Shown here: positions 1 through 30,170 of the stretch, piece after piece
Layout of the letters: every line of letters starts with the position of its first letter
Position numbering within the stretch: the first letter of the stretch is position 1
DNA from: a virus
Lineage: Duplodnaviria > Heunggongvirae > Uroviricota > Caudoviricetes
Length of the DNA: 30,170 bases
Strand: one strand, 5' to 3'
Virus record (IMG/VR): IMGVR_UViG_2541047794_000005
Coordinates: 1-30,170 of that record
Notes under the pieces: model-generated
What the model was told of the DNA's origin: nothing
The model's input: only the letters and a program-made list of their open reading frames with translations
Database searches by the model: none
Translations under genes and position numbers: made by a program

Positions 1-439
<439 letters not shown>

Positions 440-447
<8 letters not shown>

Positions 448-876
448 CGTTGGCCCCGCTTCTCTGAATCGCTTTATACCGCCATTCCAGCACTTCGGTC
501 AGCGGCATAACGTCAGTAACGGATGGCGGCCAGTGAAAAATGGTGGCGATATCTGCCACCAGATCGTCAACCGTCAGGCTGTCGGTAAACCGGCAAGCAC
601 CGACTTCCTCAACAAAAAAGTGACAACCTCAACCGACATGGCAGTGAGATCTGCCGGGTCCATCTCTGCAATTTCCTGTGCAGTCAGTGCCGGACTGGAG
701 ATGCGGGGGATCACGGTCATCATCGCGTTTACATCCATATCCATAATGGCCTGCAGGCGTGTACCGCGCAGCGCACCGGACTGCGGTTTACGCAGCACAA
801 TTTCGGTGATTTCTGTTTTACCGCGCTTGATGGGGGTATCCAGTTGAATGGTCTTTTCAGTCTGCTTATCGCTCAT
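440..876 (-). CDS. gpE+E' fusion made by -1 programmed frameshift (about 145 aa)
   Basis: My hand translation of the -1 frame after the T TTT TTG site stays open for about 58 codons and ends at TGA 442-440, overlapping the T start. This matches the P2 E/E+E' arrangement (analogous to lambda G/GT). Confidence 0.6.
574..876 (-). CDS. E: Tail assembly chaperone gpE (100 aa)
   Basis: ATG at 876, TGA at 576-574. Sits between FII and T as in P2 and contains the slippery heptamer near its 3' end. Confidence 0.85.
   Translation of the reverse strand: MSDKQTEKTIQLDTPIKRGKTEITEIVLRKPQSGALRGTRLQAIMDMDVNAMMTVIPRISSPALTAQEIAEMDPADLTAMSVEVVTFLLRKSVLAGLPTA
613..619 (-). other. -1 ribosomal frameshift slippery heptamer T TTT TTG
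   Basis: Minus-strand sequence ACT TTT TTG (codons T-F-L of E) lies about 13 codons before the E stop. This is the classic X XXY YYZ slippery pattern. Confidence 0.6.
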
Positions 877-930
877 TTTGTTGTCCTGTAAATTGGGTTC
901 TGGCGCGGAATCCCGCGCCGTTCAGATACA

Positions 931-1446
931 TCAGAGGCCGAGGGCGTTGCGGTGCGCTTCCATCAGGTCCACACCGTTCACAATTTCCACCATGTTGATA
1001 AGGTCCACTTCATAGAGCACCTCACCATTGATGGTCAGCTTCGCGTAGCTGTTGGTACTGGTCACTTTGGTGGTGTTGCTTTCGCCCGTCTTCCACTCGC
1101 CGGAATCCACTTCTTTGTGACGTCCACGCACCACAAGCTCCACGGCCTGCACTTCCCCGGTATCATCACGCTGGATAGAGCCGGTAAAGCGCAACTGGAT
1201 GCCATCCACCGTGGCTTTGCCCATCTGTTTAAACAGCAGCAGTTCAGTACCACCAATGGAAAATTCTGTGTCCAGAGCACTGTCATCAAGCCCCAGATCC
1301 ACATCCACTGCACCCGGCATTCCGCCGCCGCGATACTTCTCATATTTGCGGGTGAATTTCGGCAGCGTCAGCGACTCAACGCTCCCCTGCCAGTTGTTCC
1401 CGTCGTTAAACAGGTTCAGGTGTTTTAATTTGCGTGGTAAAGCCAT
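931..1446 (-). CDS. FII: Tail tube protein (171 aa)
   Basis: Size and position match P2 FII (172 aa), directly downstream of the sheath gene. Confidence 0.9.
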   Translation of the reverse strand: MALPRKLKHLNLFNDGNNWQGSVESLTLPKFTRKYEKYRGGGMPGAVDVDLGLDDSALDTEFSIGGTELLLFKQMGKATVDGIQLRFTGSIQRDDTGEVQAVELVVRGRHKEVDSGEWKTGESNTTKVTSTNSYAKLTINGEVLYEVDLINMVEIVNGVDLMEAHRNALGL

Positions 1447-1455
1447 GTTGTCCCC

Positions 1456-2628
1456 TTACGCGCTGACCTGGCTGGCGAAATTCACCAGGTACTGATCGGT
1501 GATGCGCTGACGCAACATCAGATTTTCAAGTGGCGGCACTGGCGTGTAGTCGTAGTCGATGGTGAGTTTTCCGGCTTTCAGAGTGTCTTTGTCGTTCACC
1601 GACTCGTCCAGCCAGCAATCACCACCAATGAGATACCCCTGACTGACCAGGCTGCGCATTTTGGCGCGGATGCCCTCGATAATGTCGCGCGCCAGCGACG
1701 GGTTCAGCGGTTTGTCCACTGCCCACATGTGCGCTTCTGCCATTGTGTCCGTCAGCACCTGCGCCGTGCGGGTGTAGTTTTCGAAAGCAAAGAGCGGGTC
1801 ATCACTCAGGCAGCGGGAACCCCAAAAGCGTAAACCGTCTTTACGCACAAGCGTGGTGACGTCGTTCTGGTTCAGCAGACCTGCATCGGTTGCCGGGTCC
1901 TGCAGATCCCAGAACACATCTGCAGAAATTCCGGTGACACCGTTCACGCCCACGTTGGACAGGCTTTTGTGCCACCCAGTCTGCTCATCAATTTTGGCAC
2001 GCAGACCAAGCGCACGGGCGGTGGCATATGCCGTTGCTTCGGCATTCAGCACCGTGTCCCAGCCAGTAAAGTCGGGCCAGATCAGCATTCCTTCGCGCTG
2101 GCTGAAGTTTTCACGGTAAGTGATCGCCTCCTGTACCGTCTTGCAGCCATACGCTGACAGGTAGGCAAACCCACGCAGGCTTTGCGCCACACTCAGCAAC
2201 TCAGTCGCAACGGCTTTGTTATCGTGACCTGGCACGCCGAGAATGCGCGGTTTAACGCCGAGCTGTGTCTGGGCAGATAACAGGGCTTTCATGCCTGTTT
2301 TTTTACCTTCAGCAGTCACTGCGCCGATGATATTGGTCGTGGTTTCTTCTTCCGTTTCACCCTGCGGCACACGCACAACAACGGTCACGGGTTTTGCCTG
2401 GTCAGCGATGGCATCCAGCGAACGGGCCAGCGTGCCGGACTCACCCGCTTTACCGCTGGCAGTCAGCACATCAGTGATCAGCACGGGTTTATTAAGAGGA
2501 AACATTTTTGCATCGGCATCATCGCCCGTGCAGACCATGCCCACGATGGCGGTGCTCACCGTGGTAATGGATCGGGTACCTTCGTTGACTTCAACAACGC
2601 GCACCCCGTGGTGGTAATCCTGAGCCAT
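1456..2628 (-). CDS. FI: Contractile tail sheath protein (390 aa)
   Basis: Sequence and size match P2 FI. First gene of the FI-FII-E-T late operon. Confidence 0.9.
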
Positions 2629-2704
2629 AGTGGCGAACCTCCTGATTGGATTAGGCTTCGCCCTATGTTGAAGTGATTGTGCCTGACAAACAGCTAAGCG
2701 CAGT

Positions 2705-2722
2705 TGTACCGTTATTCACACA
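2705..2722. promoter_or_regulatory. Candidate late-promoter activator site (TGT-N12-ACA, Ogr/Delta type) upstream of FI
   Basis: TTGTACCGTTATTCACACAAA, centred about 85 bp upstream of the FI ATG. It is 16/21 identical to the site between O and P at 14727-14744. P2-family late promoters carry a TGT-N12-ACA dyad near -55. Confidence 0.45.
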
Positions 2723-2770
2723 AAATGACGGTATTTGTCTGCTTGCAGGGATAATCAAAATAATGCTGAT

Positions 2771-3343
2771 TCAGGGGGATTCATTACTCTTATTTGCCGG
2801 AAATTTTCTATAAATTGTGGAAACACCCACATCAAAAATCAGTGCAATACGCTGTCTTGATTCTCCGGCCTCGAGTAAGCGTCCAATCTGTGCCCACTGT
2901 TCGGTGGTCAACTTAGGACGGCGTCCACCTACTCTGCCTTTATCACGAGCTGCAGCCAGCCCCGCCCTGGTACGTTCAACTATCAGTTCGCGTTCCATTT
3001 CAGCCAGGGCCCCCATGACATGAAAAAAGAAACGGCCCATTGGGGTGCTGGTATCAATACTGTCAGTCAGGCTTCGGAAATTCACGCCACGCTGACGCAA
3101 CTCTTCTATCAGCGTAACAAGATGCCGCATACTGCGCCCCAACCTGTCCAGCTTCCAGACAACCAGAGTGTCTCCAACCGATAGTGTCCTGAGCAGTTTT
3201 TTAAGCCCCGGTCTGTCGGGCTTAGTGCCACTGATTTTGTCCTCAAAAATCCGCTCACATCCCGCGCAGTTCAGTGCATTACGTTGCAAATCTGTGTTCT
3301 GGTCATTTGTTGACACGCGTACATAGCCAATAAGCATGATCAA
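2771..3343 (-). CDS. Serine recombinase, Hin/Gin/Cin/Pin-family DNA invertase (190 aa)
   Basis: N-terminal IGYVRVSTNDQ catalytic-serine motif, C-terminal HTH, and typical invertase size. Lies 50 bp from the left crossover site. Confidence 0.9.
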   Translation of the reverse strand: MIMLIGYVRVSTNDQNTDLQRNALNCAGCERIFEDKISGTKPDRPGLKKLLRTLSVGDTLVVWKLDRLGRSMRHLVTLIEELRQRGVNFRSLTDSIDTSTPMGRFFFHVMGALAEMERELIVERTRAGLAAARDKGRVGGRRPKLTTEQWAQIGRLLEAGESRQRIALIFDVGVSTIYRKFPANKSNESP

Positions 3344-3392
3344 TCCCCTGAATAAAAACCGGGGATGATGCCAGTTAGTCGTAATCGCTGCA

Positions 3393-3418
3393 TTTTCTTA
3401 AACGTTGGTTTGGGAGAA
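3393..3418. repeat. 26-bp invertase crossover site, left (hix/gix/cix-like)
   Basis: Minus-strand read TTCTCCCAAACCAACGTTTAAGAAAA has imperfect dyad symmetry around a central AA. Its core TTGGTTTGGGAGAAGG (3405-3420) is in inverted orientation to 5288-5303. Confidence 0.75.
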
Positions 3419-5289
3419 GGGGCTCCAGCTAATGGCGGCACGTGCGATAGGCCGACAGCTGCTATGCCAGCATCCGTTATCGGTTCCTGATCGTTCATGG
3501 TACTAGGGGAGTTTATTGGCCCGATATTCACTGTTACAGGTAACACGGTCCGCTCTATCGGTGGACAGGTCCCTGTACTATTCGACGAACACCGTAAGGT
3601 CATAGTTATTTGTGATTCCGAGGGCGGTAAGGCAGTCGCGTGTAACCCTCTCACGGGGGATTTGCACGCAATTTTTGATCATGCACGCAATTCAGCGTTG
3701 CGTATGGCGAACGGTCTTACCGCACAACATTCCCGATACGGTTAAAATTCGGTAAGACGGTATACATGTGGAAACGTGGGTACAGTTACAATAAAAGAGC
3801 GCGGTCCTAAGGTGAGCTCAACATCGCTAATCCTTAGTCCTCCTAGTGTTCCACGGATTGGAGAGAATTTGGCAAATGTATTGACACAAACCCTTTCAAG
3901 GAAGCTTGCGTATGAAATTCCAGAGGGGGCTTAGTAGGGAAGCCTGCATGTATTGAAATTGCGCCGGCTACTGTTGAGGACGATATTGGCTGTTCCTATC
4001 TGGAAGCGGTGCCATTGATTAATCAGGGCAAGTCAGACATATACATTAAGACATGGCCAAGTAAGCCCGCGATTGCTAGCGTGATTGACGCGGGAGAAGC
4101 GATTCATAGTTAATGGGTAGTATATATGGACACGCTATGGCTGCTTGATGCAGACGGTCCCCCTGATACCGAATACCCAACTGCAACGGGCGCAGCTGCC
4201 ACATGGCATCCTGCGGTGTGCTTCAAACAGTTTTAGTCAACGCGTTAACAGATTACGGCATACCGTTAATGGGGGTGTGATCAGTGGGCGTCAGCTACCG
4301 AGCCGCATCTTATTTCCGTTGTATCAGCCGCAGAAGAGCGGCGCCAGTAGCAGATTGATGCTGGCGTGGCGCCCATGACGCTTATACTACTGAGATTACC
4401 TGCCCCTCGGTAGCCGACACCCACTTCTAACCCTCCCATTAACCCTATGCTGGTTTATATTGACGCGGGGCAGGACCGTGATAGATGGCAACGGCCTGAT
4501 CCACTGTGACATGAACTGCCTTTGGAGTTGACTAATCGGTCTCTGGGCCACCGGCTGTATCAAGGAGCCACACCTCGCCCGGATAATCCGCCCATTAACC
4601 CGATTGCTCCTCGTCCTGATCATTAACACTACCACACGCGGGCATACTAACCCCATGCTTAATGTTTTCATCATCGCAGACGGGATTTATAAATTGCTCT
4701 GCTTTAAAATCGGCAGCAGGCATTTCTCCCTGCTGTGTTGGCAGCCGATTTTCAACACATACAGGTTTCCTTACGTAGACCCCTCTAGAATGTTATACTG
4801 GATATTCCTTGGTAAGTTCGCCGGCACTACTTTTCCCCTTATCGCACCAATACCCTTGACATTAGGAGAGTTCATGGTAAGTAATTTTGAGCTCCCCATG
4901 GGAAAGCGTTTGTCCATCTGCACTATAACCCCGTCACCACATGTAGACCGTATTCTCGAGTTAAATCTGTATCTTGATTTCTCTGCGATAACACCGGTCC
5001 CCGCCCACCATTCTAAATTGCGGATATGATCAAAAATTGTGTATGAATCCTCTGTGACAAGATTCGATCCGACTTCAATCACGCCATCGGACTTACAAAT
5101 ACCAATGAAATTCGCCCGTGCAGCGGATGATGTCGGCACCGGTCAACTGTTAAACAGCGCCGGGTTTCCTGAAACAGAGCATTACGGGCCAATATACTTA
5201 CAAGACAGCCTGAACGATCCCCAATCAAAAACGAATTCTGGCATATCAGGTATCTGCCAGTCTCATGGGACGACATCACCTTGCGCTCC
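3419..5289. other. Invertible DNA segment (about 1.9 kb) bounded by inverted crossover sites; no intact ORF in any frame
   Basis: Bounded by inverted 26-bp sites with an adjacent invertase gene. The ORF track shows only short overlapping ORFs (122 aa or less) with no protein-like content. Confidence 0.6.
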
Positions 5290-6351
5290 TTCTCCCAAAC
5301 CAAGGTATGTGAGAAGACCAGCGACATCCTTTCCACTCAAATTAGTCAGCGTATTGTCCAGCGGTTGTTTACCTGCCAGCGCATTAAGCATTGTCGTGGC
5401 AAAGTTCGGGTCATTCCCCAGCGCCGCCGCCAGTTCGTTCAGTGTATCCAGTGCCGCAGGTGCAGAACCCACCATTGCCGCAATCGCCGATTTCACAAAA
5501 GCCGTGGTGGCAATCTGTGTATTGTTAACCGACTGTGCGGCAGTGGGGGCTGTTGGCGTTCCGGTGAGTTCCGGACTTGACAGCGGCGCTTTCAGTGCCA
5601 GCGCATTGTTAATGGTGGTACTGAATTTCGGATCATTGTTAATGGCTGCGGCTAATTCTTTCAGCGTGTCCAGCGTGGCTGGCGCACCATTAATCAGGGC
5701 CGTCAGTGCCGCCTGAACAAACGCGGTGGTCGCAACCTGCGTGGTGTTATTCCCTGCCGCTGGCGTTGGCGCTTTTGGTGTCCCGGTAAACGTCGGACTT
5801 TCTTTGGGTGCATACTGTGAATGCGGGTCCGGTGCGGCAAGATGTTTTGCCATCTGATCATCCACGTACACCTTCAGCTCCAGTACCTTGTCATCCACAT
5901 ACTTGCGGGTTGCCAGCACTACGGCAGGGTCGATTTTCAGGGTGATATTGTCCGTGCTGCTGGTAATCAGCACCATGCGCACGGTCTGGGTACGCCCGCT
6001 GCCTTCAGCCAGTTGCGGTTTATAGCTTTCCGGGCAGTTCCCCACGGCAATCAATGCCCCTGACTCATCAAACAGGCCCACTTCACGTATCCACCAACCG
6101 CCCTCGTTTTCAGGGATCACCTGTTCAGCAATAATCTGGCTGCTGTTCTGCGGGTCGATATAGAGCATATTCAGCGCAGCCCGGCGTTTCTCATTTACCA
6201 GTGCCGTCTGCTTTGCGTCCGGCGTCGGCAATGCTCCGCCGCCATCGCCCACCGCCATATGGGTAATTTTTAGCGGCACACCGAGCGCGGCGGCGCTGGC
6301 AAGTTTCGCCTCGCCAATATCCGTCAGCAGGGTATAAAATTTTGTGCTCAT
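5263..6351 (-). CDS. H: Tail fibre protein, constant N-terminal part only (362 aa); frame stops 8 codons after the crossover site
   Basis: N-terminus MSTKFYTLLTDIGEAKLA..., the central Ala/Thr-rich repeats and ...NELAAALGNDPNFATTMLNALAGKQP match P2 H. P2 H is much longer, so the receptor-binding C-terminal domain is absent in this orientation. Confidence 0.8.
   Translation of the reverse strand: MSTKFYTLLTDIGEAKLASAAALGVPLKITHMAVGDGGGALPTPDAKQTALVNEKRRAALNMLYIDPQNSSQIIAEQVIPENEGGWWIREVGLFDESGALIAVGNCPESYKPQLAEGSGRTQTVRMVLITSSTDNITLKIDPAVVLATRKYVDDKVLELKVYVDDQMAKHLAAPDPHSQYAPKESPTFTGTPKAPTPAAGNNTTQVATTAFVQAALTALINGAPATLDTLKELAAAINNDPKFSTTINNALALKAPLSSPELTGTPTAPTAAQSVNNTQIATTAFVKSAIAAMVGSAPAALDTLNELAAALGNDPNFATTMLNALAGKQPLDNTLTNLSGKDVAGLLTYLGLGEGAQGDVVP
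5290..5315. repeat. 26-bp invertase crossover site, right, inside the 3' end of H
   Basis: TTCTCCCAAACCAAGGTATGTGAGAA shares the left half-site exactly with 3393-3418 (inverted) and the central AA. It encodes the YLGLGEG junction of the tail fibre. Confidence 0.75.
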
Positions 6352-6953
6352 GGATTCACTCTCATTGTGTCAATAACATGGACCGCCCCGCCTTCATGCG
6401 CGGTGCCACCGGAAATAATCGTTTCGTTGATATACGGATAGATCGTGATTTCTTCGCCAAGATAGCTGGCGGCTCCCACCCAATGCGGGCCGCTGGTCTG
6501 CAGATTGATGGACATGCCGATCATGTGGCGGCTACATGGTTTGGCATCGCTTATCAGTCGCTCAAGTTCCAGATAGGTATCTTCAGTGATGCCCTGGTCC
6601 TGCACGCCGATATCCAGGCGAAACATGCCCGGTGCCTCTCCGGTTTGCCACCACTCAATAATGCGGATCAGAAAGCCGAACGGCTCCACCACCCGCCGCA
6701 CGGCACTGGTGGTCCCTTTATGCTGATGAATATAAAAAGCATCCTTCACCACCTGGCGCTTGACGCTTTCTGTCCAGCCCTCGTCCCAGCGATCCACAGA
6801 GAACGCCCAGGCGAGATAAGGCAGGAAACTGACCGGACAGGTTGCCGGATTCCACAAGTCACGAAGCGGCACCTGCAGATCAGAAATCCCGCTGCAGGTT
6901 TGCGCCAGTCGGCGCTCCAGTGGTGTTGAACCCGGTGGCAGCAGACTATTCAT
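6348..6953 (-). CDS. I: Baseplate protein gpI (201 aa)
   Basis: Synteny J-I-H, with stop/start overlap with H. Confidence 0.8.
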   Translation of the reverse strand: MNSLLPPGSTPLERRLAQTCSGISDLQVPLRDLWNPATCPVSFLPYLAWAFSVDRWDEGWTESVKRQVVKDAFYIHQHKGTTSAVRRVVEPFGFLIRIIEWWQTGEAPGMFRLDIGVQDQGITEDTYLELERLISDAKPCSRHMIGMSINLQTSGPHWVGAASYLGEEITIYPYINETIISGGTAHEGGAVHVIDTMRVNP

Positions 6954-7854
6954 CCGTTCCTCCGTTGGTTACGCTCCACTGCGTACATGATGCCGCCTGT
7001 GTTTTGTTCAGGACCACATCCGCCAGAGGAGAAGCCAGCTCCACACGCTGCACACCCTCAACATGCAGGGCGGCAAAGATGGCGCTACGGCGAATATCCC
7101 GACCAAGACGCGTCTGACTGGCGATGTACTTCTGCAGGCTGGCTTTTGCCGCTGCCATTACCGGCTCTGCTTCCGGTCCCGGATAGAGAAAAATGGTGGC
7201 TTCCACGCGATACGGGATGATTTCTGCGCTGCGAACCGTCAGACGGTCAGCCACCGGGCGGACGTTCTCACTGTTCAGAGCTTTTTCCACCACGTCCAGC
7301 AGGTCTTTTTCTGCAGTTCCATCGCCTTCGCGGCTAAGGACAGTCAGCACCACCTCTGCAGGCGCCGGGCTGGTTGCACTGGCATCCGCCACCCGACCGT
7401 CGGCGCTTCGGGCATGAAATTCATAAGCTGCAGTTGGCCCCGCAACAGAAAGCCCTTCAAAGGCTGCAGGCACACGCAGGCGTAACGCTTCATCGCTTTC
7501 CATCACAGCCGCAACGGGTGGCACAGCGTCATTATCAGCAGGCGTCACCGTCAGGCGTTTCACGTTGTAGTTGGCAGCGAGCTGGTCAAGATCGCCGCCC
7601 ATCGCGTAAGCCACCATCACAGCATGCGCGGCTTCGTTAATGCGCTGGCGCAGAAGCAACTCACGGTAAGCGTTCTCCTGAAGCAATTTGGTGACGGGTT
7701 CAGATTCCAGTTCCAGCGTGCGGATCACTGCTTCCTGCTCATCTTTCGGATGAAGCGCAACAAATTCGGCCTTGCGTTCGGCAATCAGCGTCTCAAAGTC
7801 CGGCACATCCACAATCTGCGGCGCAGGCAACTGCGAAAGGTCAATCACTGCCAT
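6946..7854 (-). CDS. J: Baseplate protein gpJ (302 aa from ATG 7854)
   Basis: Synteny. The internal ATG at 7854 gives 302 aa, overlapping the W stop. Confidence 0.85.
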   Translation of the reverse strand: MAVIDLSQLPAPQIVDVPDFETLIAERKAEFVALHPKDEQEAVIRTLELESEPVTKLLQENAYRELLLRQRINEAAHAVMVAYAMGGDLDQLAANYNVKRLTVTPADNDAVPPVAAVMESDEALRLRVPAAFEGLSVAGPTAAYEFHARSADGRVADASATSPAPAEVVLTVLSREGDGTAEKDLLDVVEKALNSENVRPVADRLTVRSAEIIPYRVEATIFLYPGPEAEPVMAAAKASLQKYIASQTRLGRDIRRSAIFAALHVEGVQRVELASPLADVVLNKTQAASCTQWSVTNGGTDE

Positions 7855-8200
7855 TCTCTGCTCCTGTTGATACGGAAAGGGAAACAGGCACACCGTTATT
7901 ACGCCGCCCGGTCAGCTCCACCACCATTGAACCGTCAAAATTGCTGTTAATGGTGATGGAATCCAGCGTCAGCCGTGGCTCCCAGCGACTCAGCGCCACA
8001 TACACTGCCGACATGACCTGCAGGCGTAATGCCGGATTTTGTGGCTGGTCTATCAGTGCCGACAGCAGGGAACCATATTCCCGACGGGCAATGCGGCTAC
8101 CCTGCGGCGTCAGCAAAATGTCCCGCACCGACTGGCGCAGATGGTCAATATCAGTAATGGCTTTACCGCTGGTATTGTTCATCCCGCTATAAAGCGTCAT
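7841..8200 (-). CDS. W: Baseplate wedge protein gpW (119 aa, GPW/gp25 family)
   Basis: Size and position match P2 W. Confidence 0.85.
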   Translation of the reverse strand: MTLYSGMNNTSGKAITDIDHLRQSVRDILLTPQGSRIARREYGSLLSALIDQPQNPALRLQVMSAVYVALSRWEPRLTLDSITINSNFDGSMVVELTGRRNNGVPVSLSVSTGAENGSD

Positions 8201-8775
8201 ACCGGGCCTCCGGTTGTATCGCCGCCTTTCAGGACGCCAGTATGCTGATGCGCATCAACCACGATCCCGTTAGAACTCATCGCTCCGCCGCCCTGAGTAA
8301 CGCCACCATTGATCACCACTTCGCTGTTAATACGCGTGCACTCAGCCTCCAGCACAAACTCACTGGTTTTCAGGGTGATGTTATCGGCAGCCTCAATGAC
8401 CATGGATTTGATGCCCCTGACATACCAGCGCCCGGTGGCAGGTTCGTATTCAAACCAGCCACCGTCAGGATGTTCTGTCACGCAGGCGTCCGCCGACGTC
8501 GACGGTGGTGCGAACTGATTCGAATAGATGGCGGGCAGCGCAAAAGCTGTTTCCAGATTACCGCCCATACTCAGCAGCACCACCTGCTCACCTTCCGATG
8601 GTCGCCACCATGTCCGGGCATTCCCGGCACGCAGCGTCAGCCAGCTGATCCAGTTGGTTTCAAGGTCGCCCGTTTTCACCCGGCAAAGCCAGTTTGTCCT
8701 GTCCACTTCGGTGACTACCCCAGTGCGGATCAGGTTGGTGATAAGGCGCATGATTTCGGTTAATTGTGCGTTCAT
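8197..8775 (-). CDS. V: Baseplate spike protein gpV (192 aa)
   Basis: Size and position match P2 V. Confidence 0.85.
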   Translation of the reverse strand: MNAQLTEIMRLITNLIRTGVVTEVDRTNWLCRVKTGDLETNWISWLTLRAGNARTWWRPSEGEQVVLLSMGGNLETAFALPAIYSNQFAPPSTSADACVTEHPDGGWFEYEPATGRWYVRGIKSMVIEAADNITLKTSEFVLEAECTRINSEVVINGGVTQGGGAMSSNGIVVDAHQHTGVLKGGDTTGGPV

Positions 8776-8821
8776 AGGGAAAGGTTGCCATCAGGGGAAG
8801 AAAGGCGGCAGTGCTGCAACT

Positions 8822-8839
8822 TGTATCAGTGCTGATACA
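8822..8839. promoter_or_regulatory. Candidate late-promoter activator site (TGT-N12-ACA) between S and V
   Basis: TTGTATCAGTGCTGATACAA is a near-perfect dyad in the S-V intergenic gap. The spacing to the V ATG (about 55 bp) is shorter than for the FI and O sites, so this is less certain. Confidence 0.35.
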
Positions 8840-8843
8840 AAAA

Positions 8844-9290
8844 TCACCCCGCCAGCCATTGCAGAATCATGTCGCGGGTCATTGCCTCAACATCATCATT
8901 TACACCCAGAAGGCGACGCTCTGCGTAACGGACCTCCGGTCCTTTGCGGCTGACGCGATCACGTAAGCCGTAGTGATGAACACGGGCAATGCGCTGTACC
9001 TTGCCTTCAAACTGCACGCTGGCAGAGTCGGCGCTGGCGGAAGTTTTCAGGTATTTTGTGGTGCGCAGCTTTGCAAACATCTGACGTTTGATACGGCCTT
9101 TTTTACTGCGTGCTGTTACCCGTCGCGGTTCATAACTGCTGCCATCTGGATTGCGCTGCATTCTGATATTTTGCTGCTGTGTCCGGCGTAGTTCCTGCGC
9201 CAGCTGGCGCATCATGCGGCTTCTTGCGGCTGGCTCCAGATTCGCCAGCAAGGCACTCAGCCAGTCGTCCACTTTCTGCAGTTCAGCCAC
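8844..9290 (-). CDS. S: Tail completion protein gpS (148 aa)
   Basis: Synteny and size. Confidence 0.85.
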   Translation of the reverse strand: MAELQKVDDWLSALLANLEPAARSRMMRQLAQELRRTQQQNIRMQRNPDGSSYEPRRVTARSKKGRIKRQMFAKLRTTKYLKTSASADSASVQFEGKVQRIARVHHYGLRDRVSRKGPEVRYAERRLLGVNDDVEAMTRDMILQWLAG

Positions 9291-9735
9291 GTTTCACCGT
9301 CCACATTTCTTCAGGTTCATCAGGTTCCGCTATAGCTTCAACGCTCGACACACTGCCGTCAGTGCTGACCAGCACACGCTCCGTCAGTTGCAGGTTGAGG
9401 CTGATATCACAGACATCGTTGCGCAGAATATCCACCTCAAAGGTGAATAGCTTTTCCCGTAACGCCGGGTTATTGATGGCATCGGGCTGGTTATCACGCA
9501 GCCACAGCAAAACCGGGGCCATCAGCAGATTCTGGTCGCCGCTGAAATCCTCAATCACCACGTTCAGGGTGTAGCGGTACTCCCATGACATGGAGCTGGC
9601 CCCCGTGGCAACCAGCGAACCGTTATCCACAAACAGATGCAGTTTGTCCGGGTTATTTCGGACATAAGGCACCGCTTTATTGAGGGCGTAGCGCAGGGAT
9701 TGTGGTTTGTTCACTGTTTCGCTCCTGACACGCAA
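9283..9735 (-). CDS. R: Tail completion protein gpR (150 aa)
   Basis: Synteny and size. Confidence 0.85.
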   Translation of the reverse strand: MRVRSETVNKPQSLRYALNKAVPYVRNNPDKLHLFVDNGSLVATGASSMSWEYRYTLNVVIEDFSGDQNLLMAPVLLWLRDNQPDAINNPALREKLFTFEVDILRNDVCDISLNLQLTERVLVSTDGSVSSVEAIAEPDEPEEMWTVKRG

Positions 9736-9967
9736 TAATCATGTCCACTTTGTCTGCACAGATCGCCCAGGCGGCCTCCGTTTCATCCAGCAACGCATTC
9801 AGATCACCGTTAGTGCGCGGTGCTGCCTGCTCCAGCCGACACGGCGTCACTCTCGGACAACCACTGACGGTAAGCTGCACCTCCGGTGAGTACCGGACGT
9901 TCCCGCAGCCGGATAATGTCAGCAGGCAAAGGAGTATCAGCCCAGTGGCGTAAATCCTCGTTCTCAC
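9677..9967 (-). CDS. lysC: LysC, Rz1-like outer-membrane spanin (96 aa) embedded out of frame in lysB
   Basis: Signal peptide plus lipobox (LLTLSGC) and a Pro-rich body. Same length and embedded position as P2 LysC. Confidence 0.7.
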   Translation of the reverse strand: MRTRIYATGLILLCLLTLSGCGNVRYSPEVQLTVSGCPRVTPCRLEQAAPRTNGDLNALLDETEAAWAICADKVDMIIACQERNSEQTTIPALRPQ

Positions 9968-10238
9968 GTTTCAGTTCCTCGATCCGGCGTTGTCGTTGTC
10001 TCAGCTGTGCGCTGGTCTGTTCTGCTTCGGCATAGAGCCGCGCCTGCTCCCGGTTATTGGTTTCATTCAGAATGGACAGGCTGATAAGCTGGCTGTTGCT
10101 CTTTGCCAGTGCCTGGCTTTTGCTCTGCAGCTCGTTTGCCTGCGTGCTGATGGTCTGGCTGGCATCAGCCAGCCGCCACGTCTGCCAGCCCAGCGCCGCC
10201 AGTAATAACGCCAGCACAACCAGCAGCAACCGGTTCAT
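9810..10238 (-). CDS. lysB: LysB, Rz-like inner-membrane spanin (142 aa)
   Basis: N-terminal transmembrane helix followed by a coiled-coil periplasmic domain. Position after lysA. Confidence 0.8.
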   Translation of the reverse strand: MNRLLLVVLALLLAALGWQTWRLADASQTISTQANELQSKSQALAKSNSQLISLSILNETNNREQARLYAEAEQTSAQLRQRQRRIEELKRENEDLRHWADTPLPADIIRLRERPVLTGGAAYRQWLSESDAVSAGAGSTAH

Positions 10239-10612
10239 GCTGCTACCTGTTGCGCCATCTGATTACGGGTGATCCAGAAGGCAATAACGGTCAGTAGATA
10301 AAAGACCAGGGTAATAGCCCACCCCGTCCATGCGAGACTTACAACAATCAGCAATCGCATCACCCAACTGATAAATACGTTTTCTTTTCGGGTAATTGTC
10401 TTCAGCAAAGATGCCCTTAACTCCTGCCAGAGCGGGCCATTCTGAATTAACGCAGCCAGTGCTACCGGAATTACCGCCCATGTCAGCAAACAGGCTACCC
10501 AAACGCCGGACGCTGCCAGTACCGGAAAGATCCCCTGCGGATACACCATTGCTGCGATTAACAGCGCCATCCATAACATCAGAAACAGTCCGCTGATTAA
10601 TTTCTTTTTCAT
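10235..10612 (-). CDS. lysA: LysA, lysis-timing membrane protein (125 aa from ATG 10612)
   Basis: Polytopic membrane protein. The internal ATG at 10612 abuts the K stop (10614-10616). Confidence 0.7.
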   Translation of the reverse strand: MKKKLISGLFLMLWMALLIAAMVYPQGIFPVLAASGVWVACLLTWAVIPVALAALIQNGPLWQELRASLLKTITRKENVFISWVMRLLIVVSLAWTGWAITLVFYLLTVIAFWITRNQMAQQVAA

Positions 10613-10613
10613 T

Positions 10614-11126
10614 TCAGTTTGCTCCCTGTAAACACCAGGCCATCTCCCGCGCACGGCGGTTATCCAGCCCCTGATTAAACACACCTTTTACATAAACCCA
10701 GCGCGGCAACTGTCGGCACCCATCCGCCCAGCGCCGCTGATTGAGCAATTTCACCAGCGTGGAACTACAGGCATTGCCCGTCCCCACGTTGAAGGCAAAC
10801 GACACCGTAGCGTCATACACCTTCTGTGGTGGCTGTTGCTTCACACACCTTTCCAGTGCCCGCTCCACACGCAGCACGTTGGAGATCAGCCCTTCTGCTG
10901 CCTGTCGTTCCGTGATTGTTTTGCCGGGAATGACGCCCGATGTATTACCAATGCCGTCGGTCCAGACACCCGCGCTGCACTGATACGGCTGCAGACGACA
11001 GCCTTCGTAATCGGCAATCAGTTTCAGTCCCTCCACGGAGGTGTGAAGCTGCTGAAAACCCGGCAGCGTGGCAGCAATAGCCAGCACGACCCCGACAAGG
11101 CAGCGTTTAACGACTGATGGATTCAT
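10614..11126 (-). CDS. K: Endolysin (lysozyme family, 170 aa)
   Basis: Size and position match P2 K. Confidence 0.85.
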   Translation of the reverse strand: MNPSVVKRCLVGVVLAIAATLPGFQQLHTSVEGLKLIADYEGCRLQPYQCSAGVWTDGIGNTSGVIPGKTITERQAAEGLISNVLRVERALERCVKQQPPQKVYDATVSFAFNVGTGNACSSTLVKLLNQRRWADGCRQLPRWVYVKGVFNQGLDNRRAREMAWCLQGAN

Positions 11127-11322
11127 AGTCCTCCCGCGAGATCTGCCCGTCGCGCAGAAGCTGGTAGGCTTTGTGTTTGTAGTACCAGTTGATAGCCAGC
11201 ATCAGCACACCAATCATCAGGCCGCCCAGCGTTGAGGCATCCTTGATGGACAAATCGCCCAGCCAGGCCAGCACGACGGCGATGCAATACGTGATAAAGG
11301 CGCTGATTCGCTCAAGCGTCAT
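11107..11322 (-). CDS. Y: Holin (71 aa, two transmembrane helices)
   Basis: Small two-helix membrane protein immediately upstream of the endolysin. Confidence 0.75.
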   Translation of the reverse strand: MTLERISAFITYCIAVVLAWLGDLSIKDASTLGGLMIGVLMLAINWYYKHKAYQLLRDGQISREDYESISR

Positions 11323-11325
11323 AAT

Positions 11326-11529
11326 TCAGTCCCATAGCTGGACGGTCTGCACGGTGGTGGTTGTCGGAATGTCCGGCAGCTCCACCTGCAGCCCGTGAGG
11401 TAAAAAGGGGCCGTATTCGGCAAGCCCCGGATTTGCCTTCAGTACCTGCTCCGTGACACCCTGCGTGCGCCCGTAATGACGCCAGCAAAGCGCGTCCACC
11501 GTGTCATACTGATGCGCACGCACTTTCAT
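11326..11529 (-). CDS. X: Tail protein gpX (67 aa)
   Basis: Same size and position as P2 X. Confidence 0.75.
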   Translation of the reverse strand: MKVRAHQYDTVDALCWRHYGRTQGVTEQVLKANPGLAEYGPFLPHGLQVELPDIPTTTTVQTVQLWD

Positions 11530-12056
11530 CAGATAAGCTCCACTGTGCAGTGCGGCGCATCCTGTACCCGGCTGATGGCCCAGCGGGCGTCACGCCACAA
11601 ATCACCGCTTGCTTCCGCCTGTTCCTCGCCCCGCTTCACACCGGACGCCGTGGCGTCATAGTCCTGATAACGCTCATTGAGCATGGCGCGTGCCCAGCAG
11701 TAAACCGCGTTGAAATAGTGATGAATGCGCTCACTTTTGCCGTCCAGCTGTTCCGCCGGAACCTCAGCCAGCGACGCATACCCCAGCATCTGCTGACGTC
11801 TGCGAAACTCATACAGCTCTGCGTTGACCTCCGAAATTGCCGACAGCGCAACCTGCTTTAAACGCGGCTGCGTCACCGTGCCGTCAGTGCGCATGACACT
11901 GCGAAACTCCGACAAGTCCACATCAGGCCAGAACGGCGTATTTCTGATGATTTCCGCCTGTTCCGATGCCTGTTCTGGCGCAACAAACTTCATGCTGCTT
12001 TCTCCTGAAATAAAGGGCGGTGGACGGGGTTTTGATGTGGCTGTGCCTTTCGCCAC
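11529..12056 (-). CDS. L: Capsid completion protein gpL (175 aa)
   Basis: Synteny and size. Confidence 0.8.
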   Translation of the reverse strand: MAKGTATSKPRPPPFISGESSMKFVAPEQASEQAEIIRNTPFWPDVDLSEFRSVMRTDGTVTQPRLKQVALSAISEVNAELYEFRRRQQMLGYASLAEVPAEQLDGKSERIHHYFNAVYCWARAMLNERYQDYDATASGVKRGEEQAEASGDLWRDARWAISRVQDAPHCTVELI

Positions 12057-12088
12057 CCCGTGCCGCCCGTGCGCGGGGGCACGTTCTG

Positions 12089-12739
12089 TCAGCGGCTGTC
12101 ATTGCGCAGTCTGCGCTCCAGCTGCTGTTTGTCTTTTTTCACGCCACAGCGGGGATCGAGCTGTAACGCATGGTTGAGATGATTAAGGGCGGAAGCCGGA
12201 TTGCTTTCACTCAGGACAGCGCCAATCGCTTTATGCAGACGCGCCCGTGACTGGTCCGGCATATCCAGACCGTCTGTCAGCTCCAGCGTCTGCAGCAACA
12301 GATCGGCATCAAAGCCGGTGGCGGCAAGCATTGCGCTCTGCGCTGCATCTGCCATTTCCTCTGCCAGCACGGTCTGCACGTTGCGGTTACCCAGCGGCAT
12401 CACCCAGCCATGACGCAGGGCATGACGCCCAATCTCCAGCGCCCCGGCATAATCTCCGGCATCAATGCGCCACAGCATCACGTACATCAGCACGTCATCC
12501 TGTTGAGCGCCTCCGGCAGCCAGGACGCCCTCCGCCCAGGCGGCATATTTCGGCAGCAGCTCCACCTTGATTTCCGCTTTTTTCACCGTGGACTGAACGC
12601 CCTTGAGACGGCGGCGGTCTTCCGCCAGTTGCAGCAGCATCAGGTCATAGCCCGACGCGTGGCGAACACTGCCGCCCTCACGGGCGGCCTGTTCAGCCTG
12701 AACGCGCAGGCGATGCTGCCGTGCGGGACTCAGGCTCAT
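12089..12739 (-). CDS. M: Terminase endonuclease (small) subunit gpM (216 aa)
   Basis: Synteny. Confidence 0.8.
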   Translation of the reverse strand: MSLSPARQHRLRVQAEQAAREGGSVRHASGYDLMLLQLAEDRRRLKGVQSTVKKAEIKVELLPKYAAWAEGVLAAGGAQQDDVLMYVMLWRIDAGDYAGALEIGRHALRHGWVMPLGNRNVQTVLAEEMADAAQSAMLAATGFDADLLLQTLELTDGLDMPDQSRARLHKAIGAVLSESNPASALNHLNHALQLDPRCGVKKDKQQLERRLRNDSR

Positions 12740-12742
12740 GGT

Positions 12743-13798
12743 TTATGCTCCGGCTTCTACGGCGACGCTGAAGTCGCCAATCTGGATGTTTTCCACCAGT
12801 GCTGCGCAGCGGTAGTCCTCAACCACATAGGCTTCGTTAACGGATTCAAAGTTTTCAATCCGGTCACGTTTCGGGTTGTCGATAACTGAACGGCGGCGGG
12901 TGTCTTCCTGCCAGTAGATGGACAGGTTATCCAGACGGGTGATCAGCAGCGCATTCGGCGGGAAGAACGGCGCACGCACGGCCTGCAGGCCACCCATGCG
13001 TTTCTGGCTGATGATCATATCGGCAGCCAGTTTTTCACTGTTTTCCTGCTCTTTGTTGACCAGCGGGAAATACTTATCAGACAACAGTTCACGACCGCAA
13101 ATCACCACCAGATCGTCATCGTCCTGGTAGACCACGTCGATAAGCTCATTGACCGCATCCATCACCACGGCGTCCAGGTTGGCATATTCGCCACCTTTAC
13201 CGACTTTCACCGCGCCCGGTGTGGTTTCACCGCCCGTGGTGGTGCTGCCCATGACGTGATCCGGTGCATCCTCACGGATTTTCTGTAGCCAGCCTTTATT
13301 CACATCCTGCAGCAGCGGGTTTTCGCTGCGGTTGGAGGTTTTCGCACGCTTCACGCCGTTAAAGCCGATCATGATGCGGTCCAGTGCCTGACGTTTCACG
13401 ATGGCGTCACGGATACGCACCTGGAAATCCTGAAACTTCGCCCACAGGTCCAGCTTCGCGTAGGTCAGCACCGTGTCAAAGTTGGTCTGCTCGCATTTAT
13501 ATTCCACATCGACCATCAGCGTCGGATCGACAGGCTCACGCTCTTTTGCGGTGGTATCAGTGGTTCCGGCAATGGTGCTGCCAACACCCAGCCCCAGCAA
13601 CTGACCAGACTGCTCAGTCACTGGCGTGACGTTAATCAGCGTCAGGAATGCGGCGGACTGCTGGATCTGGTCTTCCAGCGTCTGCTGCACAGACGGCTCT
13701 ACAGTAAACTTGCTGGACAGTTCTTCAACTGCCACACCGTTCAGACGCGCCAGCTGCTGCAGGTAAGCGTTAAAAGCAAAGCGGGTATTCTTCTTCAT
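12743..13798 (-). CDS. N: Major capsid protein gpN (351 aa)
   Basis: Size and sequence match P2 N. Confidence 0.9.
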   Translation of the reverse strand: MKKNTRFAFNAYLQQLARLNGVAVEELSSKFTVEPSVQQTLEDQIQQSAAFLTLINVTPVTEQSGQLLGLGVGSTIAGTTDTTAKEREPVDPTLMVDVEYKCEQTNFDTVLTYAKLDLWAKFQDFQVRIRDAIVKRQALDRIMIGFNGVKRAKTSNRSENPLLQDVNKGWLQKIREDAPDHVMGSTTTGGETTPGAVKVGKGGEYANLDAVVMDAVNELIDVVYQDDDDLVVICGRELLSDKYFPLVNKEQENSEKLAADMIISQKRMGGLQAVRAPFFPPNALLITRLDNLSIYWQEDTRRRSVIDNPKRDRIENFESVNEAYVVEDYRCAALVENIQIGDFSVAVEAGA

Positions 13799-13814
13799 CA
13801 GGTTTTGTGCTCCA

Positions 13815-14648
13815 TCAGCAATTGGTCAGAGTGTCAGCGGGGGCGTTACCGCCTGTTGCACGCTGGCGGTAGTCCTGGCGGCTGTCTTCATGGCTCAGCT
13901 TGTCCACCAGTTCGTTAAAGGCGGTCTGCTGTGCCTGCAGAGCAATCTCCAGCTCAGACAGGCGTTCTTCCTGCTCAGACAGGGATTTTTCGGTGCGTGC
14001 GCTCAGGTTCTGCTGCTCAGTGGCGACCAGCTCCACGGCCTTATGCACATCAGAGAATCGGGCGTCATCGGACTGCTCTTTTTTGGTGAACAGCGCCGTG
14101 ACACGGGCAAACAGGGACGGTTTGTCATCCTGGATTTCTTCCAGTTCGATCACCGTTTCCTCTGCAGCGGTAAAGAGATTGGCAGGATTCTGCTTGCGGT
14201 TTGCCAGCGGGTTATGGGCCGCACTGGCGCTGAATGTCAGCATTTCAGTGCCCAGACTGGCAGGGTCATCAGTGGCAGCCAGGCCGACCAGGTAGGCTTT
14301 GCCCGTATCAGCAAACTTCGGGCTGACTTCCATAGAGGTGAATAATTTCTGGCCTTTTTTCACCAGCTCCACCAGGGATTCCGTTGGCTCAACGTCGGCA
14401 TACAGCGCCATCTTGCCCGCCAGCGGACCTTCCGTGATTTCTTCAGCAAACAGCGCCGTCACCTTGCCGTAGCGGTTAAAGGTGCTGTCCGGCAGATAAG
14501 ACTTGATGTGCTCAAGGTTAATCAGAGCGGTATACACCGCCGGGTTGTAGCTGGCTGCCATCTGTTCCAGCCATTCACGCTGGATTTCGCGTCCGTCGGT
14601 GGTGGCACCTTCCACCCCGATGCGAAAACGCTTTGCTTTCACTGTCAT
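13815..14648 (-). CDS. O: Capsid scaffolding protein gpO (277 aa)
   Basis: Synteny. Acidic, coiled-coil C-terminal half. Confidence 0.85.
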   Translation of the reverse strand: MTVKAKRFRIGVEGATTDGREIQREWLEQMAASYNPAVYTALINLEHIKSYLPDSTFNRYGKVTALFAEEITEGPLAGKMALYADVEPTESLVELVKKGQKLFTSMEVSPKFADTGKAYLVGLAATDDPASLGTEMLTFSASAAHNPLANRKQNPANLFTAAEETVIELEEIQDDKPSLFARVTALFTKKEQSDDARFSDVHKAVELVATEQQNLSARTEKSLSEQEERLSELEIALQAQQTAFNELVDKLSHEDSRQDYRQRATGGNAPADTLTNC

Positions 14649-14726
14649 GAGCCGTGCTCCGTTAGAAAAAACTTACTGGAGCCTTATGGTTGCGGTGATG
14701 GGGGCAGTGAAACAATGCGCGGTATT

Positions 14727-14744
14727 TGTACCGACAACCACACA
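14727..14744. promoter_or_regulatory. Candidate late-promoter activator site (TGT-N12-ACA) in the divergent O/P control region
   Basis: TTGTACCGACAACCACACAAA, centred about 87 bp upstream of the O ATG and about 55 bp upstream of the P ATG. It is 16/21 identical to the site upstream of FI. Confidence 0.45.
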
Positions 14745-14790
14745 AACCGCAGGCGGGGAAAGCCTTCATTCAAGGCTGTAGGTTTGTGCC

Positions 14791-16557
14791 ATGAACACCA
14801 CACTGACACCCGCAGATCTCGATCCCCGTCGGCAGGCCATGCTGCTGTACTTTCAGGGATACCGTGTAGCCCGCATTGCTGAAATGCTGGGCGAGAAAGT
14901 TGCAACCGTTCACAGCTGGAAAAAACGCGACAAGTGGGGTGACTATGGGCCGCTGGATCAGATGCAGCTCACCACCGCCGCACGCTACTGCCAGCTCATT
15001 ATGAAGGAGCACAAAGAAGGGAAAGATTTCAAAGAGATTGACCTGCTGGCGCGCCAGTCGGAGCGCCATGCGCGGATCGGCAAGTTTAACAATGGCGGCA
15101 ACGAAGCCGACTTAAACCCTAACGTCGCCAACCGCAACAAAGGCCCGCGCCGTCAGCCGGAAAAGAACGTTTTCACCGATGAACAGATTGAGAAGCTGGA
15201 AGAAATCTTCCATTCCTCCATGTTCAACTACCAGCGCCACTGGTGGGAAGCCGGAAAAACCAACCGCATCCGCAACCTGCTGAAGTCACGCCAGATCGGC
15301 GCGACCTTCTATTTTGCCCGTGAAGCCCTGATTGACGCCCTGCTAACCGGGCGTAACCAGATTTTCCTTTCCGCCAGCAAGGCTCAGGCCCACGTCTTCA
15401 AGCAGTACATCATCGACTTCGCCAAAGAAGTGGAGGTGGAGCTGAAAGGCGATCCGATGGTGCTTCCTAACGGGGCCACGCTGTACTTCCTCGGCACCAA
15501 TGCCCGCACGGCCCAGAGTTACCACGGCAACCTGTATCTGGATGAATATTTCTGGATACCGAAATTCCAGGAGCTGCGCAAAGTGGCTTCCGGTATGGCT
15601 ATTCACAAAAAATGGCGACAAACCTATTTTTCCACGCCATCCAGCCTGACACACAGTGCTTATCCGTTCTGGTCCGGTGCGCTGTTCAACCGAGGGCGCA
15701 ACAAAGCCGATAAGGTGGACATCGACCTGTCCCACAGCAATCTGGCCCCCGGCCTGCTGTGCGCAGACGGGCAGTACCGCCAGATAGTCACTGTGGAAGA
15801 TGCGGTGCGCGGCGGCTGTAACCTGTTCGACCTCGACCAGTTGCGCATGGAGTACAGCCCGGACGAATACCAGAACCTGCTGATGTGTGAGTTCGTGGAC
15901 GATCTCGCGTCCGTGTTCCCGCTCAGCGAGCTGCAGGCGTGCATGGTGGACAGCTGGGAAGTCTGGACCGACTTTCATGCACTGGCGCTGCGCCCGTTTG
16001 GCTGGCGCGAAGTGTGGATCGGTTATGACCCGGCAAAAGGTACGCAAAACGGCGACAGCGCCGGATGCGTGGTGGTGGCTCCGCCAGCCGTGCCGGGCGG
16101 CAAGTTCCGCATTCTTGAGCGTCACCAGTGGCGCGGAATGGACTTTCGCGCCCAGGCTGACGCCATCAAAAAACTGACCGAACAGTATAACGTGACCTAT
16201 ATCGGCATCGACTCGACCGGCGTCGGTCACGGGGTTTACGAGAACGTGAAAGCGTTTTTTCCTGCCGTCCGGGAGTTTGTCTACAACCCCAACGTTAAAA
16301 ACGCCCTGGTACTCAAGGCCTACGACATTATCAGCCACCGCCGCCTGGAGTTTGACGCCGGGCACACCGACATTGCGCAGTCATTTATGGCAATCCGTCG
16401 CGCTACCACTGCCAGTGGCAACCGCCCGACCTATGAAGCCAGCCGCAGCGAAGAAGCCAGCCATGCCGATCTGGCCTGGGCAACAATGCACGCACTGTTT
16501 AACGAACCGCTGCAGGGCGAGTCCGCCAATACCAGCAATATTGTGGAGATTTTTTGA
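14791..16557 (+). CDS. P: Terminase large (ATPase) subunit gpP (588 aa)
   Basis: Size matches P2 P. Divergent from O and followed by Q with ATGA overlap. Confidence 0.9.
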   Translation: MNTTLTPADLDPRRQAMLLYFQGYRVARIAEMLGEKVATVHSWKKRDKWGDYGPLDQMQLTTAARYCQLIMKEHKEGKDFKEIDLLARQSERHARIGKFNNGGNEADLNPNVANRNKGPRRQPEKNVFTDEQIEKLEEIFHSSMFNYQRHWWEAGKTNRIRNLLKSRQIGATFYFAREALIDALLTGRNQIFLSASKAQAHVFKQYIIDFAKEVEVELKGDPMVLPNGATLYFLGTNARTAQSYHGNLYLDEYFWIPKFQELRKVASGMAIHKKWRQTYFSTPSSLTHSAYPFWSGALFNRGRNKADKVDIDLSHSNLAPGLLCADGQYRQIVTVEDAVRGGCNLFDLDQLRMEYSPDEYQNLLMCEFVDDLASVFPLSELQACMVDSWEVWTDFHALALRPFGWREVWIGYDPAKGTQNGDSAGCVVVAPPAVPGGKFRILERHQWRGMDFRAQADAIKKLTEQYNVTYIGIDSTGVGHGVYENVKAFFPAVREFVYNPNVKNALVLKAYDIISHRRLEFDAGHTDIAQSFMAIRRATTASGNRPTYEASRSEEASHADLAWATMHALFNEPLQGESANTSNIVEIF

Positions 16558-17591
16558 TGGGAAAGAGTAAGAAGAACCGCGCTGCGTCGACGAAACAGAT
16601 CCAGCATAAAAGCCAGACTTCAGCCGAAGCATTCAGCTTCGGTGATCCCGTTCCTGTTCTGGACCGCCGCGAACTGCTGGACTATGTGGAATGCGTACAG
16701 ATGGATCGCTGGTATGAGCCACCAGTGAGTTTCGACGGACTGGCGCGAACCTTCCGCGCCGCCATACATCATAGCTCACCGATTGCAGTGAAGTGCAACA
16801 TTCTGACCAGCACCTACATCCCTCACCCGCTGCTCAGCCAGCAGGCTTTTTCGCGTTTTGTACAGGACTTTCTGGTTTTTGGTAACGCCTACCTGGAGAA
16901 ACGCACGAACCGCTTCGGTGAAGTTATAGCCCTTGAGCCTGCTCTGGCAAAATACACCCGACGCGGGTTAGACCTGGATACCTACTGGTTTGTGCAATAC
17001 GGTATGACAACCCAGCCGTATCAGTTCACGAAAGGCAGCATTTTTCATCTGATGGAGCCGGACATCAACCAGGAGATCTACGGCCTGCCCGGTTATCTTT
17101 CTGCCATTCCGTCAGCCCTGCTCAACGAGTCCGCCACGCTGTTCCGCCGGAAGTATTACATTAACGGCAGCCATGCGGGCTTCATCATGTACATGACCGA
17201 CGCCGCGCAGAACCAGGAGGATGTGAACAACCTCCGCAACGCAATGAAAAGTGCCAAAGGTCCTGGTAACTTCCGTAACCTGTTTATGTACTCGCCTAAC
17301 GGCAAAAAGGATGGGCTTCAGATTATCCCGTTGTCAGAAGTGGCGGCGAAGGATGAGTTCCTGAATATCAAGAACGTGAGCCGGGACGACATGATGGCGG
17401 CGCATCGTGTGCCGCCGCAAATGATGGGTATCATTCCCAACAATACCGGCGGTTTTGGGGATGTGGAAAAGGCCAGTCGCGTCTTCACAAGAAACGAAAT
17501 AGTACCGTTACAAAAGCGATTGCTGGAGCTAAATGAATGGCTTGGTGAAGAGGTAGTCCGATTCAATCCATATGAGCTTAATACTGACTAG
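16554..17591 (+). CDS. Q: Portal protein gpQ (345 aa)
   Basis: Size and position match P2 Q. Last gene before the cos-proximal end. Confidence 0.9.
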   Translation: MMGKSKKNRAASTKQIQHKSQTSAEAFSFGDPVPVLDRRELLDYVECVQMDRWYEPPVSFDGLARTFRAAIHHSSPIAVKCNILTSTYIPHPLLSQQAFSRFVQDFLVFGNAYLEKRTNRFGEVIALEPALAKYTRRGLDLDTYWFVQYGMTTQPYQFTKGSIFHLMEPDINQEIYGLPGYLSAIPSALLNESATLFRRKYYINGSHAGFIMYMTDAAQNQEDVNNLRNAMKSAKGPGNFRNLFMYSPNGKKDGLQIIPLSEVAAKDEFLNIKNVSRDDMMAAHRVPPQMMGIIPNNTGGFGDVEKASRVFTRNEIVPLQKRLLELNEWLGEEVVRFNPYELNTD

Positions 17592-17597
17592 CAAGCA

Positions 17598-17623
17598 TAA
17601 AAAAGCCCGGTATTACCGGGCTT
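17598..17623 (-). terminator. Intrinsic terminator hairpin (8-bp GC stem, 5-nt loop), T-run on the minus strand
   Basis: AAGCCCGG-TATTA-CCGGGCTT. On the minus strand it is followed by TTTTT, so it likely terminates the 59-aa gene transcript. The A-tract on the plus side may give weak bidirectional function for Q. Confidence 0.55.
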
Positions 17624-17646
17624 CATGCAAAACGCATTTCATGGAA

Positions 17647-17826
17647 TTAAGCAGCTTTCTGCTTTTCTTTGAGCTTACCATGCAGCTCATTTCCTTCAAA
17701 TTTGCAGTCCTGCATCATATGTGGGGCCGCTTGAAGTAGTTCTTCCATCGCGACGCCCATACGGCTGAAAACATCAGATACTGAGTAATGCTTCTGAGCT
17801 TTCTTGTCACTATGCGTCATAGTCAT
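17647..17826 (-). CDS. Small hypothetical protein (59 aa, MTMTHSDKKAQKHY...), below the ORF-track size cutoff
   Basis: Hand-read ORF with a strong RBS (GAGGAAATC-ATG), a TAA stop, and a terminator about 25 bp downstream. Confidence 0.5.
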   Translation of the reverse strand: MTMTHSDKKAQKHYSVSDVFSRMGVAMEELLQAAPHMMQDCKFEGNELHGKLKEKQKAA

Positions 17827-17905
17827 GATTTCCTCTTAGAGGTCAAGCCTCATCATCCGGTAGTGGATGTTTGGCGCAGCATTGTAGCACTGCGCAAAAA
17901 TTTAT

Positions 17906-18505
17906 CTACTGTTTCTTAGAAGTAATGTAGCGTCTTACTACATCAGTTATTGTAGCAAAAGGTGCCGAAAGCAAGCTTATATCACCTTTAAAACCAAATT
18001 TTTTATAGTGGTCAGCAACTTTTTGATTCAGGGCTTCAGGGATCCGAATCTCTTGACACCCAACCGCGCTACCAAAAAGATATACCGCCCACAATGTAAC
18101 CATGAACATGTTGCCGTAAAGAGGGTGCTCTACGTCATCATCTTTCACAAAAGATTCCACAAAATGGATCTCTATGACTCCAGCGTCCTCGTCAAAGGTG
18201 CACATAGCTGCGCCAGAAGGGATATGCCTAAGTGGCCCCGCAAGGAGCTTCAAACAAAATTCAAACTTATCACTTCGATTGCCAAACCGAGAAAAACCAT
18301 AATCCCATTCTAGCTGAGCGTATCCTGTGGTCAGGATCACATAGTCTTCATCACTGATTGGACCAACAGCCAACGGCATCTTCAAAGTATCGAGGAGAAA
18401 CTGAAGGTTACTTATACTTTGACTGGCAATCTGCTCTAAGTTCAATTCTCTGTCCTTCATGCTTACGACATTAAAGGCGACTACTTTAATGTCATTTTCG
18501 GACAA
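17906..18505 (-). CDS. Hypothetical protein (199 aa), AT-rich accessory gene between cos and Q
   Basis: ORF from the track with a TTG start at 18505 (an in-frame ATG lies at 18460). No recognised family; the C-terminal HYKKFGFKG is weakly reminiscent of a GNAT motif. Confidence 0.55.
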   Translation of the reverse strand: MSENDIKVVAFNVVSMKDRELNLEQIASQSISNLQFLLDTLKMPLAVGPISDEDYVILTTGYAQLEWDYGFSRFGNRSDKFEFCLKLLAGPLRHIPSGAAMCTFDEDAGVIEIHFVESFVKDDDVEHPLYGNMFMVTLWAVYLFGSAVGCQEIRIPEALNQKVADHYKKFGFKGDISLLSAPFATITDVVRRYITSKKQ

Positions 18506-18732
18506 AGACTATAAATCTTTAATGAAACAATAGCAGAACCTTTTAAAGGTTTGCTACCTATCACTGCAACTTGTGACAGAACACTAAATCTACAGCCAAC
18601 TCCGGAACACATTCAACATTTATTTAAATCCCTTCAAACAAGATTGCACAAAAACGCGCCCTCCCTTTCAGAAGAAAACCATCAGCGGGCCTGAGGCTAA
18701 GTGAATTTTACTATTTCAACCCGCGGCGTGCG

Positions 18733-18751
18733 CTCGTATCCCCGCCACGCC
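18733..18751 (-). other. Candidate cos cohesive-end site
   Basis: Minus strand reads GGCGTGGCGGGGATACGAG. The first 13 nt match the P2/186 cohesive-end sequences as I recall them, and orientation and location fit the P2-family map. Confidence 0.45.
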
Positions 18752-18800
18752 TGCCCGCTTTATGTAGTGGTTTTCATGCACCTGCATGACATGAGCAAAA

Positions 18801-18820
18801 GCCCGCCAGTTCTGGCGGGC
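18801..18820 (-). terminator. GC-rich hairpin, putative terminator of the kinase operon beside cos
   Basis: GCCCGCCAG/CTGGCGGGC stem. On the minus strand it is followed by TTTTGC. Confidence 0.4.
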
Positions 18821-19131
18821 CTTAACAAAAACGAGCCTCAAACGTTCATGCAAACTCATGCAGCATATACATACACTACATCAACAGCATCCATTGCTAT
18901 CATTTCCAGTTCGCTTCCTACAACATCATTGCGAATAGTTATGTTACCAAGCGGCTTTTTCATACCTTTTCGGCATGACACTTCAGACGCACCAATACTG
19001 ACGTGTAATGCTTCCCCCGCAACGTCAACCCACTTAATGGTAATTTAATGTAGTTGCATGAGACGAAAAAATCTCCATAGTTGACAGACTCTATGAATGC
19101 AGCATCACTAGCAAGCATGAATAAACATGCA

Positions 19132-19836
19132 TCATCTAACAGATACTTTTGCATAAATCAAAGGCCTATCCGAAGAGCCATTTTTACGTACGACCACTCC
19201 ACTGATATCATGGTTTTTACTAAGATCTCGTAATGCGGCGCACAATGCCTTGTTGACATACCCTAGATGATTGTCGTTTTTCGTTACTAATATGGCCAGC
19301 GGATCAACAGTATTGGTATCTTCATTGCGCAATATGACTTCATCACCAATTGATATCTCGTCAAGAGCTAGACGCCCTTCCTTAATCATGTGTCTCGTTC
19401 CGGCGACCTCCATGACATAATCAAAAGGTGGCCGAATAGAAGACAAGTCTGGGACAAAATAAAAACCATCACTAGCCACTTTTCCGCCAGTACAAGCGAG
19501 CAAAACGAAGTCATTCTCTCTAAAATCAGCAGGAAGACGAAACGTCAGCAAGTAATCGGCAAAATCTTCTCTTTTCCTGGAGGGTAACCTTCTTGAAAAG
19601 GTTTGCATAACGTCTTTGCGATGAGTCGTAACTTTTATGTCAAAAGCAGGAAAACCGTGAAAGCCTTTATCCCCAGCTTTAGCAAAATCTTTGCTATCCG
19701 TAAGATAATTAAACTCGTAGCCTTCAGACTCATCTTGAAGAAGTTCACCAACGACATAGCGAGAGCCGCCGTCGGTCGGTTGCCATGTCAGTAAGAGCCT
19801 ACTTGGCATGGGAATTTTTTCTATTAAGATAGTCAT
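19132..19836 (-). CDS. HipA N-terminal-subdomain-like (HipS-like) protein with a C-terminal HIRAN-like domain (234 aa)
   Basis: The N-terminal ~150 aa (LLLTW...VGELL...YEFNY; DFVLLACTGGKVASDGFYFVP) resemble the N-subdomain of E. coli HipA as I recall it. The C-terminal ~85 aa has an HIRAN-like pattern. ATGA overlap with the kinase gene. Confidence 0.55.
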   Translation of the reverse strand: MTILIEKIPMPSRLLLTWQPTDGGSRYVVGELLQDESEGYEFNYLTDSKDFAKAGDKGFHGFPAFDIKVTTHRKDVMQTFSRRLPSRKREDFADYLLTFRLPADFRENDFVLLACTGGKVASDGFYFVPDLSSIRPPFDYVMEVAGTRHMIKEGRLALDEISIGDEVILRNEDTNTVDPLAILVTKNDNHLGYVNKALCAALRDLSKNHDISGVVVRKNGSSDRPLIYAKVSVR

Positions 19837-20744
19837 GAAGTAACACCTTTAATCAGTTCAATACGCATGTTTGTTACACGAACAATCCATGCAGCACGTT
19901 CTCTAGTCAGCGGAACAGGGCAGTTTATTTCCGTCAACTCCGCAAAAGTTGAGTCCCAAAAGTCATGGTTCAAACGAGCCAGTCTTTCAGCTACCCGCTG
20001 TTTTAATTCTTCTTTTTTATCACAAAGTTCTTTGATTAACTCTAAATGACCTAATCTCTGATACTCATCTTTGCCCAGAGTTTTACGCAAATGATGCTTT
20101 CCCCGGCTAACATGCTCCCTGAGTCTATGATCGGTCCAATCAGCAACATGTTCCGGAAAGCGTTCGTAGCATAAGCTCGTACCATTATCGAAAAATGGTG
20201 CAAGCTGACACTCGCTGGTTAAAGGGGAGAAGATAAACCCCCAGTTTTCTTGATGTCTATCTGTATTACCTATTACTGCGTCAAAGAGAGCCATATTCTC
20301 CAACCACTCAACATAGTCAACTTTAAGAGCTTTCGCGATAATCCTCAGCCCTTCAATGGAATGCTTAGCTCCTTTCTCACGATCAAAATTTGGATCTCTT
20401 CGAACAAAGTAATCACCAGCGGGAGCAAATTTCTCATAATCTTTATGATGAAACCACTCAATGAGGGCCCCGCAAAACGTATGCCCCAAATCATTAGTCT
20501 TTAACGAAGGAACTGCTTTGGGGACATTAAAACCAAGCTGCAATCCAATCCTGTAGGCAACGATCTCACACCAAAATTGATCTGGGTATTTTTTAATACT
20601 TCTCTTAAAAAGATACGGCCACGATGCTTTGATACCATGGGGGGCAACATCAGGGGAAATAACCAATGCCTTAGAGCGAGCACCAACAGGATACTGTGCG
20701 AAAACATCTAGCTCAGTCCAATAGGTTACATCTAAGCAATCCAT
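19833..20744 (-). CDS. HipA-like Ser/Thr kinase, core domain only (303 aa, HipT-like)
   Basis: Motif VIGNTDRHQENWGF and a downstream FFDNG correspond to the HipA catalytic loop (GxTDxHxxN) and Mg-binding Asp. It lacks the ~150-aa HipA N-subdomain. RBS AGGA upstream. Confidence 0.8.
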   Translation of the reverse strand: MDCLDVTYWTELDVFAQYPVGARSKALVISPDVAPHGIKASWPYLFKRSIKKYPDQFWCEIVAYRIGLQLGFNVPKAVPSLKTNDLGHTFCGALIEWFHHKDYEKFAPAGDYFVRRDPNFDREKGAKHSIEGLRIIAKALKVDYVEWLENMALFDAVIGNTDRHQENWGFIFSPLTSECQLAPFFDNGTSLCYERFPEHVADWTDHRLREHVSRGKHHLRKTLGKDEYQRLGHLELIKELCDKKEELKQRVAERLARLNHDFWDSTFAELTEINCPVPLTRERAAWIVRVTNMRIELIKGVTS

Positions 20745-20759
20745 AGCTAAGTCCTATAT

Positions 20760-21305
20760 TTATTTTTTATTTAAATTCATATAGATGTGAGAAACCTGTG
20801 CGATCTGAAATAAAACATCATCGAATGCTGTGTGCCTAATGCCAGTGAAATTTTTATCAGCATGAGAAAAAATTCCTTTGCTTTCACCAAGTGCTAAGAT
20901 GGTTCTAACGTCAAGAGTATCTCTGAATGACCATGGGCAATCCAGACCCGCCTGTAACAGGGCATGATGCATGATCGTGCAGTCAAACTCTTTCCCGTTT
21001 CCCCACACTTTTACTCGGCCAGTACGATTATGAAGAATAAATGCCACAAATTCATTCAGAACCTCTAAAAGGTCCTTAGTGCCATCAAAATTTTCGTTTT
21101 TAGCTTCAGTACTTTGATTCATCCACCACTTTACAGTAGAGGGGGCAATGGTTCTGCCTGCTTGTTCATGATCAAGCGAAATAACTTGATAGAAACCCGG
21201 ACCAATCTCGCCAGTCTCCGGCACGAAAAAAGCCGCACCAACTGAAAGGATATAAGCTGTTTTTTCAACATCCAATGTTTCTATATCTAACATTACATGA
21301 TTCAT
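20760..21305 (-). CDS. DEDDh-family 3'-5' exonuclease (DnaQ/RNase T-like), about 181 aa from ATG 21305
   Basis: Exo I motif MLDIETLD near the N-terminus and Exo III motif HTAFDDV near the C-terminus. First gene of the three-gene operon. Confidence 0.75.
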   Translation of the reverse strand: MNHVMLDIETLDVEKTAYILSVGAAFFVPETGEIGPGFYQVISLDHEQAGRTIAPSTVKWWMNQSTEAKNENFDGTKDLLEVLNEFVAFILHNRTGRVKVWGNGKEFDCTIMHHALLQAGLDCPWSFRDTLDVRTILALGESKGIFSHADKNFTGIRHTAFDDVLFQIAQVSHIYMNLNKK

Positions 21306-21801
21306 AAGAAGCAATTGAAACCATTTAGTAAAAATTGAAAGCTATCACCACATTAATGCATGGCATGTACATTTGTGGACGAAAACAAGTATTCTGATTA
21401 TAACCCAAGTGAAAAGCTCAAGTGTCGTAACTTTCACTCGGTTGTTTTCAGTTTCGAAAAACTACTGGGAAGATCCATCTAGTGGTTGTATTCATGAGCG
21501 CGAATTCTCGCCATCAGCTCATCAGTCAACTCAGAAACCCACTGCAGAGCCAGCCCCTTCTCTTCATCACTACACTCACTAGCCGCTACAAGCTTAAGAA
21601 AAAAATCAATGCGCTGGAGCTTCAAAGACTCCAAAAAATAGTCCTGCATCTTTCCTCCTATGACACCACAAGCAATACTGTATGCACAACCACTGTTTAT
21701 ATTTACAGTATATAATAATCTTACTGATGTAAAACGTTTTTTACGTTCATCAGCCTGATATGCCTGGTATTATTAAGAGCACGAATTGTTAACCCACGTG
21801 A

Positions 21802-22158
21802 TTAATACAGGTTCCGCCACTTATCATCTTCCTGCAAACGCTGGTTCCGATAGAAGATACGCAGGCCTGCTCCTGACGGAATACTGCCACCGCGAAGGAG
21901 TAAATCGACCTCTTTCTCGCTGCCATCAAATCCTCTTGACTTCAGTTCATAGACGAGCTGCTGACGCTGATACTCTGTAATTCGCTGTTTGTAGTCTTTA
22001 CGCCGTTTCGGTTTCACCAGGCGTAATCTTGCTGCCAGTTCCTGGCGCTCTTTTTTGCTCATACTATGCAGGTAATCGTGCAACTCCTTGTCATCCATAC
22101 AGGTAATGTCAGTTCTGGTATCCCCATCTGTTGATTTATCTTTCTCCTGTTGGTTCAA
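21802..22158 (-). CDS. Hypothetical basic protein (118 aa), or a displaced C-terminal part of A
   Basis: ORF begins at a TTG overlapping the A stop, and no Shine-Dalgarno precedes any candidate start. Its frame is the one A would occupy if one 26-bp repeat copy were removed. Confidence 0.4.
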
Positions 22159-24242
22159 ATTTTCAGCAAGGGGACAGTTATTGCCACGAGTCCAAGGGGA
22201 CAGTTATTGCCACGAGTCCAAGGGGCGCAAGCGCCCTGGTCGGCTGCCGCCTCCTGAACGTCAACGGCCTTACGAACCATTTTCCACTTCACTGCATGAG
22301 TACAAATCTTGCCCTCTGCAATGGGTGACCAGATGCCATAAATACGAATACCGTGATCGCCATAGGCGGTCGGCTCTTCGTTAATTTCATAAGCTGTTCT
22401 GATAAGGTGATATTTGCGGGGAACCAGTACGCCGCCCTGCTTCATAATGTAGGTGGCAAAACAACCAGCATCAGCAGCAGCCAGGATTGCATCAAGGCGC
22501 GGGTTATCCAGTACCGGCGCACCTGCTTTTTTGTCCCCCTGTTGCCTTGCCGCCTGACCAGCCAGCAATCGCAGTTCACGGTAAGCCTGACGCCCCGGAA
22601 TGCCAAAGAAGCGGAATTGCTGAACACGATGCAGAGACGCCCAAGCATTAACGTATTCAGCATTATCACGCAGGGATTTCCCCGTTTCCTTGCTGATCTC
22701 GCCAGCCAGACCACGCCCGTCCATGTTCTTACTGATGTATTTCGCGATGTAGCTTGTTGGCGTACCTTTGCGCGGGTTAATCAACTCAGACTTAAAGCGC
22801 GGCCCAGTGTTATTGCCCAGCTCCTCGCGGTCTTCACGGATGGCAAACTTACGCAGTAATGCAGTGATGGCGCGGCGGTCTTTTTTGCGCATAAAACACA
22901 ACAGGTGCCAGTGAACTGTACCGTCATGATGCGGCTCAGCCACCCGCACGCCATACCAGCGCAATCCGGCTTTGTGCATCGCCTTACGAAATGCAGCAAA
23001 CATGCCGACCAGATAATCACTACTTTGTCTTACCGTCGCATTTGTCCAGGTTGGGTTGGGCCTGCCGTTATTTAGCGTGGAATGGAAACGTGACGGACAG
23101 GTGATGGTGTAGAAAACGGCGCAGTCACCGCGCATTTCCGCGATAAGCTCCAGGCCTTTAACACAGGCCATCATCTCATTGCGGCGATGCGCAGGGTTGC
23201 TGCTGCTGGCGTTTACCACATCCTCCATGTCCAGCGTGTCGCCGTCTTCGTTCACCAGTTCATGAGAACGAAAAAACTCCAGCGACTTACGGCGCTGCTC
23301 ACGTTTATGCATCACGGCTTCATAGCTGACATAGGGAGATGCTTTTTTGCTGACCAGGCAAACAGCACGCAACTGCTCTTCCCGCCATTCGCAACGCATC
23401 TTCCATAATTTCCGGTACCACCAGTCGGCGCACAACATACGCGCCAGCGAACCCGGAATGAGTTCATAGGGCACGGGTTTACGGCGGTTTCTTTTCCGGC
23501 GGAGTTGATCAAACGCAGGCGGGATGACATCCAGACGCAGGGTTTCCGCTGCCACCTTTTCCCATGTCTTGCGGATTTCTTCTGGCTTAACGTCATCGGT
23601 GACATACAAATCGCCACAAGCTGCATCAAGGCACATGCTCATATGCGCAGCGACAAGGGTAGACAAGCGTTTCACCTGATCCTGACTCATTTCAGGCAGG
23701 ATCAGCAGGCCGTCCAGCCCTTCATGGCTTGCCATAAAGCGAAAAGAAGTGGATAGCTGACTGTCGCGTACATGCTCCAGTCGTTCCAGACATGGCTTAA
23801 TCGTCTCACGCAAATAGCGGGAATAAGCCTTTGGCCTGCCTAGGCTGCTGAAGTATTCAATACGTTGCAACAGCGGCTTGCTGATATGGGAAGGCTGGGC
23901 ATTGACGTCCGCCAGAATGACCATATCTGGATTAAAACGCTGCTGCTCATGCGCCAGCTTTGCCCGGCTAATGAGCTTATCCTGCTCCATTTCGCGTTGG
24001 ACAGGATCACGGGATTCATTAAAGAAATAACGCTCCCAGACCTGATCACTCAGTGCCTCGCGGCGCAGTTGTTCCTGCTCGTTATCGGCAGCGTACAGAG
24101 TGATCAGGTTTGAAAGCGCAGAAACCGGCGCAACTTCCGCCGGGTCCAGATAAGGGTTAATAGCCTTTTTCGGGCTGTTCCATGAGAATGCTGCGGCGGC
24201 CTCGTTAAAGCCGCTGCAGTTGTTCATATCAGCATGGCTCAT
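22155..24242 (-). CDS. A: Replication initiation protein A (rolling-circle nickase, 695 aa)
   Basis: Motifs [25 protein letters not shown] and QFRFFGIPG...AYRELRLLA match the P2-family A protein. Confidence 0.85.
22170..22221. repeat. Perfect tandem direct repeat, 2 x 26 bp (GGGGACAGTTATTGCCACGAGTCCAA), within the last 20 codons of A
   Basis: Read directly from the sequence: 22170-22195 equals 22196-22221. Confidence 0.9.
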
Positions 24243-25095
24243 GCACGCACTCCGTACACGGCAGAACTATCCACGCCACGCGAAGGCTCAAATCCCACCC
24301 AGCAGCGCGCCCAGAAACAGCGATGATTTCTGTTGCAGATTTACTCTCACCAGCTGCTACGCCGATGCTGCGTTTTGCCTTGATGTAGTGGTGAGTAAAA
24401 TTGCGATACAGCGAACGGATCAGGGATGTGTCACTGTTAGAAACAATGACCGGATGTCCTTCTGATGACCGATGTTCAAGAACGGATGCCAGGTGATACT
24501 GGTCATCTTCAGTGAAGCCGTCAGTGTGATAACCGGAAAACGTGCCGTCATACGGCGGATCGCAATACACCACATCCCCCGCCTTCAACATCGCCAGCGT
24601 TTCATCAAAGCTGGCGCAGATAAACGTTGCCCGCTGGGCTTTTTCTGCAAATGCGCGAATTTCTTTTTCTGGGAAATACGGATTTTTATAATTACCGTAG
24701 GGAATGTTGAAATGCCCGCTCTTGTTATAGCGACATAAACCACGGTAACCGTGACGATTGAGATACAGGAAATATACCGCTTTCATGAAATCAGTAATTT
24801 CATTTGAGTAATTAAACTCCTGCCTTATGTTGTAATAAGCCACCTCCCTGTTTGCTTCCTTAAATAAAACTCTGGCGCGAGATATAAACGATTCACAATC
24901 AGCGGCAACCTTTTTATAGAGGTTGATTAAATCAGGATTAATATCCGCAACCAGATAGCTTGGATAATCCGTCTCCATCATCACAGCACAGGAACCCGCG
25001 AAAGGTTCAACCAGTCGCGGGCCAGCAGGAAGGTGTTTTTTCAGTTCGGACATAATTGCGGTTTTATTTCCCGCCCATTTCAGGATGGTGCTCAT
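24229..25095 (-). CDS. Dam-like DNA adenine (N6) methyltransferase (288 aa from ATG 25095)
   Basis: N-terminal LKWAGNK...LVEPFAGS (AdoMet motif I) and DPPY catalytic motif. Strong RBS AGGAGGTG. ATGA overlap with the upstream gene. Confidence 0.85.
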
Positions 25096-25394
25096 ACAGC
25101 ACCTCCTGCAATAACATATCCTAAAGCTTCTAATGGGGTTAATGAGCGAATTGATAGCATCACCCATTGTTCTGAAACTGCCATGACGTCATTAACCGGA
25201 AGCACATGAGAGATAACCGCGGCCCATTCCCTACCCGTAAATACGCCATGCTTCCATTCGCAAAGAGAAAGAACATCACCAACTTTATAGCCACGATCGT
25301 CTTTACGAAGTTCAGCCGTCTTTTGACCTGCAACCACAGCGTTGAAATACTTAGGTGCAATTTTTAATTGATGGATACGCACAGCCCCTGTCAT
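25092..25394 (-). CDS. ASCH/DUF3850-like small protein (100 aa from ATG 25394)
   Basis: [35 protein letters not shown] matches the pattern of ASCH-like proteins commonly paired with phage methyltransferases. RBS GGAGGTG. Confidence 0.6.
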
Positions 25395-25618
25395 ACAGCA
25401 CCTCCGTTGTAATGTTTGCCTTTCAGCTCTGCGATTTCCTGACAGGTAATGCAAAGCTGCGCTCCTGGAATGGCGCGGCGGCGTGCTGGCGGAATTGGCG
25501 CTTCACATTCAATGCAAAGCACGCGAGACACGCCCGGTGTTTTGGCACGGGCAGCACGGATATGGCGCTGGCGTTCTTCTTCAACGCGCTGCTGTACGAG
25601 ATCCATTGCATCAGCCAT
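25391..25618 (-). CDS. TraR/DksA-family C4 zinc-finger protein (75 aa)
   Basis: CIECEAPIP-x17-CITCQ zinc-finger spacing. Confidence 0.7.
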
Positions 25619-25857
25619 TAGTGGATCTCCTGCGCTTCGTTCTGGATTGCTTCAGCGGTCACACGCAGCAGTTCTGCCGCTTCGACGTGGTTTAGCTGGC
25701 GGGATGTGATATGACACGCAAGACTATCAAGGCTGGCAGCCATTGCTTCAGCCCTTGCCCGGCGTTCTTCCAGACGAGCCTCTGTCAGTAAAATATTAAG
25801 CCCTGCGTCATCCGGTCCGGTTTTAGTCGTGAGGGTTTCAATATTACGCATAATCAA
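25618..25857 (-). CDS. Hypothetical early-region protein (79 aa)
   Basis: ORF in the early operon with stop/start overlap to the next gene. Confidence 0.5.
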   Translation of the reverse strand: MIMRNIETLTTKTGPDDAGLNILLTEARLEERRARAEAMAASLDSLACHITSRQLNHVEAAELLRVTAEAIQNEAQEIH

Positions 25858-25918
25858 TTCTCCTGAATTTAGATAAAGGGATGCCCGGCGGGTTTACGCC
25901 ATTAATTTCATTAGCTGG

Positions 25919-26260
25919 TTAATTCGGCATGGTTAGCCGTCTGGGAAATAAGCTCACCACTGCACGAAAATGATTCATTGCTTTAATCAACTCCCGCTTT
26001 TCGTCAGTGGTCAGCTCATTAATGCTGATGCTATGACGTTCAGCTGGAATTTTTGCCATAAAGAATATGGCAGCCAGTGCCCGTTTATTTTGTTCGCTAT
26101 TGATATCCCGTGGATCACGCATATCTTTAATAAACCGCTCAAGCTCTGACTCAATATTCAGGCCAAAAACTTTCGCCCTTAACTCCGCAATGTGATTAAG
26201 TCCATTCAGGCGTTCACCGGGGCTTAATGGAACAGTCGCCGCAGCGCCATTAATTGCCAT
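25919..26260 (-). CDS. Hypothetical early-region protein (113 aa)
   Basis: ORF in the early operon; no family recognised. Confidence 0.5.
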   Translation of the reverse strand: MAINGAAATVPLSPGERLNGLNHIAELRAKVFGLNIESELERFIKDMRDPRDINSEQNKRALAAIFFMAKIPAERHSISINELTTDEKRELIKAMNHFRAVVSLFPRRLTMPN

Positions 26261-26282
26261 AATTCATATCCCCAAAACGCAA

Positions 26283-26507
26283 CTATCGTTCTTTGTTCTT
26301 ACGGTAACGTTCAAGAGGAGATACATTTTTTCGTATCGTCTCTTTAACCTGCTCTCCCCGTAAAAACGTCCCATCCTTTAGCGTGAAAAAGTAACTGCCA
26401 TCGCCCGACAACGACGGATAACAACAGAGCAAATCATCTTCAGGTACTGAATAACTCTCCCCTCTGTAACGAAACTGATAAACCACTTCACTTTCCGCTG
26501 CATACAT
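26283..26507 (-). CDS. Hypothetical early-region protein (74 aa)
   Basis: Good RBS (GGAGAAAG) 8 nt upstream of ATG 26507 and a protein-like composition. Confidence 0.5.
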   Translation of the reverse strand: MYAAESEVVYQFRYRGESYSVPEDDLLCCYPSLSGDGSYFFTLKDGTFLRGEQVKETIRKNVSPLERYRKNKER

Positions 26508-26681
26508 TTTGACTTTCTCCGTTTCCCCGTGGTCAATTCAGACAGCAATTCATCTTGTGAACGGCACGGATGCCAGCGTTTACCATCCTCACCCATGATC
26601 CAGCCGTGACCGTAGTGCATTGCCGGGCTTTGTTTTACCAGCAGCGATGCAAATGATGGTTCTTTCGTCAGCATAAGCACC

Positions 26682-27209
26682 TCACAGCAAACCGAATGAA
26701 GCACCGAGGCCAGTCACGGTATCAACTGCACTCGCCATCGCAGGATTAGCCTGTAAACGGGCCTGCAATGAAACAGCCGCCAGCGCCATCAGTCGTGTTA
26801 CAGAATTAATGCTGCTGATGGCATCACGACGACCGGCACTGGTTTTTACATCGCCAGATACCGCACCTGCAGCAACACGCCCGATCTCTGCGGTTGCACT
26901 CATGACGTAATGTGGCAGTTTCTCTTTTGCCACCTCATTAATCGGTACACATGGCAGACAATGAATCTGTGCCAGAAAACCATCTACCAGCGTTGAATCT
27001 TCAGTCAGATCGGTAAGCAGCCAGATTTCTGGTGCGGTTAATAAATGAGGTTGAGCTGGGTTCAGCTTGTTCCGCAGAATCTGCACATTCATGCCAGCAC
27101 GTTCTGCCAGTTGCACCAGGTTGTGGCGCAATGCGAATGCACGACAGGCTTCATCAAAATGTGGATGTTTGGAAACTTGGTAATCAAACATATTCGACAT
27201 CTCTGACAT
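26682..27209 (-). CDS. 186 CII-like regulatory protein (CP76 family), in the position of P2 B (175 aa)
   Basis: N-terminal [20 protein letters not shown] resembles phage 186 CII-family proteins as I recall them. Second gene of the early (lytic) operon. Confidence 0.55.
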
Positions 27210-27223
27210 AACCCAAAATGGAA

Positions 27224-27445
27224 CTAGTTAATGCTCAAATTGCATTCAGCGAGTGCATCAACAGTCATTGCTGCGATATTGATCATCACCTTTTCTCGCT
27301 TTTTATCCTTACGGAGACGATGGCGAATAAGACGTCCATCAGCCAGCATGTCATTGATGGTGTCGATAGATAAGCCAGTCAGTTCGCTGTATTTCTCAAT
27401 AGAAACAGATGGAACAGCTAAGGTGATTGAAATATGTGGAGTCAT
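27224..27445 (-). CDS. Apl/Cox-like excisionase-regulator (73 aa from ATG 27445; alternative start at 27517)
   Basis: First gene of the early operon, divergent from the repressor. RBS GAGGA precedes ATG 27445. Confidence 0.55.
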   Translation of the reverse strand: MTPHISITLAVPSVSIEKYSELTGLSIDTINDMLADGRLIRHRLRKDKKREKVMINIAAMTVDALAECNLSIN

Positions 27446-27570
27446 GATGCAAGATTCCTCGATTAACATGATGCGTGGTAACTGGTGATTAACACCGTCA
27501 AGTTCACTTTCGCACACATTAATTCTTCATTTGAGAAGTGTCAACTCAATATTACTCAAAGGCGTACTAG

Positions 27571-28449
27571 ATGAATTTCAAAAACGGAGGACAGGCAGTC
27601 ATAACGCGCATGCTTGAAGCGTATGGATTCAAGACGCGGCAAGCCCTATGTGAACAGTTCAATGTATCTGCAAGTACTATGGGAACGCGCTGGATGCGTG
27701 ACGCATTTCCTGCTGACTGGGTAATTCAGTGTGCAATTGAAACAGGAGCATCTATAGAGTGGCTCTCATTCGGAAAAGGCGTGCCATTTCCTAAGAATAC
27801 CGAAGTTCCCGCTAAATTAGAGGAACCAGCATCATTGGTTCAATATGTTCCCAAAGCCACCACCAACGAGAACCCAATTGTGAACCATCCAAATCTGGAT
27901 TCAGGTGGACGTAATGCGATAAACAGGCTAATGGAAGCGTATGGCTTTAAAACAAGACAAGAACTTGCCGACCATTTGAATGTGTCTAAAAGCACAATGG
28001 CGAATAGATACTTGCGAGACACATTCCCAGCTGACTGGATCATAAGATGCTCGTTGGAAACAAGAACTTCTCTTTTATGGTTAGCAACTGGGCGCGGGCA
28101 AAAACTTGGAAGCGAAGAAAGTGAAGCTTTAGAAATTCCTAAAGTAAAACTTATTGACAATCAAATTTTCGATGCTGGTCATTTATTGATAGATAAGTCC
28201 CTGCTTCCTCATTTTAATGATTTACTCGCAATTGAAGACGAACATTGCATAAATATTGCACACATGAATAAAGCTAATGTTGAAGACGGAAGATGGATTG
28301 TTCAATACCAAAATAATTTCAAGTTAAAACAAATTTTTCTATTACCTGGAGGCAATCTTCGAGTAACAGACGATGATTTAACATTTGATTGTGAAAAAGA
28401 AGATATAAAATTAGTTGCCAAAATTTTCTCACAGTACCGTACTATTTAA
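27571..28449 (+). CDS. CI-type immunity repressor (186 CI-like HTH) with a tandemly duplicated DNA-binding domain and an AT-rich C-terminal domain (292 aa)
   Basis: Two copies of MLEAYGFKTRQ-L...NVS-STM--R--RD-FPADW-I-C--ET--S--WL--G-G at residues ~9-70 and ~115-176. Divergent from Apl/Cox across the switch region. Confidence 0.75.
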   Translation: MNFKNGGQAVITRMLEAYGFKTRQALCEQFNVSASTMGTRWMRDAFPADWVIQCAIETGASIEWLSFGKGVPFPKNTEVPAKLEEPASLVQYVPKATTNENPIVNHPNLDSGGRNAINRLMEAYGFKTRQELADHLNVSKSTMANRYLRDTFPADWIIRCSLETRTSLLWLATGRGQKLGSEESEALEIPKVKLIDNQIFDAGHLLIDKSLLPHFNDLLAIEDEHCINIAHMNKANVEDGRWIVQYQNNFKLKQIFLLPGGNLRVTDDDLTFDCEKEDIKLVAKIFSQYRTI

Positions 28450-28464
28450 TCTTGAGGCATAGTA

Positions 28465-29493
28465 ATGGATTTTATAAAAAAACTCGAATTTGGAAATTAT
28501 ACTCTCCGTTTTGGTGATGATGTTTTGCTAGACTATTATGATGAAATTGTTTTCCCCTCTTTTTTGGAGATGGCAAACATCCGCAGAATATCTGACAAAT
28601 CAGAGTTCTTTTTCATTGATACTGAATGCGTCATACTTGACGAAGAAGCAACACCCCCAGTACTCGGAATTAAAGGTCGGATTATTAAGAATACATTATT
28701 AACCAGAGAACAAGTATTTGATGGTGCTGATTTGGTTGAAGATCATCAAGAGCTTGAAACAGCCCCGAGCTCTTTCTTTCTTCTAATATTAAACACTCAC
28801 AGATTAATTCTTTGCAAGGAAGTTAGTGGTGCTCCCACAATTCAAAACTTTCAGTCAACAAGTCAGTGTTTCTTAAACATAGAATATGAAAAATACATAT
28901 CTCATTTATACGAAACCGCACAAGAAGAACGCAAAGAAAACCCTGACTTACCTCGAGTCACTAAAAAAAGCTTACGGAACGAAATCAAACGCCCGAAGCT
29001 AAGAATAACGCCGTTAACTGACAAACAAAGCCTAGAGCAATTTATTGATAATTTTAATAAAATCCAAAATGTCTCAGTAAAACTTCTCCCTACAAATCAA
29101 GAAGAAATTGATAACGACGAATTTTGGGAGTCACTTGAAAGTGCCGGAGACGAAATGGGAAGTATTTCTACATCTATTCGCTTTTCAAACACCGATTCAG
29201 GCTTGAATCATGGTGCTGTTTTAGAACAACTCACATCAGCAACCAGATTGGCTAATTCAGGAATAAATATTAAAGGATATGATGACAATGGTGATATAAT
29301 CAAAGGTAGCAATGATGACTTTGTTTTGTTAAGTGAGATGAATGAATTATCAAAGGATACGGTAGTAGCTGCAAATGAAAGTTATGAGCGGTATGAAAAT
29401 CTTGTAGAAGAAGGTAAGATATCTCTACCCCGTTCTCTTTCACAAAAGACGATTAGAATTATTAGCAATATATATGAAAGGTTTGGTCGATGA
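28465..29493 (+). CDS. Hypothetical soluble protein (342 aa), AT-rich, immediately downstream of the repressor
   Basis: RBS GAGG 8 nt upstream of ATG 28465, which is 15 bp after the repressor stop. No family recognised. Confidence 0.7.
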   Translation: MDFIKKLEFGNYTLRFGDDVLLDYYDEIVFPSFLEMANIRRISDKSEFFFIDTECVILDEEATPPVLGIKGRIIKNTLLTREQVFDGADLVEDHQELETAPSSFFLLILNTHRLILCKEVSGAPTIQNFQSTSQCFLNIEYEKYISHLYETAQEERKENPDLPRVTKKSLRNEIKRPKLRITPLTDKQSLEQFIDNFNKIQNVSVKLLPTNQEEIDNDEFWESLESAGDEMGSISTSIRFSNTDSGLNHGAVLEQLTSATRLANSGINIKGYDDNGDIIKGSNDDFVLLSEMNELSKDTVVAANESYERYENLVEEGKISLPRSLSQKTIRIISNIYERFGR

Positions 29494-30170
29494 TAAATAA
29501 AATAGATGCTAAAGAAATAACCAAAGAGAAAAACCTTTGGGATGTTTACTTGCTCTGCAAACGGATTACTATTAGTACATTCCATATTTGCATTTTGCTC
29601 ACAGCATCTATTTTTTTATTAACAAACTCTTTTTTTATTGAGAAGGATATGTCTCATTTAGTATCTGACATTAGAAACTGGGCTTTGATTGGTTTTAACT
29701 TTGCAGTGACAACCTTAGGTTTTCTCATTGCTGGTTTCACAATATTTGCAACACTATCCAAACCCGAGATGTTTCTTCAGATGATGTCAATACAACATAA
29801 AAAAACACAGATGCCCACGTTAAAATATAACTTTATGGCATTTATGAAAGTTTTCATCTCATTTATTACGTTTACTTTCATTTATCTAATAATAATTCTC
29901 TTTTGTCAAAAAGATGGAATAATTGGCAATATAATTGATTTATTTCCATATTCAAAATCGATAAAAGAATTAATTATTAAATTTGGATACTGTGTTATAG
30001 GGACTAGCCTTATTTACTTAGTGTTAGTAGTAAAGACATTTATTTTTAATATCTACGCTATCATAATGAATAATATTCGTTGGGAGTTATACATTAAAAG
30101 AAAAGAACAAAGACTTTCCAGTAACAAAGAGACAATCAATAAAAACATAGATGTAACTAAAATGCATTAA
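29490..30170 (+). CDS. Hypothetical polytopic membrane protein (226 aa, about 4 transmembrane helices), AT-rich
   Basis: ATGA overlap with the upstream gene. Four long hydrophobic segments. Stop TAA is the last codon of the window. Confidence 0.7.
   Translation: MINKIDAKEITKEKNLWDVYLLCKRITISTFHICILLTASIFLLTNSFFIEKDMSHLVSDIRNWALIGFNFAVTTLGFLIAGFTIFATLSKPEMFLQMMSIQHKKTQMPTLKYNFMAFMKVFISFITFTFIYLIIILFCQKDGIIGNIIDLFPYSKSIKELIIKFGYCVIGTSLIYLVLVVKTFIFNIYAIIMNNIRWELYIKRKEQRLSSNKETINKNIDVTKMH

What the first reader, a model, noticed from the sequence alone, without database searches (positions are those of the whole stretch)
3393..5315. Invertase-controlled invertible segment that contains no gene; tail fibre H is truncated in both orientations
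A Hin/Gin-family invertase gene lies 50 bp from a 26-bp crossover site that is in inverted orientation to a second site inside the 3' end of H, about 1.9 kb away. Such segments normally carry alternative tail-fibre C-terminal domains and tail-fibre assembly chaperones. Here no frame has an ORF longer than about 120 codons and none looks protein-like. In the present orientation H stops 8 codons after the site; by my translation of the inverted junction it would stop after about 22 codons. Either the receptor-binding module has decayed (defective prophage with a fossil switch), or the segment has been scrambled, or it carries a non-coding function.
Basis: partly seen in the sequence, partly recalled or inferred. 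Interest (0 to 1): 0.6.

Follow-up and report, generated by a model that had tools for sequence, protein, structure and literature searches.

The report
Assembly chimera of an ordinary phage switch
The "gene-less" invertible segment is not real DNA: it is a base-by-base random mix of the two orientations of a normal phage tail-fibre switch, written into a public draft E. coli genome by the assembly software.

Summary
A Gin-type invertase gene (2771-3337, -) lies 55 nt from a 26-bp crossover site (3393-3418). A second, inverted site (5290-5315) sits in the 3' end of tail-fibre gene H, and nothing between them reads as a gene. The interior is nevertheless an artefact. All 1,895 bases between the crossover cores (3407-5301) equal either the base of the intact segment of E. 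coli SF-173 or the base of that segment inverted in place. Of 1,397 informative positions, 705 follow one orientation and 692 the other, in an order that matches a fair coin, with no indels. Outside the cores the locus is identical to SF-173. The window comes from NCBI GCA_000458375.1 (E. coli HVH 158), a scaffold-level draft. A sister draft, HVH 194, has the same locus mixed in the same way with independent choices. Other assemblies carry the clean forward form (H 526 aa plus a 197-aa assembly protein) or the exact inverted form (H 468 aa plus a 146-aa assembly protein). The real element is an ordinary Mu G-segment-like host-range switch in a P2-like prophage. The mix most likely means both orientations were present in the sequenced cultures. 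Verdict: not a real feature, low interest.

The parts
2771..3337 (-). DNA invertase gene (188 aa), Gin/Pin/Cin/Hin family serine recombinase; real and intact
   Evidence: Pfam Resolvase 2.6e-52 plus HTH_7 1.4e-15. It matches Mu Gin (PDB 3UJ3) at E 8e-93 over 184 residues and has Ser at position 9. It is 100% identical to SF-173 WP_021523873.1.
3393..3418 (.). Invertase-proximal 26-bp crossover site (12-2-12, core TT at 3405-3406). Base 3412 carries the allele of the other orientation.
   Evidence: Same layout as Mu gixR, with 55 nt from site to ATG against 54 nt in Mu.
3407..5301 (.). Chimeric interior: each base is taken at random from the forward (F) or the inverted (R) orientation of the true 1,895-bp segment. 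Not a real molecule.
   Evidence: 1895/1895 bases equal F or R of SF-173; 705 F: 692 R; 700 runs against 699.4 expected. No drift or autocorrelation, and fair-coin simulations reproduce the observed statistics. Self reverse-complement identity is 0.633, against 0.25 in shuffles and 0.263 in the true segment.
3407..3763 (+). Ghost of the alternative tail-fibre C-terminus (Gp53-like_C), which is fused to H in the inverted form
   Evidence: SF-173 CDS L001 1365-1664; Pfam PF21882. The window read in this frame has 2 stops and 34% amino-acid identity. The predicted R-form H of 468 aa is found in K56-43-un and L011.
3766..4206 (+). Ghost of the 146-aa tail-fibre assembly protein gene (partner of the R-form fibre)
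   Evidence: L001 1667-2107, WP_001174921.1, Caudo_TAP 4.6e-34. The window frame has 5 stops.
4178..4771 (-). Ghost of the 197-aa tail-fibre assembly protein gene (partner of the F-form fibre)
   Evidence: L001 2079-2672, Caudo_TAP 3.1e-27. The window frame has 10 stops.
4771..5301 (-). Ghost of the F-form variable C-terminus of H (H is 526 aa in the intact forward form)
5290..5315 (.). Distal 26-bp crossover site inside H (core AA at 5302-5303), covering codons 346-354 of H
   Evidence: Many database 'partial' H proteins end at residues 345-354.
5304..6351 (-). Constant N-terminal part of tail-fibre gene H; real, 100% identical to SF-173
   Evidence: Pfam Phage_tail_fib 2.2e-65.

Best explanation
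The real element is an ordinary Gin-family tail-fibre host-range switch in a P2-like prophage. The invertase exchanges DNA at the 2-bp cores of two inverted 26-bp sites and flips a 1.9-kb segment. This swaps the C-terminal receptor-binding part of H (526-aa versus 468-aa protein). It also places the matching tail-fibre assembly gene (197 aa or 146 aa) downstream of H. The window does not show either state. It shows a chimera in which every base between the cores was picked at random from the forward or the inverted state, which destroys all four reading frames. The chimera is in the deposited draft assembly of E. coli HVH 158. It arose again, with different random picks, in the sister draft of HVH 194. 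It is therefore a product of that project's assembly pipeline. Shown: the position-wise mix, its limits at the crossover cores, its randomness, its presence in two public records, and clean forward and inverted forms elsewhere. Inferred: both orientations were present in the sequenced cultures. The assembler would then have kept two equal-length alternative paths between identical flanks, reduced them to per-base ambiguities, and resolved each at random when writing plain FASTA.
For: The flanks are 100% identical to SF-173, while the interior is 63% identical without gaps over exactly the same length. The interior is also 62% identical to the mirrored reverse complement. All 1895 bases equal F or R; 705 F: 692 R; 700 runs against 699.4 expected; no base preference; mirrored positions are chosen independently; everything outside the cores is F. 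Block heterogeneity p = 0.99, autocorrelation is nil, and fair-coin simulations give identity to F of 0.631±0.010, self reverse-complement identity of 0.631±0.014 and a longest ORF of 143±35 aa. The observed values are 0.635, 0.633 and 141 aa. No complete E. coli genome matches the interior above 64%. The window is 100% identical to KE700388.1 of GCA_000458375.1, E. coli HVH 158, a scaffold with a 1,680-N gap. In HVH 194 (KE700789.1) 1895/1895 bases equal F or R, with 691 F: 706 R, and only 689 of 1397 choices match the window's. Clean forms occur with the identical invertase: L010 has 0 mismatches to F and L011 has 1 mismatch to the predicted R over 3,801 nt. F and R junctions are found in 8 and 31 complete genomes, and K56-43-un has a 468-aa H followed by the 146-aa assembly protein. 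ALLPATHS-LG keeps 'local ambiguities', including mixed sites in the culture, and stores alternatives in eFASTA (PMC3483556; PMC6434015).
Against: The assembler and the step that caused the mix were not identified from the record; ALLPATHS-LG is my inference from the accession type, the date and the N-gapped scaffolds. No reads were examined, so co-existence of both orientations in the cultures is inferred. Only two mixed cases were found among the 24 longest contigs read, so the frequency of the artefact is unknown.
Confidence: 0.93

Rival explanations
1. The segment is real DNA: a decayed, gene-less fossil of a tail-fibre switch in a defective prophage.
For: The prophage in this strain does look defective elsewhere. 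An IS100 end cuts the tape-measure gene, and a 26-bp duplication frameshifts the replication endonuclease. There is no ORF above 141 aa in the interior.
Against: Decay cannot make every one of 1,895 bases equal either the intact base or the base of the mirrored complement. There are no indels. The differences are equal at all three codon positions and Ts/Tv is 0.46. The flanks are 100% identical to a genome with an intact segment. A second strain has the same mix with independent choices.
Confidence: 0.003
2. The mix was introduced after deposition, for example as a planted control or by the scan's own preprocessing.
For: A perfectly in-register, indel-free, fair-coin mix looks like a computed operation. 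The mixed 40-mer is absent from the viral, GTDB-representative and JGI metagenome collections.
Against: The public record KE700388.1 is 100% identical to the window over 3380-5330. GenBank protein EQS62248.1 is the truncated H with the tail encoded by the mixed sequence. HVH 194 has its own version, deposited as G846_02435.
Confidence: 0.005
3. It is an assembly artefact but not a sign of a mixed culture: the assembler could not orient a segment flanked by inverted repeats even though the culture held only one orientation.
For: Segments between long inverted repeats are a known source of unresolved 'global ambiguity' in graph assemblies (PMC3483556).
Against: In the true forward form the inverted repeat is only 14 of 16 nt around the cores, within 26-bp sites. 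That is far shorter than any read or k-mer used in 2013-era Illumina assembly, so junction reads from a single orientation would fix the orientation; this is inference. Most other assemblies of the identical locus resolve it cleanly.
Confidence: 0.06

Closest known systems
Phage Mu G segment with Gin invertase; also P1 C segment/Cin and e14 P segment/Pin
   Same: The serine invertase matches Mu Gin (3UJ3) at E 8e-93 over 184 residues and has Ser9 and a C-terminal HTH. There are two inverted 26-bp 12-2-12 sites, one 55 nt upstream of the invertase ATG against 54 nt in Mu. In the true sequence the segment carries two alternative fibre C-termini and two assembly-protein genes in opposite orientation.
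   Different: The host phage is P2-like (V-W-J-I-H, then the switch, then sheath-tube-E-T), not Mu-like. The segment is 1.9 kb, against about 3 kb in Mu. The crossover lies at codons 346-354 of a 526- or 468-aa fibre protein.
Invertible tail-fibre loci of P2-like prophages in E. coli, shown to vary by phase in EPEC E2348/69 (Goldberg et al. 2014, PMC4272514)
   Same: Same kind of prophage and same kind of switch. That paper showed by paired-end mapping that both orientations co-exist in clonal cultures.
   Different: That work measured real mixtures in reads. Here the mixture is only inferred, from what the assembler did with it.
Assembler 'local ambiguities' (ALLPATHS-LG eFASTA alternatives; Ribeiro et al. 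2012, PMC3483556)
   Same: These are alternative sequences between fixed flanks, which the authors attribute partly to sites that are mixed in the culture. They have to be flattened to give plain FASTA.
   Different: The published examples are single bases or stretches of up to about 100 bases. Here a whole 1.9-kb inversion appears to have been treated column by column. That this assembler was used for HVH 158 and HVH 194 was not verified.

Membership tests
Gin/Hin/Cin/Pin DNA-inversion system | Small serine recombinase with an N-terminal catalytic domain, a Ser9/10 nucleophile and a C-terminal HTH | tested here: met
   Pfam Resolvase plus HTH_7. The alignment to Gin 3UJ3 over residues 1-184 has S at position 9, where the crystallised mutant has A. 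S9 is the linking serine according to PMC3575834.
Gin/Hin/Cin/Pin DNA-inversion system | Two 26-bp crossover sites (imperfect 12-bp half-sites around a 2-bp core) in inverted orientation with matching cores | tested here: met
   Sites at 3393-3418 (core TT) and 5290-5315 (core AA). They have the same 12-2-12 layout as Mu gixL and gixR read from NC_000929. The natural inverted form L011 equals the reverse complement taken exactly between the cores, with 1 mismatch in 3,801 nt.
Gin/Hin/Cin/Pin DNA-inversion system | Fis-dependent recombinational enhancer in the 5' part of the invertase gene | not tested
   The 5' 270 nt of the gene aligns without gaps to gin.
Gin/Hin/Cin/Pin DNA-inversion system | The segment carries alternative tail-fibre C-termini and matching assembly-protein genes in opposite orientation | tested here: met
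   Not met by the window as written: there are 2-10 stops in each homologous frame. Met by the true sequence from which the window is mixed.
Gin/Hin/Cin/Pin DNA-inversion system | Both orientations occur | tested here: met
   F and R junctions are present in 8 and 31 complete genomes. With the identical invertase, 15 contigs are F and 3 are R. Occurrence within the HVH 158 culture is inferred only.
Consensus/assembly chimera of two orientations | Every base equals the forward or the inverted base, in register, with no indels, and the mix is limited to the span between the crossover cores | tested here: met
   1895/1895 bases. The first R-type base is at 3412 and the last at 5284. All informative positions outside the cores are F.
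Consensus/assembly chimera of two orientations | The choice between the two states is random and independent from base to base | tested here: met
   705 F: 692 R (binomial p = 0.75), 700 runs against 699.4 expected, block chi-square p = 0.99, autocorrelation within 2 SE apart from one lag at the margin.
Consensus/assembly chimera of two orientations | It recurs independently in another assembly from the same pipeline and is absent from other assemblies of the same locus | tested here: met
   HVH 194 shows 691 F: 706 R, with 689 of 1397 choices shared with the window. L010, L011 and L013 are clean.
Consensus/assembly chimera of two orientations | Raw reads contain clean F and R molecules and no mixed molecule | not testable with these tools
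   No read data are available here.
Decayed pseudogene cluster (fossil switch) | Indels, an excess of transitions, uneven divergence, and changes not predictable from any other sequence | tested here: not met
   0 indels in 1,895 bp. Ts/Tv is 0.46. Mismatch rates range from 0.28 to 0.41 with no consistent codon-position bias. All changes are predicted by the mirrored complement.

The most novel reading that the evidence does not exclude
The mix is a faithful footprint of roughly equal amounts of both orientations in two clinical isolates' cultures. In that case the switch is still flipping at high frequency in a prophage that, in HVH 158, can no longer make tails or replicate: IS100 sits in the tape-measure gene and the replication endonuclease is frameshifted. 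That would hint at a switch kept for the host's benefit, as proposed for PinQ and PinR of cryptic prophages (PMC12529663, seen).
Probability: 0.1. Interest if true: 0.3.

Novelty: not a real feature. Interest (0 to 1): 0.1.

Why it matters
The biology here is ordinary, a textbook Mu-G-like host-range switch, so the finding should not be carried forward as a new non-coding or decayed element. Its value is for quality control. At least two public GenBank assemblies (HVH 158 and HVH 194) contain 1.9 kb of sequence that never existed. They have seeded protein databases with chimeric 'hypothetical proteins' such as EQS62248.1 and G846_02435. There is a simple test that needs no reference sequence. 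A stretch bounded by inverted crossover sites that is about 63% identical to its own reverse complement in register is such a chimera; real sequence gives about 25%. This test could flag other cases. The chimera can also be read as indirect evidence that the locus was switching in the sequenced culture.

Tried and rejected
1. Whole-segment shuffle: rejected. Base and dinucleotide counts differ from the true segment, and the in-register identity of 63% is too high.

2. Random point mutagenesis of the forward segment: this fitted the first statistics (uniform 37% mismatch, Ts/Tv 0.46, geometric run lengths). It was dropped once the reverse complement gave 62% identity as well and every base was explained by F or R.

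3. A natural divergent cassette of the same length: rejected. There are no intact frames, no indels, and no genome matches above 64%.

4. A planted or post-deposition change: rejected, because the window is identical to the public record.

5. Searches for the source by exact 40- to 45-mers in viral contigs, genome contigs and metagenome contigs found nothing. The source was found instead by exact look-up of the truncated H protein.

6. A literature search for the assembly accession found nothing. A search for reports of such chimeras at invertible loci gave nothing specific.

7. The repeat finder did not list the crossover-site inverted repeat, so it was confirmed by pattern search.

8. The period-3 signal is weak even in the true segment halves, so it was not informative.

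Full report
**Observation**

An ORF at 2771-3343 (-), with the annotated ATG at 3337, encodes a 188-aa serine recombinase. A 26-bp site, TTTTCTTAAACG-TT-GGTTTGGGAGAA, lies at 3393-3418. A second site, TTCTCCCAAACC-AA-GGTATGTGAGAA, lies at 5290-5315 in inverted orientation, inside the 3' end of the tail-fibre ORF 5263-6351 (-). The shared 16-mer occurs exactly twice, on opposite strands, against none in 100 shuffles.

H stops 8 codons after the site, at 362 aa. Inverting the window's own sequence would give a stop after 23 codons, at 377 aa. The longest interior ORF is 141 aa.

**What the interior is**

A megablast of 2600-6400 against 5,426 complete E. coli genomes gave hits that span exactly the same 3,801 nt but cover only about 55% of it. 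Against the best hit, E. coli SF-173 (NZ_CP012631.1), both flanks are 100% identical. The interior is 63% identical in an ungapped, in-register comparison.

SF-173 has four intact genes in this interior:
- the variable C-terminus of a 526-aa H;
- a 197-aa tail-fibre assembly protein;
- on the other strand, a 146-aa assembly protein;
- on the other strand, a Gp53-like fibre C-terminus.

The 692 differences are spread evenly. They are equal at the three codon positions, Ts/Tv is 0.46, and run lengths are geometric. That looked at first like random mutagenesis. But the reverse complement of the interior, mirrored about the midpoint of the two crossover cores, is also 62% identical to SF-173.

Testing each position settled the matter. 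All 1,895 bases from 3407 to 5301 equal either the forward base (F) or the base that would be there after inversion (R). At the 1,397 positions where F and R differ, 705 are F and 692 are R. There are 700 runs against 699.4 expected, no base preference, and no link between mirrored positions. Every informative position outside the cores is F.

There is no drift along the segment (block chi-square p = 0.99) and no autocorrelation. One thousand simulated fair-coin mixes reproduce the observed values:

| Measure | Simulated | Observed |
|---|---|---|
| Identity to F | 0.631 ± 0.010 | 0.635 |
| Self reverse-complement identity | 0.631 ± 0.014 | 0.633 |
| Longest ORF (aa) | 143 ± 35 | 141 |

The self reverse-complement identity needs no reference sequence. 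It is 0.633 here, against 0.25 ± 0.014 in shuffles, 0.263 in the true segment and at most 0.31 elsewhere in the window. No molecule produced by mutation or recombination could look like this. It is a column-wise mix of two equal-length sequences.

**Where it comes from**

Exact look-up of the truncated H protein found one record: NCBI GCA_000458375.1, scaffold KE700388.1. There it is GenBank EQS62248.1, 'hypothetical protein G816_01819 [Escherichia coli HVH 158 (4-3224287)]'. The record is 100% identical to the window over 3380-5330, so the mix is in the deposited assembly. The scaffold is a gapped draft, with a 1,680-N gap next to the IS100 end at the start of the window.

A homology search with the truncated H returned a 474-aa 'hypothetical protein G846_02435 [E. 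coli HVH 194 (4-2356805)]', whose tail reads like a blend of the two real C-termini. Its locus (GCA_000458935.1, KE700789.1) has the same geometry. Again 1,895 of 1,895 bases are F or R, with 691 F and 706 R. Its choices agree with the window's at only 689 of 1,397 positions, which is chance level.

The artefact therefore recurs within one sequencing project and is drawn afresh in each assembly. The 24 longest contigs that encode the identical invertase break down as follows:
- 15 have the clean F form (L010: 0 mismatches in 3,801 nt).
- 3 have the R form (L011: 1 mismatch to the R form I predicted by reverse-complementing between the cores).
- 2 are these mixes.

**The real element and how it works**

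The gene order, from the SF-173 annotation, is P2-like: V, W, J, I, H, assembly protein, [segment], invertase, sheath, tube, E, tape measure.

The invertase has Resolvase and HTH_7 domains. It matches Mu Gin (3UJ3) at E 8e-93 over 184 residues and has the nucleophile Ser9 (the role of S9 is from PMC3575834). The sites have the 12-2-12 layout of Mu gixL and gixR, and the spacer from site to ATG is 55 nt against 54 nt in Mu.

Inversion between the cores replaces the last 172 residues of H (526 aa in total) by 114 others ending in a Gp53-like_C domain (468 aa in total). It also brings the other assembly-protein gene into line behind H. Both states exist intact in nature. The F junction is in 8 complete genomes and the R junction in 31. 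K56-43-un has the 468-aa H followed by the 146-aa assembly protein. This is the known host-range switch, and phase variation at such loci in P2-like prophages of E. coli has been measured in cultures (PMC4272514).

**How the chimera most likely arose (inference)**

The inverted repeat is far shorter than a read, so a culture with a single orientation would have been assembled unambiguously, as most assemblies of this locus are. A mixed culture gives the assembler two equal-length alternative paths between identical flanks.

ALLPATHS-LG is an assembler that explicitly keeps 'local ambiguities', including sites mixed in the culture. It writes alternatives in eFASTA, which must be flattened to plain FASTA (PMC3483556; PMC6434015). 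Column-wise ambiguity followed by random resolution would give exactly a fair-coin, indel-free mix.

I could not verify which assembler was used for HVH 158 or HVH 194, and I could not inspect reads.

Other draft assemblies seem to handle the same locus by breaking the contig. Many 'partial' H proteins in the database end at residues 345-354, which is at the crossover site. Repeats shared between prophages could also cause such breaks.

**Verdict**

The 'scrambled' alternative is right in a computational sense only. The 'decayed' and 'non-coding function' readings are rejected. Underneath is an already known kind of switch, so interest is low. The practical value is a quality-control flag for two public assemblies, a simple signature for finding more such cases, and indirect evidence that the switch was active in the sequenced cultures.

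Noticed in passing
window 1-76 and 1-447 (-): The first 73-76 nt are the end of IS100 (IS21 family). It cuts the P2-type tape-measure gene, leaving a 148-aa ORF. In the source scaffold a 1,680-N gap follows, and then the remaining 919-aa part of the gene. The prophage in HVH 158 is therefore probably unable to build tails.
   Followed up: partly
window 22167-22218: There is a perfect 26-bp tandem duplication (CAAGGGGACAGTTATTGCCACGAGTC, two copies) that is absent from SF-173. It shifts the frame near the 3' end of the gpA-like replication endonuclease, giving 695 aa (22155-24242, -) against 804 aa. Whether it is real or another assembly error was not checked.
   Followed up: partly
window about 19132-21314 (-): Cargo genes lie between the portal and replication modules. 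By the SF-173 annotation they encode a HIRAN-domain protein, a HipA-domain protein and a 3'-5' exonuclease. This is a typical position for accessory or anti-phage cargo in P2-like phages.
   Followed up: no
window 6625, 27512, 29591: These are the only three substitutions relative to the SF-173 prophage over about 28 kb outside the mixed segment. The two prophages are near-identical.
   Followed up: no
L015 (GCA_964047665.1, CAXJYE010000001.1) 1-3200: In one genome the identical invertase and tail genes are preceded by tolB-pal-cpoB-like host genes instead of the invertible segment and H. The prophage appears to be truncated next to the invertase.
   Followed up: no
database cluster of the truncated H (P0123-P0131): Many 'partial' H proteins, on more than 190 contigs among the members listed, end at residues 345-354, exactly at the crossover site. 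This suggests that short-read assemblers commonly break contigs at this switch.
   Followed up: partly
window 1 and 30170: Both ends of the window coincide with CDS ends. Position 1 is the stop codon of the truncated tape-measure ORF, and 30170 is the last base of a plus-strand CDS just before the integrase in SF-173. The window looks like a gene-delimited prophage call that leaves out the integrase.
   Followed up: no

Follow-up and report, generated by a model that had tools for sequence, protein, structure and literature searches.

What two AT-rich genes are doing between the portal gene and the cohesive-end site of a P2/186-like E. coli prophage is the question raised by the locus studied here. 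The window, meaning the whole stretch of DNA that was analyzed, comprises 30,170 nucleotides of a viral record (IMGVR_UViG_2541047794_000005). Both open reading frames lie on the minus strand where a first-pass annotation, made from the letters alone, had drawn them (17906–18505, 199 aa from a TTG; 17647–17826, 59 aa), and its description of an AT-rich two-gene cassette is borne out by a G+C content of 41–46%, compared with 53–61% in the terminase and portal genes. Low G+C reaches beyond cos, to about position 22000; replication gene A occupies 22155–24242. The conserved flank on the other side is the portal gene (16554–17591, plus strand), a homolog of P2 Q and 186 W recognized by PF04860 (8.5e-17) and by its RefSeq annotation, which is convergent with the cassette. 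The 19-nt cos cohesive-end sequence, at which the left and right ends of virion DNA meet, is found at 18733–18751 as had been proposed: its reverse complement, GGCGTGGCGGGGATACGAG, agrees with the annotated 186 cosL, GGCGTGGCGGGGAAAGCAT, at 15 of the 19 positions, 12 of which form an unbroken run, and in megablast comparisons P2-like phages match the segment 17400–19100 only in the 150 bp that flank cos. In most P2-clade loci the cos core lies 207–435 nt upstream of the larger cassette gene. From the portal stop to cos we measured 1141 nt, in agreement with the earlier estimate of about 1.1 kb, versus 176 nt in 186 and 167 nt in P2. The suspected insertion at this junction was thereby confirmed, while the broader premise that Q lies close to cos throughout the P2 family holds for P2 and 186 and fails for Fels-2 and phage 500465-1, which also carry genes between portal and cos. 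With its own promoter and terminator, a G+C content unlike that of the backbone and its absence from P2 and 186, the cassette is an insertion relative to these phages, and its classification as a self-contained moron is supported.

Cargo at this position is not as unusual as first supposed. The gpA-gpQ (old/tin) interval spanning cos is a published P2 defense hotspot (Rousset et al. 2022, PMC9122126), and Table S5A of that study lists the pair WP_001485637 + WP_021523861 as ‘hypothetical + hypothetical’; the window pair is not among the systems that were cloned and tested for the hotspot. The cassette fits the definition of hotspot cargo, since it sits between gene A and portal gene Q, adjoins cos and varies between otherwise similar prophages. 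It differs from old and tin, which occupy the right end of virion DNA, in lying on the portal side of cos, at the left end. In the window the pair adjoins a candidate defense system consisting of a HipA-like kinase and a HIRAN protein (PADLOC PDC-M03). A functional link to these neighbors was rejected, because the right-end cargo differs between prophages that carry the pair, which is thus a unit of its own. A practical result of this comparison is that cargo regularly occupies the portal side of cos.

The larger gene encodes a divergent acidic GNAT-fold acyltransferase (phrog_4350), for which we favor a model of 179 aa on the minus strand (17906–18445) starting at TTG 18445. Alternative starts are an ATG at 18460 (184 aa, PGAP) and the TTG at 18505 on which the first-pass annotation had based its 199-aa gene. 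TTG 18445 is the only start conserved across homologous loci, and in relatives in-frame stops or frame shifts interrupt the extension upstream of it; for these reasons the 199-aa model, probably an overlong one, was rejected. A Shine-Dalgarno-like AAGGA (18453–18457, minus strand) is located 7 nt before the TTG, and every aligned P2-clade locus has a purine-rich stretch (AGGA, GGGA or GGAG) at the same position before the conserved TTG. An alignment of 15 P2-clade loci revealed a further conserved block (18477–18513, minus strand), in which a -10-like TATAGT (18513–18508) is followed by CCGAAAATGACATTAAAGTAG. This block, missed by a consensus promoter scan, may serve the GNAT gene as promoter and leader.

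The idea that the larger protein might be a GNAT was right at the level of the fold, as judged by a structure model and structure searches. The structure model displays the predicted mixed alpha/beta order of the GNAT superfamily (beta1-alpha1-alpha2-beta2-beta3-beta4-alpha3-beta5-alpha4-beta6), and the protein is placed in the superfamily on that modeled fold. E102, Y152, G156 and F157 are invariant and N145 is nearly so in alignments of 27–30 sequences; by the secondary structure of the model, the Glu falls in beta4 and the Tyr in alpha4, within the motif N-x6-Y-x3-GF, and this Tyr is almost invariant among 60 relatives, down to 16% identity. The beta4-alpha3 loop, where GNATs carry the acetyl-CoA pyrophosphate-binding motif Q/R-x-x-G-x-G/A, has an invariant H112-P-L-x-G116-x-M118, in which one Gly is kept, the last G/A has become Met and the loop is longer than usual. 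Sequence searches reflect this divergence: the protein had no match at E<=1 in Pfam or NCBIfam, PF00583 was touched weakly by one of the 60 relatives (Pfam scan, E=0.006), and the family profile retrieved nothing at E<=10 from all PDB sequences, TacT, AtaT and KacT chains included. One UniRef entry labels a homolog an ‘N-acetyltransferase domain’ protein. When 1.84 billion representatives were searched exhaustively with a profile, only 76 GNAT clusters came back, a tiny and prophage-confined family in which every member is acidic (pI 4.1–5.8). The best structural matches include KacT, AtaT and TacT3, at 12–19% identity in the structural alignments, and the neighbors also comprise small-molecule acetyltransferases (SpeG and nourseothricin, streptothricin and aminoglycoside enzymes). 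Since the structural ranking is flat over the whole GNAT superfamily, the top toxin matches carry little weight. The same flatness, together with 8–13% identity and a partner whose N-terminus is not conserved, sets the enzyme apart from the N-terminal acetyltransferases NatD/Naa40. BFVD matched only generic viral GNATs. Both cassette proteins match only families without an assigned function in PHROGs (phrog_4350 and phrog_2741), PADLOC has no model for either, and Rfam had nothing at or near threshold in the cassette or in two lambdoid loci. Both are ‘hypothetical’ in every annotation source returned by the searches, with no domain or defense model matched, and no mention of their accessions was found in the literature searched.

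The smaller gene (17647–17826, minus strand) encodes a 59-aa member of phrog_2741 (1.6e-30) that ends in KQKAA, and its signals confirm the strong ribosome-binding site and terminator ascribed to it earlier. The Shine-Dalgarno AAGAGGA (17831–17837, minus strand) stands about 4–5 nt before the ATG at 17826 (spacer 17830–17827), and this region is kept as ctctaagaggaa in the P2 clade. A promoter scan located an internal sigma-70-like promoter (17881–17908, minus strand; TAGATA, 16 nt, TG-c-TACAAT) that overlaps the GNAT stop codon. Of 50 distinct pairs, 46 have the corresponding pattern, TAGA[CT]N-N16-18-TAnn[AC]T, at the GNAT stop and the remaining four have close variants of it; the background rate is 0.10 per kb per strand. 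The -10 element is enclosed by a palindrome, GCGCAG-N10-CTGCGC (17874–17895, minus strand), which is conserved in the P2 clade and may be an operator or an RNA hairpin. Beyond the gene, an intrinsic terminator (17602–17624, minus strand; fold z = -3.2) with a 10-bp G+C-rich stem, a 3-nt loop and a T6 run ends 11 nt from the convergent portal stop, and a hairpin with a T-run follows the small-gene stop within 90 nt in all 50 distinct pairs. With a conserved promoter and a terminator of its own, the small gene is predicted to be expressed separately.

The partner proteins are 53–60 aa long and have a median pI of 10.1, a charge complementary to that of the acidic GNAT. The predicted structure (AF2) is a single helix at residues 16–39 with disordered tails and no strand. 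Family alignments identify G24, A26, L30, P35, E47, G50 and the C-terminal Ala as invariant, with no invariant lysine, and the N-terminal sequence differs between clades; a fixed acceptor site on the small protein is therefore unlikely, and the proposal that it is a substrate acetylated at a fixed lysine or at its N-terminus was rejected. The C-terminus is AA in 86 of 109 family clusters and nearly always reads K/Q-Ala-Ala. Such an Ala-Ala end after basic residues resembles ssrA/MuA-type ClpX tags, and by that analogy the small protein would be unstable. Pfam yielded no match for it and no DNA-binding domain, no RHH/DUF1778 open reading frame was found elsewhere in the cassette, and the sole NCBIfam match, PcsB (E 0.002), was far below the cutoff. 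A profile search for fusions found none among 109 clusters, all of 33–90 aa. Residues 57–94 of kpv52_59, an early protein of virulent Klebsiella Jedunaviruses, share 61% identity with the small protein's core.

That the two genes belong together had been proposed from the window alone, and the comparative data support a real pair. The small gene lies 60–196 nt downstream of the GNAT gene on the same strand in 110 of 110 loci retrieved with the GNAT. Overall, about 120 loci representing at least 50 distinct pairs have the GNAT gene followed by the small gene at every locus examined, and when the small protein was the starting point (in Salmonella, E. coli and Morganella), a GNAT was again located upstream. 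Pairwise identities of the two proteins correlate (r=0.94), with co-divergence from 100% to about 30% identity, and dN/dS values of 0.06 for the GNAT and 0.11 for the small gene place both under purifying selection. When the same genome pairs are compared, synonymous sites have diverged about four times less in the small gene than in the GNAT gene, which makes a recombination boundary between the genes possible.

The dependency within the pair is asymmetric. No GNAT without a small gene was encountered in the roughly 120 loci; at one locus (L032) an intact small gene stands beside a frameshifted GNAT, and about 205 E. coli records match the small gene only. In the three of these that were sampled, the GNAT is replaced by a Panacea-antitoxin gene and a 128-aa gene, the small gene is 97–99% identical, and the upstream gene has been swapped exactly at the small gene's ribosome-binding site. 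This variant could mean that the small protein has several partners or that it is part of the flanking backbone. The generic features of toxin-antitoxin loci are present in that an adjacent co-directional pair recurs across contexts, the candidate toxin never occurs alone and an orphan partner is tolerated.

The module is not rare. Among 5426 complete E. coli genomes, the P2-type copy is present in 11 and a lambdoid-type copy in 358, O157:H7 strains included, and related pairs are found in prophages of Salmonella, Enterobacter, Pantoea, Pectobacterium, Photorhabdus and Morganella. They occupy at least five unrelated slots (P2 cos-portal, after CI, after three Q families, beside int, and a Photorhabdus tail region) with unrelated flanks each time; homologous pairs come directly after CI-type S24 repressors or Q antiterminators. 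From this distribution, the pair moves as one unit between P2-like cos-portal gaps and several lambdoid slots. Positions near a repressor or after Q, along with a dedicated promoter and terminator, are shared with the lambdoid morons (rexAB, bor and stx-type positions), but neither RexAB nor the other characterized morons have any sequence or fold relationship to the window pair. Many lambdoid copies lie downstream of Q, where strong expression late in lytic growth is expected, and a benefit to the phage fits this position as well as a toxin does.

The first-pass annotation had named the GNAT toxin families as candidates. The GNAT/DUF1778 type II systems (TacAT, AtaRT, KacAT, ItaRT and GmvAT) resemble the cassette in being mobile modules of two genes that pair a GNAT of about 160–180 aa with a small protein, and the Y144F/Y145F mutations of GNAT toxin structures would map to where the model places the window's conserved alpha4 Tyr. 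In these systems, however, the antitoxin is a ~90-aa RHH protein and the gene order is the opposite; the window partner, a single-helix protein, is encoded downstream by a non-overlapping gene with a promoter of its own, and the enzyme, besides being acidic, has no detectable sequence similarity to the toxins. tRNA-binding GNAT toxins are not expected to be acidic, and the acidity argues against a tRNA-binding surface. The antitoxin of GNAT toxins is an adjacent DUF1778/RHH protein or, in one clade, DUF4065 (PMC9177977). Neither type is present in the window cassette (Pfam, AF2), and a profile search of PDB toxins at E<=10 did not place the enzyme in the ‘true’ toxin clade. Canonical TacAT/AtaRT-type membership was rejected on these four counts: partner, gene order, acidity and sequence. 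The PanAT systems (Panacea/DUF4065 pairs; PMC8832971) touch the cassette in another way: in the three E. coli prophages sampled, a Panacea gene and a 128-aa gene stand exactly where the GNAT would be, ahead of the same small gene. This puts the small gene in toxin-antitoxin-type company; the Panacea domain itself is absent from the window.

The asymmetric dependency, the small gene's own promoter and the location in defense hotspots together suggest, indirectly, a toxin-antitoxin or defense role. We consider the cassette to be possibly a toxin-antitoxin-like exclusion module of a new kind, a reading to which we give a probability of roughly 45%. The module is a horizontally mobile accessory unit of temperate Enterobacterales phages, composed of a divergent acidic GNAT and its obligate partner. 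Continuous synthesis from its own promoter would supply the small protein, which we infer binds the GNAT rather than serving as its substrate, and so would restrain the enzyme. When the supply stops or the partner is titrated, for instance upon phage infection or prophage loss, the enzyme would acetylate a conserved cellular or phage target, and the outcome could be exclusion, abortive infection or prophage addiction. Several observations weigh against this proposal: no PADLOC model matches the pair, the small protein lacks a DNA-binding domain of the sort through which type II systems typically regulate themselves, the genes are non-overlapping with the enzyme first, and the enzyme's acidity is unlike that expected of tRNA-binding GNAT toxins. 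In addition, the toxin matches weigh little given the flat structural ranking, the post-Q lambdoid copies suit phage benefit equally, and the Panacea variant is readable as several partners or as a backbone gene.

The explanation that survives best alongside it, though a somewhat unlikely one, drops the toxin logic and treats the pair as an enzyme plus its adaptor or substrate: the small protein would recruit the GNAT to a host or phage protein or be acylated by it. The phage might use such an enzyme to alter a receptor-proximal or injection factor and thereby exclude superinfection, for anti-defense, or for tuning host physiology in lysogeny or late infection. The substrate version conflicts with the lack of an invariant lysine and the clade-variable N-terminus of the small protein, and the explanation as a whole gives no reason why the small gene, but never the GNAT, occurs alone, or why the small gene has a separate conserved promoter. 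Doubtful, too, is a more specific form of the toxin-antitoxin-like module, in which the cassette would represent a new acetyltransferase-based toxin-antitoxin or abortive infection family: a ~57-aa mini-antitoxin, marked for proteolysis by its basic-Ala-Ala end, would restrain the acidic GNAT, and the Klebsiella Jedunaviruses would counter it with an antitoxin mimic carried within kpv52_59.

Prophage morons often bring lysogenic-conversion traits, and many of the enzyme's structural neighbors are small-molecule acetyltransferases. It is conceivable on this basis that the GNAT detoxifies an antibiotic, a microcin, a polyamine or a phage-inhibiting metabolite, with the small protein as an accessory regulator. 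We regard this as improbable, given that no resistance-family HMM matched in NCBIfam or Pfam, that such enzymes normally need no obligate 57-aa partner with its own promoter, and that the family is tiny and restricted to prophages. Still less probable is that the genes are independent, the small one being a landing pad or backbone gene whose upstream slot takes either a GNAT or a Panacea pair. The small-gene-only E. coli records, the exchange at the ribosome-binding site in the sampled three and the lower synonymous divergence with its possible recombination boundary would fit such an arrangement, but the pair enters its unrelated slots together and the two proteins co-diverge over their entire range of identity. 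A canonical type II system of the TacAT/AtaRT/KacAT kind acetylating aminoacyl-tRNA is very improbable indeed. KacT, AtaT and TacT3 do rank among the best structural matches, but the cassette lacks the DUF1778/RHH or DUF4065 antitoxin, has its genes in the opposite order and encodes an enzyme whose family is acidic throughout, and the family profile retrieves nothing at E<=10 from the PDB, which holds these very toxins.

At a practical level, this work provides corrected gene models, including the 179-aa enzyme and the small gene, which is unannotated in phage Eeyore. If the cassette is indeed a toxin-antitoxin-like exclusion module, the prophage defense repertoire would gain an acetyltransferase effector whose partner is of a new kind, and a function would be assigned to a recurrent occupant of the P2 hotspot.

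The cassette between the portal gene and cos is real, and structure prediction suggests that it is a GNAT-based two-gene module. A first-pass annotation, which saw a moron, possibly a toxin-antitoxin or defence system, and proposed testing for GNAT families, was largely sound. The window is a 186/P2-like E. coli prophage, 100% identical to that of strain SF-173 across the cassette region. The terminase (14791-16557) and portal (16554-17591; PF04860) genes lie on the plus strand; beyond the cassette and cos, the minus strand carries genes for a HIRAN protein, a HipA-like kinase and a 3'-5' exonuclease, and replication gene A. Both claimed ORFs (17906-18505 and 17647-17826) were recovered on the minus strand, and the cassette is AT-rich as described: G+C is 53-61% across terminase and portal and drops to 41-46% past about 17600. 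The cos call also stands: the reverse complement of 18733-18751, GGCGTGGCGGGGATACGAG, shares 15 of its 19 nucleotides with the annotated 186 cosL, including a contiguous run of 12, and the 150 bp around cos were the sole part of 17400-19100 common to other P2-like phages by megablast. From portal stop to cos the distance is 1141 nt, against spacings in 186 and P2 of 176 nt and 167 nt, respectively, as expected for the claimed insertion. The premise that Q lies near cos in P2-family phages thus holds for P2 and 186, but not for Fels-2, which carries a 565-aa hypothetical gene between portal and cos (locus L113, 1235-2932), or for phage 500465-1, with a hypothetical and a TIR gene on the portal side of cos (L114, 1626-2928). 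Relatives in Pantoea and Pectobacterium have further genes between cos and the cassette; the portal-cos gap holds DUF8209 and DUF1493 in Pantoea (L012, 4710-5467) and Arc and ORF6N in Pectobacterium (L009, 4235-5502). The portal side of cos regularly serves as a cargo slot in P2-like phages.

This location has been published as a hotspot, in which the pair is already catalogued as two hypotheticals. Rousset et al. defined the P2 hotspot as the entire gpA-gpQ interval, with cos inside, and their listing ends with WP_001485637 and WP_021523861 (PMC9122126). The latter is the 59-aa protein; the former is apparently an older accession for the large protein, because it is adjacent to WP_021523861 in every listed arrangement. 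In strain 504239 the pair stands beside DinI-type genes, with HipA/HIRAN not there (PMC9122126), and its occurrence with other right-end cargo argues that it is a separate unit. It lies outside the set of systems cloned in that study (PMC9122126). The HIRAN and HipA-like genes of the window (19132-20744, minus strand) hit PDC-M03 B/A, a candidate system in PADLOC (E 4e-36 each), and adjoin an Rv2179c-like 3'-5' exonuclease gene (20760-21314, minus strand); an 'Exonuclease + HipA' locus cloned from another strain is absent from the systems reported active (PMC9122126). Downstream of gene A lies a DNA adenine methylase gene (about 24229-25454, minus strand), whose counterpart in the identical SF-173 prophage bears a frameshift annotation (L001, 26622-27478). 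The CI-int interval is another cargo or defence slot, as judged from the GmrSD and HEPN genes that strain 504239 (L007) carries there. Its content in the window is uncharacterised: ORFs of 342 aa (28465-29493) and at least 226 aa (29490-30170, running off the window), both on the plus strand, lie directly 3' of a 186-type CI repressor gene (27571-28449) and 5' of int, and neither matched in Pfam or PADLOC scans.

The large protein is predicted to be a GNAT-fold enzyme beyond the reach of sequence methods. Pfam, NCBIfam and PADLOC scans gave no match, PHROGs returned only phrog_4350, a family of unknown function, and the family profile found no PDB sequence at E≤10. AlphaFold2, supplied with a 27-sequence alignment, produced a confident model (pLDDT 85, pTM 0.82) whose strands and helices follow the canonical GNAT order, with one extra helix at either end, and Foldseek ranked KacT first, closely followed by AtaT, NatD and TacT3. 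Both structural rankings were flat, so they establish the superfamily and not the subfamily. The family retains functional positions typical of GNATs (E102 where beta4 ends; N145 and Y152-x3-GF in alpha4) and an invariant HPLxGxM in the beta4-alpha3 loop; the Tyr and an alpha2 Trp are nearly invariant in 60 relatives, down to 16% identity. It is small and narrow, comprising 76 clusters in a profile search of 1.84 billion representatives, and acidic in every member (pI 4.1-5.8). Only one of the 60 relatives scanned touches PF00583, weakly.

The small protein belongs to phrog_2741 and is modelled by AlphaFold2 as a single helix (residues 16-39) with disordered tails. G24, A26, L30, P35, E47, G50 and the C-terminal alanine are invariant across clades, the N-terminus varies, and family alignments contain no invariant lysine. 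The median pI is 10.1. An Ala-Ala C-terminus, mostly K/Q-A-A after a basic run, is found in 86 of 109 clusters, the remainder mostly reflecting V/T variants or read-through artefacts. Members of all 109 clusters stand alone, with lengths of 33-90 aa, and those with a named source are from Enterobacterales throughout. The only departure from this stand-alone form is kpv52_59 (phrog_11133), a 327-aa acidic early protein of virulent Klebsiella Jedunaviruses, whose residues 57-94 match residues 19-56 of the small protein at 61% identity (KpV52; L006, 2833-3816). This segment may act as an antitoxin mimic or represent an interaction motif common to both proteins.

The large gene is probably shorter than the 199 codons first assigned. 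PGAP begins a 184-aa protein at ATG 18460, but in an alignment of 15 related loci TTG 18445, preceded by an AAGGA-type purine block, is the sole start kept throughout, and in relatives the sequence 5' of it is broken by in-frame stops or frame shifts. The extension is therefore unconserved, and we favour 17906-18445 (minus strand, 179 aa). A block conserved 5' of the gene, CCGAAAATGACATTAAAGTAG (18477-18500, minus strand), reads in the window as a mini-ORF, MTLK-stop; in loci L035 and L045 its ATG is in frame with the GNAT gene, giving 195-aa products. The strong ribosome-binding site and terminator ascribed to the small gene were both found, as AAGAGGA about 5 nt ahead of ATG 17826 and a 10-bp G+C-rich hairpin with a T6 run at 17624-17602. 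A hairpin and T-run follow the small gene in 50 of 50 distinct pairs. Of these 50, 46 have a sigma-70-like promoter overlapping the GNAT stop codon, TAGA[CT]N-N16-18-TAnn[AC]T, in many cases with an upstream TG, and the other four have near-variants (background rate 0.10 per kb per strand). In the lambdoid clade, some 150 nt of leader sequence precede the small gene and contain several conserved hairpins (TTACCTnnnAGGTAA, GAGAC...GTCTC; for example L004, 5532-5727; L066; L057). It matched no Rfam family and may be regulatory.

By comparative evidence the two genes form an obligate unit in which the GNAT gene depends on the small gene and not the reverse. Among loci gathered via the large protein from species-representative genomes, IMG/VR, phage records and assemblies, a small-protein homolog lay 60-196 nt 3' of the GNAT gene on the same strand in 110 of 110, and no GNAT gene without it was encountered. 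In Escherichia phage Eeyore (L005, 4789-4950) the homolog is an unannotated 53-aa protein ending in RQGRRRVREAA, followed by a strong terminator, at a place where GenBank annotates other short ORFs. Reverse look-ups from the small protein in Salmonella, E. coli and Morganella led to a GNAT gene just upstream. Across 50 distinct pairs the two proteins diverge in step (r=0.94 between their pairwise identities), and dN/dS is 0.06 for the GNAT and 0.11 for the small gene. Conversely, Photorhabdus temperata (L032) has a frameshifted GNAT gene beside an intact small gene, and about 205 E. coli records match the small gene only. Three sampled records of this kind (L116, 2483-3684; L118; L119) are dusA-integrated prophages with a Panacea/SocA-like antitoxin gene (190 aa) and an unrelated 128-aa gene in the slot otherwise filled by the GNAT gene; the small gene persists there at 97-99% identity, and the swap junction lies at its ribosome-binding site. 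Panacea is a known promiscuous antitoxin domain (PMC8832971).

The pair is also mobile, in keeping with the moron claim, and moves among P2-like and lambdoid slots with its promoter and terminator conserved. Copies in P2-like prophages (E. coli, Mixta, Pantoea and Pectobacterium) invariably sit right by the portal stop, at 51-61 nt from it, with a cos core upstream. Lambdoid copies directly follow either CI-type S24 repressors (Serratia, Brenneria and others) or Q antiterminators of three Pfam families, ahead of lysis genes; in other lambdoid prophages (mEp460) the pair is next to int, and in Photorhabdus it lies beside tail genes. The mEp460-type copy is present in 358 of 5426 complete E. coli genomes, O157:H7 among them, and the P2-type copy in 11.

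Toxin-antitoxin logic fits these observations best, with a probability of roughly 0.45. An enzyme that looks catalytically competent never occurs without its small partner, the partner has its own promoter, its invariant residues resemble a binding helix and turn and not an acceptor site, and the two proteins carry opposite charges. The small protein would bind the GNAT and restrain its toxicity toward a putative target. The conserved basic-Ala-Ala end, reminiscent of ssrA- and MuA-type ClpX tags, could shorten the partner's life.

The main alternative, somewhat unlikely in our estimation, is a non-toxic enzyme-adaptor or enzyme-substrate pair serving the phage; it gains from the number of copies found in the late-expressed slot between Q and the lysis genes and from how strongly the acceptor-side loops are conserved, but it leaves the one-way dependence unexplained. 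That the GNAT detoxifies a small molecule is improbable. Functional independence of the genes is more doubtful still: the Panacea swap speaks for it, as does a synonymous divergence four-fold lower in the small gene than in the GNAT gene (about 0.25 versus about 1.0 when identical genome pairs are compared), whereas the joint mobility of the genes speaks against it. The difference in divergence indicates either that the small gene is under additional constraint at the nucleotide level or that a recombination boundary separates the two genes. A canonical tRNA-acetylating TacAT/AtaRT system is very improbable, because its defining DUF1778/RHH or DUF4065 partner is absent, replaced here by a single-helix 59-aa protein, the gene order is reversed, sequence similarity is lacking and the enzyme is acidic.

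Collectively, our analysis adds to the published hotspot a fold assignment, an obligate, mobile and selected unit with conserved regulatory signals, its one-way dependence, the Panacea swap and the Jedunavirus homology. That the pair occurs next to repressor genes and within the P2 defence hotspot suggests a role in exclusion, abortive infection or prophage addiction.

Follow-up and report, generated by a model that had tools for sequence, protein, structure and literature searches.

In the hotspot bounded by the A and portal genes, a P2-like coliphage carries, as prophage cargo, a three-gene cassette made up of a putative hipIN kinase toxin-antitoxin/sensor pair and an accessory exonuclease; we propose, with moderate confidence, that the most likely role of the cassette is to protect the lysogen through abortive infection. 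The hipIN core is already known as a predicted anti-phage candidate, and what is new is a small exonuclease that has remained linked to it in a single group of enterobacterial phages. The window, i.e., the whole stretch of DNA that was analyzed, comprises 30,170 nucleotides (IMG/VR record IMGVR_UViG_2541047794_000005), and an identical operon is annotated within a P2-family prophage of Escherichia coli SF-173. The A-to-portal hotspot of P2-like prophages is known to carry anti-phage systems (PMC9122126).

A sequence-only reading of the window had placed an AT-rich, translationally coupled operon of three minus-strand genes between A and cos. The ORF list agrees with the three genes and their coordinates (Table 1), and they are real genes, not chance ORFs, because each has strong profile matches. 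The GC content across 17.5 to 22 kb is 0.39 to 0.43, versus 0.53 to 0.61 in the phage backbone, which bears out the AT richness. The coupling holds for genes 2 and 3, which overlap by 4 nt (ATGA), with AGGTG located 7 nt before the start codon of gene 3, whereas genes 1 and 2 are closely spaced (15 nt, with AGGA 7 nt before the gene 2 ATG) and do not overlap. The A flank was likewise found, but a query with the cos sequence of P2 gave no match within the window; as the cos site was not located, the position demonstrated for the insert is between A and the portal gene. Gene 1 has two alternative starts, a TTG at 21314 (ORF 20760-21314, 184 aa) and an ATG at 21293, the latter chosen by PGAP. The replication gene of the prophage is frameshifted, and the 56-aa ORF upstream is a phage backbone gene (phrog_698). 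A perfect TATAAT precedes the cassette; no good −35 element accompanies it, and a consensus scan did not call the hexamer. Promoter-like sites in a sigma-70 scan were no more numerous than in shuffled sequence, and an Rfam search of 17.4 to 22.3 kb gave no match.

Table 1. Features of the cassette and its flanks, in positions of the window
Feature	Position	Strand	Remarks
Gene 1, DEDDh 3′-5′ exonuclease	20760..21305	-	181 aa from ATG at 21305; Pfam, PHROG, Foldseek
Gene 2, short HipA-family Ser/Thr kinase (HipI type), putative toxin	19833..20744	-	303 aa; HipA_C, PDC-M03A
Gene 3, HipN, putative antitoxin and DNA-3′-end sensor	19132..19836	-	234 aa
Candidate −10 hexamer, perfect TATAAT	21397..21402	-	~90 nt upstream of gene 1; read from sequence
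P2 A-type replication endonuclease, flanking gene	22155-24242		
Portal gene, flanking	16554-17591		

Gene 1 encodes a DexA/RNase T-like DEDDh 3′-5′ exonuclease with an intact catalytic site. Its product matches the Rv2179c-like family of Pfam (PF16473; E value of 4.8e-50; 170 bits, the cut-off being 27) and PHROG 255, annotated as "exonuclease" (E value of 3e-60); at E values up to 1, Pfam returned only the Rv2179c-like family and a sub-threshold RNase_T match. The DEDDh motifs pointed out from the sequence (DIET...HTAFDDV) are present, and all five catalytic positions (D7, E9, D108, H158, and D163) are occupied and invariant in the alignment. A PDB sequence search yielded weak DexA matches together with spurious immunoglobulin matches, and a fold search was needed. 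With the AF2 model (pLDDT 92.6) as the query, the best Foldseek matches were T4 DexA (8kel/8ken; E value of 3e-11, TM scores of 0.75 to 0.80), followed by RNase T (E value of 4e-8), and the top 50 structural neighbors comprised DexA, RNase T, ERI/3′hExo, TREX-like, Cap18, and Orn proteins. The DEDDh chemistry is common to all of these, although gene 1 is only 15 to 21% identical to T4 DexA and E. coli RNase T and is shorter. Judging from these neighbors, the 181-aa enzyme would be expected to attack single-stranded ends and oligonucleotides rather than intact duplex genomes. An assignment as an NrnC-like diDNase was considered and rejected, as NrnC was found neither among the Pfam matches nor among the top 50 structural neighbors.

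Gene 2 encodes a short HipA-core kinase of the HipI/HipT-like type with intact catalytic motifs. It scores 40.3 bits against Pfam HipA_C (PF07804; cut-off of 30.5, E value of 3.6e-10), and PADLOC model PDC-M03A covers residues 1 to 298 (E value of 4.1e-36). Among proteins of solved structure, CtkA (3akj; E value of 3e-6) is the closest in sequence. Four motifs are invariant in 26 sequences, namely P19-x-G-A-R-x-K25, K47, G159-NTDRHQ-x-NW168, and F185-DNGT189. The catalytic loop quoted in the sequence-only reading, IGNTDRHQENWGF, is present, and its view that the kinase lacks N-subdomain 1 of HipA is upheld because the Gly-rich loop already lies at residues 19 to 25; a Pfam search found no Couple_hipA match in gene 2. 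Within this loop, a Ser was considered as an autophosphorylation site and rejected, since the position varies among A, D, and S.

Gene 3 specifies a rigid protein of two domains, HipS-like at the N terminus and HIRAN at the C terminus, a domain makeup that the sequence-only reading had supposed. The HipS likeness was revealed by structure comparison alone, as sequence profiles gave no match to a solved HipS, and the HIRAN part is seen both in a structural match and in a profile alignment to HLTF. In this alignment, VAG-R148-H149, N175-x-V177-D178-x-x-A181, and G192-Y193-x-x-K196 of HipN pair with VVGLRYY, NNPYDKNA, and GHLKK of HLTF. The Arg, Asn, Asp, Gly, and Lys of the end-binding motifs are kept, and the two stacking tyrosines are replaced by His and Val. 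The Val stands at the position of HLTF Tyr93, a base-stacking residue, and was counted against an explanation by DNA-end sensing.

Genes 2 and 3 constitute the hipIN module (HipI kinase and HipN) of Gerdes, Baerentsen, and Brodersen (2021; PMC8262856), which corresponds to the PADLOC candidate PDC-M03. Both PDC-M03 HMMs match genes 2 and 3 (E value of 4e-36), the gene order and fold agree (a short HipA-core kinase, then a HipS-like/HIRAN protein), and the gene directly downstream of the kinase encodes a HipS-like N-domain and a HIRAN C-domain, as is characteristic of hipIN. In that publication, HipN is a putative HipS-HIRAN antitoxin of the kinase, and DNA-end sensing leading to abortive infection is put forward as a hypothesis (PMC8262856). 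The combination of genes had been thought undescribed, which is thus not borne out for the core and holds for the upstream DEDDh exonuclease, absent from both the Gerdes paper and the two-gene PADLOC model; this copy also differs in being cargo of a P2-like coliphage hotspot. Presence in a defense database, which the sequence-only reading had held to speak against its own proposal, was found by way of PDC-M03, although PADLOC PDC entries are candidates of guilt-by-embedding origin and not validated named systems. Gene clusters of a DEDD nuclease, HipA, and HIRAN have also been reported in Gram-positive bacteria (Actinobacteria and Clostridia), on mobile elements near defense genes (PMC11706625). 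As in the cassette, a small DEDD-superfamily 3′-5′ nuclease there adjoins HipA-domain and HIRAN-domain genes, but the diDNase of those clusters is an NrnC homolog specific for DNA dinucleotides, whereas gene 1 belongs with the Rv2179c-like/DexA-like enzymes; hosts and mobile elements differ too. For hipIN/PDC-M03 itself, no experiment on toxicity, neutralization, DNA binding, kinase target, or phage protection was found in the searchable literature.

The cassette can be set against three further arrangements. HipL, a single-gene kinase-HipS-HIRAN fusion, has the same three domains, whereas the kinase and HipN are separate here, with the 4-nt overlap. Fused kinase-HipN relatives of 538 to 547 aa exist, and the fused genes of Escherichia phage 899 and Yersinia phage GMG73, 42 to 47% identical to genes 2 and 3, occupy the same hotspot downstream of the same kind of exonuclease. 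Relative to HipBST of E. coli O127:H6, the genes run in the opposite order and the HTH protein HipB is lacking, as the sequence-only reading had stated; profile searches found no HTH family in the six ORFs of the hotspot. The HipS-like domain follows the kinase, as part of a fusion with HIRAN, instead of preceding it as a separate small protein, and the exonuclease gene holds the upstream place that hipB has in hipBST. HipAD (DS-6, PDC-M66) resembles the pair in joining a HipA-family kinase toxin to a non-HipB partner, but this partner is a DUF3037/DUF1829 protein rather than HipS-HIRAN, and there is no nuclease. Phage defense by HipAD, a HipA-like kinase with a DUF3037 protein, has been shown experimentally, and its kinase is the toxin and is required.

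Within one clade of enterobacterial phages, the three genes have been passed on together. It is found in four lineages (the E. coli lineage, Y. ruckeri L066, L068/L073, and phage 899, where kinase and HipN are fused), with exonuclease-kinase spacers of 6 to 19 nt. The percent identities of exonuclease, kinase, and HipN drop together (53/52/64, 41/38/48, 50/53/57, and 81/81/82), and the trio occupies two genomic positions, being located beside the integrase, not beside A, in L068. Outside these lineages, tblastn with five cassette exonucleases found none at 62/62 hipIN loci of GTDB species representatives or at 7/7 further prophage loci from IMG/VR, and hipIN copies in Vibrio prophages, nested inside the exonuclease-bearing clade, lack it as well. 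All-against-all clustering of hipIN neighbors brought up nothing beyond type I R-M subunits, integrases, and genes of sporadic occurrence; no nuclease recurred. The exonuclease is therefore an accessory of one clade and not a core part of hipIN, and the pair works without it, given its absence from the 62 + 7 loci and the Vibrio copies. Strict monophyly of the exonuclease-bearing lineages was seen in 1/100 bootstraps, a single clade being obtained only with two pair-only Vibrio loci included; the trees do not separate a single gain with loss from two gains.

The hipIN/PDC-M03 family itself is widespread, with 239 clusters (50% identity) having full-length HipN matches at E values up to 1e-30. 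HipN relatives directly follow hsdS of type I R-M systems in 12/62 species-representative loci, with hsdM nearby in 8/62, a neighborhood that fits the guilt-by-embedding origin of PADLOC candidates. Other HipN relatives adjoin Mrr, putative AbiC, and integrase genes.

If the analogy with HipBST and HLTF holds, HipN would use its HipS-like domain to silence the kinase and its HIRAN domain to bind free 3′-OH DNA ends arising during infection, candidates for which are phage genome ends, replication intermediates, and DNA breakdown products. Binding of a DNA end would free the kinase, which by the same analogy may phosphorylate an essential translation factor, so that growth stops before the phage cycle is completed; this step is modeled on aminoacyl-tRNA synthetases, the targets of HipA and HipT. 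The most speculative step is that of the exonuclease, which might trim 3′ single-stranded DNA ends or short oligonucleotides and thereby tune the HIRAN signal, either by removing background ends so that the kinase stays silent as long as the cell is healthy or by converting phage DNA into the HIRAN ligand.

The exonuclease could also be functionally independent of hipIN, an unremarkable early gene of the phage that serves recombination, nucleotide salvage, or counter-defense and is carried along in a shared slot downstream of A, which we regard as possible, if somewhat unlikely. The closest relatives of the exonuclease do occur without any kinase, i.e., ahead of A within the early operon of a P2-like phage, in an ERF plus SSB recombination module, in the early-left operon of very common E. 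coli prophages beside yfdR and xis, and as a core-chromosome gene in Serratia/Gibbsiella. Cassette and free copies interleave in the exonuclease tree, 74 of the best 80 of at least 545 IMG/VR matches are exonuclease only, and hipIN pairs are complete without the enzyme. Against independence, adjacency, orientation, and the 6- to 19-nt spacing persist down to ~40% identity in the four lineages, the linkage survives both the fusion of kinase with HipN and relocation beside the integrase, and an analogous association involves a different DEDD family in Gram-positive bacteria (PMC11706625). The enzyme could conversely be the effector, with kinase-HipN sensing infection and activating the nuclease (e.g., by phosphorylation), which would then digest phage DNA starting at the 3′ ends. 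A nuclease arm had been suggested from the sequence, the DEDDh site is intact, and the fold is like that of a DNA exonuclease, T4 DexA; we nevertheless consider this highly improbable, as most hipIN loci carry no nuclease, so that the kinase must be the effector there, and duplex genomes are not the substrate expected of a small DexA/RNase T-like enzyme.

For the pair, plain addiction is an alternative to defense: a post-segregational killing module would stabilize the prophage, with no role against other phages and with the function of HIRAN limited to DNA binding or autoregulation. Modules of the HipA family are classical type II toxin-antitoxin systems with DNA-binding antitoxins (PMC8262856), and retention by addiction is conceivable here because the replication gene of this prophage is frameshifted. 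Yet HIRAN domains recognize DNA 3′ ends rather than operator sequences (PMC8262856), the genomic contexts are defense hotspots and R-M operons, and the related kinase pair HipAD/DS-6/PDC-M66 is a proven defense system, and we judge an addiction role to be quite improbable.

Taking abortive infection as the preferred reading, the conserved exonuclease and the parallel nuclease association in Gram-positive bacteria offer a testable hint that the trigger may be 3′-OH DNA ends or short DNA fragments. Confirmation of such a trigger would, for the first time, connect a HIRAN DNA-end reader mechanistically to a HipA-type kinase and would exemplify an immune sensor tuned by a nuclease. An extension that we consider unlikely is that two unrelated DEDD families, DexA/Rv2179c-like in enterobacterial P2-type phages and NrnC-like in Actinobacteria, were independently recruited to HipI-HipN. 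HIRAN would then read the pool of short 3′-OH fragments produced by phage DNA degradation or replication, and the exonuclease would be a signal-clearing enzyme that sets the kinase threshold, comparable to ring nucleases for cyclic oligoadenylates. If this were true, DNA breakdown products would act as a bacterial immune alarm signal with a kinase as the readout. The cassette is native to E. coli and is located in the well-studied P2 hotspot, and its natural variants, i.e., the trio, the pair, and the fused form with exonuclease, amount to a ready-made deletion series.

The three open reading frames (ORFs) proposed in the sequence-only reading as an operon match the ORF list exactly in coordinates and strand. 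They occupy part of a 4.5-kb stretch of 39 to 44% GC, compared with 53 to 61% in the surrounding phage backbone, flanked on one side by the gene for a P2 A-type replication endonuclease and on the other by the portal gene. Genes 2 and 3 share an ATGA overlap, and the 15 nt between genes 1 and 2 contain an AGGA ribosome-binding site. A perfect TATAAT can be read ∼90 nt upstream of gene 1, where a consensus scan called no promoter. The trio is rare, being present in 6 of 5,426 complete E. coli genomes. E. coli SF-173 carries a 100% identical operon in a P2-family prophage, annotated as [quoted passage not shown] Downstream of gene 3, a 64-aa ORF begins 23 nt ahead of the gene 3 stop codon in a different frame and is absent from the PGAP annotation; it may be a remnant of older cargo, and the 630 bp there hold no other convincing gene.

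Coordinates of the trio and neighboring features in the window
Feature	Position	Strand	Source
Gene 1, DEDDh exonuclease	20760-21305 (or to 21314)	-	ORF list
Gene 2, HipA-family kinase	19833-20744	-	ORF list
Gene 3, HipN	19132-19836	-	ORF list
64-aa ORF	18960-19154	-	
Non-coding segment of ∼150 bp	18726-18880		
199-aa ORF	17906-18505	-	
56-aa ORF	21479-21649	-	
26-bp tandem duplication in gene A	22167-22218		

All three proteins carry identifiable, intact domains. Gene 1 matches the Pfam Rv2179c-like profile (E 5e-50) and PHROG 255 ("exonuclease"), and its five DEDDh residues are invariant across relatives. Because its predicted structure (pLDDT 92.6) is closest to T4 DexA (E 3e-11, TM 0.75 to 0.80) and then to RNase T, gene 1 is expected to be an end-trimming enzyme, one that works on oligonucleotides and single-stranded 3' ends. 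Gene 2 scores above the Pfam threshold for HipA_C and retains the Gly-rich loop, catalytic loop, and Mg-binding motif; since the Gly-rich loop is already at residue 19, the HipA N-subdomain is missing. The earlier structural reading, with an exonuclease and a HipA kinase without its N-subdomain, was therefore correct. In the HIRAN motif of HipN, the Arg, Asn, Asp, Gly, and Lys positions of HLTF are kept, but both stacking tyrosines are replaced; this alignment makes DNA-end binding plausible without assuring it.

The sequence-only reading did not recognize the combination as a described system. For the core, this view does not hold: genes 2 and 3 match the PADLOC models PDC-M03A and PDC-M03B, respectively (E 4e-36 each), and are a candidate system already described. 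The PADLOC PDCs comprise 145 candidates identified from genes found inside BREX, DISARM, and type I restriction-modification (R-M) systems. Gerdes et al. 2021 (PMC8262856) gave the pair the name hipIN, with HipI as the kinase and HipN as a HipS-like domain joined to HIRAN; the same work described the fused form HipL and proposed that HIRAN senses phage DNA ends, releasing the kinase for abortive infection. The literature searched yielded no experiments on hipIN or PDC-M03; HipAD/DS-6/PDC-M66, a validated defence system, is also a HipA-like pair but a different one. For the conserved exonuclease-bearing phage variant, the same literature gave no description.

The exonuclease is retained within one group of cassettes. 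The trio is also found in Y. ruckeri, at the position it has in the window, and at two loci (L068 and L073) beside the integrase rather than beside A, while Escherichia phage 899 and Yersinia phage GMG73 encode the exonuclease followed by one fused kinase-HipN gene. Spacers between exonuclease and kinase are 6 to 19 nt, and the three proteins diverge in step (exonuclease/kinase/HipN identities of 53/52/64, 41/38/48, 50/53/57, and 81/81/82%). In the kinase-plus-HipN tree, the exonuclease-bearing lineages form one clade, which includes two Vibrio pair-only loci. Our reading is that a hipIN cassette took up a phage exonuclease and long retained it; such retention hints at a shared function but falls short of proof. 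This reading is strengthened by a published parallel: in Actinobacteria and Clostridia, a third of the genes for NrnC-like deoxydinucleotidases are immediate neighbors of HipA- and HIRAN-domain genes (PMC11706625). NrnC-like nucleases belong to a different DEDD family from gene 1. The fused kinase-HipS-HIRAN gene of phage 899 (PV533660.1, ∼4044-5687) is annotated as 519 aa and in that form lacks the Gly-rich loop; its true start is probably ∼84 nt upstream (MDINLIDVTSWRKDDEHGIFPRGARDKK...), and with this extension it matches PHROG 26212, a 547-aa profile, as well as protein P0225.

Elsewhere, hipIN occurs without the exonuclease. Among 62 GTDB species-representative genomes with HipN relatives at 31 to 44% identity, HipN is immediately preceded by the kinase in 50, mostly wherever upstream DNA was available, and an Rv2179c-like exonuclease was found in none of the 62 loci. 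Seven further IMG/VR prophage loci, Aliivibrio and Vibrio prophages, and metagenomic contigs likewise carry the pair only, which counts against the exonuclease as a core component. Neighbors in the 62 loci include integrases and assorted genes; in 12 (e.g., L007, L013, L016, L026, L030, and L059), hipIN directly follows type I R-M hsdS; hsdM lies upstream in 8, and a DUF559 gene is sometimes present. This is the embedded arrangement that gave rise to the PADLOC candidates. In the metagenomic contigs, DUF2513 is upstream instead. In one hipIN lineage (L069, L070, and L072; HipN 45 to 47% identical to that of the window), the place of the exonuclease immediately before the kinase is taken by a small DUF2513 protein, which may be an alternative third component or regulator.

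The exonuclease family also has an independent life. Close relatives (40 to 51% identity) are core-chromosome genes in Serratia and Gibbsiella; others lie in an ERF+SSB module, in a P2-like phage early operon, and, in very common E. coli prophages, beside yfdR and xis in the early-left operon. Free and cassette copies interleave in the exonuclease tree. In the E. coli prophage group (L105-L178 and L179, the latter E. coli 720632, 4002-4574), the exonuclease is a standard gene between yfdR (5'-deoxynucleotidase) and a PrtN-type excisionase, adjoined by a YafO-family toxin gene; it is 48 to 50% identical to the Y. ruckeri cassette exonuclease and 42 to 44% to gene 1, with relatives in at least 545 IMG/VR contigs. 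An exonuclease independent of hipIN is a possible but rather unlikely reading.

The likeliest model of the inhibition, trigger, target, and defence phenotype of the trio, drawn by analogy with HipBST and HLTF and from genomic context, runs in four steps. [quoted passage not shown] A pure addiction module is improbable by comparison, and a role for the nuclease as the effector still more so. The trio provides a tractable E. coli model and a specific hypothesis on the trigger, but it does not represent a novel type of system.

Several other features mark this prophage hotspot. The frame of A is shifted by a perfect tandem duplication of 26 bp (CAAGGGGACAGTTATTGCCACGAGTC, present twice), which splits the gene into 695-aa and 118-aa ORFs; since SF-173 has a single copy and an intact 804-aa A, the window prophage may be replication-defective. 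The 56-aa ORF has a strong ribosome-binding site (GGAGG) and matches phrog_698 (no assigned function). Other P2-like prophages that carry different cargo have comparable small hypothetical genes after A, which makes this ORF part of the backbone rather than a HipB substitute. The unannotated ∼150-bp segment between the trio and the 199-aa ORF has 86 to 92% matches in 1,219 of 5,426 complete E. coli genomes and no Rfam match. In the same P2-type hotspot of strain TL-14, it parts a DinI-like gene from a TIGR02391-family cargo gene, and it looks like a conserved spacer splitting the hotspot into two cargo slots. The 199-aa ORF, in the portal-proximal slot, matches phrog_4350 (E 3e-77; no assigned function) and nothing in Pfam, NCBIfam, or PADLOC. 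At least 80% of the segment holding it (17600-19130) is present in 11 complete genomes, versus 5 for the trio, and this ORF is probably separate cargo.

Follow-up and report, generated by a model that had tools for sequence, protein, structure and literature searches.

In phages P2 and 186 the A gene encodes a rolling-circle initiator of the Phage_GPA type (GpA), and the origin nick lies within the A coding sequence itself. Illegitimate recombination at rolling-circle nick sites is known from pC194, M13 and phiX174 termination at partial origins. In these classical cases one endpoint falls at the initiator nick and the other at a sequence resembling the nick, and the products are deletions or cassette exchanges in single-stranded DNA plasmids and phages. 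The nicks of P2 and 186 are annotated in the phage records as rep_origin 29892 (GCGCCTCG/GAGTCCTGTCAATAACTGT, the slash marking the nicked bond) and rep_origin 28576 (GCGCCCTCTCG/GAGTTCTGTCAATAACTGT), respectively, and the nick-site sequence is conserved among Peduovirinae (PMC8537503).

The DNA analyzed here (the window; 30,170 nucleotides of IMG/VR record IMGVR_UViG_2541047794_000005) is an E. coli prophage of the P2 family that resembles Fels-2 and Elveevirus. Its GpA gene shares 93-99% nucleotide identity with those of Fels-2, RE-2010 and Cartapus (Felsduovirus, Elveevirus) and sits in the same gene order of dam, A, a small ORF and cargo. These phages have the same origin core in one copy and an intact 804-aa GpA, unlike the window. 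Like P2 and 186 the window encodes a Phage_GPA initiator with the nick inside its own gene and shares the core GCGCC..YTYG/GA....AATAACTGT at the same codons, but in contrast to both it has a duplication of the 26 nt that follow the predicted nick on its 3' side, which frameshifts the gene. This locus is best read as a truncation of GpA caused either by a rolling-circle replication error anchored at the nick or by slippage between the CCCCTTG 7-mers.

All features described below lie on the minus strand, which is the sense strand of A. The ORF list, the translation and the Phage_GPA match placed a truncated gene A of 695 aa at 22155..24242, and the ORF list gave a 118-aa ORF with a TTG start at 21802..22158, the layout described in the original prediction. 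The perfect 26-bp tandem duplication claimed there was evident on reading the sequence, as positions 22170-22195 and 22196-22221 were identical, each being ggggacagttattgccacgagtccaa, and was also reported by Tandem Repeats Finder (22167-22225, period 26, 2.3 copies, 100% matches, score 118). Chance alone would yield about 1e-11 perfect 26-nt tandem pairs in 30 kb of random sequence. The additional 0.3 copy was the 7-mer CCCCTTG, which occurs three times (22219-22225, 22193-22199 and 22167-22173), and the whole array (22167..22225) comprises two full 26-mers and the flanking 7-mer. Alignment with one-copy relatives set the phase of the repeat relative to the nick, with copy 1, GACTCGTGGCAATAACTGTCCCCTTG, at 22193..22218 and the identical copy 2 at 22167..22192.

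Deleting one 26-bp copy joined the A frame to the frame of the 118-aa ORF with zero stops in the translation, as the original prediction had proposed. The 26 extra nucleotides shift the frame and GpA therefore stops after native residues 1-683 (...NNCPL) and 12 out-of-frame residues, losing 121 native C-terminal residues. The severed C-terminus (121 codons plus stop, AENLNQQ...WRNLY), recognized by comparison with a prophage of E. coli SF-173 and supported by dN/dS, occupies 21802..22167 and persists as an untranslated remnant in the two-copy allele. The 118-aa ORF is this severed C-terminus read from an in-frame TTG and not a separate gene. Sequence inspection found no Shine-Dalgarno-like motif upstream of its TTG or internal ATG, in agreement with the original prediction. 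Homologues of the ORF were short proteins, with the named ones mostly labelled 'replication endonuclease, partial', and each standalone homologue inspected lay directly behind a broken A gene; none of the contexts inspected placed a homologue apart from A with its own start signals. The idea that such homologues exist as standalone genes found no support in the contexts inspected. In one genome an IS21-family element was inserted inside the remnant. The '118-aa ORF' should not receive a gene annotation. Programmed frameshifting was considered as a rescue of A and rejected; a -1 shift within about 12 codons would be needed and no canonical in-frame slippery heptamer was seen.

Copy number in related prophages, a comparison suggested at the outset, established the direction of change. 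Cartapus, RE-2010 and the SF-173 prophage all had one copy and an intact 804-aa GpA equivalent to the window A plus the 118-aa ORF. The SF-173 prophage was 99.88% identical to window positions 5285-30170, differing by 3 SNPs in 24.9 kb and the 26-bp gap, and the window minus one copy encoded a protein with 0 differences from SF-173 GpA. The two-copy allele of the 26-mer was rare (8 of about 2,469 E. coli genomes with the origin core), was present in 0 of 72 intact phage records and was not found in a scan of GTDB species-representative genomes. NCBI PGAP labels this allele 'frameshifted' in E. coli S88 (ECS88_RS15620) and M8 (RG57_RS24150). One copy is native and the two-copy state is derived, which bears out the suggestion of a recent frameshifting duplication that truncates A. 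The duplication is recent in sequence terms and the allele is clonally inherited, with the exact 695-aa product present on at least 24 contigs.

The original prediction had also allowed that the repeat might be native. In a fuller version of this view the two copies form an iteron-like origin, A is normally 695 aa long and the 118-aa ORF stands as a gene of its own. The repeat unit is indeed origin sequence, containing the nick-site core, and this part of the suggestion stood; that two copies are the native state did not, as one copy dominates and none of the 72 phage records paired a two-copy repeat with a separate downstream gene. The 186 A protein is similar in length (about 694 aa), a likeness that proved coincidental. 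Against native architecture, the one-copy form is a single 804-aa protein whose C-terminal 121 codons are under purifying selection (dN/dS of 0.14), the short homologues inspected all follow a broken A, the ORF combines a TTG start with no ribosome-binding site, and one remnant is interrupted by the IS21-family element. We consider a native two-copy architecture effectively refuted. Short tandem repeats are sometimes mis-assembled, but an assembly or sequencing artefact in the window is scarcely credible, as the identical allele was recovered in assemblies made independently by different projects and with different technologies, including S88, M8, six further complete genomes and IMG/VR and metagenome contigs. 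The S88 and M8 pseudogenes carry the same 26-bp duplication in prophage backgrounds that differ from the window (about 5% divergence over a 501-bp comparison), indicating that the duplications were independent events. Unlike the reading presented here, the RefSeq annotation of these pseudogenes makes no mention of the origin.

The Pfam Phage_GPA domain (PF05840) matched A residues 188-510 over the full profile (1-321) with E = 2.3e-127 and is whole in the truncated protein. The HUH-type metal-binding motif (residues 438-448; 22899..22931) and the active-site tyrosine pair YIAKYISK (residues 498-505; 22728..22751), which corresponds to P2 A residues 450-457, are both retained; HHDGTVHWH and YIAKYISK of the window A align with P2 A motifs. 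P2 Tyr450 and Tyr454 are the active-site tyrosines (Odegrip and Haggard-Ljungquist 2001, as cited in PMC3986222). The severed C-terminal domain had no Pfam match, gave nothing below E = 4 with Foldseek against the PDB, and yielded a helical AlphaFold model of moderate quality (pLDDT 64, pTM 0.33). Profile comparison detected no significant similarity between this post-origin domain and the P2 A C-terminus, and the tail of 186 A had only a basic motif in common with it (hhalign probability 93%). The catalytic core of truncated GpA is intact, but the conserved C-terminal domain is absent. The reading frame is incomplete at 695 aa compared to 804 aa in functional members of the same subgroup, and the truncated GpA has presumably lost its function, although its retention of the entire Phage_GPA domain counts against this. 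With the C-terminal domain missing from GpA, the prophage is most likely replication-defective and now carries two tandem predicted nick sites.

Alignment of A to the P2 and 186 A proteins, as the original prediction had recommended, located the nick-site core at homologous codons, with P2 APRSPVNNC matching window APWTRGNNC. By this homology the rolling-circle origin is predicted to lie inside gene A in the linker before the C-terminal domain, as in P2 and 186. The window counterpart of the annotated nicks is GCGCCCCTTG/GACTCGTGGCAATAACTGT, in the same codons, and the repeat unit GACTCGTGGCAATAACTGTCCCCTTG begins at the position homologous to the P2 and 186 nicks (G/G). The GpA nick is accordingly predicted at CCCCTTG/GACTCG, 22218..22219, a position that is taken from the P2 and 186 annotation and could be 1 nt off. 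The identity of the two copies places a second, duplicated predicted nick at 22192..22193. One-copy sequences also revealed CCCCTTG/CTGAAA (22166..22167), which may be read as a nick-like site or as a 7-bp microhomology; it lies 26 nt 3' of the true nick, was already present in the one-copy ancestor and forms the right-hand endpoint of the duplication. A single-stranded origin hairpin was evaluated and rejected, since the region folded no better than shuffled sequences (z = -0.4 for one copy, -0.35 for two copies and +1.8 for P2).

The predicted nick site is a recurrent insertion hotspot in related prophages. At least 8 unrelated prophage backgrounds acquired the +26 bp duplication, and a three-copy allele of the 26-mer (+52 bp) was seen once. 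GACTCG was present at 2-5 copies at the nick, and its duplication recurred in at least 5 unrelated backgrounds. A +21 bp duplication without microhomology was found in a single genome and started exactly at the nick. All of these variants (GACTCG x2-5, +21, +26 and +52 bp) were compatible with a start at TTG/GAC, which was uniquely determined only for the +21 variant. The +26 alleles were polyphyletic in a tree inferred from 1,320 bp of flanking sequence; the nearest non-duplicated neighbours of three +26 alleles differed at 0, 0 and 7 positions in these flanks, and the +26 lineages were at least 38 differences apart from one another. In unbiased gap-pattern scans the 28 nt across the nick contained an insertion in 8 contigs from IMG/VR and 4 from metagenomes, and every one of these insertions was +6 (GACTCG) or +26. 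Control scans of 40 nt upstream and 54 nt downstream (94 nt) recovered 0 insertions. These flanking controls had power, since their anchors matched 110 and 105 of 120 wild-type contigs. When A genes were sampled widely across E. coli, 43 of the 44 full-length matches were exactly 2415 bp, and the sole exception carried GACTCG x4 at the nick. The +6 insertions ended at CTCG/ and the +26 insertions at CTTG/, and the 40 nt 3' of the nick contain no other CTYG motif; the right end of the +21 duplication (GTCC/) was not nick-like. No insertion variants were found in IMG/VR at P2-type or 186-type origins (denominators of at least 120), so the hotspot is not shared by GpA origins in general. Tolerance of the linker may be part of the reason that in-frame insertions are visible; the more variable downstream linker had no insertions.

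A perfect 7-bp direct repeat bounds the 26-bp unit in all one-copy relatives compared, with CCCCTTG at both unit ends in 116 of 120 IMG/VR contigs, and ordinary slippage alone would give the same product. In a few lineages (L028-L032) the downstream 7-mer reads CCCCCTG. Slipped-strand mispairing between the 7-mers 26 bp apart, during host or phage replication and without GpA, would make the coincidence with the nick site incidental or a matter of linker tolerance, and would leave the frameshift and truncation of A unchanged. The locus resembles known slipped-strand duplications in its perfect tandem copy, its 7-bp direct repeat boundaries and its change in copy number to 3, and copy ladders such as those seen here (GACTCG 2-5, 26-mer 2-3) are typical of slippage. 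P2-type and 186-type origins, where no variants were seen, do not have such repeats, and the +21 event, the only one without microhomology, is confined to one genome. Other observations speak against slippage. De novo duplication of GACTCG has 1 bp of microhomology and yet recurred independently, the +21 duplication begins exactly at the nick, the +6 and +21 events share their start without meaningful microhomology, and both recurrent lengths end at nick-like CTYG. The flanking 94 nt was free of insertions, and the hotspot coincides with a nick made by a protein. We regard slippage without GpA as a serious but rather doubtful account of the duplications.

Taking this evidence together, we lean, with some reserve, toward a nick-anchored tandem duplication at the rolling-circle origin that frameshifts A and leaves a replication-defective prophage. 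The duplication, its derived state, its truncating effect on A, its recurrence and its anchoring at the homologous nick position are shown here, whereas we infer that GpA function is lost and that GpA takes part in making the duplication. For rolling-circle plasmids, termination is described as running about 10 nt past the nick (Khan 2005, quoted in PMC5037232). In the mechanism we propose, rolling-circle synthesis would run beyond the regenerated nick site, and the strand would then be cut and joined, or its 3' end realigned, at the next CTYG instead of the true site. The alternative resolution sites would be CTCG at +6 and CCCCTTG at +26, and resolution at either would write a tandem duplication starting exactly at the nick. 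We put forward only tentatively that GpA itself writes the duplications in this way, with a termination overshoot resolved at the next CTYG copying the first 6 or 26 nt of the origin. The +26 product would destroy the initiator that made it, since the cis-acting gene A contains the origin. A genome with the duplication could be packaged and would then only be able to lysogenise, giving an A-defective prophage. The events share with classical nick-site recombination one endpoint at the predicted nick and, for the +6 and +26 lengths, another at a nick-like sequence, but they are short tandem duplications preserved in natural prophages of a temperate phage with a dsDNA genome.

In plasmid and phage constructs, tandem rolling-circle origins are known to collapse to a single copy, and the same chemistry could in principle resolve the tandem nick sites back to one copy. 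This raises the idea of a reversible switch in which 26-mer copy number (1, 2 or 3) toggles A as a heritable, revertible block to replication. The copy number would change through slippage, or through rolling-circle replication that starts at one nick copy and ends at the other. All three copy numbers do occur, between lineages, and the remnant ORF was intact in 10 of 10 two-copy lineages examined; however, the remnant of 363 bp is too short for intactness to show selection. The allele is stably inherited across many assemblies, as the 695-aa protein indicates, one copy later gained a SNP (L016) and one remnant gained the IS element. A switch would also require the truncated, cis-acting A to be active, and we consider it very unlikely.

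A literature search on the origin sequence and on earlier A-gene duplications found nothing relevant. The truncated pseudogene is itself ordinary; the nick-anchored hotspot is modestly new. For the prophage in the window, the replication initiator is truncated and lytic replication is probably impossible. If the duplications are made by GpA, +26 genomes would persist only as lysogens, and prophage collections would record the specificity with which the HUH initiator of a dsDNA phage terminates replication, giving a cheap natural read-out of the sites (CTYG/) at which the initiator cuts and rejoins. The same short duplications return at one bond in unrelated prophages, and the origin-inside-gene layout makes the P2-like nick site a self-inflicted weak point. 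GpA-made duplications would then be one route from a P2-like phage to a dead-end lysogen.

Reading the window sequence directly confirmed that 22170-22195 and 22196-22221 are identical 26-mers, and Tandem Repeats Finder placed them in an array at 22167-22225 (period 26, 2.3 copies, 100% matches). The chance expectation of perfect 26-nt tandem pairs in 30 kb is about 1e-11. The 0.3 copy is the 7-mer CCCCTTG, read in the A sense on the (-) strand and present at three places (22219-22225, 22193-22199 and 22167-22173). Four other tandem repeats were reported in the window, very short and imperfect with scores of 31-42 (9307-9327, 10211-10231, 27049-27110). In the ORF list, the rolling-circle replication initiator gene A occupies 22155-24242 (-, 695 aa) and a 118-aa ORF with a TTG start follows at 21802-22158 (-). 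When one 26-mer was deleted, three-frame translation joined the frame of A to that of the 118-aa ORF with no stop between, as the original prediction had held. GpA of the window consists of native residues 1-683 followed by 12 aberrant codons and a stop, with 121 residues lost.

Megablast against phage records returned Fels-2-like P2-family phages of Klebsiella, Salmonella and Escherichia, with matches that fall 25-26 bp short of the query length. A single gpA is annotated over the entire region (2415 bp, 804 aa) in Escherichia phage Cartapus and Salmonella phage RE-2010, both of which contain exactly one 26-mer, with CCCCTTG on either side. Window positions 5285-30170 aligned to a prophage of E. 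coli SF-173 at 99.88% identity, the differences being only 3 SNPs and the 26-bp gap. Deleting one copy from the window A gave an 804-aa protein with 0 differences from the intact SF-173 GpA and 17 from that of Cartapus, which bears out the proposal that a frameshifting duplication truncated A. PGAP calls the replication endonuclease 'frameshifted' in E. coli S88 and M8, which carry the two-copy allele. The one-copy relatives with an 804-aa GpA, the SF-173 match and the PGAP calls together indicate that the two-copy state is derived; the alternative that two copies are native failed, Cartapus, RE-2010 and SF-173 all being one-copy. At the left end, window 1-5284 departs from the SF-173 prophage and only 1950-3583 aligns (96.7%); the aligned SF-173 part adjoins the tail fibre genes on their left side and contains the end of a tail sheath gene, a recombinase family gene and the beginning of a gp53-like gene. 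This divergence looks like a mosaic swap.

The 118-aa ORF had no Pfam match. Homologues in the databases are short proteins; where a source name is given it is mostly 'replication endonuclease, partial', and many were called as 98-aa proteins starting at an internal Met. Standalone homologues, which had been raised as a possibility, were not seen among the inspected contexts: in every one the fragment lies directly behind an N-terminal GPA fragment, A having been disrupted by a nonsense SNP, by +/-1 changes in homopolymers or by the 26-bp duplication seen here. Across 23 lineages dN/dS was 0.14 for the 121 C-terminal codons vs 0.02 for the preceding 300 codons. The 121-codon region and the tail of 186 A have in common the basic motif S-x-x-E-R-x-E-L...R-L-R...K-P...R-R-K (hhalign probability 93%). 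Structure prediction and a fold search of the C-terminal domain revealed no function. Taken together, the partial-endonuclease homologues, the position behind a broken A, the dN/dS and the common motif argue that the ORF is a selected part of GpA and not a gene.

In the P2 record, 'nick site at ori' is a feature at 29892, within A (GCGCCTCG/GAGTCCTGTCAATAACTGT, the slash marking the nick), and in the 186 record the origin falls on the neighbouring base of that GG dinucleotide (GCGCCCTCTCG/GAGTTCTGTCAATAACTGT). Alignment of A to P2 and 186 mapped both annotations to the window core. P2 APRSPVNNC stood opposite window APWTRGNNC in the protein alignment, which makes GCGCCCCTTG/GACTCGTGGCAATAACTGT the homologous origin core, and by homology to P2 and 186 the GpA nick is predicted between 22219 and 22218. 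Peduovirinae have this nick-site sequence in conserved form, and the P2 origin at 29,892 was experimentally determined (PMC8537503). Taken in nick phase, the repeat unit is GACTCGTGGCAATAACTGTCCCCTTG, with the nick at its start and the second CCCCTTG at its end. The phiX174 origin, CAACTTG/ATATTAATAAC, has CTTG/ and AATAAC elements as in the predicted origin. The idea that the repeat is a native part of the origin was half right: the unit corresponds to the nick-site core, but its native state is one copy.

A census of 5,426 complete E. coli genomes found the 33-nt origin core in 2,469. The +26 allele was present in 8 of the core-bearing genomes, at least two GACTCG hexamers in 14 genomes of the census, and a +21-bp duplication (GACTCGTGGCAATAACTGTCC, flanking microhomology absent) in 1. 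Sequence inspection found 2, 3, 4 and 5 copies of the hexamer. A prophage about 14% divergent (IMG/VR UViG_3300029508_000048, 10150-10260) has this 26-mer three times in tandem, +52 bp and also out of frame. Scanning for any 1-30-nt insertion inside the 28 nt around the nick matched 8 IMG/VR and 4 metagenome contigs, every one +6 or +26. Equivalent scans covering the adjoining 40 nt upstream and 54 nt downstream found 0, with power present as their anchors match 110/120 and 105/120 wild-type contigs, respectively. Of 44 full-length matches in a sample taken at even spacing from the E. coli whole-gene hits, 43 were exactly 2415 bp, the sole exception being a hexamer x4 allele. Two copies were found in 0/72 phage records carrying the core, a sample too small to inform. 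The nick region is an insertion hotspot and not the site of a one-off event.

The +26 alleles were scattered over a neighbour-joining tree of the flanks (1,320 bp). The flanks showed 0 differences between the window and one-copy SF-173 and 0 between a +26 contig (L022) and a hexamer x2 contig (L020), and 7 between another +26 contig (L019) and one-copy Cartapus; the +26 lineages mutually differ at at least 38 sites. By these flanks, the +26 duplication was gained in at least 8 backgrounds, plus the three-copy background. The hexamer x2 allele likewise occurs in at least 5.

Slippage between two CCCCTTG 7-mers would be sufficient for the +26 product and for later copy-number changes. In a related lineage (Logan/NCBI contigs L028-L032) CCCCCTG replaces the second CCCCTTG, which would make it a useful natural control for what the 7-mer contributes. 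In that lineage +/-1 changes within C or G runs split the A genes, and these changes may be sequencing errors. The same +26 product would arise from a nick-anchored error, in which rolling-circle synthesis would run beyond the regenerated nick, followed by cleavage/joining, or 3' end realignment, at a downstream nick-like site. In rolling-circle plasmids an overshoot of about 10 nt has been described (Khan 2005, quoted in PMC5037232). We lean modestly towards the nick-anchored error over slippage because every variant class starts at the nick, de novo hexamer duplication recurs despite just 1 bp of microhomology, the +21 event has none, and each of the two recurrent lengths finishes at a CTYG motif, of which there are just two within 40 nt. 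These endpoints, CTCG at +6 and CTTG at +26, match true sites (CTTG/G in the window's group, CTCG/G in P2 and 186). This preference is weakened by the +21 event being a single case whose right end is not nick-like, by a nick position that comes from homology, and by finding no significant hairpin at the origin. It is also weakened in that no insertion variants were seen in IMG/VR at P2-type and 186-type origins, which lack repeats as well as nearby CTYG motifs; both models predict this result. Both kinds of event have known counterparts, in slippage duplications and in illegitimate recombination at the nick site of rolling-circle replicons, and RefSeq already calls A a pseudogene in other strains; in the part of the literature covered, no earlier description of the origin-nick link or of a recurrent nick-anchored insertion series was found.

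Just upstream of A, dam (DNA adenine methylase, roughly 24229-25100, -) carries a 1-bp deletion at 24302-24321, about 60 nt ahead of its normal end (TTCTGGG-CGCGC vs Cartapus TTCCGGGCCGTGC). The stop at the ATGA overlap with A is thereby lost and dam extends 13 nt into A; SF-173 has the same deletion, and PGAP calls its dam 'frameshifted'. According to the 186 annotation, A translation needs translation through the end of the upstream ORF, so dam-A translational coupling may be affected in the window. Downstream of A, 19132-21649 (-) encodes a 56-aa ORF, a 3'-5' exonuclease (Rv2179c-like), a HipA_C-domain protein and a HIRAN-domain protein. Relatives have a 62-aa ORF and a DinI-like gene at this position, and others DarT/macro-domain, HEPN or TIGR02391 genes. 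This cargo, in a variable region adjoining A, is possibly anti-phage.

The exact 695-aa product was found on at least 24 public contigs, chromosome-sized ones among them, so the window allele is not private and is stably inherited within a clone. One genome with the same truncated A (GCA_964047695.1, 5089-7157) has an IS21-family element (IstA/IstB) inside the C-terminal remnant of A; the broken gene has gone on decaying there. Another contig (IMG/VR UViG_3300010260_000008, 2821-2899) has a two-copy allele with a G-to-A change in the first copy (AACTATCC); this duplication is older and has been retained. The truncated GpA retains the Phage_GPA domain, the HUH motif and the tyrosine pair, without the conserved, selected C-terminal domain. 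Speculatively, if this protein were active, replication starting at one of the tandem nick sites and terminating at the other could bring the array back to one copy; that such resolution serves as a functional switch is improbable. P2 A acts in cis, so the prophage, with this domain missing, is probably incapable of lytic replication.

Follow-up and report, generated by a model that had tools for sequence, protein, structure and literature searches.

A 186-type CI repressor with two helix-turn-helix heads of apparently different ancestry in an Escherichia coli prophage

Introduction

The CI repressor of phage 186 is among the best-studied alternatives to the lambda switch. Repressors of this type bind operators at pR and, some 300 bp away, the distal sites FL and FR, and their induction depends on a LexA-controlled antirepressor of the Tum type, not on self-cleavage. 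The protein forms dimers and a 14-mer wheel which wraps and loops DNA (PMC3675496). According to Shearwin et al. (2002), as that work is cited in PMC3675496, it recognises two distinct kinds of sequence with one helix-turn-helix (HTH) domain. For phage PSP3, the extra length of CI has been noted and was ascribed to a longer C-terminal domain (Nilsson et al. 2011, PMC3448106).

Here we describe a 186-type CI of 292 aa. It is encoded in the window (the whole stretch of 30,170 nucleotides that was analysed), which represents a P2/186-like prophage with genes for the replication protein gpA, a Dam methylase, terminase and portal. The prophage adjoins rcdA/ybjJ in complete E. coli genomes, where the genes follow each other in the order cI, two unnamed genes and int. 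The 292-aa CI is the immunity repressor of this 186-like (Peduoviridae) E. coli prophage, integrated beside rcdA/ybjJ.

Domain architecture of the repressor

The cI gene is an open reading frame at exactly 27571-28449 on the plus strand, and its 292-aa product is named 'phage repressor protein CI' in RefSeq. From the N-terminus, the protein consists of a first HTH domain (R1), a linker, a second HTH domain (R2) and a 186-type C-terminal domain. That the repressor contains two HTH repeats was the central point of the original prediction, and the Pfam search agrees with it: Phage_CI_repr (PF07022) is matched in two stretches with an E-value of 4e-59, the best stretch being residues 116-177. The ungapped alignment of residues 2-70 with residues 108-176 has a score of 223 against 25 +/- 3.9 for 500 shuffles, and 38 of 69 residues are identical (55%). 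R1 (aa 2-70; 27574-27780, plus strand) carries the recognition helix ASTMGTRWM (aa 34-42), and R2 (aa 108-176; 27892-28098, plus strand) carries KSTMANRYL (aa 140-148), so that the two helices differ at five of nine positions. The linker between them (aa 71-107; 27781-27891, plus strand) is predicted to be disordered and is little conserved. The C-terminal (oligomerisation) domain (28099-28446, plus strand) matches Phage_CI_C (PF16452) at residues 188-285 with an E-value of 2e-16, and no Pfam match to Peptidase_S24 was found. The structure of 186 CI, 2fjr, aligns with residues 115-290, that is, with R2 and the C-terminal domain (E 1e-23). The comparison of layouts called for by the original prediction thus sets 192 aa and one HTH in 186 CI against 292 aa and two HTHs here.

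A monomer model was built with AlphaFold2 on 44 two-HTH homologues. R1 and R2 are each predicted as a five-helix bundle, with pLDDT of 81-90 for R1 and 81-89 for R2, and residues 75-109 fall below 50, as is expected for a disordered linker. The C-terminal domain is beta-rich and confidently modelled, while the arrangement of the domains relative to each other carries no confidence (pTM 0.40). In a Foldseek comparison the C-terminal domain superimposes on 2fkd_A with a TM-score of 0.91 and an rmsd of 1.5 Å over 110 residues. By analogy with 186 CI, the 292-aa CI probably still oligomerises through this domain. Taken as a whole, the 292-aa chain has two intact HTH domains with a flexible linker of about 35 residues between them.

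Comparison of the gene with those of two sister prophages gave a dN/dS of 0.02-0.07 in R1 and of about 0.1 in R2. The linker has a higher value, 0.33-0.6, and shares 46-49% of its amino acids with the sister proteins. Among the 44 two-HTH proteins, both repeats contain invariant residues and the linker is variable. Judging from this purifying selection (dN/dS 0.02-0.10) and from the invariant residues, both heads are functional. It had been left to an HMM search to decide whether both copies are genuine HTH domains; together with the predicted folds (pLDDT 81-90) and the selection on both repeats, the search places the two of them among bona fide HTHs.

Origin of the two heads

At the DNA level R1 and R2 are 58% identical, the third codon positions are only 33% identical, and pS is 0.80, which is saturated. 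The repeats are therefore as diverged in their DNA as had been supposed, but the old duplication which was read from this divergence did not hold, since R1 and R2 come from different HTH clades. This became clear when the HTH domains from the 120 closest protein clusters, 46 of which carry two HTH domains, were themselves clustered. R2 of 40 of the 46 two-HTH proteins groups with 19 single-HTH repressors, and its recognition helix is nearly invariant, whereas the R1 position is occupied by at least four HTH clades. In the small lineage containing the 292-aa CI, R1 falls inside a clade of 206-aa single-HTH repressors; it is 82-89% identical to the N-terminal domain of these proteins (P0054/P0056), with 82% across residues 1-77. 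R2 together with the C-terminal domain aligns without a gap with an entire 195-aa single-HTH repressor at 81% identity, and the range for the 195-198-aa type (P0004/P0007) is 75-81%, or 72-76% for the HTH alone.

Since R1 and R2 lie in different clades, each nearer to single-HTH repressors than to the other repeat, the pair was united by recombination. On the evidence of these sequence comparisons, the two HTH copies were not duplicated within the 292-aa CI gene, and the heads have different ancestry. The linker ends in NENPIVNHPNLDSGG, which is homologous to KYPNEIKINPNKGG, the N-terminus of the R2-type single-HTH repressors. The R2 unit thus has the appearance of a whole single-HTH gene to which an extra front head has been added.

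The presence of two different heads on one chain raises three questions. First, how would a 186-type wheel accommodate the extra heads? Second, are the two recognition modes divided between R1 and R2? Third, does head swapping give rise to new or one-sided immunity types among competing prophages of E. coli, Klebsiella and Salmonella? A two-HTH CI offers experiments a good way into the 186-type switch.

Distribution of two-HTH repressors

A profile search of 1.84 billion representative proteins returned 304 family members, and the best 150 of these 304 include about 26 two-HTH and 57 full-length single-HTH proteins. Among the same best 150, the two-HTH proteins can be sorted into four groups or more. 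One unites the ordinary enterobacterial type with the 292-aa type; beside it stand the PSP3 group, P0198/P0219/P0231, and P0250/P0263, in which the two HTH copies are still 71% identical. It follows from the existence of at least four groups that the architecture arose more than once. In the first two of them, R2 is near single-HTH repressors and R1 is more divergent. Sequenced phages with a two-HTH CI are PSP3, whose 286-aa protein is matched by PF07022 in two stretches, and the Klebsiella phages 4LV2017 and ST437-OXA245phi4.2.

The identical 292-aa protein occurs in 69 database entries. Thirteen of 5,426 complete E. coli genomes carry the region at a nucleotide identity of at least 99.7%, and 18 more share its first 63% only; a megablast comparison of the region with deposited phages gave no match. 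Databases label two-HTH CI proteins plainly 'repressor protein CI', and a full-text literature search found no description of a two-HTH 186-type CI. The class is thus common in databases and appears to be uncharacterised.

A recombination breakpoint inside cI

Within the gene, R1 has a G+C content of 0.478, the linker of 0.45 and R2 of 0.44, and the C-terminal domain then has 0.31, with a GC3 of 0.198. Outside cI it is 0.325 downstream (28450-30170) and 0.519 in the remaining window. It had been noticed from the sequence that G+C falls from the first repeat through the second into the C-terminal domain and the downstream gene. The fall into the C-terminal domain and beyond is real, but the gradual slide through the repeats is not; the values stay rather flat as far as R2 (0.44) before they drop to 0.31, which makes the change a step at the boundary between R2 and the C-terminal domain.

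The joins were located by sliding nucleotide identity against three loci: L002, a sister E. coli prophage; L004, a Salmonella locus with a single-HTH cI; and L008, a Klebsiella aerogenes prophage, also with a single-HTH cI. The identity to L002 is 88-98% at 27200-27770, 62-70% in the linker and 82-93% in R2, and it is about 50% from about 28090 on, so that the sister prophage shares the upstream part only. The reverse is seen with the other two loci. L004 is 63-77% identical in R2 and 87-95% in the C-terminal domain at the nucleotide level, and in L008 an identity of 62-67% in R2 gives way to about 90% between 28072 and about 30100 and to about 80% in int. As the identity to L002 falls where that to L004 and L008 rises, a recombination breakpoint is placed at the junction of R2 and the C-terminal domain, at about 28072-28100, the same place as the G+C step. 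The suggestion that cI is a mosaic gene is thereby confirmed, its internal compositional break matching a mapped breakpoint. Synonymous divergence from L002 is 0.17 in R1, 1.08 in the linker and 0.52 in R2, and these unequal values point to further exchange within the N-terminal part.

The cI gene is composed of three exchangeable modules: (a) the operator region with R1, (b) R2, and (c) the C-terminal domain with the two genes that follow. It is the swapping in of module (c) at the R2/C-terminal-domain junction that gives rise to the G+C step. The two genes, coding for proteins of 342 aa and then 226 aa, form a low-G+C cassette at 28465-30170 on the plus strand, between cI and int. Their products are 95% and 91% identical to K. 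aerogenes counterparts, which lie there behind a single-HTH cI, and the C-terminal domain and the cassette move together as a single unit. The 226-aa protein has four hydrophobic segments, and neither protein has a match in Pfam, PHROG, NCBIfam or PADLOC.

Between cI and int, related phages have different contents. In the sister prophage the slot holds the PADLOC candidate HEC-01 (AriA-like ATPase and DUF4276), a candidate defence system; in PSP3 it holds a DUF2511 gene, and in 186 it is empty. The breakpoint gives a concrete view of the exchange at this slot, in which the cargo is swapped along with the C-terminal domain of the repressor and the conserved HTH-coding DNA acts as one recombination anchor.

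Organisation of the switch region

Opposite to cI lie an apl/cox-like gene for an excisionase and lytic repressor of 73 aa (27224-27445, minus strand; a RefSeq CDS matching PHROG 575 'Cox-like excisionase and repressor', E 4e-28) and the gene for a cII lysogeny activator of the CP76 family (26682-27191, minus strand; a RefSeq CDS of 169 aa matching PF06892 with E 4e-42 and PHROG 101). As no site in 27150-27700 reached the threshold of a consensus scan for promoters and terminators, the annotated 186 record was used to place both promoters by homology. The putative lytic promoter pR (27516-27544, minus strand) has the -35 element TTGACA (27544-27539), a 17-nt spacer and the -10 element TAATGT (27521-27516), a layout equal to that of the annotated 186 pR; the -35 element, TGTCAA on the plus strand, is conserved in most related loci. 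Facing it, the putative lysogenic promoter pL (27427-27455, plus strand), with TTGAAA as -35 and CAAGAT as -10, was placed by its homology, in position and sequence, to the annotated 186 pL at the start of apl, and its sequence ATTGAAAT is conserved across related loci. A first guess for pL, TTAACA ... TGATTA (27463-27491), was dropped after comparison with 186. As judged from the gene families and from the homology of the putative promoters, the switch thus has cI opposite apl-cII, with pR and pL face-to-face.

Candidate operators

The candidate main operator is the inverted repeat TTCTTCATTTGAGAAG at 27523-27538, which lies inside the spacer of the putative pR and occurs once in the window. 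At the matching position the pR spacer of 186 has the inverted repeat TCTCTCAATTGGGAGA, and that of L005, a phage with an R1-like single HTH, has CTTTCCATTTGGAAAG, which resembles the window's operator. A second two-HTH type, L033, was also compared with single-HTH phages, and its switch is closest to that of L051 (66%). Of the two most R1-like single-HTH phages in this comparison, L051 has an R1-like HTH at 76% and the switch at 66%, and L063 has the HTH at 79% and the switch at 44%. From the position of the L005 operator and the likeness of the L033 and L051 switches, R1 and the pR operators seem to travel together. In the ordinary two-HTH phages the pR operators are unlike those of the R2-type single-HTH phages, with which the remaining switch is shared.

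In the R2-type single-HTH phages the palindrome GTWCCCAAWTGGGWAC lies a short way downstream of the pR -10 element, at -45 relative to the start of cI, and a half-degenerate copy lies at +14. This operator palindrome is absent from the window's pR. When up to four mismatches are allowed, the 30 kb contain five matches to it where chance would give about eight, so that the total does not exceed chance. What stands out is the clustering alone: three matches fall inside the 680-bp immunity region, at 27209, at 27552 (beside the pR -35 element) and at 27870. In the ordinary two-HTH Klebsiella phage 4LV2017, R2-type matches show no clustering.

The match at 27870-27885, GAACCCAATTGTGAAC, is the sole one in 30 kb at three or fewer mismatches to the R2-type single-HTH operator, and we regard it as a candidate R2 site. 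It is located within cI, where the R2 unit has its 5' end, and is the positional equivalent of 186 FL, which lies at +269 where the window's candidate lies at +299. The sister prophages keep the palindrome in more symmetric forms, GAACCCTATTGGGAAC and GTCCCCAATTGGGAAC. The same 16 nucleotides code for a semi-conserved N-P-I-G/V-N motif, and they lie in sequence homologous to the 5' ends of single-HTH cI genes, so the palindrome could be a relic or constrained by the protein. The match at 27209-27224, TAACCCAAAATGGAAC, abuts the apl stop codon, has four mismatches to the R2-type palindrome and is the candidate positional equivalent of 186 FR, which likewise lies at the apl stop. This FR-like element is kept in almost all related loci, whatever the type of repressor, and is therefore not specific to the 292-aa CI.

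Both the window's pR operator and the R2-type palindromes are near-symmetric, with halves of a single type, which suits the two identical heads of a dimer. The original prediction had proposed that a single chain with two DNA-binding domains could read an operator pair as a monomer. Such a mechanism is unsupported, given that the protein retains its oligomerisation domain and that its candidate sites show symmetry.

Several other searches for operators were made. Weight-matrix motif refinement in three locus groups returned mostly sequence conserved by descent and was set aside as evidence. A strict palindrome scan recovered FL and FR of 186 and the single-HTH operators, and was too strict for the window. 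The candidate relatives were not clearly told apart by global identity over the 110 bp that precede cI (0.53 vs 0.45-0.53). The pattern AACCCAANNNNGAAC matches the two flanking sites only; as it had been derived from those very sites, it is circular and was given zero weight.

A possible division of DNA reading between R1 and R2

What would each head read? The likeness of operators that goes with R1, the R2-type sites at the places of FL and FR, and the reported dual recognition by 186 CI together suggest that R1 acts at pR and R2 at the flanks. We put this assignment, made by position and similarity, at somewhat short of an even chance. Pairs of R1 heads would read the near-symmetric operator in the pR spacer, and R1 would set the phage's own immunity type and move together with its operators. 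R2, the copy beside the C-terminal domain which has stayed close to the single-HTH repressors, would in pairs read CCCAATTGGG-type palindromes about 320-350 bp either side of pR, at the FL and FR positions. The dual recognition reported for the single HTH of 186 CI would in this way be shared out, with one dedicated head for each kind of sequence. Only two to three recognition-helix positions separate the repeats in most two-HTH proteins, so the specificities of R1 and R2 may overlap.

A bolder version, to which we give a rather low probability, is that this is a natural split of 186 dual recognition in which R1 and its operators form a swappable immunity cassette through which the phage evades repression by resident relatives, and R2 binds palindromes of the ancestral type, looping the phage's own switch in the manner of FL and FR in 186 and shutting down incoming single-HTH phages. 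If true, it would mean one-way immunity and a wheel of 28 heads with two specificities.

The ability to shut down incoming phages might also be the main use of R2. It is conceivable, though we doubt it, that R1 controls the phage's own pR and R2 is kept mainly against incoming R2-type single-HTH phages with GTACCCAAATGGGAAC pR operators; such phages would then fail to repress the prophage yet be excluded by it, and this broadened immunity can coexist with the split of R1 at pR and R2 at the flanks. It would fit with the identity of 72-76% between the R2 HTH and the single-HTH repressors that have such palindromic operators (75-81% when the C-terminal domain is included), with an R2 recognition helix that hardly varies while the R1 slot is filled by at least four HTH clades, and with the ordinary two-HTH phages, which share the switch backbone of the R2-type single-HTH phages but differ in the pR operators. 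However, it leaves unexplained why R2-type palindromes lie inside the window's own immunity region, and that defence alone would preserve a domain over many lineages, though possible, is unproven.

R1 and R2 of one chain might instead sit on the two halves of an asymmetric operator, with one chain acting as a dimer. The flexible linker, of 35-45 residues, would be long enough, and the repeated pR elements of the ordinary two-HTH phages are asymmetric and in the same orientation, e.g. TTCACAAAACGGAGAA. Engineered single-chain 434 repressors also work. The double TetR protein Mce3R binds a non-palindromic site in just this manner (PMC11667970). Against this stand the 186-type C-terminal domain, which is kept with high structural similarity (TM 0.91), and the window's pR operator and R2-type palindromes, each near-symmetric with like halves; moreover, the motif refinement which hinted at asymmetry was confounded by shared ancestry. 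Such an intramolecular pseudo-dimer is therefore unlikely here.

It is more improbable that only one head binds DNA, the other being a regulatory module, e.g. a surface that serves a Tum-like antirepressor or Apl as docking site or decoy. Induction in 186-like phages proceeds via an antirepressor that binds CI (PMC3121763), and a second HTH-like surface could tune it. Nevertheless, both heads retain the family's recognition-helix residues S-x-S-T-x-x-x-R-Y/W, R1 and R2 are under equally strong purifying selection, and both remain close to the HTHs of single-HTH repressors (82-89% identical for R1 and 72-76% for R2, or 75-81% for R2 with the C-terminal domain). Finally, the idea that the gene is an artefact of annotation or assembly, or a fused pseudogene in decay, has nothing in its favour but the unusual length and is refuted by the presence of the same protein in 69 database entries and, at 99.7% nucleotide identity or more, in 13 complete E. 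coli genomes, by the same architecture in 46 related clusters and in phage PSP3, and by an intact frame under purifying selection.

Comparison with known systems

Phage 186 is among the closest described systems. Its CI of 192 aa (PDB 2FJR, 2FKD) shares the Pfam domains and the C-terminal fold of the 292-aa CI, and its switch, with pR and pL face to face, apl and cII opposite and an operator in the pR spacer, has the layout of the window, where candidate flanking sites are found at positions equivalent to FL and FR. There are three differences. 186 CI has one HTH (the usual 186 layout is about 190-206 aa), whereas the 292-aa CI has two and a disordered linker of about 35 residues; the operator sequences differ; and int directly follows cI in 186, whereas the cargo cassette lies between them in the window.

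The CI proteins of PSP3, 4LV2017 and ST437-OXA245phi4.2 have, as the 292-aa CI has, two HTHs and the CI C-terminal domain, but their HTHs belong to different clades, and PSP3 CI is only about 31% identical to the ordinary two-HTH type. The latter differs further by an 18-residue N-terminal extension, with a start codon that overlaps the pR -35 element. The single-HTH type of 195-198 aa can carry the cassette of the 342-aa and 226-aa proteins downstream, as in the window, but offers one head per chain. In the R2-type single-HTH phages, pR itself is where the palindromic operators are located (-45 and +14 relative to the cI start codon). The window's best match to them is inside cI.

Outside the 186 family, Mce3R of M. 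tuberculosis, a double TetR protein (PMC11667970), resembles the 292-aa CI in having two DNA-binding modules of one family in each polypeptide. In Mce3R and in single-chain 434 repressors, the doubling replaces dimerisation and one asymmetric or pseudo-symmetric site is filled. In contrast, the 292-aa CI has kept a separate oligomerisation domain, and its heads appear to have separate symmetric candidate targets.

Recombination within the cI gene

When the coding sequence at 27571-28098 of the window was compared with that of L002, a sister E. coli prophage, the synonymous divergence was 0.17 in R1 (the first HTH domain), 1.08 in the linker and 0.52 in R2 (the second HTH domain). Divergence is thus threefold to sixfold unequal across the three segments within a single pair of sister prophages, which implies that additional recombination junctions flank the linker on both sides. 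Separate groups of two-HTH CI proteins, represented by P0250, P0263, P0198, P0219 and P0231, carry HTH copies that are still 50-72% identical to each other, and these identities suggest that more recent tandem duplications may have arisen independently in other lineages.

Cargo genes

A low-G+C cassette of two genes (28465-30170, G+C 0.32) lies between cI and int. Its first gene is a 342-aa ORF (28465-29493), and the second is a 226-aa ORF (29490-30170) whose product contains four long hydrophobic stretches; searches of Pfam, PHROGs, NCBIfam and PADLOC gave no match for either protein. Since the equivalent slot of the sister prophage carries the PADLOC candidate HEC-01, consisting of an AriA-like ATPase and DUF4276, the cassette is a candidate anti-phage system of an undescribed kind. 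A further cargo block is located on the minus strand at 19132-21314 and encodes a HIRAN-domain protein (19132-19836), a HipA-like kinase (19833-20744) and an Rv2179c-like 3'-5' exonuclease (20760-21314). The kinase and the HIRAN-domain protein correspond to the two components of PDC-M03, a PADLOC candidate system.

The cI start and the apl stop codon

The start of cI was also examined in ordinary two-HTH prophages, namely L003, L021-L032 and related loci. The cI start codon overlaps the -35 hexamer of the putative lytic promoter pR on the opposite strand (ATGTCAAC) in the majority of two-HTH phages and in those with a lone R2-type HTH. CI has an N-terminal extension of 11-18 residues (MSTxK...) in those phages, and the DNA encoding it also bears operator-like repeats. 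Unlike the ordinary two-HTH prophages, the window lineage is without this extension, with an in-frame TAG directly 5' of its ATG.

The element (A/T)TCCCAAAATGGAAC (27210-27224) abuts the stop codon of the apl/cox-like gene, and occupies the equivalent position in some 20 related loci, whose prophages carry widely differing repressors. A repressor-specific operator does not explain such conservation across immunity types. The position of the element is that of FR, a flanking CI site of phage 186.

Follow-up and report, generated by a model that had tools for sequence, protein, structure and literature searches.

The stretch of DNA analysed here (the window) comprises 30,170 nucleotides of an IMG/VR record (IMGVR_UViG_2541047794_000005) from a virus of the Caudoviricetes, and ends exactly at the stop codon of its last gene. 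That gene, designated ORF226, and the gene before it, ORF342, are located on the + strand immediately downstream of a phage repressor gene (Table 1).

Table 1. Features of the repressor end of the window
Feature	Coordinates	Strand	Description
cI repressor, 186 type	27571..28449	+	292 aa; tandemly duplicated N-terminal HTH and CI C-terminal domain (Pfam)
cI 3' part, CI C-terminal domain	28100..28449	+	GC 0.31; homology break near 28100
cI-ORF342 spacer	28450..28464	+	15 bp, GAGG ribosome-binding site, without terminator
ORF342	28465..29493	+	342 aa, soluble, acidic (pI 4.7), RexA/RdgC fold in the AF2 model; presumed infection sensor or activator
ORF226	29490..30170	+	226 aa, basic (pI 9.5), predicted inner-membrane protein with four TM helices; presumed membrane effector

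The repressor gene ends in a TAA codon at 28447-28449, and a GAGG Shine-Dalgarno sequence at 28454-28457 precedes the ATG of ORF342 by 7 nt. The start codon of ORF226 overlaps the stop codon of ORF342 in an ATGA motif (29490-29493), and int begins 90 bp after the ORF226 stop, as read from E. coli genomes that are identical over the region. A consensus scan of the + strand gave no terminator-like site in the cI-ORF342 spacer or in the gap that separates ORF226 from int; the sole + strand hairpin returned by the terminator scan within the pair, at approximately 29521-29540, falls inside ORF226 and has a poor T tail. ORF342 and ORF226 have GC contents of 0.354 and 0.279, whereas positions 1-27000 of the window reach 0.52 and the int gene that follows has 0.48. 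The AT-rich, non-conserved block starts near 28100, inside cI in the part encoding the CI C-terminal domain, and not at the cI stop codon. By our own estimate, the chance probability of a stop-free run of 342 codons at the GC content of ORF342 is roughly 1e-12. Both ORFs are real genes, since hundreds of full-length homologues were found for each. Hydropathy analysis identified no hydrophobic segment in ORF342 and four in ORF226 (residues 25-51, 64-90, 115-149, and 160-196). The original prediction, which had been made from the sequence alone, agreed with these results in the positions and sizes of the two genes (an exact match), in the 15-bp gap without a terminator after the repressor stop, in the overlap by which the genes were held to be coupled, in the AT-richness of the pair relative to the phage backbone, and in the division into a soluble protein and a four-helix membrane protein.

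Two copies of PF07022 (E 4e-59) together with PF16452 (E 2e-16) were detected in the repressor by Pfam, and these domains are those of a 186-type CI. Next to it, and likewise upstream of the pair, Apl/Cox-like and CII (CP76) genes run on the opposite strand. The host phage is 186-like (Peduoviridae) and not of the P2 C type. A 2.8-kb stretch was present at an identity of at least 99.8% in 13 of 5,426 complete E. coli genomes. In E. coli GmF052 the gene order is cII, apl, cI, ORF342, ORF226, int, within a complete P2-like prophage whose attR lies beside rcdA. In phage 186, the cI stop codon overlaps the start of int with nothing in between, and the two genes form one lysogenic operon that is driven by pL and pE and has its terminator beyond int. 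The pair is therefore an insertion exactly at the cI/int junction of a 186-like prophage. It had previously been argued, from the arrangement in P2, where repressor C is followed directly by int, that the pair had been inserted into the lysogeny operon. The reference to P2 C did not hold, the repressor being a 186-type CI, but the insertion did: cI abuts int in 186, and the same slot is occupied in Serratia, Klebsiella, and IMG/VR P2-like phages. From the lack of a + strand terminator and the cI-int operon of 186, we infer that the pair is likely co-transcribed with cI, which is presumed to be the first gene of the lysogenic operon bearing the pair.

A sister prophage in E. coli STEC005 has a near-identical cI 5' half and int, and a different AT-rich gene pair between them. 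That pair corresponds to the PADLOC candidate system PDC-M18A/B, a 400-aa soluble protein and a 173-aa protein with four TM helices. A cI-int defence hotspot was previously described in K139-like P2-related Vibrio phages (Rousset et al. 2022). Based upon that report and the occupation of the slot by PDC-M18 in STEC005, the cI-int slot is a cargo hotspot. In a 2026 preprint, 8% of P2 defence systems were assigned to the integrase-primase interval. A megablast search of phage genomes gave no match. PDC-M18 and the present pair share the slot, the architecture of a soluble and a four-TM protein, and the AT-rich composition, but are different in sequence: neither ORF342 nor ORF226 matched the PDC-M18 models, and hhalign against the STEC005 PDC-M18A/B proteins was non-significant. 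Kiwa, in which a four-TM KwaA is paired with KwaB, was also considered on the basis of its architecture and was rejected for want of a PADLOC match.

The structure of ORF342 was predicted with AlphaFold2 using 97 homologues (pLDDT 86.5, pTM 0.83). When this model was compared with the PDB by Foldseek, only two significant hits were obtained, both of them chains of lambda RexA (8TWQ; E 1.9e-6 and 5.9e-6, probability 1.00), and the next hit had an E value of 0.08. The global TM-score against RexA was low (0.30-0.35), with only about half of RexA superposing rigidly, which fits two domains joined by a hinge and the presence of about 60 additional residues. On this model, ORF342 has the two-domain fold that defines the RexA/RdgC structural superfamily. 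RdgC itself (PDB 2OWL), which binds DNA and is associated with recombination in E. coli, is to our knowledge a housekeeping protein that acts alone, without a membrane partner; ORF342 differs from it in that its partner is strictly conserved.

Sequence-based searches gave no such match. PF15969 (RexA) did not match ORF342 at E<=1, nor the sets of 97 and 139 homologues at E<=0.1/0.01. Comparison by hhalign of ORF342 family alignments with RexA, either as a single sequence or as a 30-sequence alignment, gave non-significant probabilities of 1-2% (1.4-2.2% with the latter), and no PDB sequence was matched by the family HMM. No match for ORF342 or ORF226 was found in Pfam, PADLOC v2, PHROGs v4, or NCBIfam 20 (Pfam and PADLOC at E<=1). 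The only recurrent Pfam signal among ORF342 homologues was sub-threshold, to DUF4747 (PF15931), in 7 of 97 homologues (best E 1.2e-6) and in 3 of 139 in a second set; homologue P0096 reached 21.5 bits. The gathering threshold of 27 bits was not attained by the homologues, and ORF342 itself had no match to DUF4747 at E<=1, so that the signal points to a distant relationship, as judged from these profile scores, and not to membership. Weak DUF4747 similarity has also been reported from HHpred for lambda RexA, mycobacteriophage Sbash gp30, and Gordonia phage CarolAnn gp44. A weak but reproducible hhalign alignment of ORF342 residues 246-314 with RexA residues 194-262 was also observed, which on its own is no evidence.

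ORF342 is strongly acidic, with a net charge of about -21 (59 D+E against 38 K+R), whereas RexA is basic, with a pI of 8.6. [quoted passage not shown] Because of the difference in charge, DNA binding by ORF342 is doubtful, and non-specific binding of the RexA kind may not apply to it.

The AlphaFold2 model of ORF226 (pLDDT 80.5) placed long helices over the four hydrophobic segments and added a C-terminal helix. The loop charges (+2, -1, +3, +1, and +4 in order) suggest that both termini (N-in/C-in) and the central loop are cytoplasmic, and conservation was highest in TM2 (0.89) and in this central cytoplasmic loop (0.83). Like RexB, ORF226 is predicted to be an inner-membrane protein with four TM helices, and it is 82 aa longer (226 against 144 aa). 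The RexB profile (PF15968) was not matched by ORF226 in Pfam, and hhalign of a 108-sequence ORF226 alignment against RexB gave a probability of 0.5%. A Foldseek search of the ORF226 model against viral predicted structures (BFVD) gave no significant match and did not retrieve RexB. The term RexB-like would therefore denote, for ORF226, a likeness of topology and pairing only.

Homologues of ORF342 and ORF226, all annotated as hypothetical and about 50% identical, were recovered in 167 and 280 clusters at 90% identity from Vibrio, Shewanella, Aeromonas, Pseudomonas, Halomonas, Serratia, Dickeya, and other hosts. An exhaustive profile search gave 693 clusters at 50% identity, of which almost all were of full length (320-350 aa). 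The DNA pairs available for the family were either more than 99.8% identical or saturated. Local HMM searches showed that, in each of the complete loci (12 genome loci, 13 IMG/VR loci, and contigs from Serratia, Klebsiella, Vibrio, and Pseudomonas), the ORF342 homologue is directly followed by an ORF226 homologue, with starts and stops that overlap or nearly abut, so that the RexA-fold gene and the four-TM gene are adjacent and paired as in RexAB-type systems. Only two loci lacked an ORF226 homologue, and in both of them the ORF342 homologue was truncated.

In the P2/186-like phages examined, the order was always cII and, on the other side, cI, ORF342, ORF226, int. The pair occupied the cI-int slot in Serratia prophages (59% identity), in ten IMG/VR contigs (100-59%), and in the sequenced Klebsiella phage 4LV2017 (42%), whose annotation omits the membrane gene although it is there. 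Elsewhere, in Vibrio, Pseudomonas, Halomonas, Shewanella, and others, the pair was found outside any CI or prophage context. In V. harveyi it adjoins a Druantia system and an AlpA gene; in a 43-kb Vibrio element it lies between methylase, SNF2 helicase, HNH, and resolvase genes; and in Pseudomonas it follows ychF, with a gene for a HigB toxin about 4 kb further downstream. In 12 further genomes its neighbours include DruE-like helicases, type I and type III R-M genes, and housekeeping genes. Integron attC-like repeat arrays were not found around the Vibrio and IMG/VR loci. In the loci examined, then, the pair behaves as a self-contained unit of two genes that is mobile and is often found among defence genes.

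Among 186-like phages, the exchanged segment appears to be longer than the pair. Nucleotide and protein homology between the cI of the window and that of STEC005 breaks near position 28100, in the linker before the CI C-terminal domain. Across eight phages, the identity of the CI C-terminal domain (88, 45, 33, and 28%) tracked that of the pair (95, 76, 60, and 42%), and the identity of the N-terminal domain did not. The AT-rich 3' part of cI is accordingly inherited with the downstream pair and not with the 5' part of the gene. What passes from one 186-like phage to another comprises the CI C-terminal oligomerisation domain, the RexA-like gene, and the membrane gene, because the identity of that domain, unlike that of the CI DNA-binding domain, follows the pair.

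Physical linkage is the simplest explanation of this co-segregation. It is improbable, in our estimation, that a functional dependence lies behind it, in which the acidic RexA-fold protein, perhaps not a DNA-binding one, would dock on its cognate CI C-terminal domain, so that the membrane effector would be activated according to the condition of the 186-type switch, with respect to CI oligomer integrity and induction. If such coupling were real, the pair would be a repressor-guarding defence or an exit-control device, and not a simple lambda-style Rex system. Nor does it seem likely that the pair primarily modulates the lysis-lysogeny switch of its own phage, with ORF342 acting on CI or on the switch region. 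That reading could draw on the location of the pair in the lysogenic operon, on its co-segregation with the CI C-terminal domain, and on lambda RexA, which tilts the lambda switch to the lytic side without needing RexB (PMC11077077). The co-segregation is nonetheless most simply accounted for by linkage, and ORF342 is acidic. The occurrence of the pair without CI or a prophage in Vibrio, Pseudomonas, Halomonas, Shewanella, and others also weighs against it, since for that reason the core function cannot depend on a 186-type switch.

RexAB-type systems are already known and experimentally established, with validated examples in lambda, Sbash, CarolAnn, P. putida, and Vibrio (Sucellos). Lambda RexA is the best structural match of ORF342, and lambda rexA and rexB likewise encode a soluble RexA-fold protein followed by a four-TM protein, directly downstream of cI and on the same strand, in a temperate coliphage. 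The differences are that no sequence homology is detectable, that ORF342 is 63 aa longer than RexA and has a pI of 4.7 against 8.6, and that the pair is carried by a P2/186-like myovirus, between cI and int.

Sbash gp30/gp31 and CarolAnn gp44/gp43 likewise combine a DUF4747-type soluble protein of about 370 aa with a four-TM protein. Both systems have phage-protein triggers, and mutations in the central loop of their membrane proteins abolish defence; the corresponding loop, with TM2, is the most conserved part of ORF226. The CarolAnn pair is co-transcribed with its repressor (45-44-43), and ORF342-ORF226 similarly lies directly after a repressor gene. These systems are from another phylum and from other phage types, and hhalign revealed no profile similarity of the pair to CarolAnn gp44/gp43.

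Two further systems were set beside the pair by their published descriptions. RexABpp of P. putida prophage P1 (PP_5643/PP_5644; Sci Rep 2026, PMC12894663) differs in that RexApp binds DNA, which the charge of ORF342 makes doubtful here. Sucellos, consisting of SclA and SclB, is a V. cholerae superintegron cassette that is structurally RexAB-like, was missed by the Pfam RexA model, requires both genes, has an abortive phenotype, and has homologues "often in Salmonella prophages" (bioRxiv 10.1101/2024.07.02.601686). The ORF342/ORF226 family, for its part, has abundant members in Vibrio and also occurs in Salmonella. No V. cholerae member was found among the named close relatives (member names of 20 clusters), and on this comparison of descriptions the family may or may not be the same as Sucellos.

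Taken together, the RexA fold of the ORF342 model, the DUF4747 signal, the four-TM partner, the position directly after the repressor gene with no terminator found, the presence of PDC-M18 in the same slot, and the defence neighbours lead us to read the pair as RexAB-type. It is probably, by analogy with these systems, a prophage-borne abortive-infection or exclusion system carried as cargo at the cI-int junction, with predicted expression in the lysogen. The original prediction had put forward such a rexAB-like module as a candidate exclusion or abortive-infection system, and it gained support from the RexA match, the four-TM topology, the strict pairing, and the cI-int slot. It had claimed no sequence homology to RexA or RexB, and indeed none was found by Pfam or hhalign. 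As for the remote-homology and structure-based searches it proposed, the structural one linked ORF342 to RexA (8TWQ), whereas sequence profiles were negative for both proteins and the search of viral models was negative for ORF226. The pair fits the RexAB type structurally and falls outside the sequence definitions of Pfam RexA, RexB, and DUF4747, and neither PADLOC nor NCBIfam has a model for it. Most likely it represents a new, unnamed sequence family of an already known kind.

Membrane proteins expressed from lysogeny operons are frequent mediators of entry exclusion, and a latent membrane toxin with a cytoplasmic partner resembles some toxin-antitoxin layouts. ORF226 could on these grounds be a superinfection-exclusion protein that blocks DNA entry, or the pair an addiction module of the toxin-antitoxin kind that stabilises the prophage. 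Neither proposal accounts for a partner with the RexA fold, or for the strict conservation of both genes together in non-prophage settings, and no toxin-antitoxin or Sie family was matched in Pfam, PADLOC, PHROGs, or NCBIfam; of all the explanations considered, a moron without a defence function is given the least credence.

For a RexAB-type system, we infer the sensing step, the ORF342-ORF226 interaction, the channel activity, and the anti-phage phenotype as follows. In the lysogen, both genes would be expressed from the operon that runs from cI to int. ORF342, a cytoplasmic and probably dimeric RexA-fold protein, would sense a product of a superinfecting phage; a phage protein or a protein-DNA complex is a more likely trigger than naked DNA because ORF342 is strongly acidic. 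Activated ORF342 would then contact ORF226 at TM2 and at its conserved central loop on the cytoplasmic side, and ORF226 would in turn oligomerise or open as an inner-membrane channel or pore. Membrane potential and ATP would be lost, growth would stop, and the infection would be aborted.

The roles of the two proteins could conceivably be inverted, with the toxic or antiviral activity residing in ORF342, which ORF226 would sequester and silence until infection sets it free. An arrangement of this kind is described for gp30/gp31 of mycobacteriophage Butters, which is counted as a Rex-like system. ORF342 is the larger and more conserved partner, and the channel role of ORF226 is a predicted one. 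Yet of five Rex-like systems treated in one published discussion, four have the membrane protein as their effector, defence by Sucellos requires both genes, and the conservation peak in TM2 and the cytoplasmic loop of ORF226 fits a gated membrane effector at least as well. We regard the inversion as a slim prospect, and a RexAB-type system with ORF226 as the putative membrane effector is preferred.

If this identification is confirmed, a large proteobacterial family (about 690 clusters at 50% identity) would join the handful of RexAB-type systems. The family is invisible to Pfam, PADLOC v2, PHROGs, and NCBIfam, and is missed by annotation pipelines and defence finders alike. With the present locus the family is represented in E. 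coli, within a 186-like lysogenic operon; that switch is among the best understood in genetics, and genetic tools and phage panels for it are readily at hand. The cI-int junction of E. coli Peduoviridae emerges as a cargo slot in which cassettes of a soluble and a four-TM protein are exchanged. Seventy years after Benzer, we know of no explanation for how RexA senses infection or how RexB is gated. ORF342, divergent and acidic but with the RexA fold, and its longer membrane partner would allow both questions to be approached by comparison.

The CI repressor matches PF07022 twice, at residues ~9-79 and ~110-178, whereas the repressor of phage 186 is a protein of 192 amino acids with a single HTH copy. 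Both forms occur among relatives bearing the ORF342-ORF226 pair, in which CI measures either 189-197 or 292-313 amino acids. The AT-rich block at the 3' end of cI begins within the gene, at the linker preceding the CI C-terminal domain. Across phages, identity in this domain (88, 45, 33 and 28%) parallels that of the downstream cargo (95, 76, 60 and 42%), but identity in the DNA-binding domain does not track it. This sequence pattern argues that the C-terminal domain and the cargo are swapped by recombination as one unit.

In E. coli STEC005, the cI-int slot of a sister prophage holds other cargo, of GC 0.33, encoding a soluble protein of 400 amino acids and a 173-amino acid protein with four hydrophobic segments. 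This is the same architecture as the window's pair, with no detectable homology between the two. In Klebsiella phage 4LV2017, the ORF226 homologue is left unannotated in the RefSeq record.

Coordinates of the features discussed (L001, locus of E. coli GmF052, with a copy of the prophage; L002, STEC005 locus; L026, 4LV2017 locus).
Feature	Position	Strand	Remark
Serine recombinase/invertase, 190 aa	window 2771-3343	-	Mpi/XisF-type resolvase-invertase N-terminal domain match
HIRAN-domain protein, 234 aa	window 19132-19836	-	PDC-M03B match, E 4e-36
HipA-like kinase-domain protein, 303 aa	window 19833-20744	-	PDC-M03A match, E 4e-36
184-aa ORF adjoining HIRAN/HipA-like genes	window 20760-21314	-	position only
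Dam-like DNA adenine methylase gene	L001 4840-5696 (window ~24240-25100)		frameshifted in GmF052 copy (RefSeq)
Fil-family gene	L001 7120-7275 (window ~26520-26675)		truncated in GmF052 copy (RefSeq)
CI repressor gene	window 27571-28449	+	292 aa, two tandem 186-type HTH domain copies
AT-rich, poorly conserved block, cI 3' third	window ~28100-28449		
PDC-M18A/B, PADLOC candidate, alternative cargo	L002 6134-7859		STEC005 cI-int slot
ORF226 homologue, 201 aa, four-TM	L026 4552-5157	+	4LV2017 (NC_047818), between gp02 and int

In the window, the HIRAN-domain and HipA-like kinase-domain genes occupy the classical P2 gpA-portal hotspot, and both match a PADLOC candidate defence system; the positional counterpart of the adjoining ORF in GmF052 is a 3'-5' exonuclease according to RefSeq. 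The two lesion calls are RefSeq marks on the GmF052 prophage copy. The invertase gene adjoins tail-fibre and tail-fibre-assembly genes, and in the corresponding region of GmF052 both strands carry tail-fibre assembly genes. A serine recombinase placed beside tail-fibre genes suggests a host-range segment that can invert.
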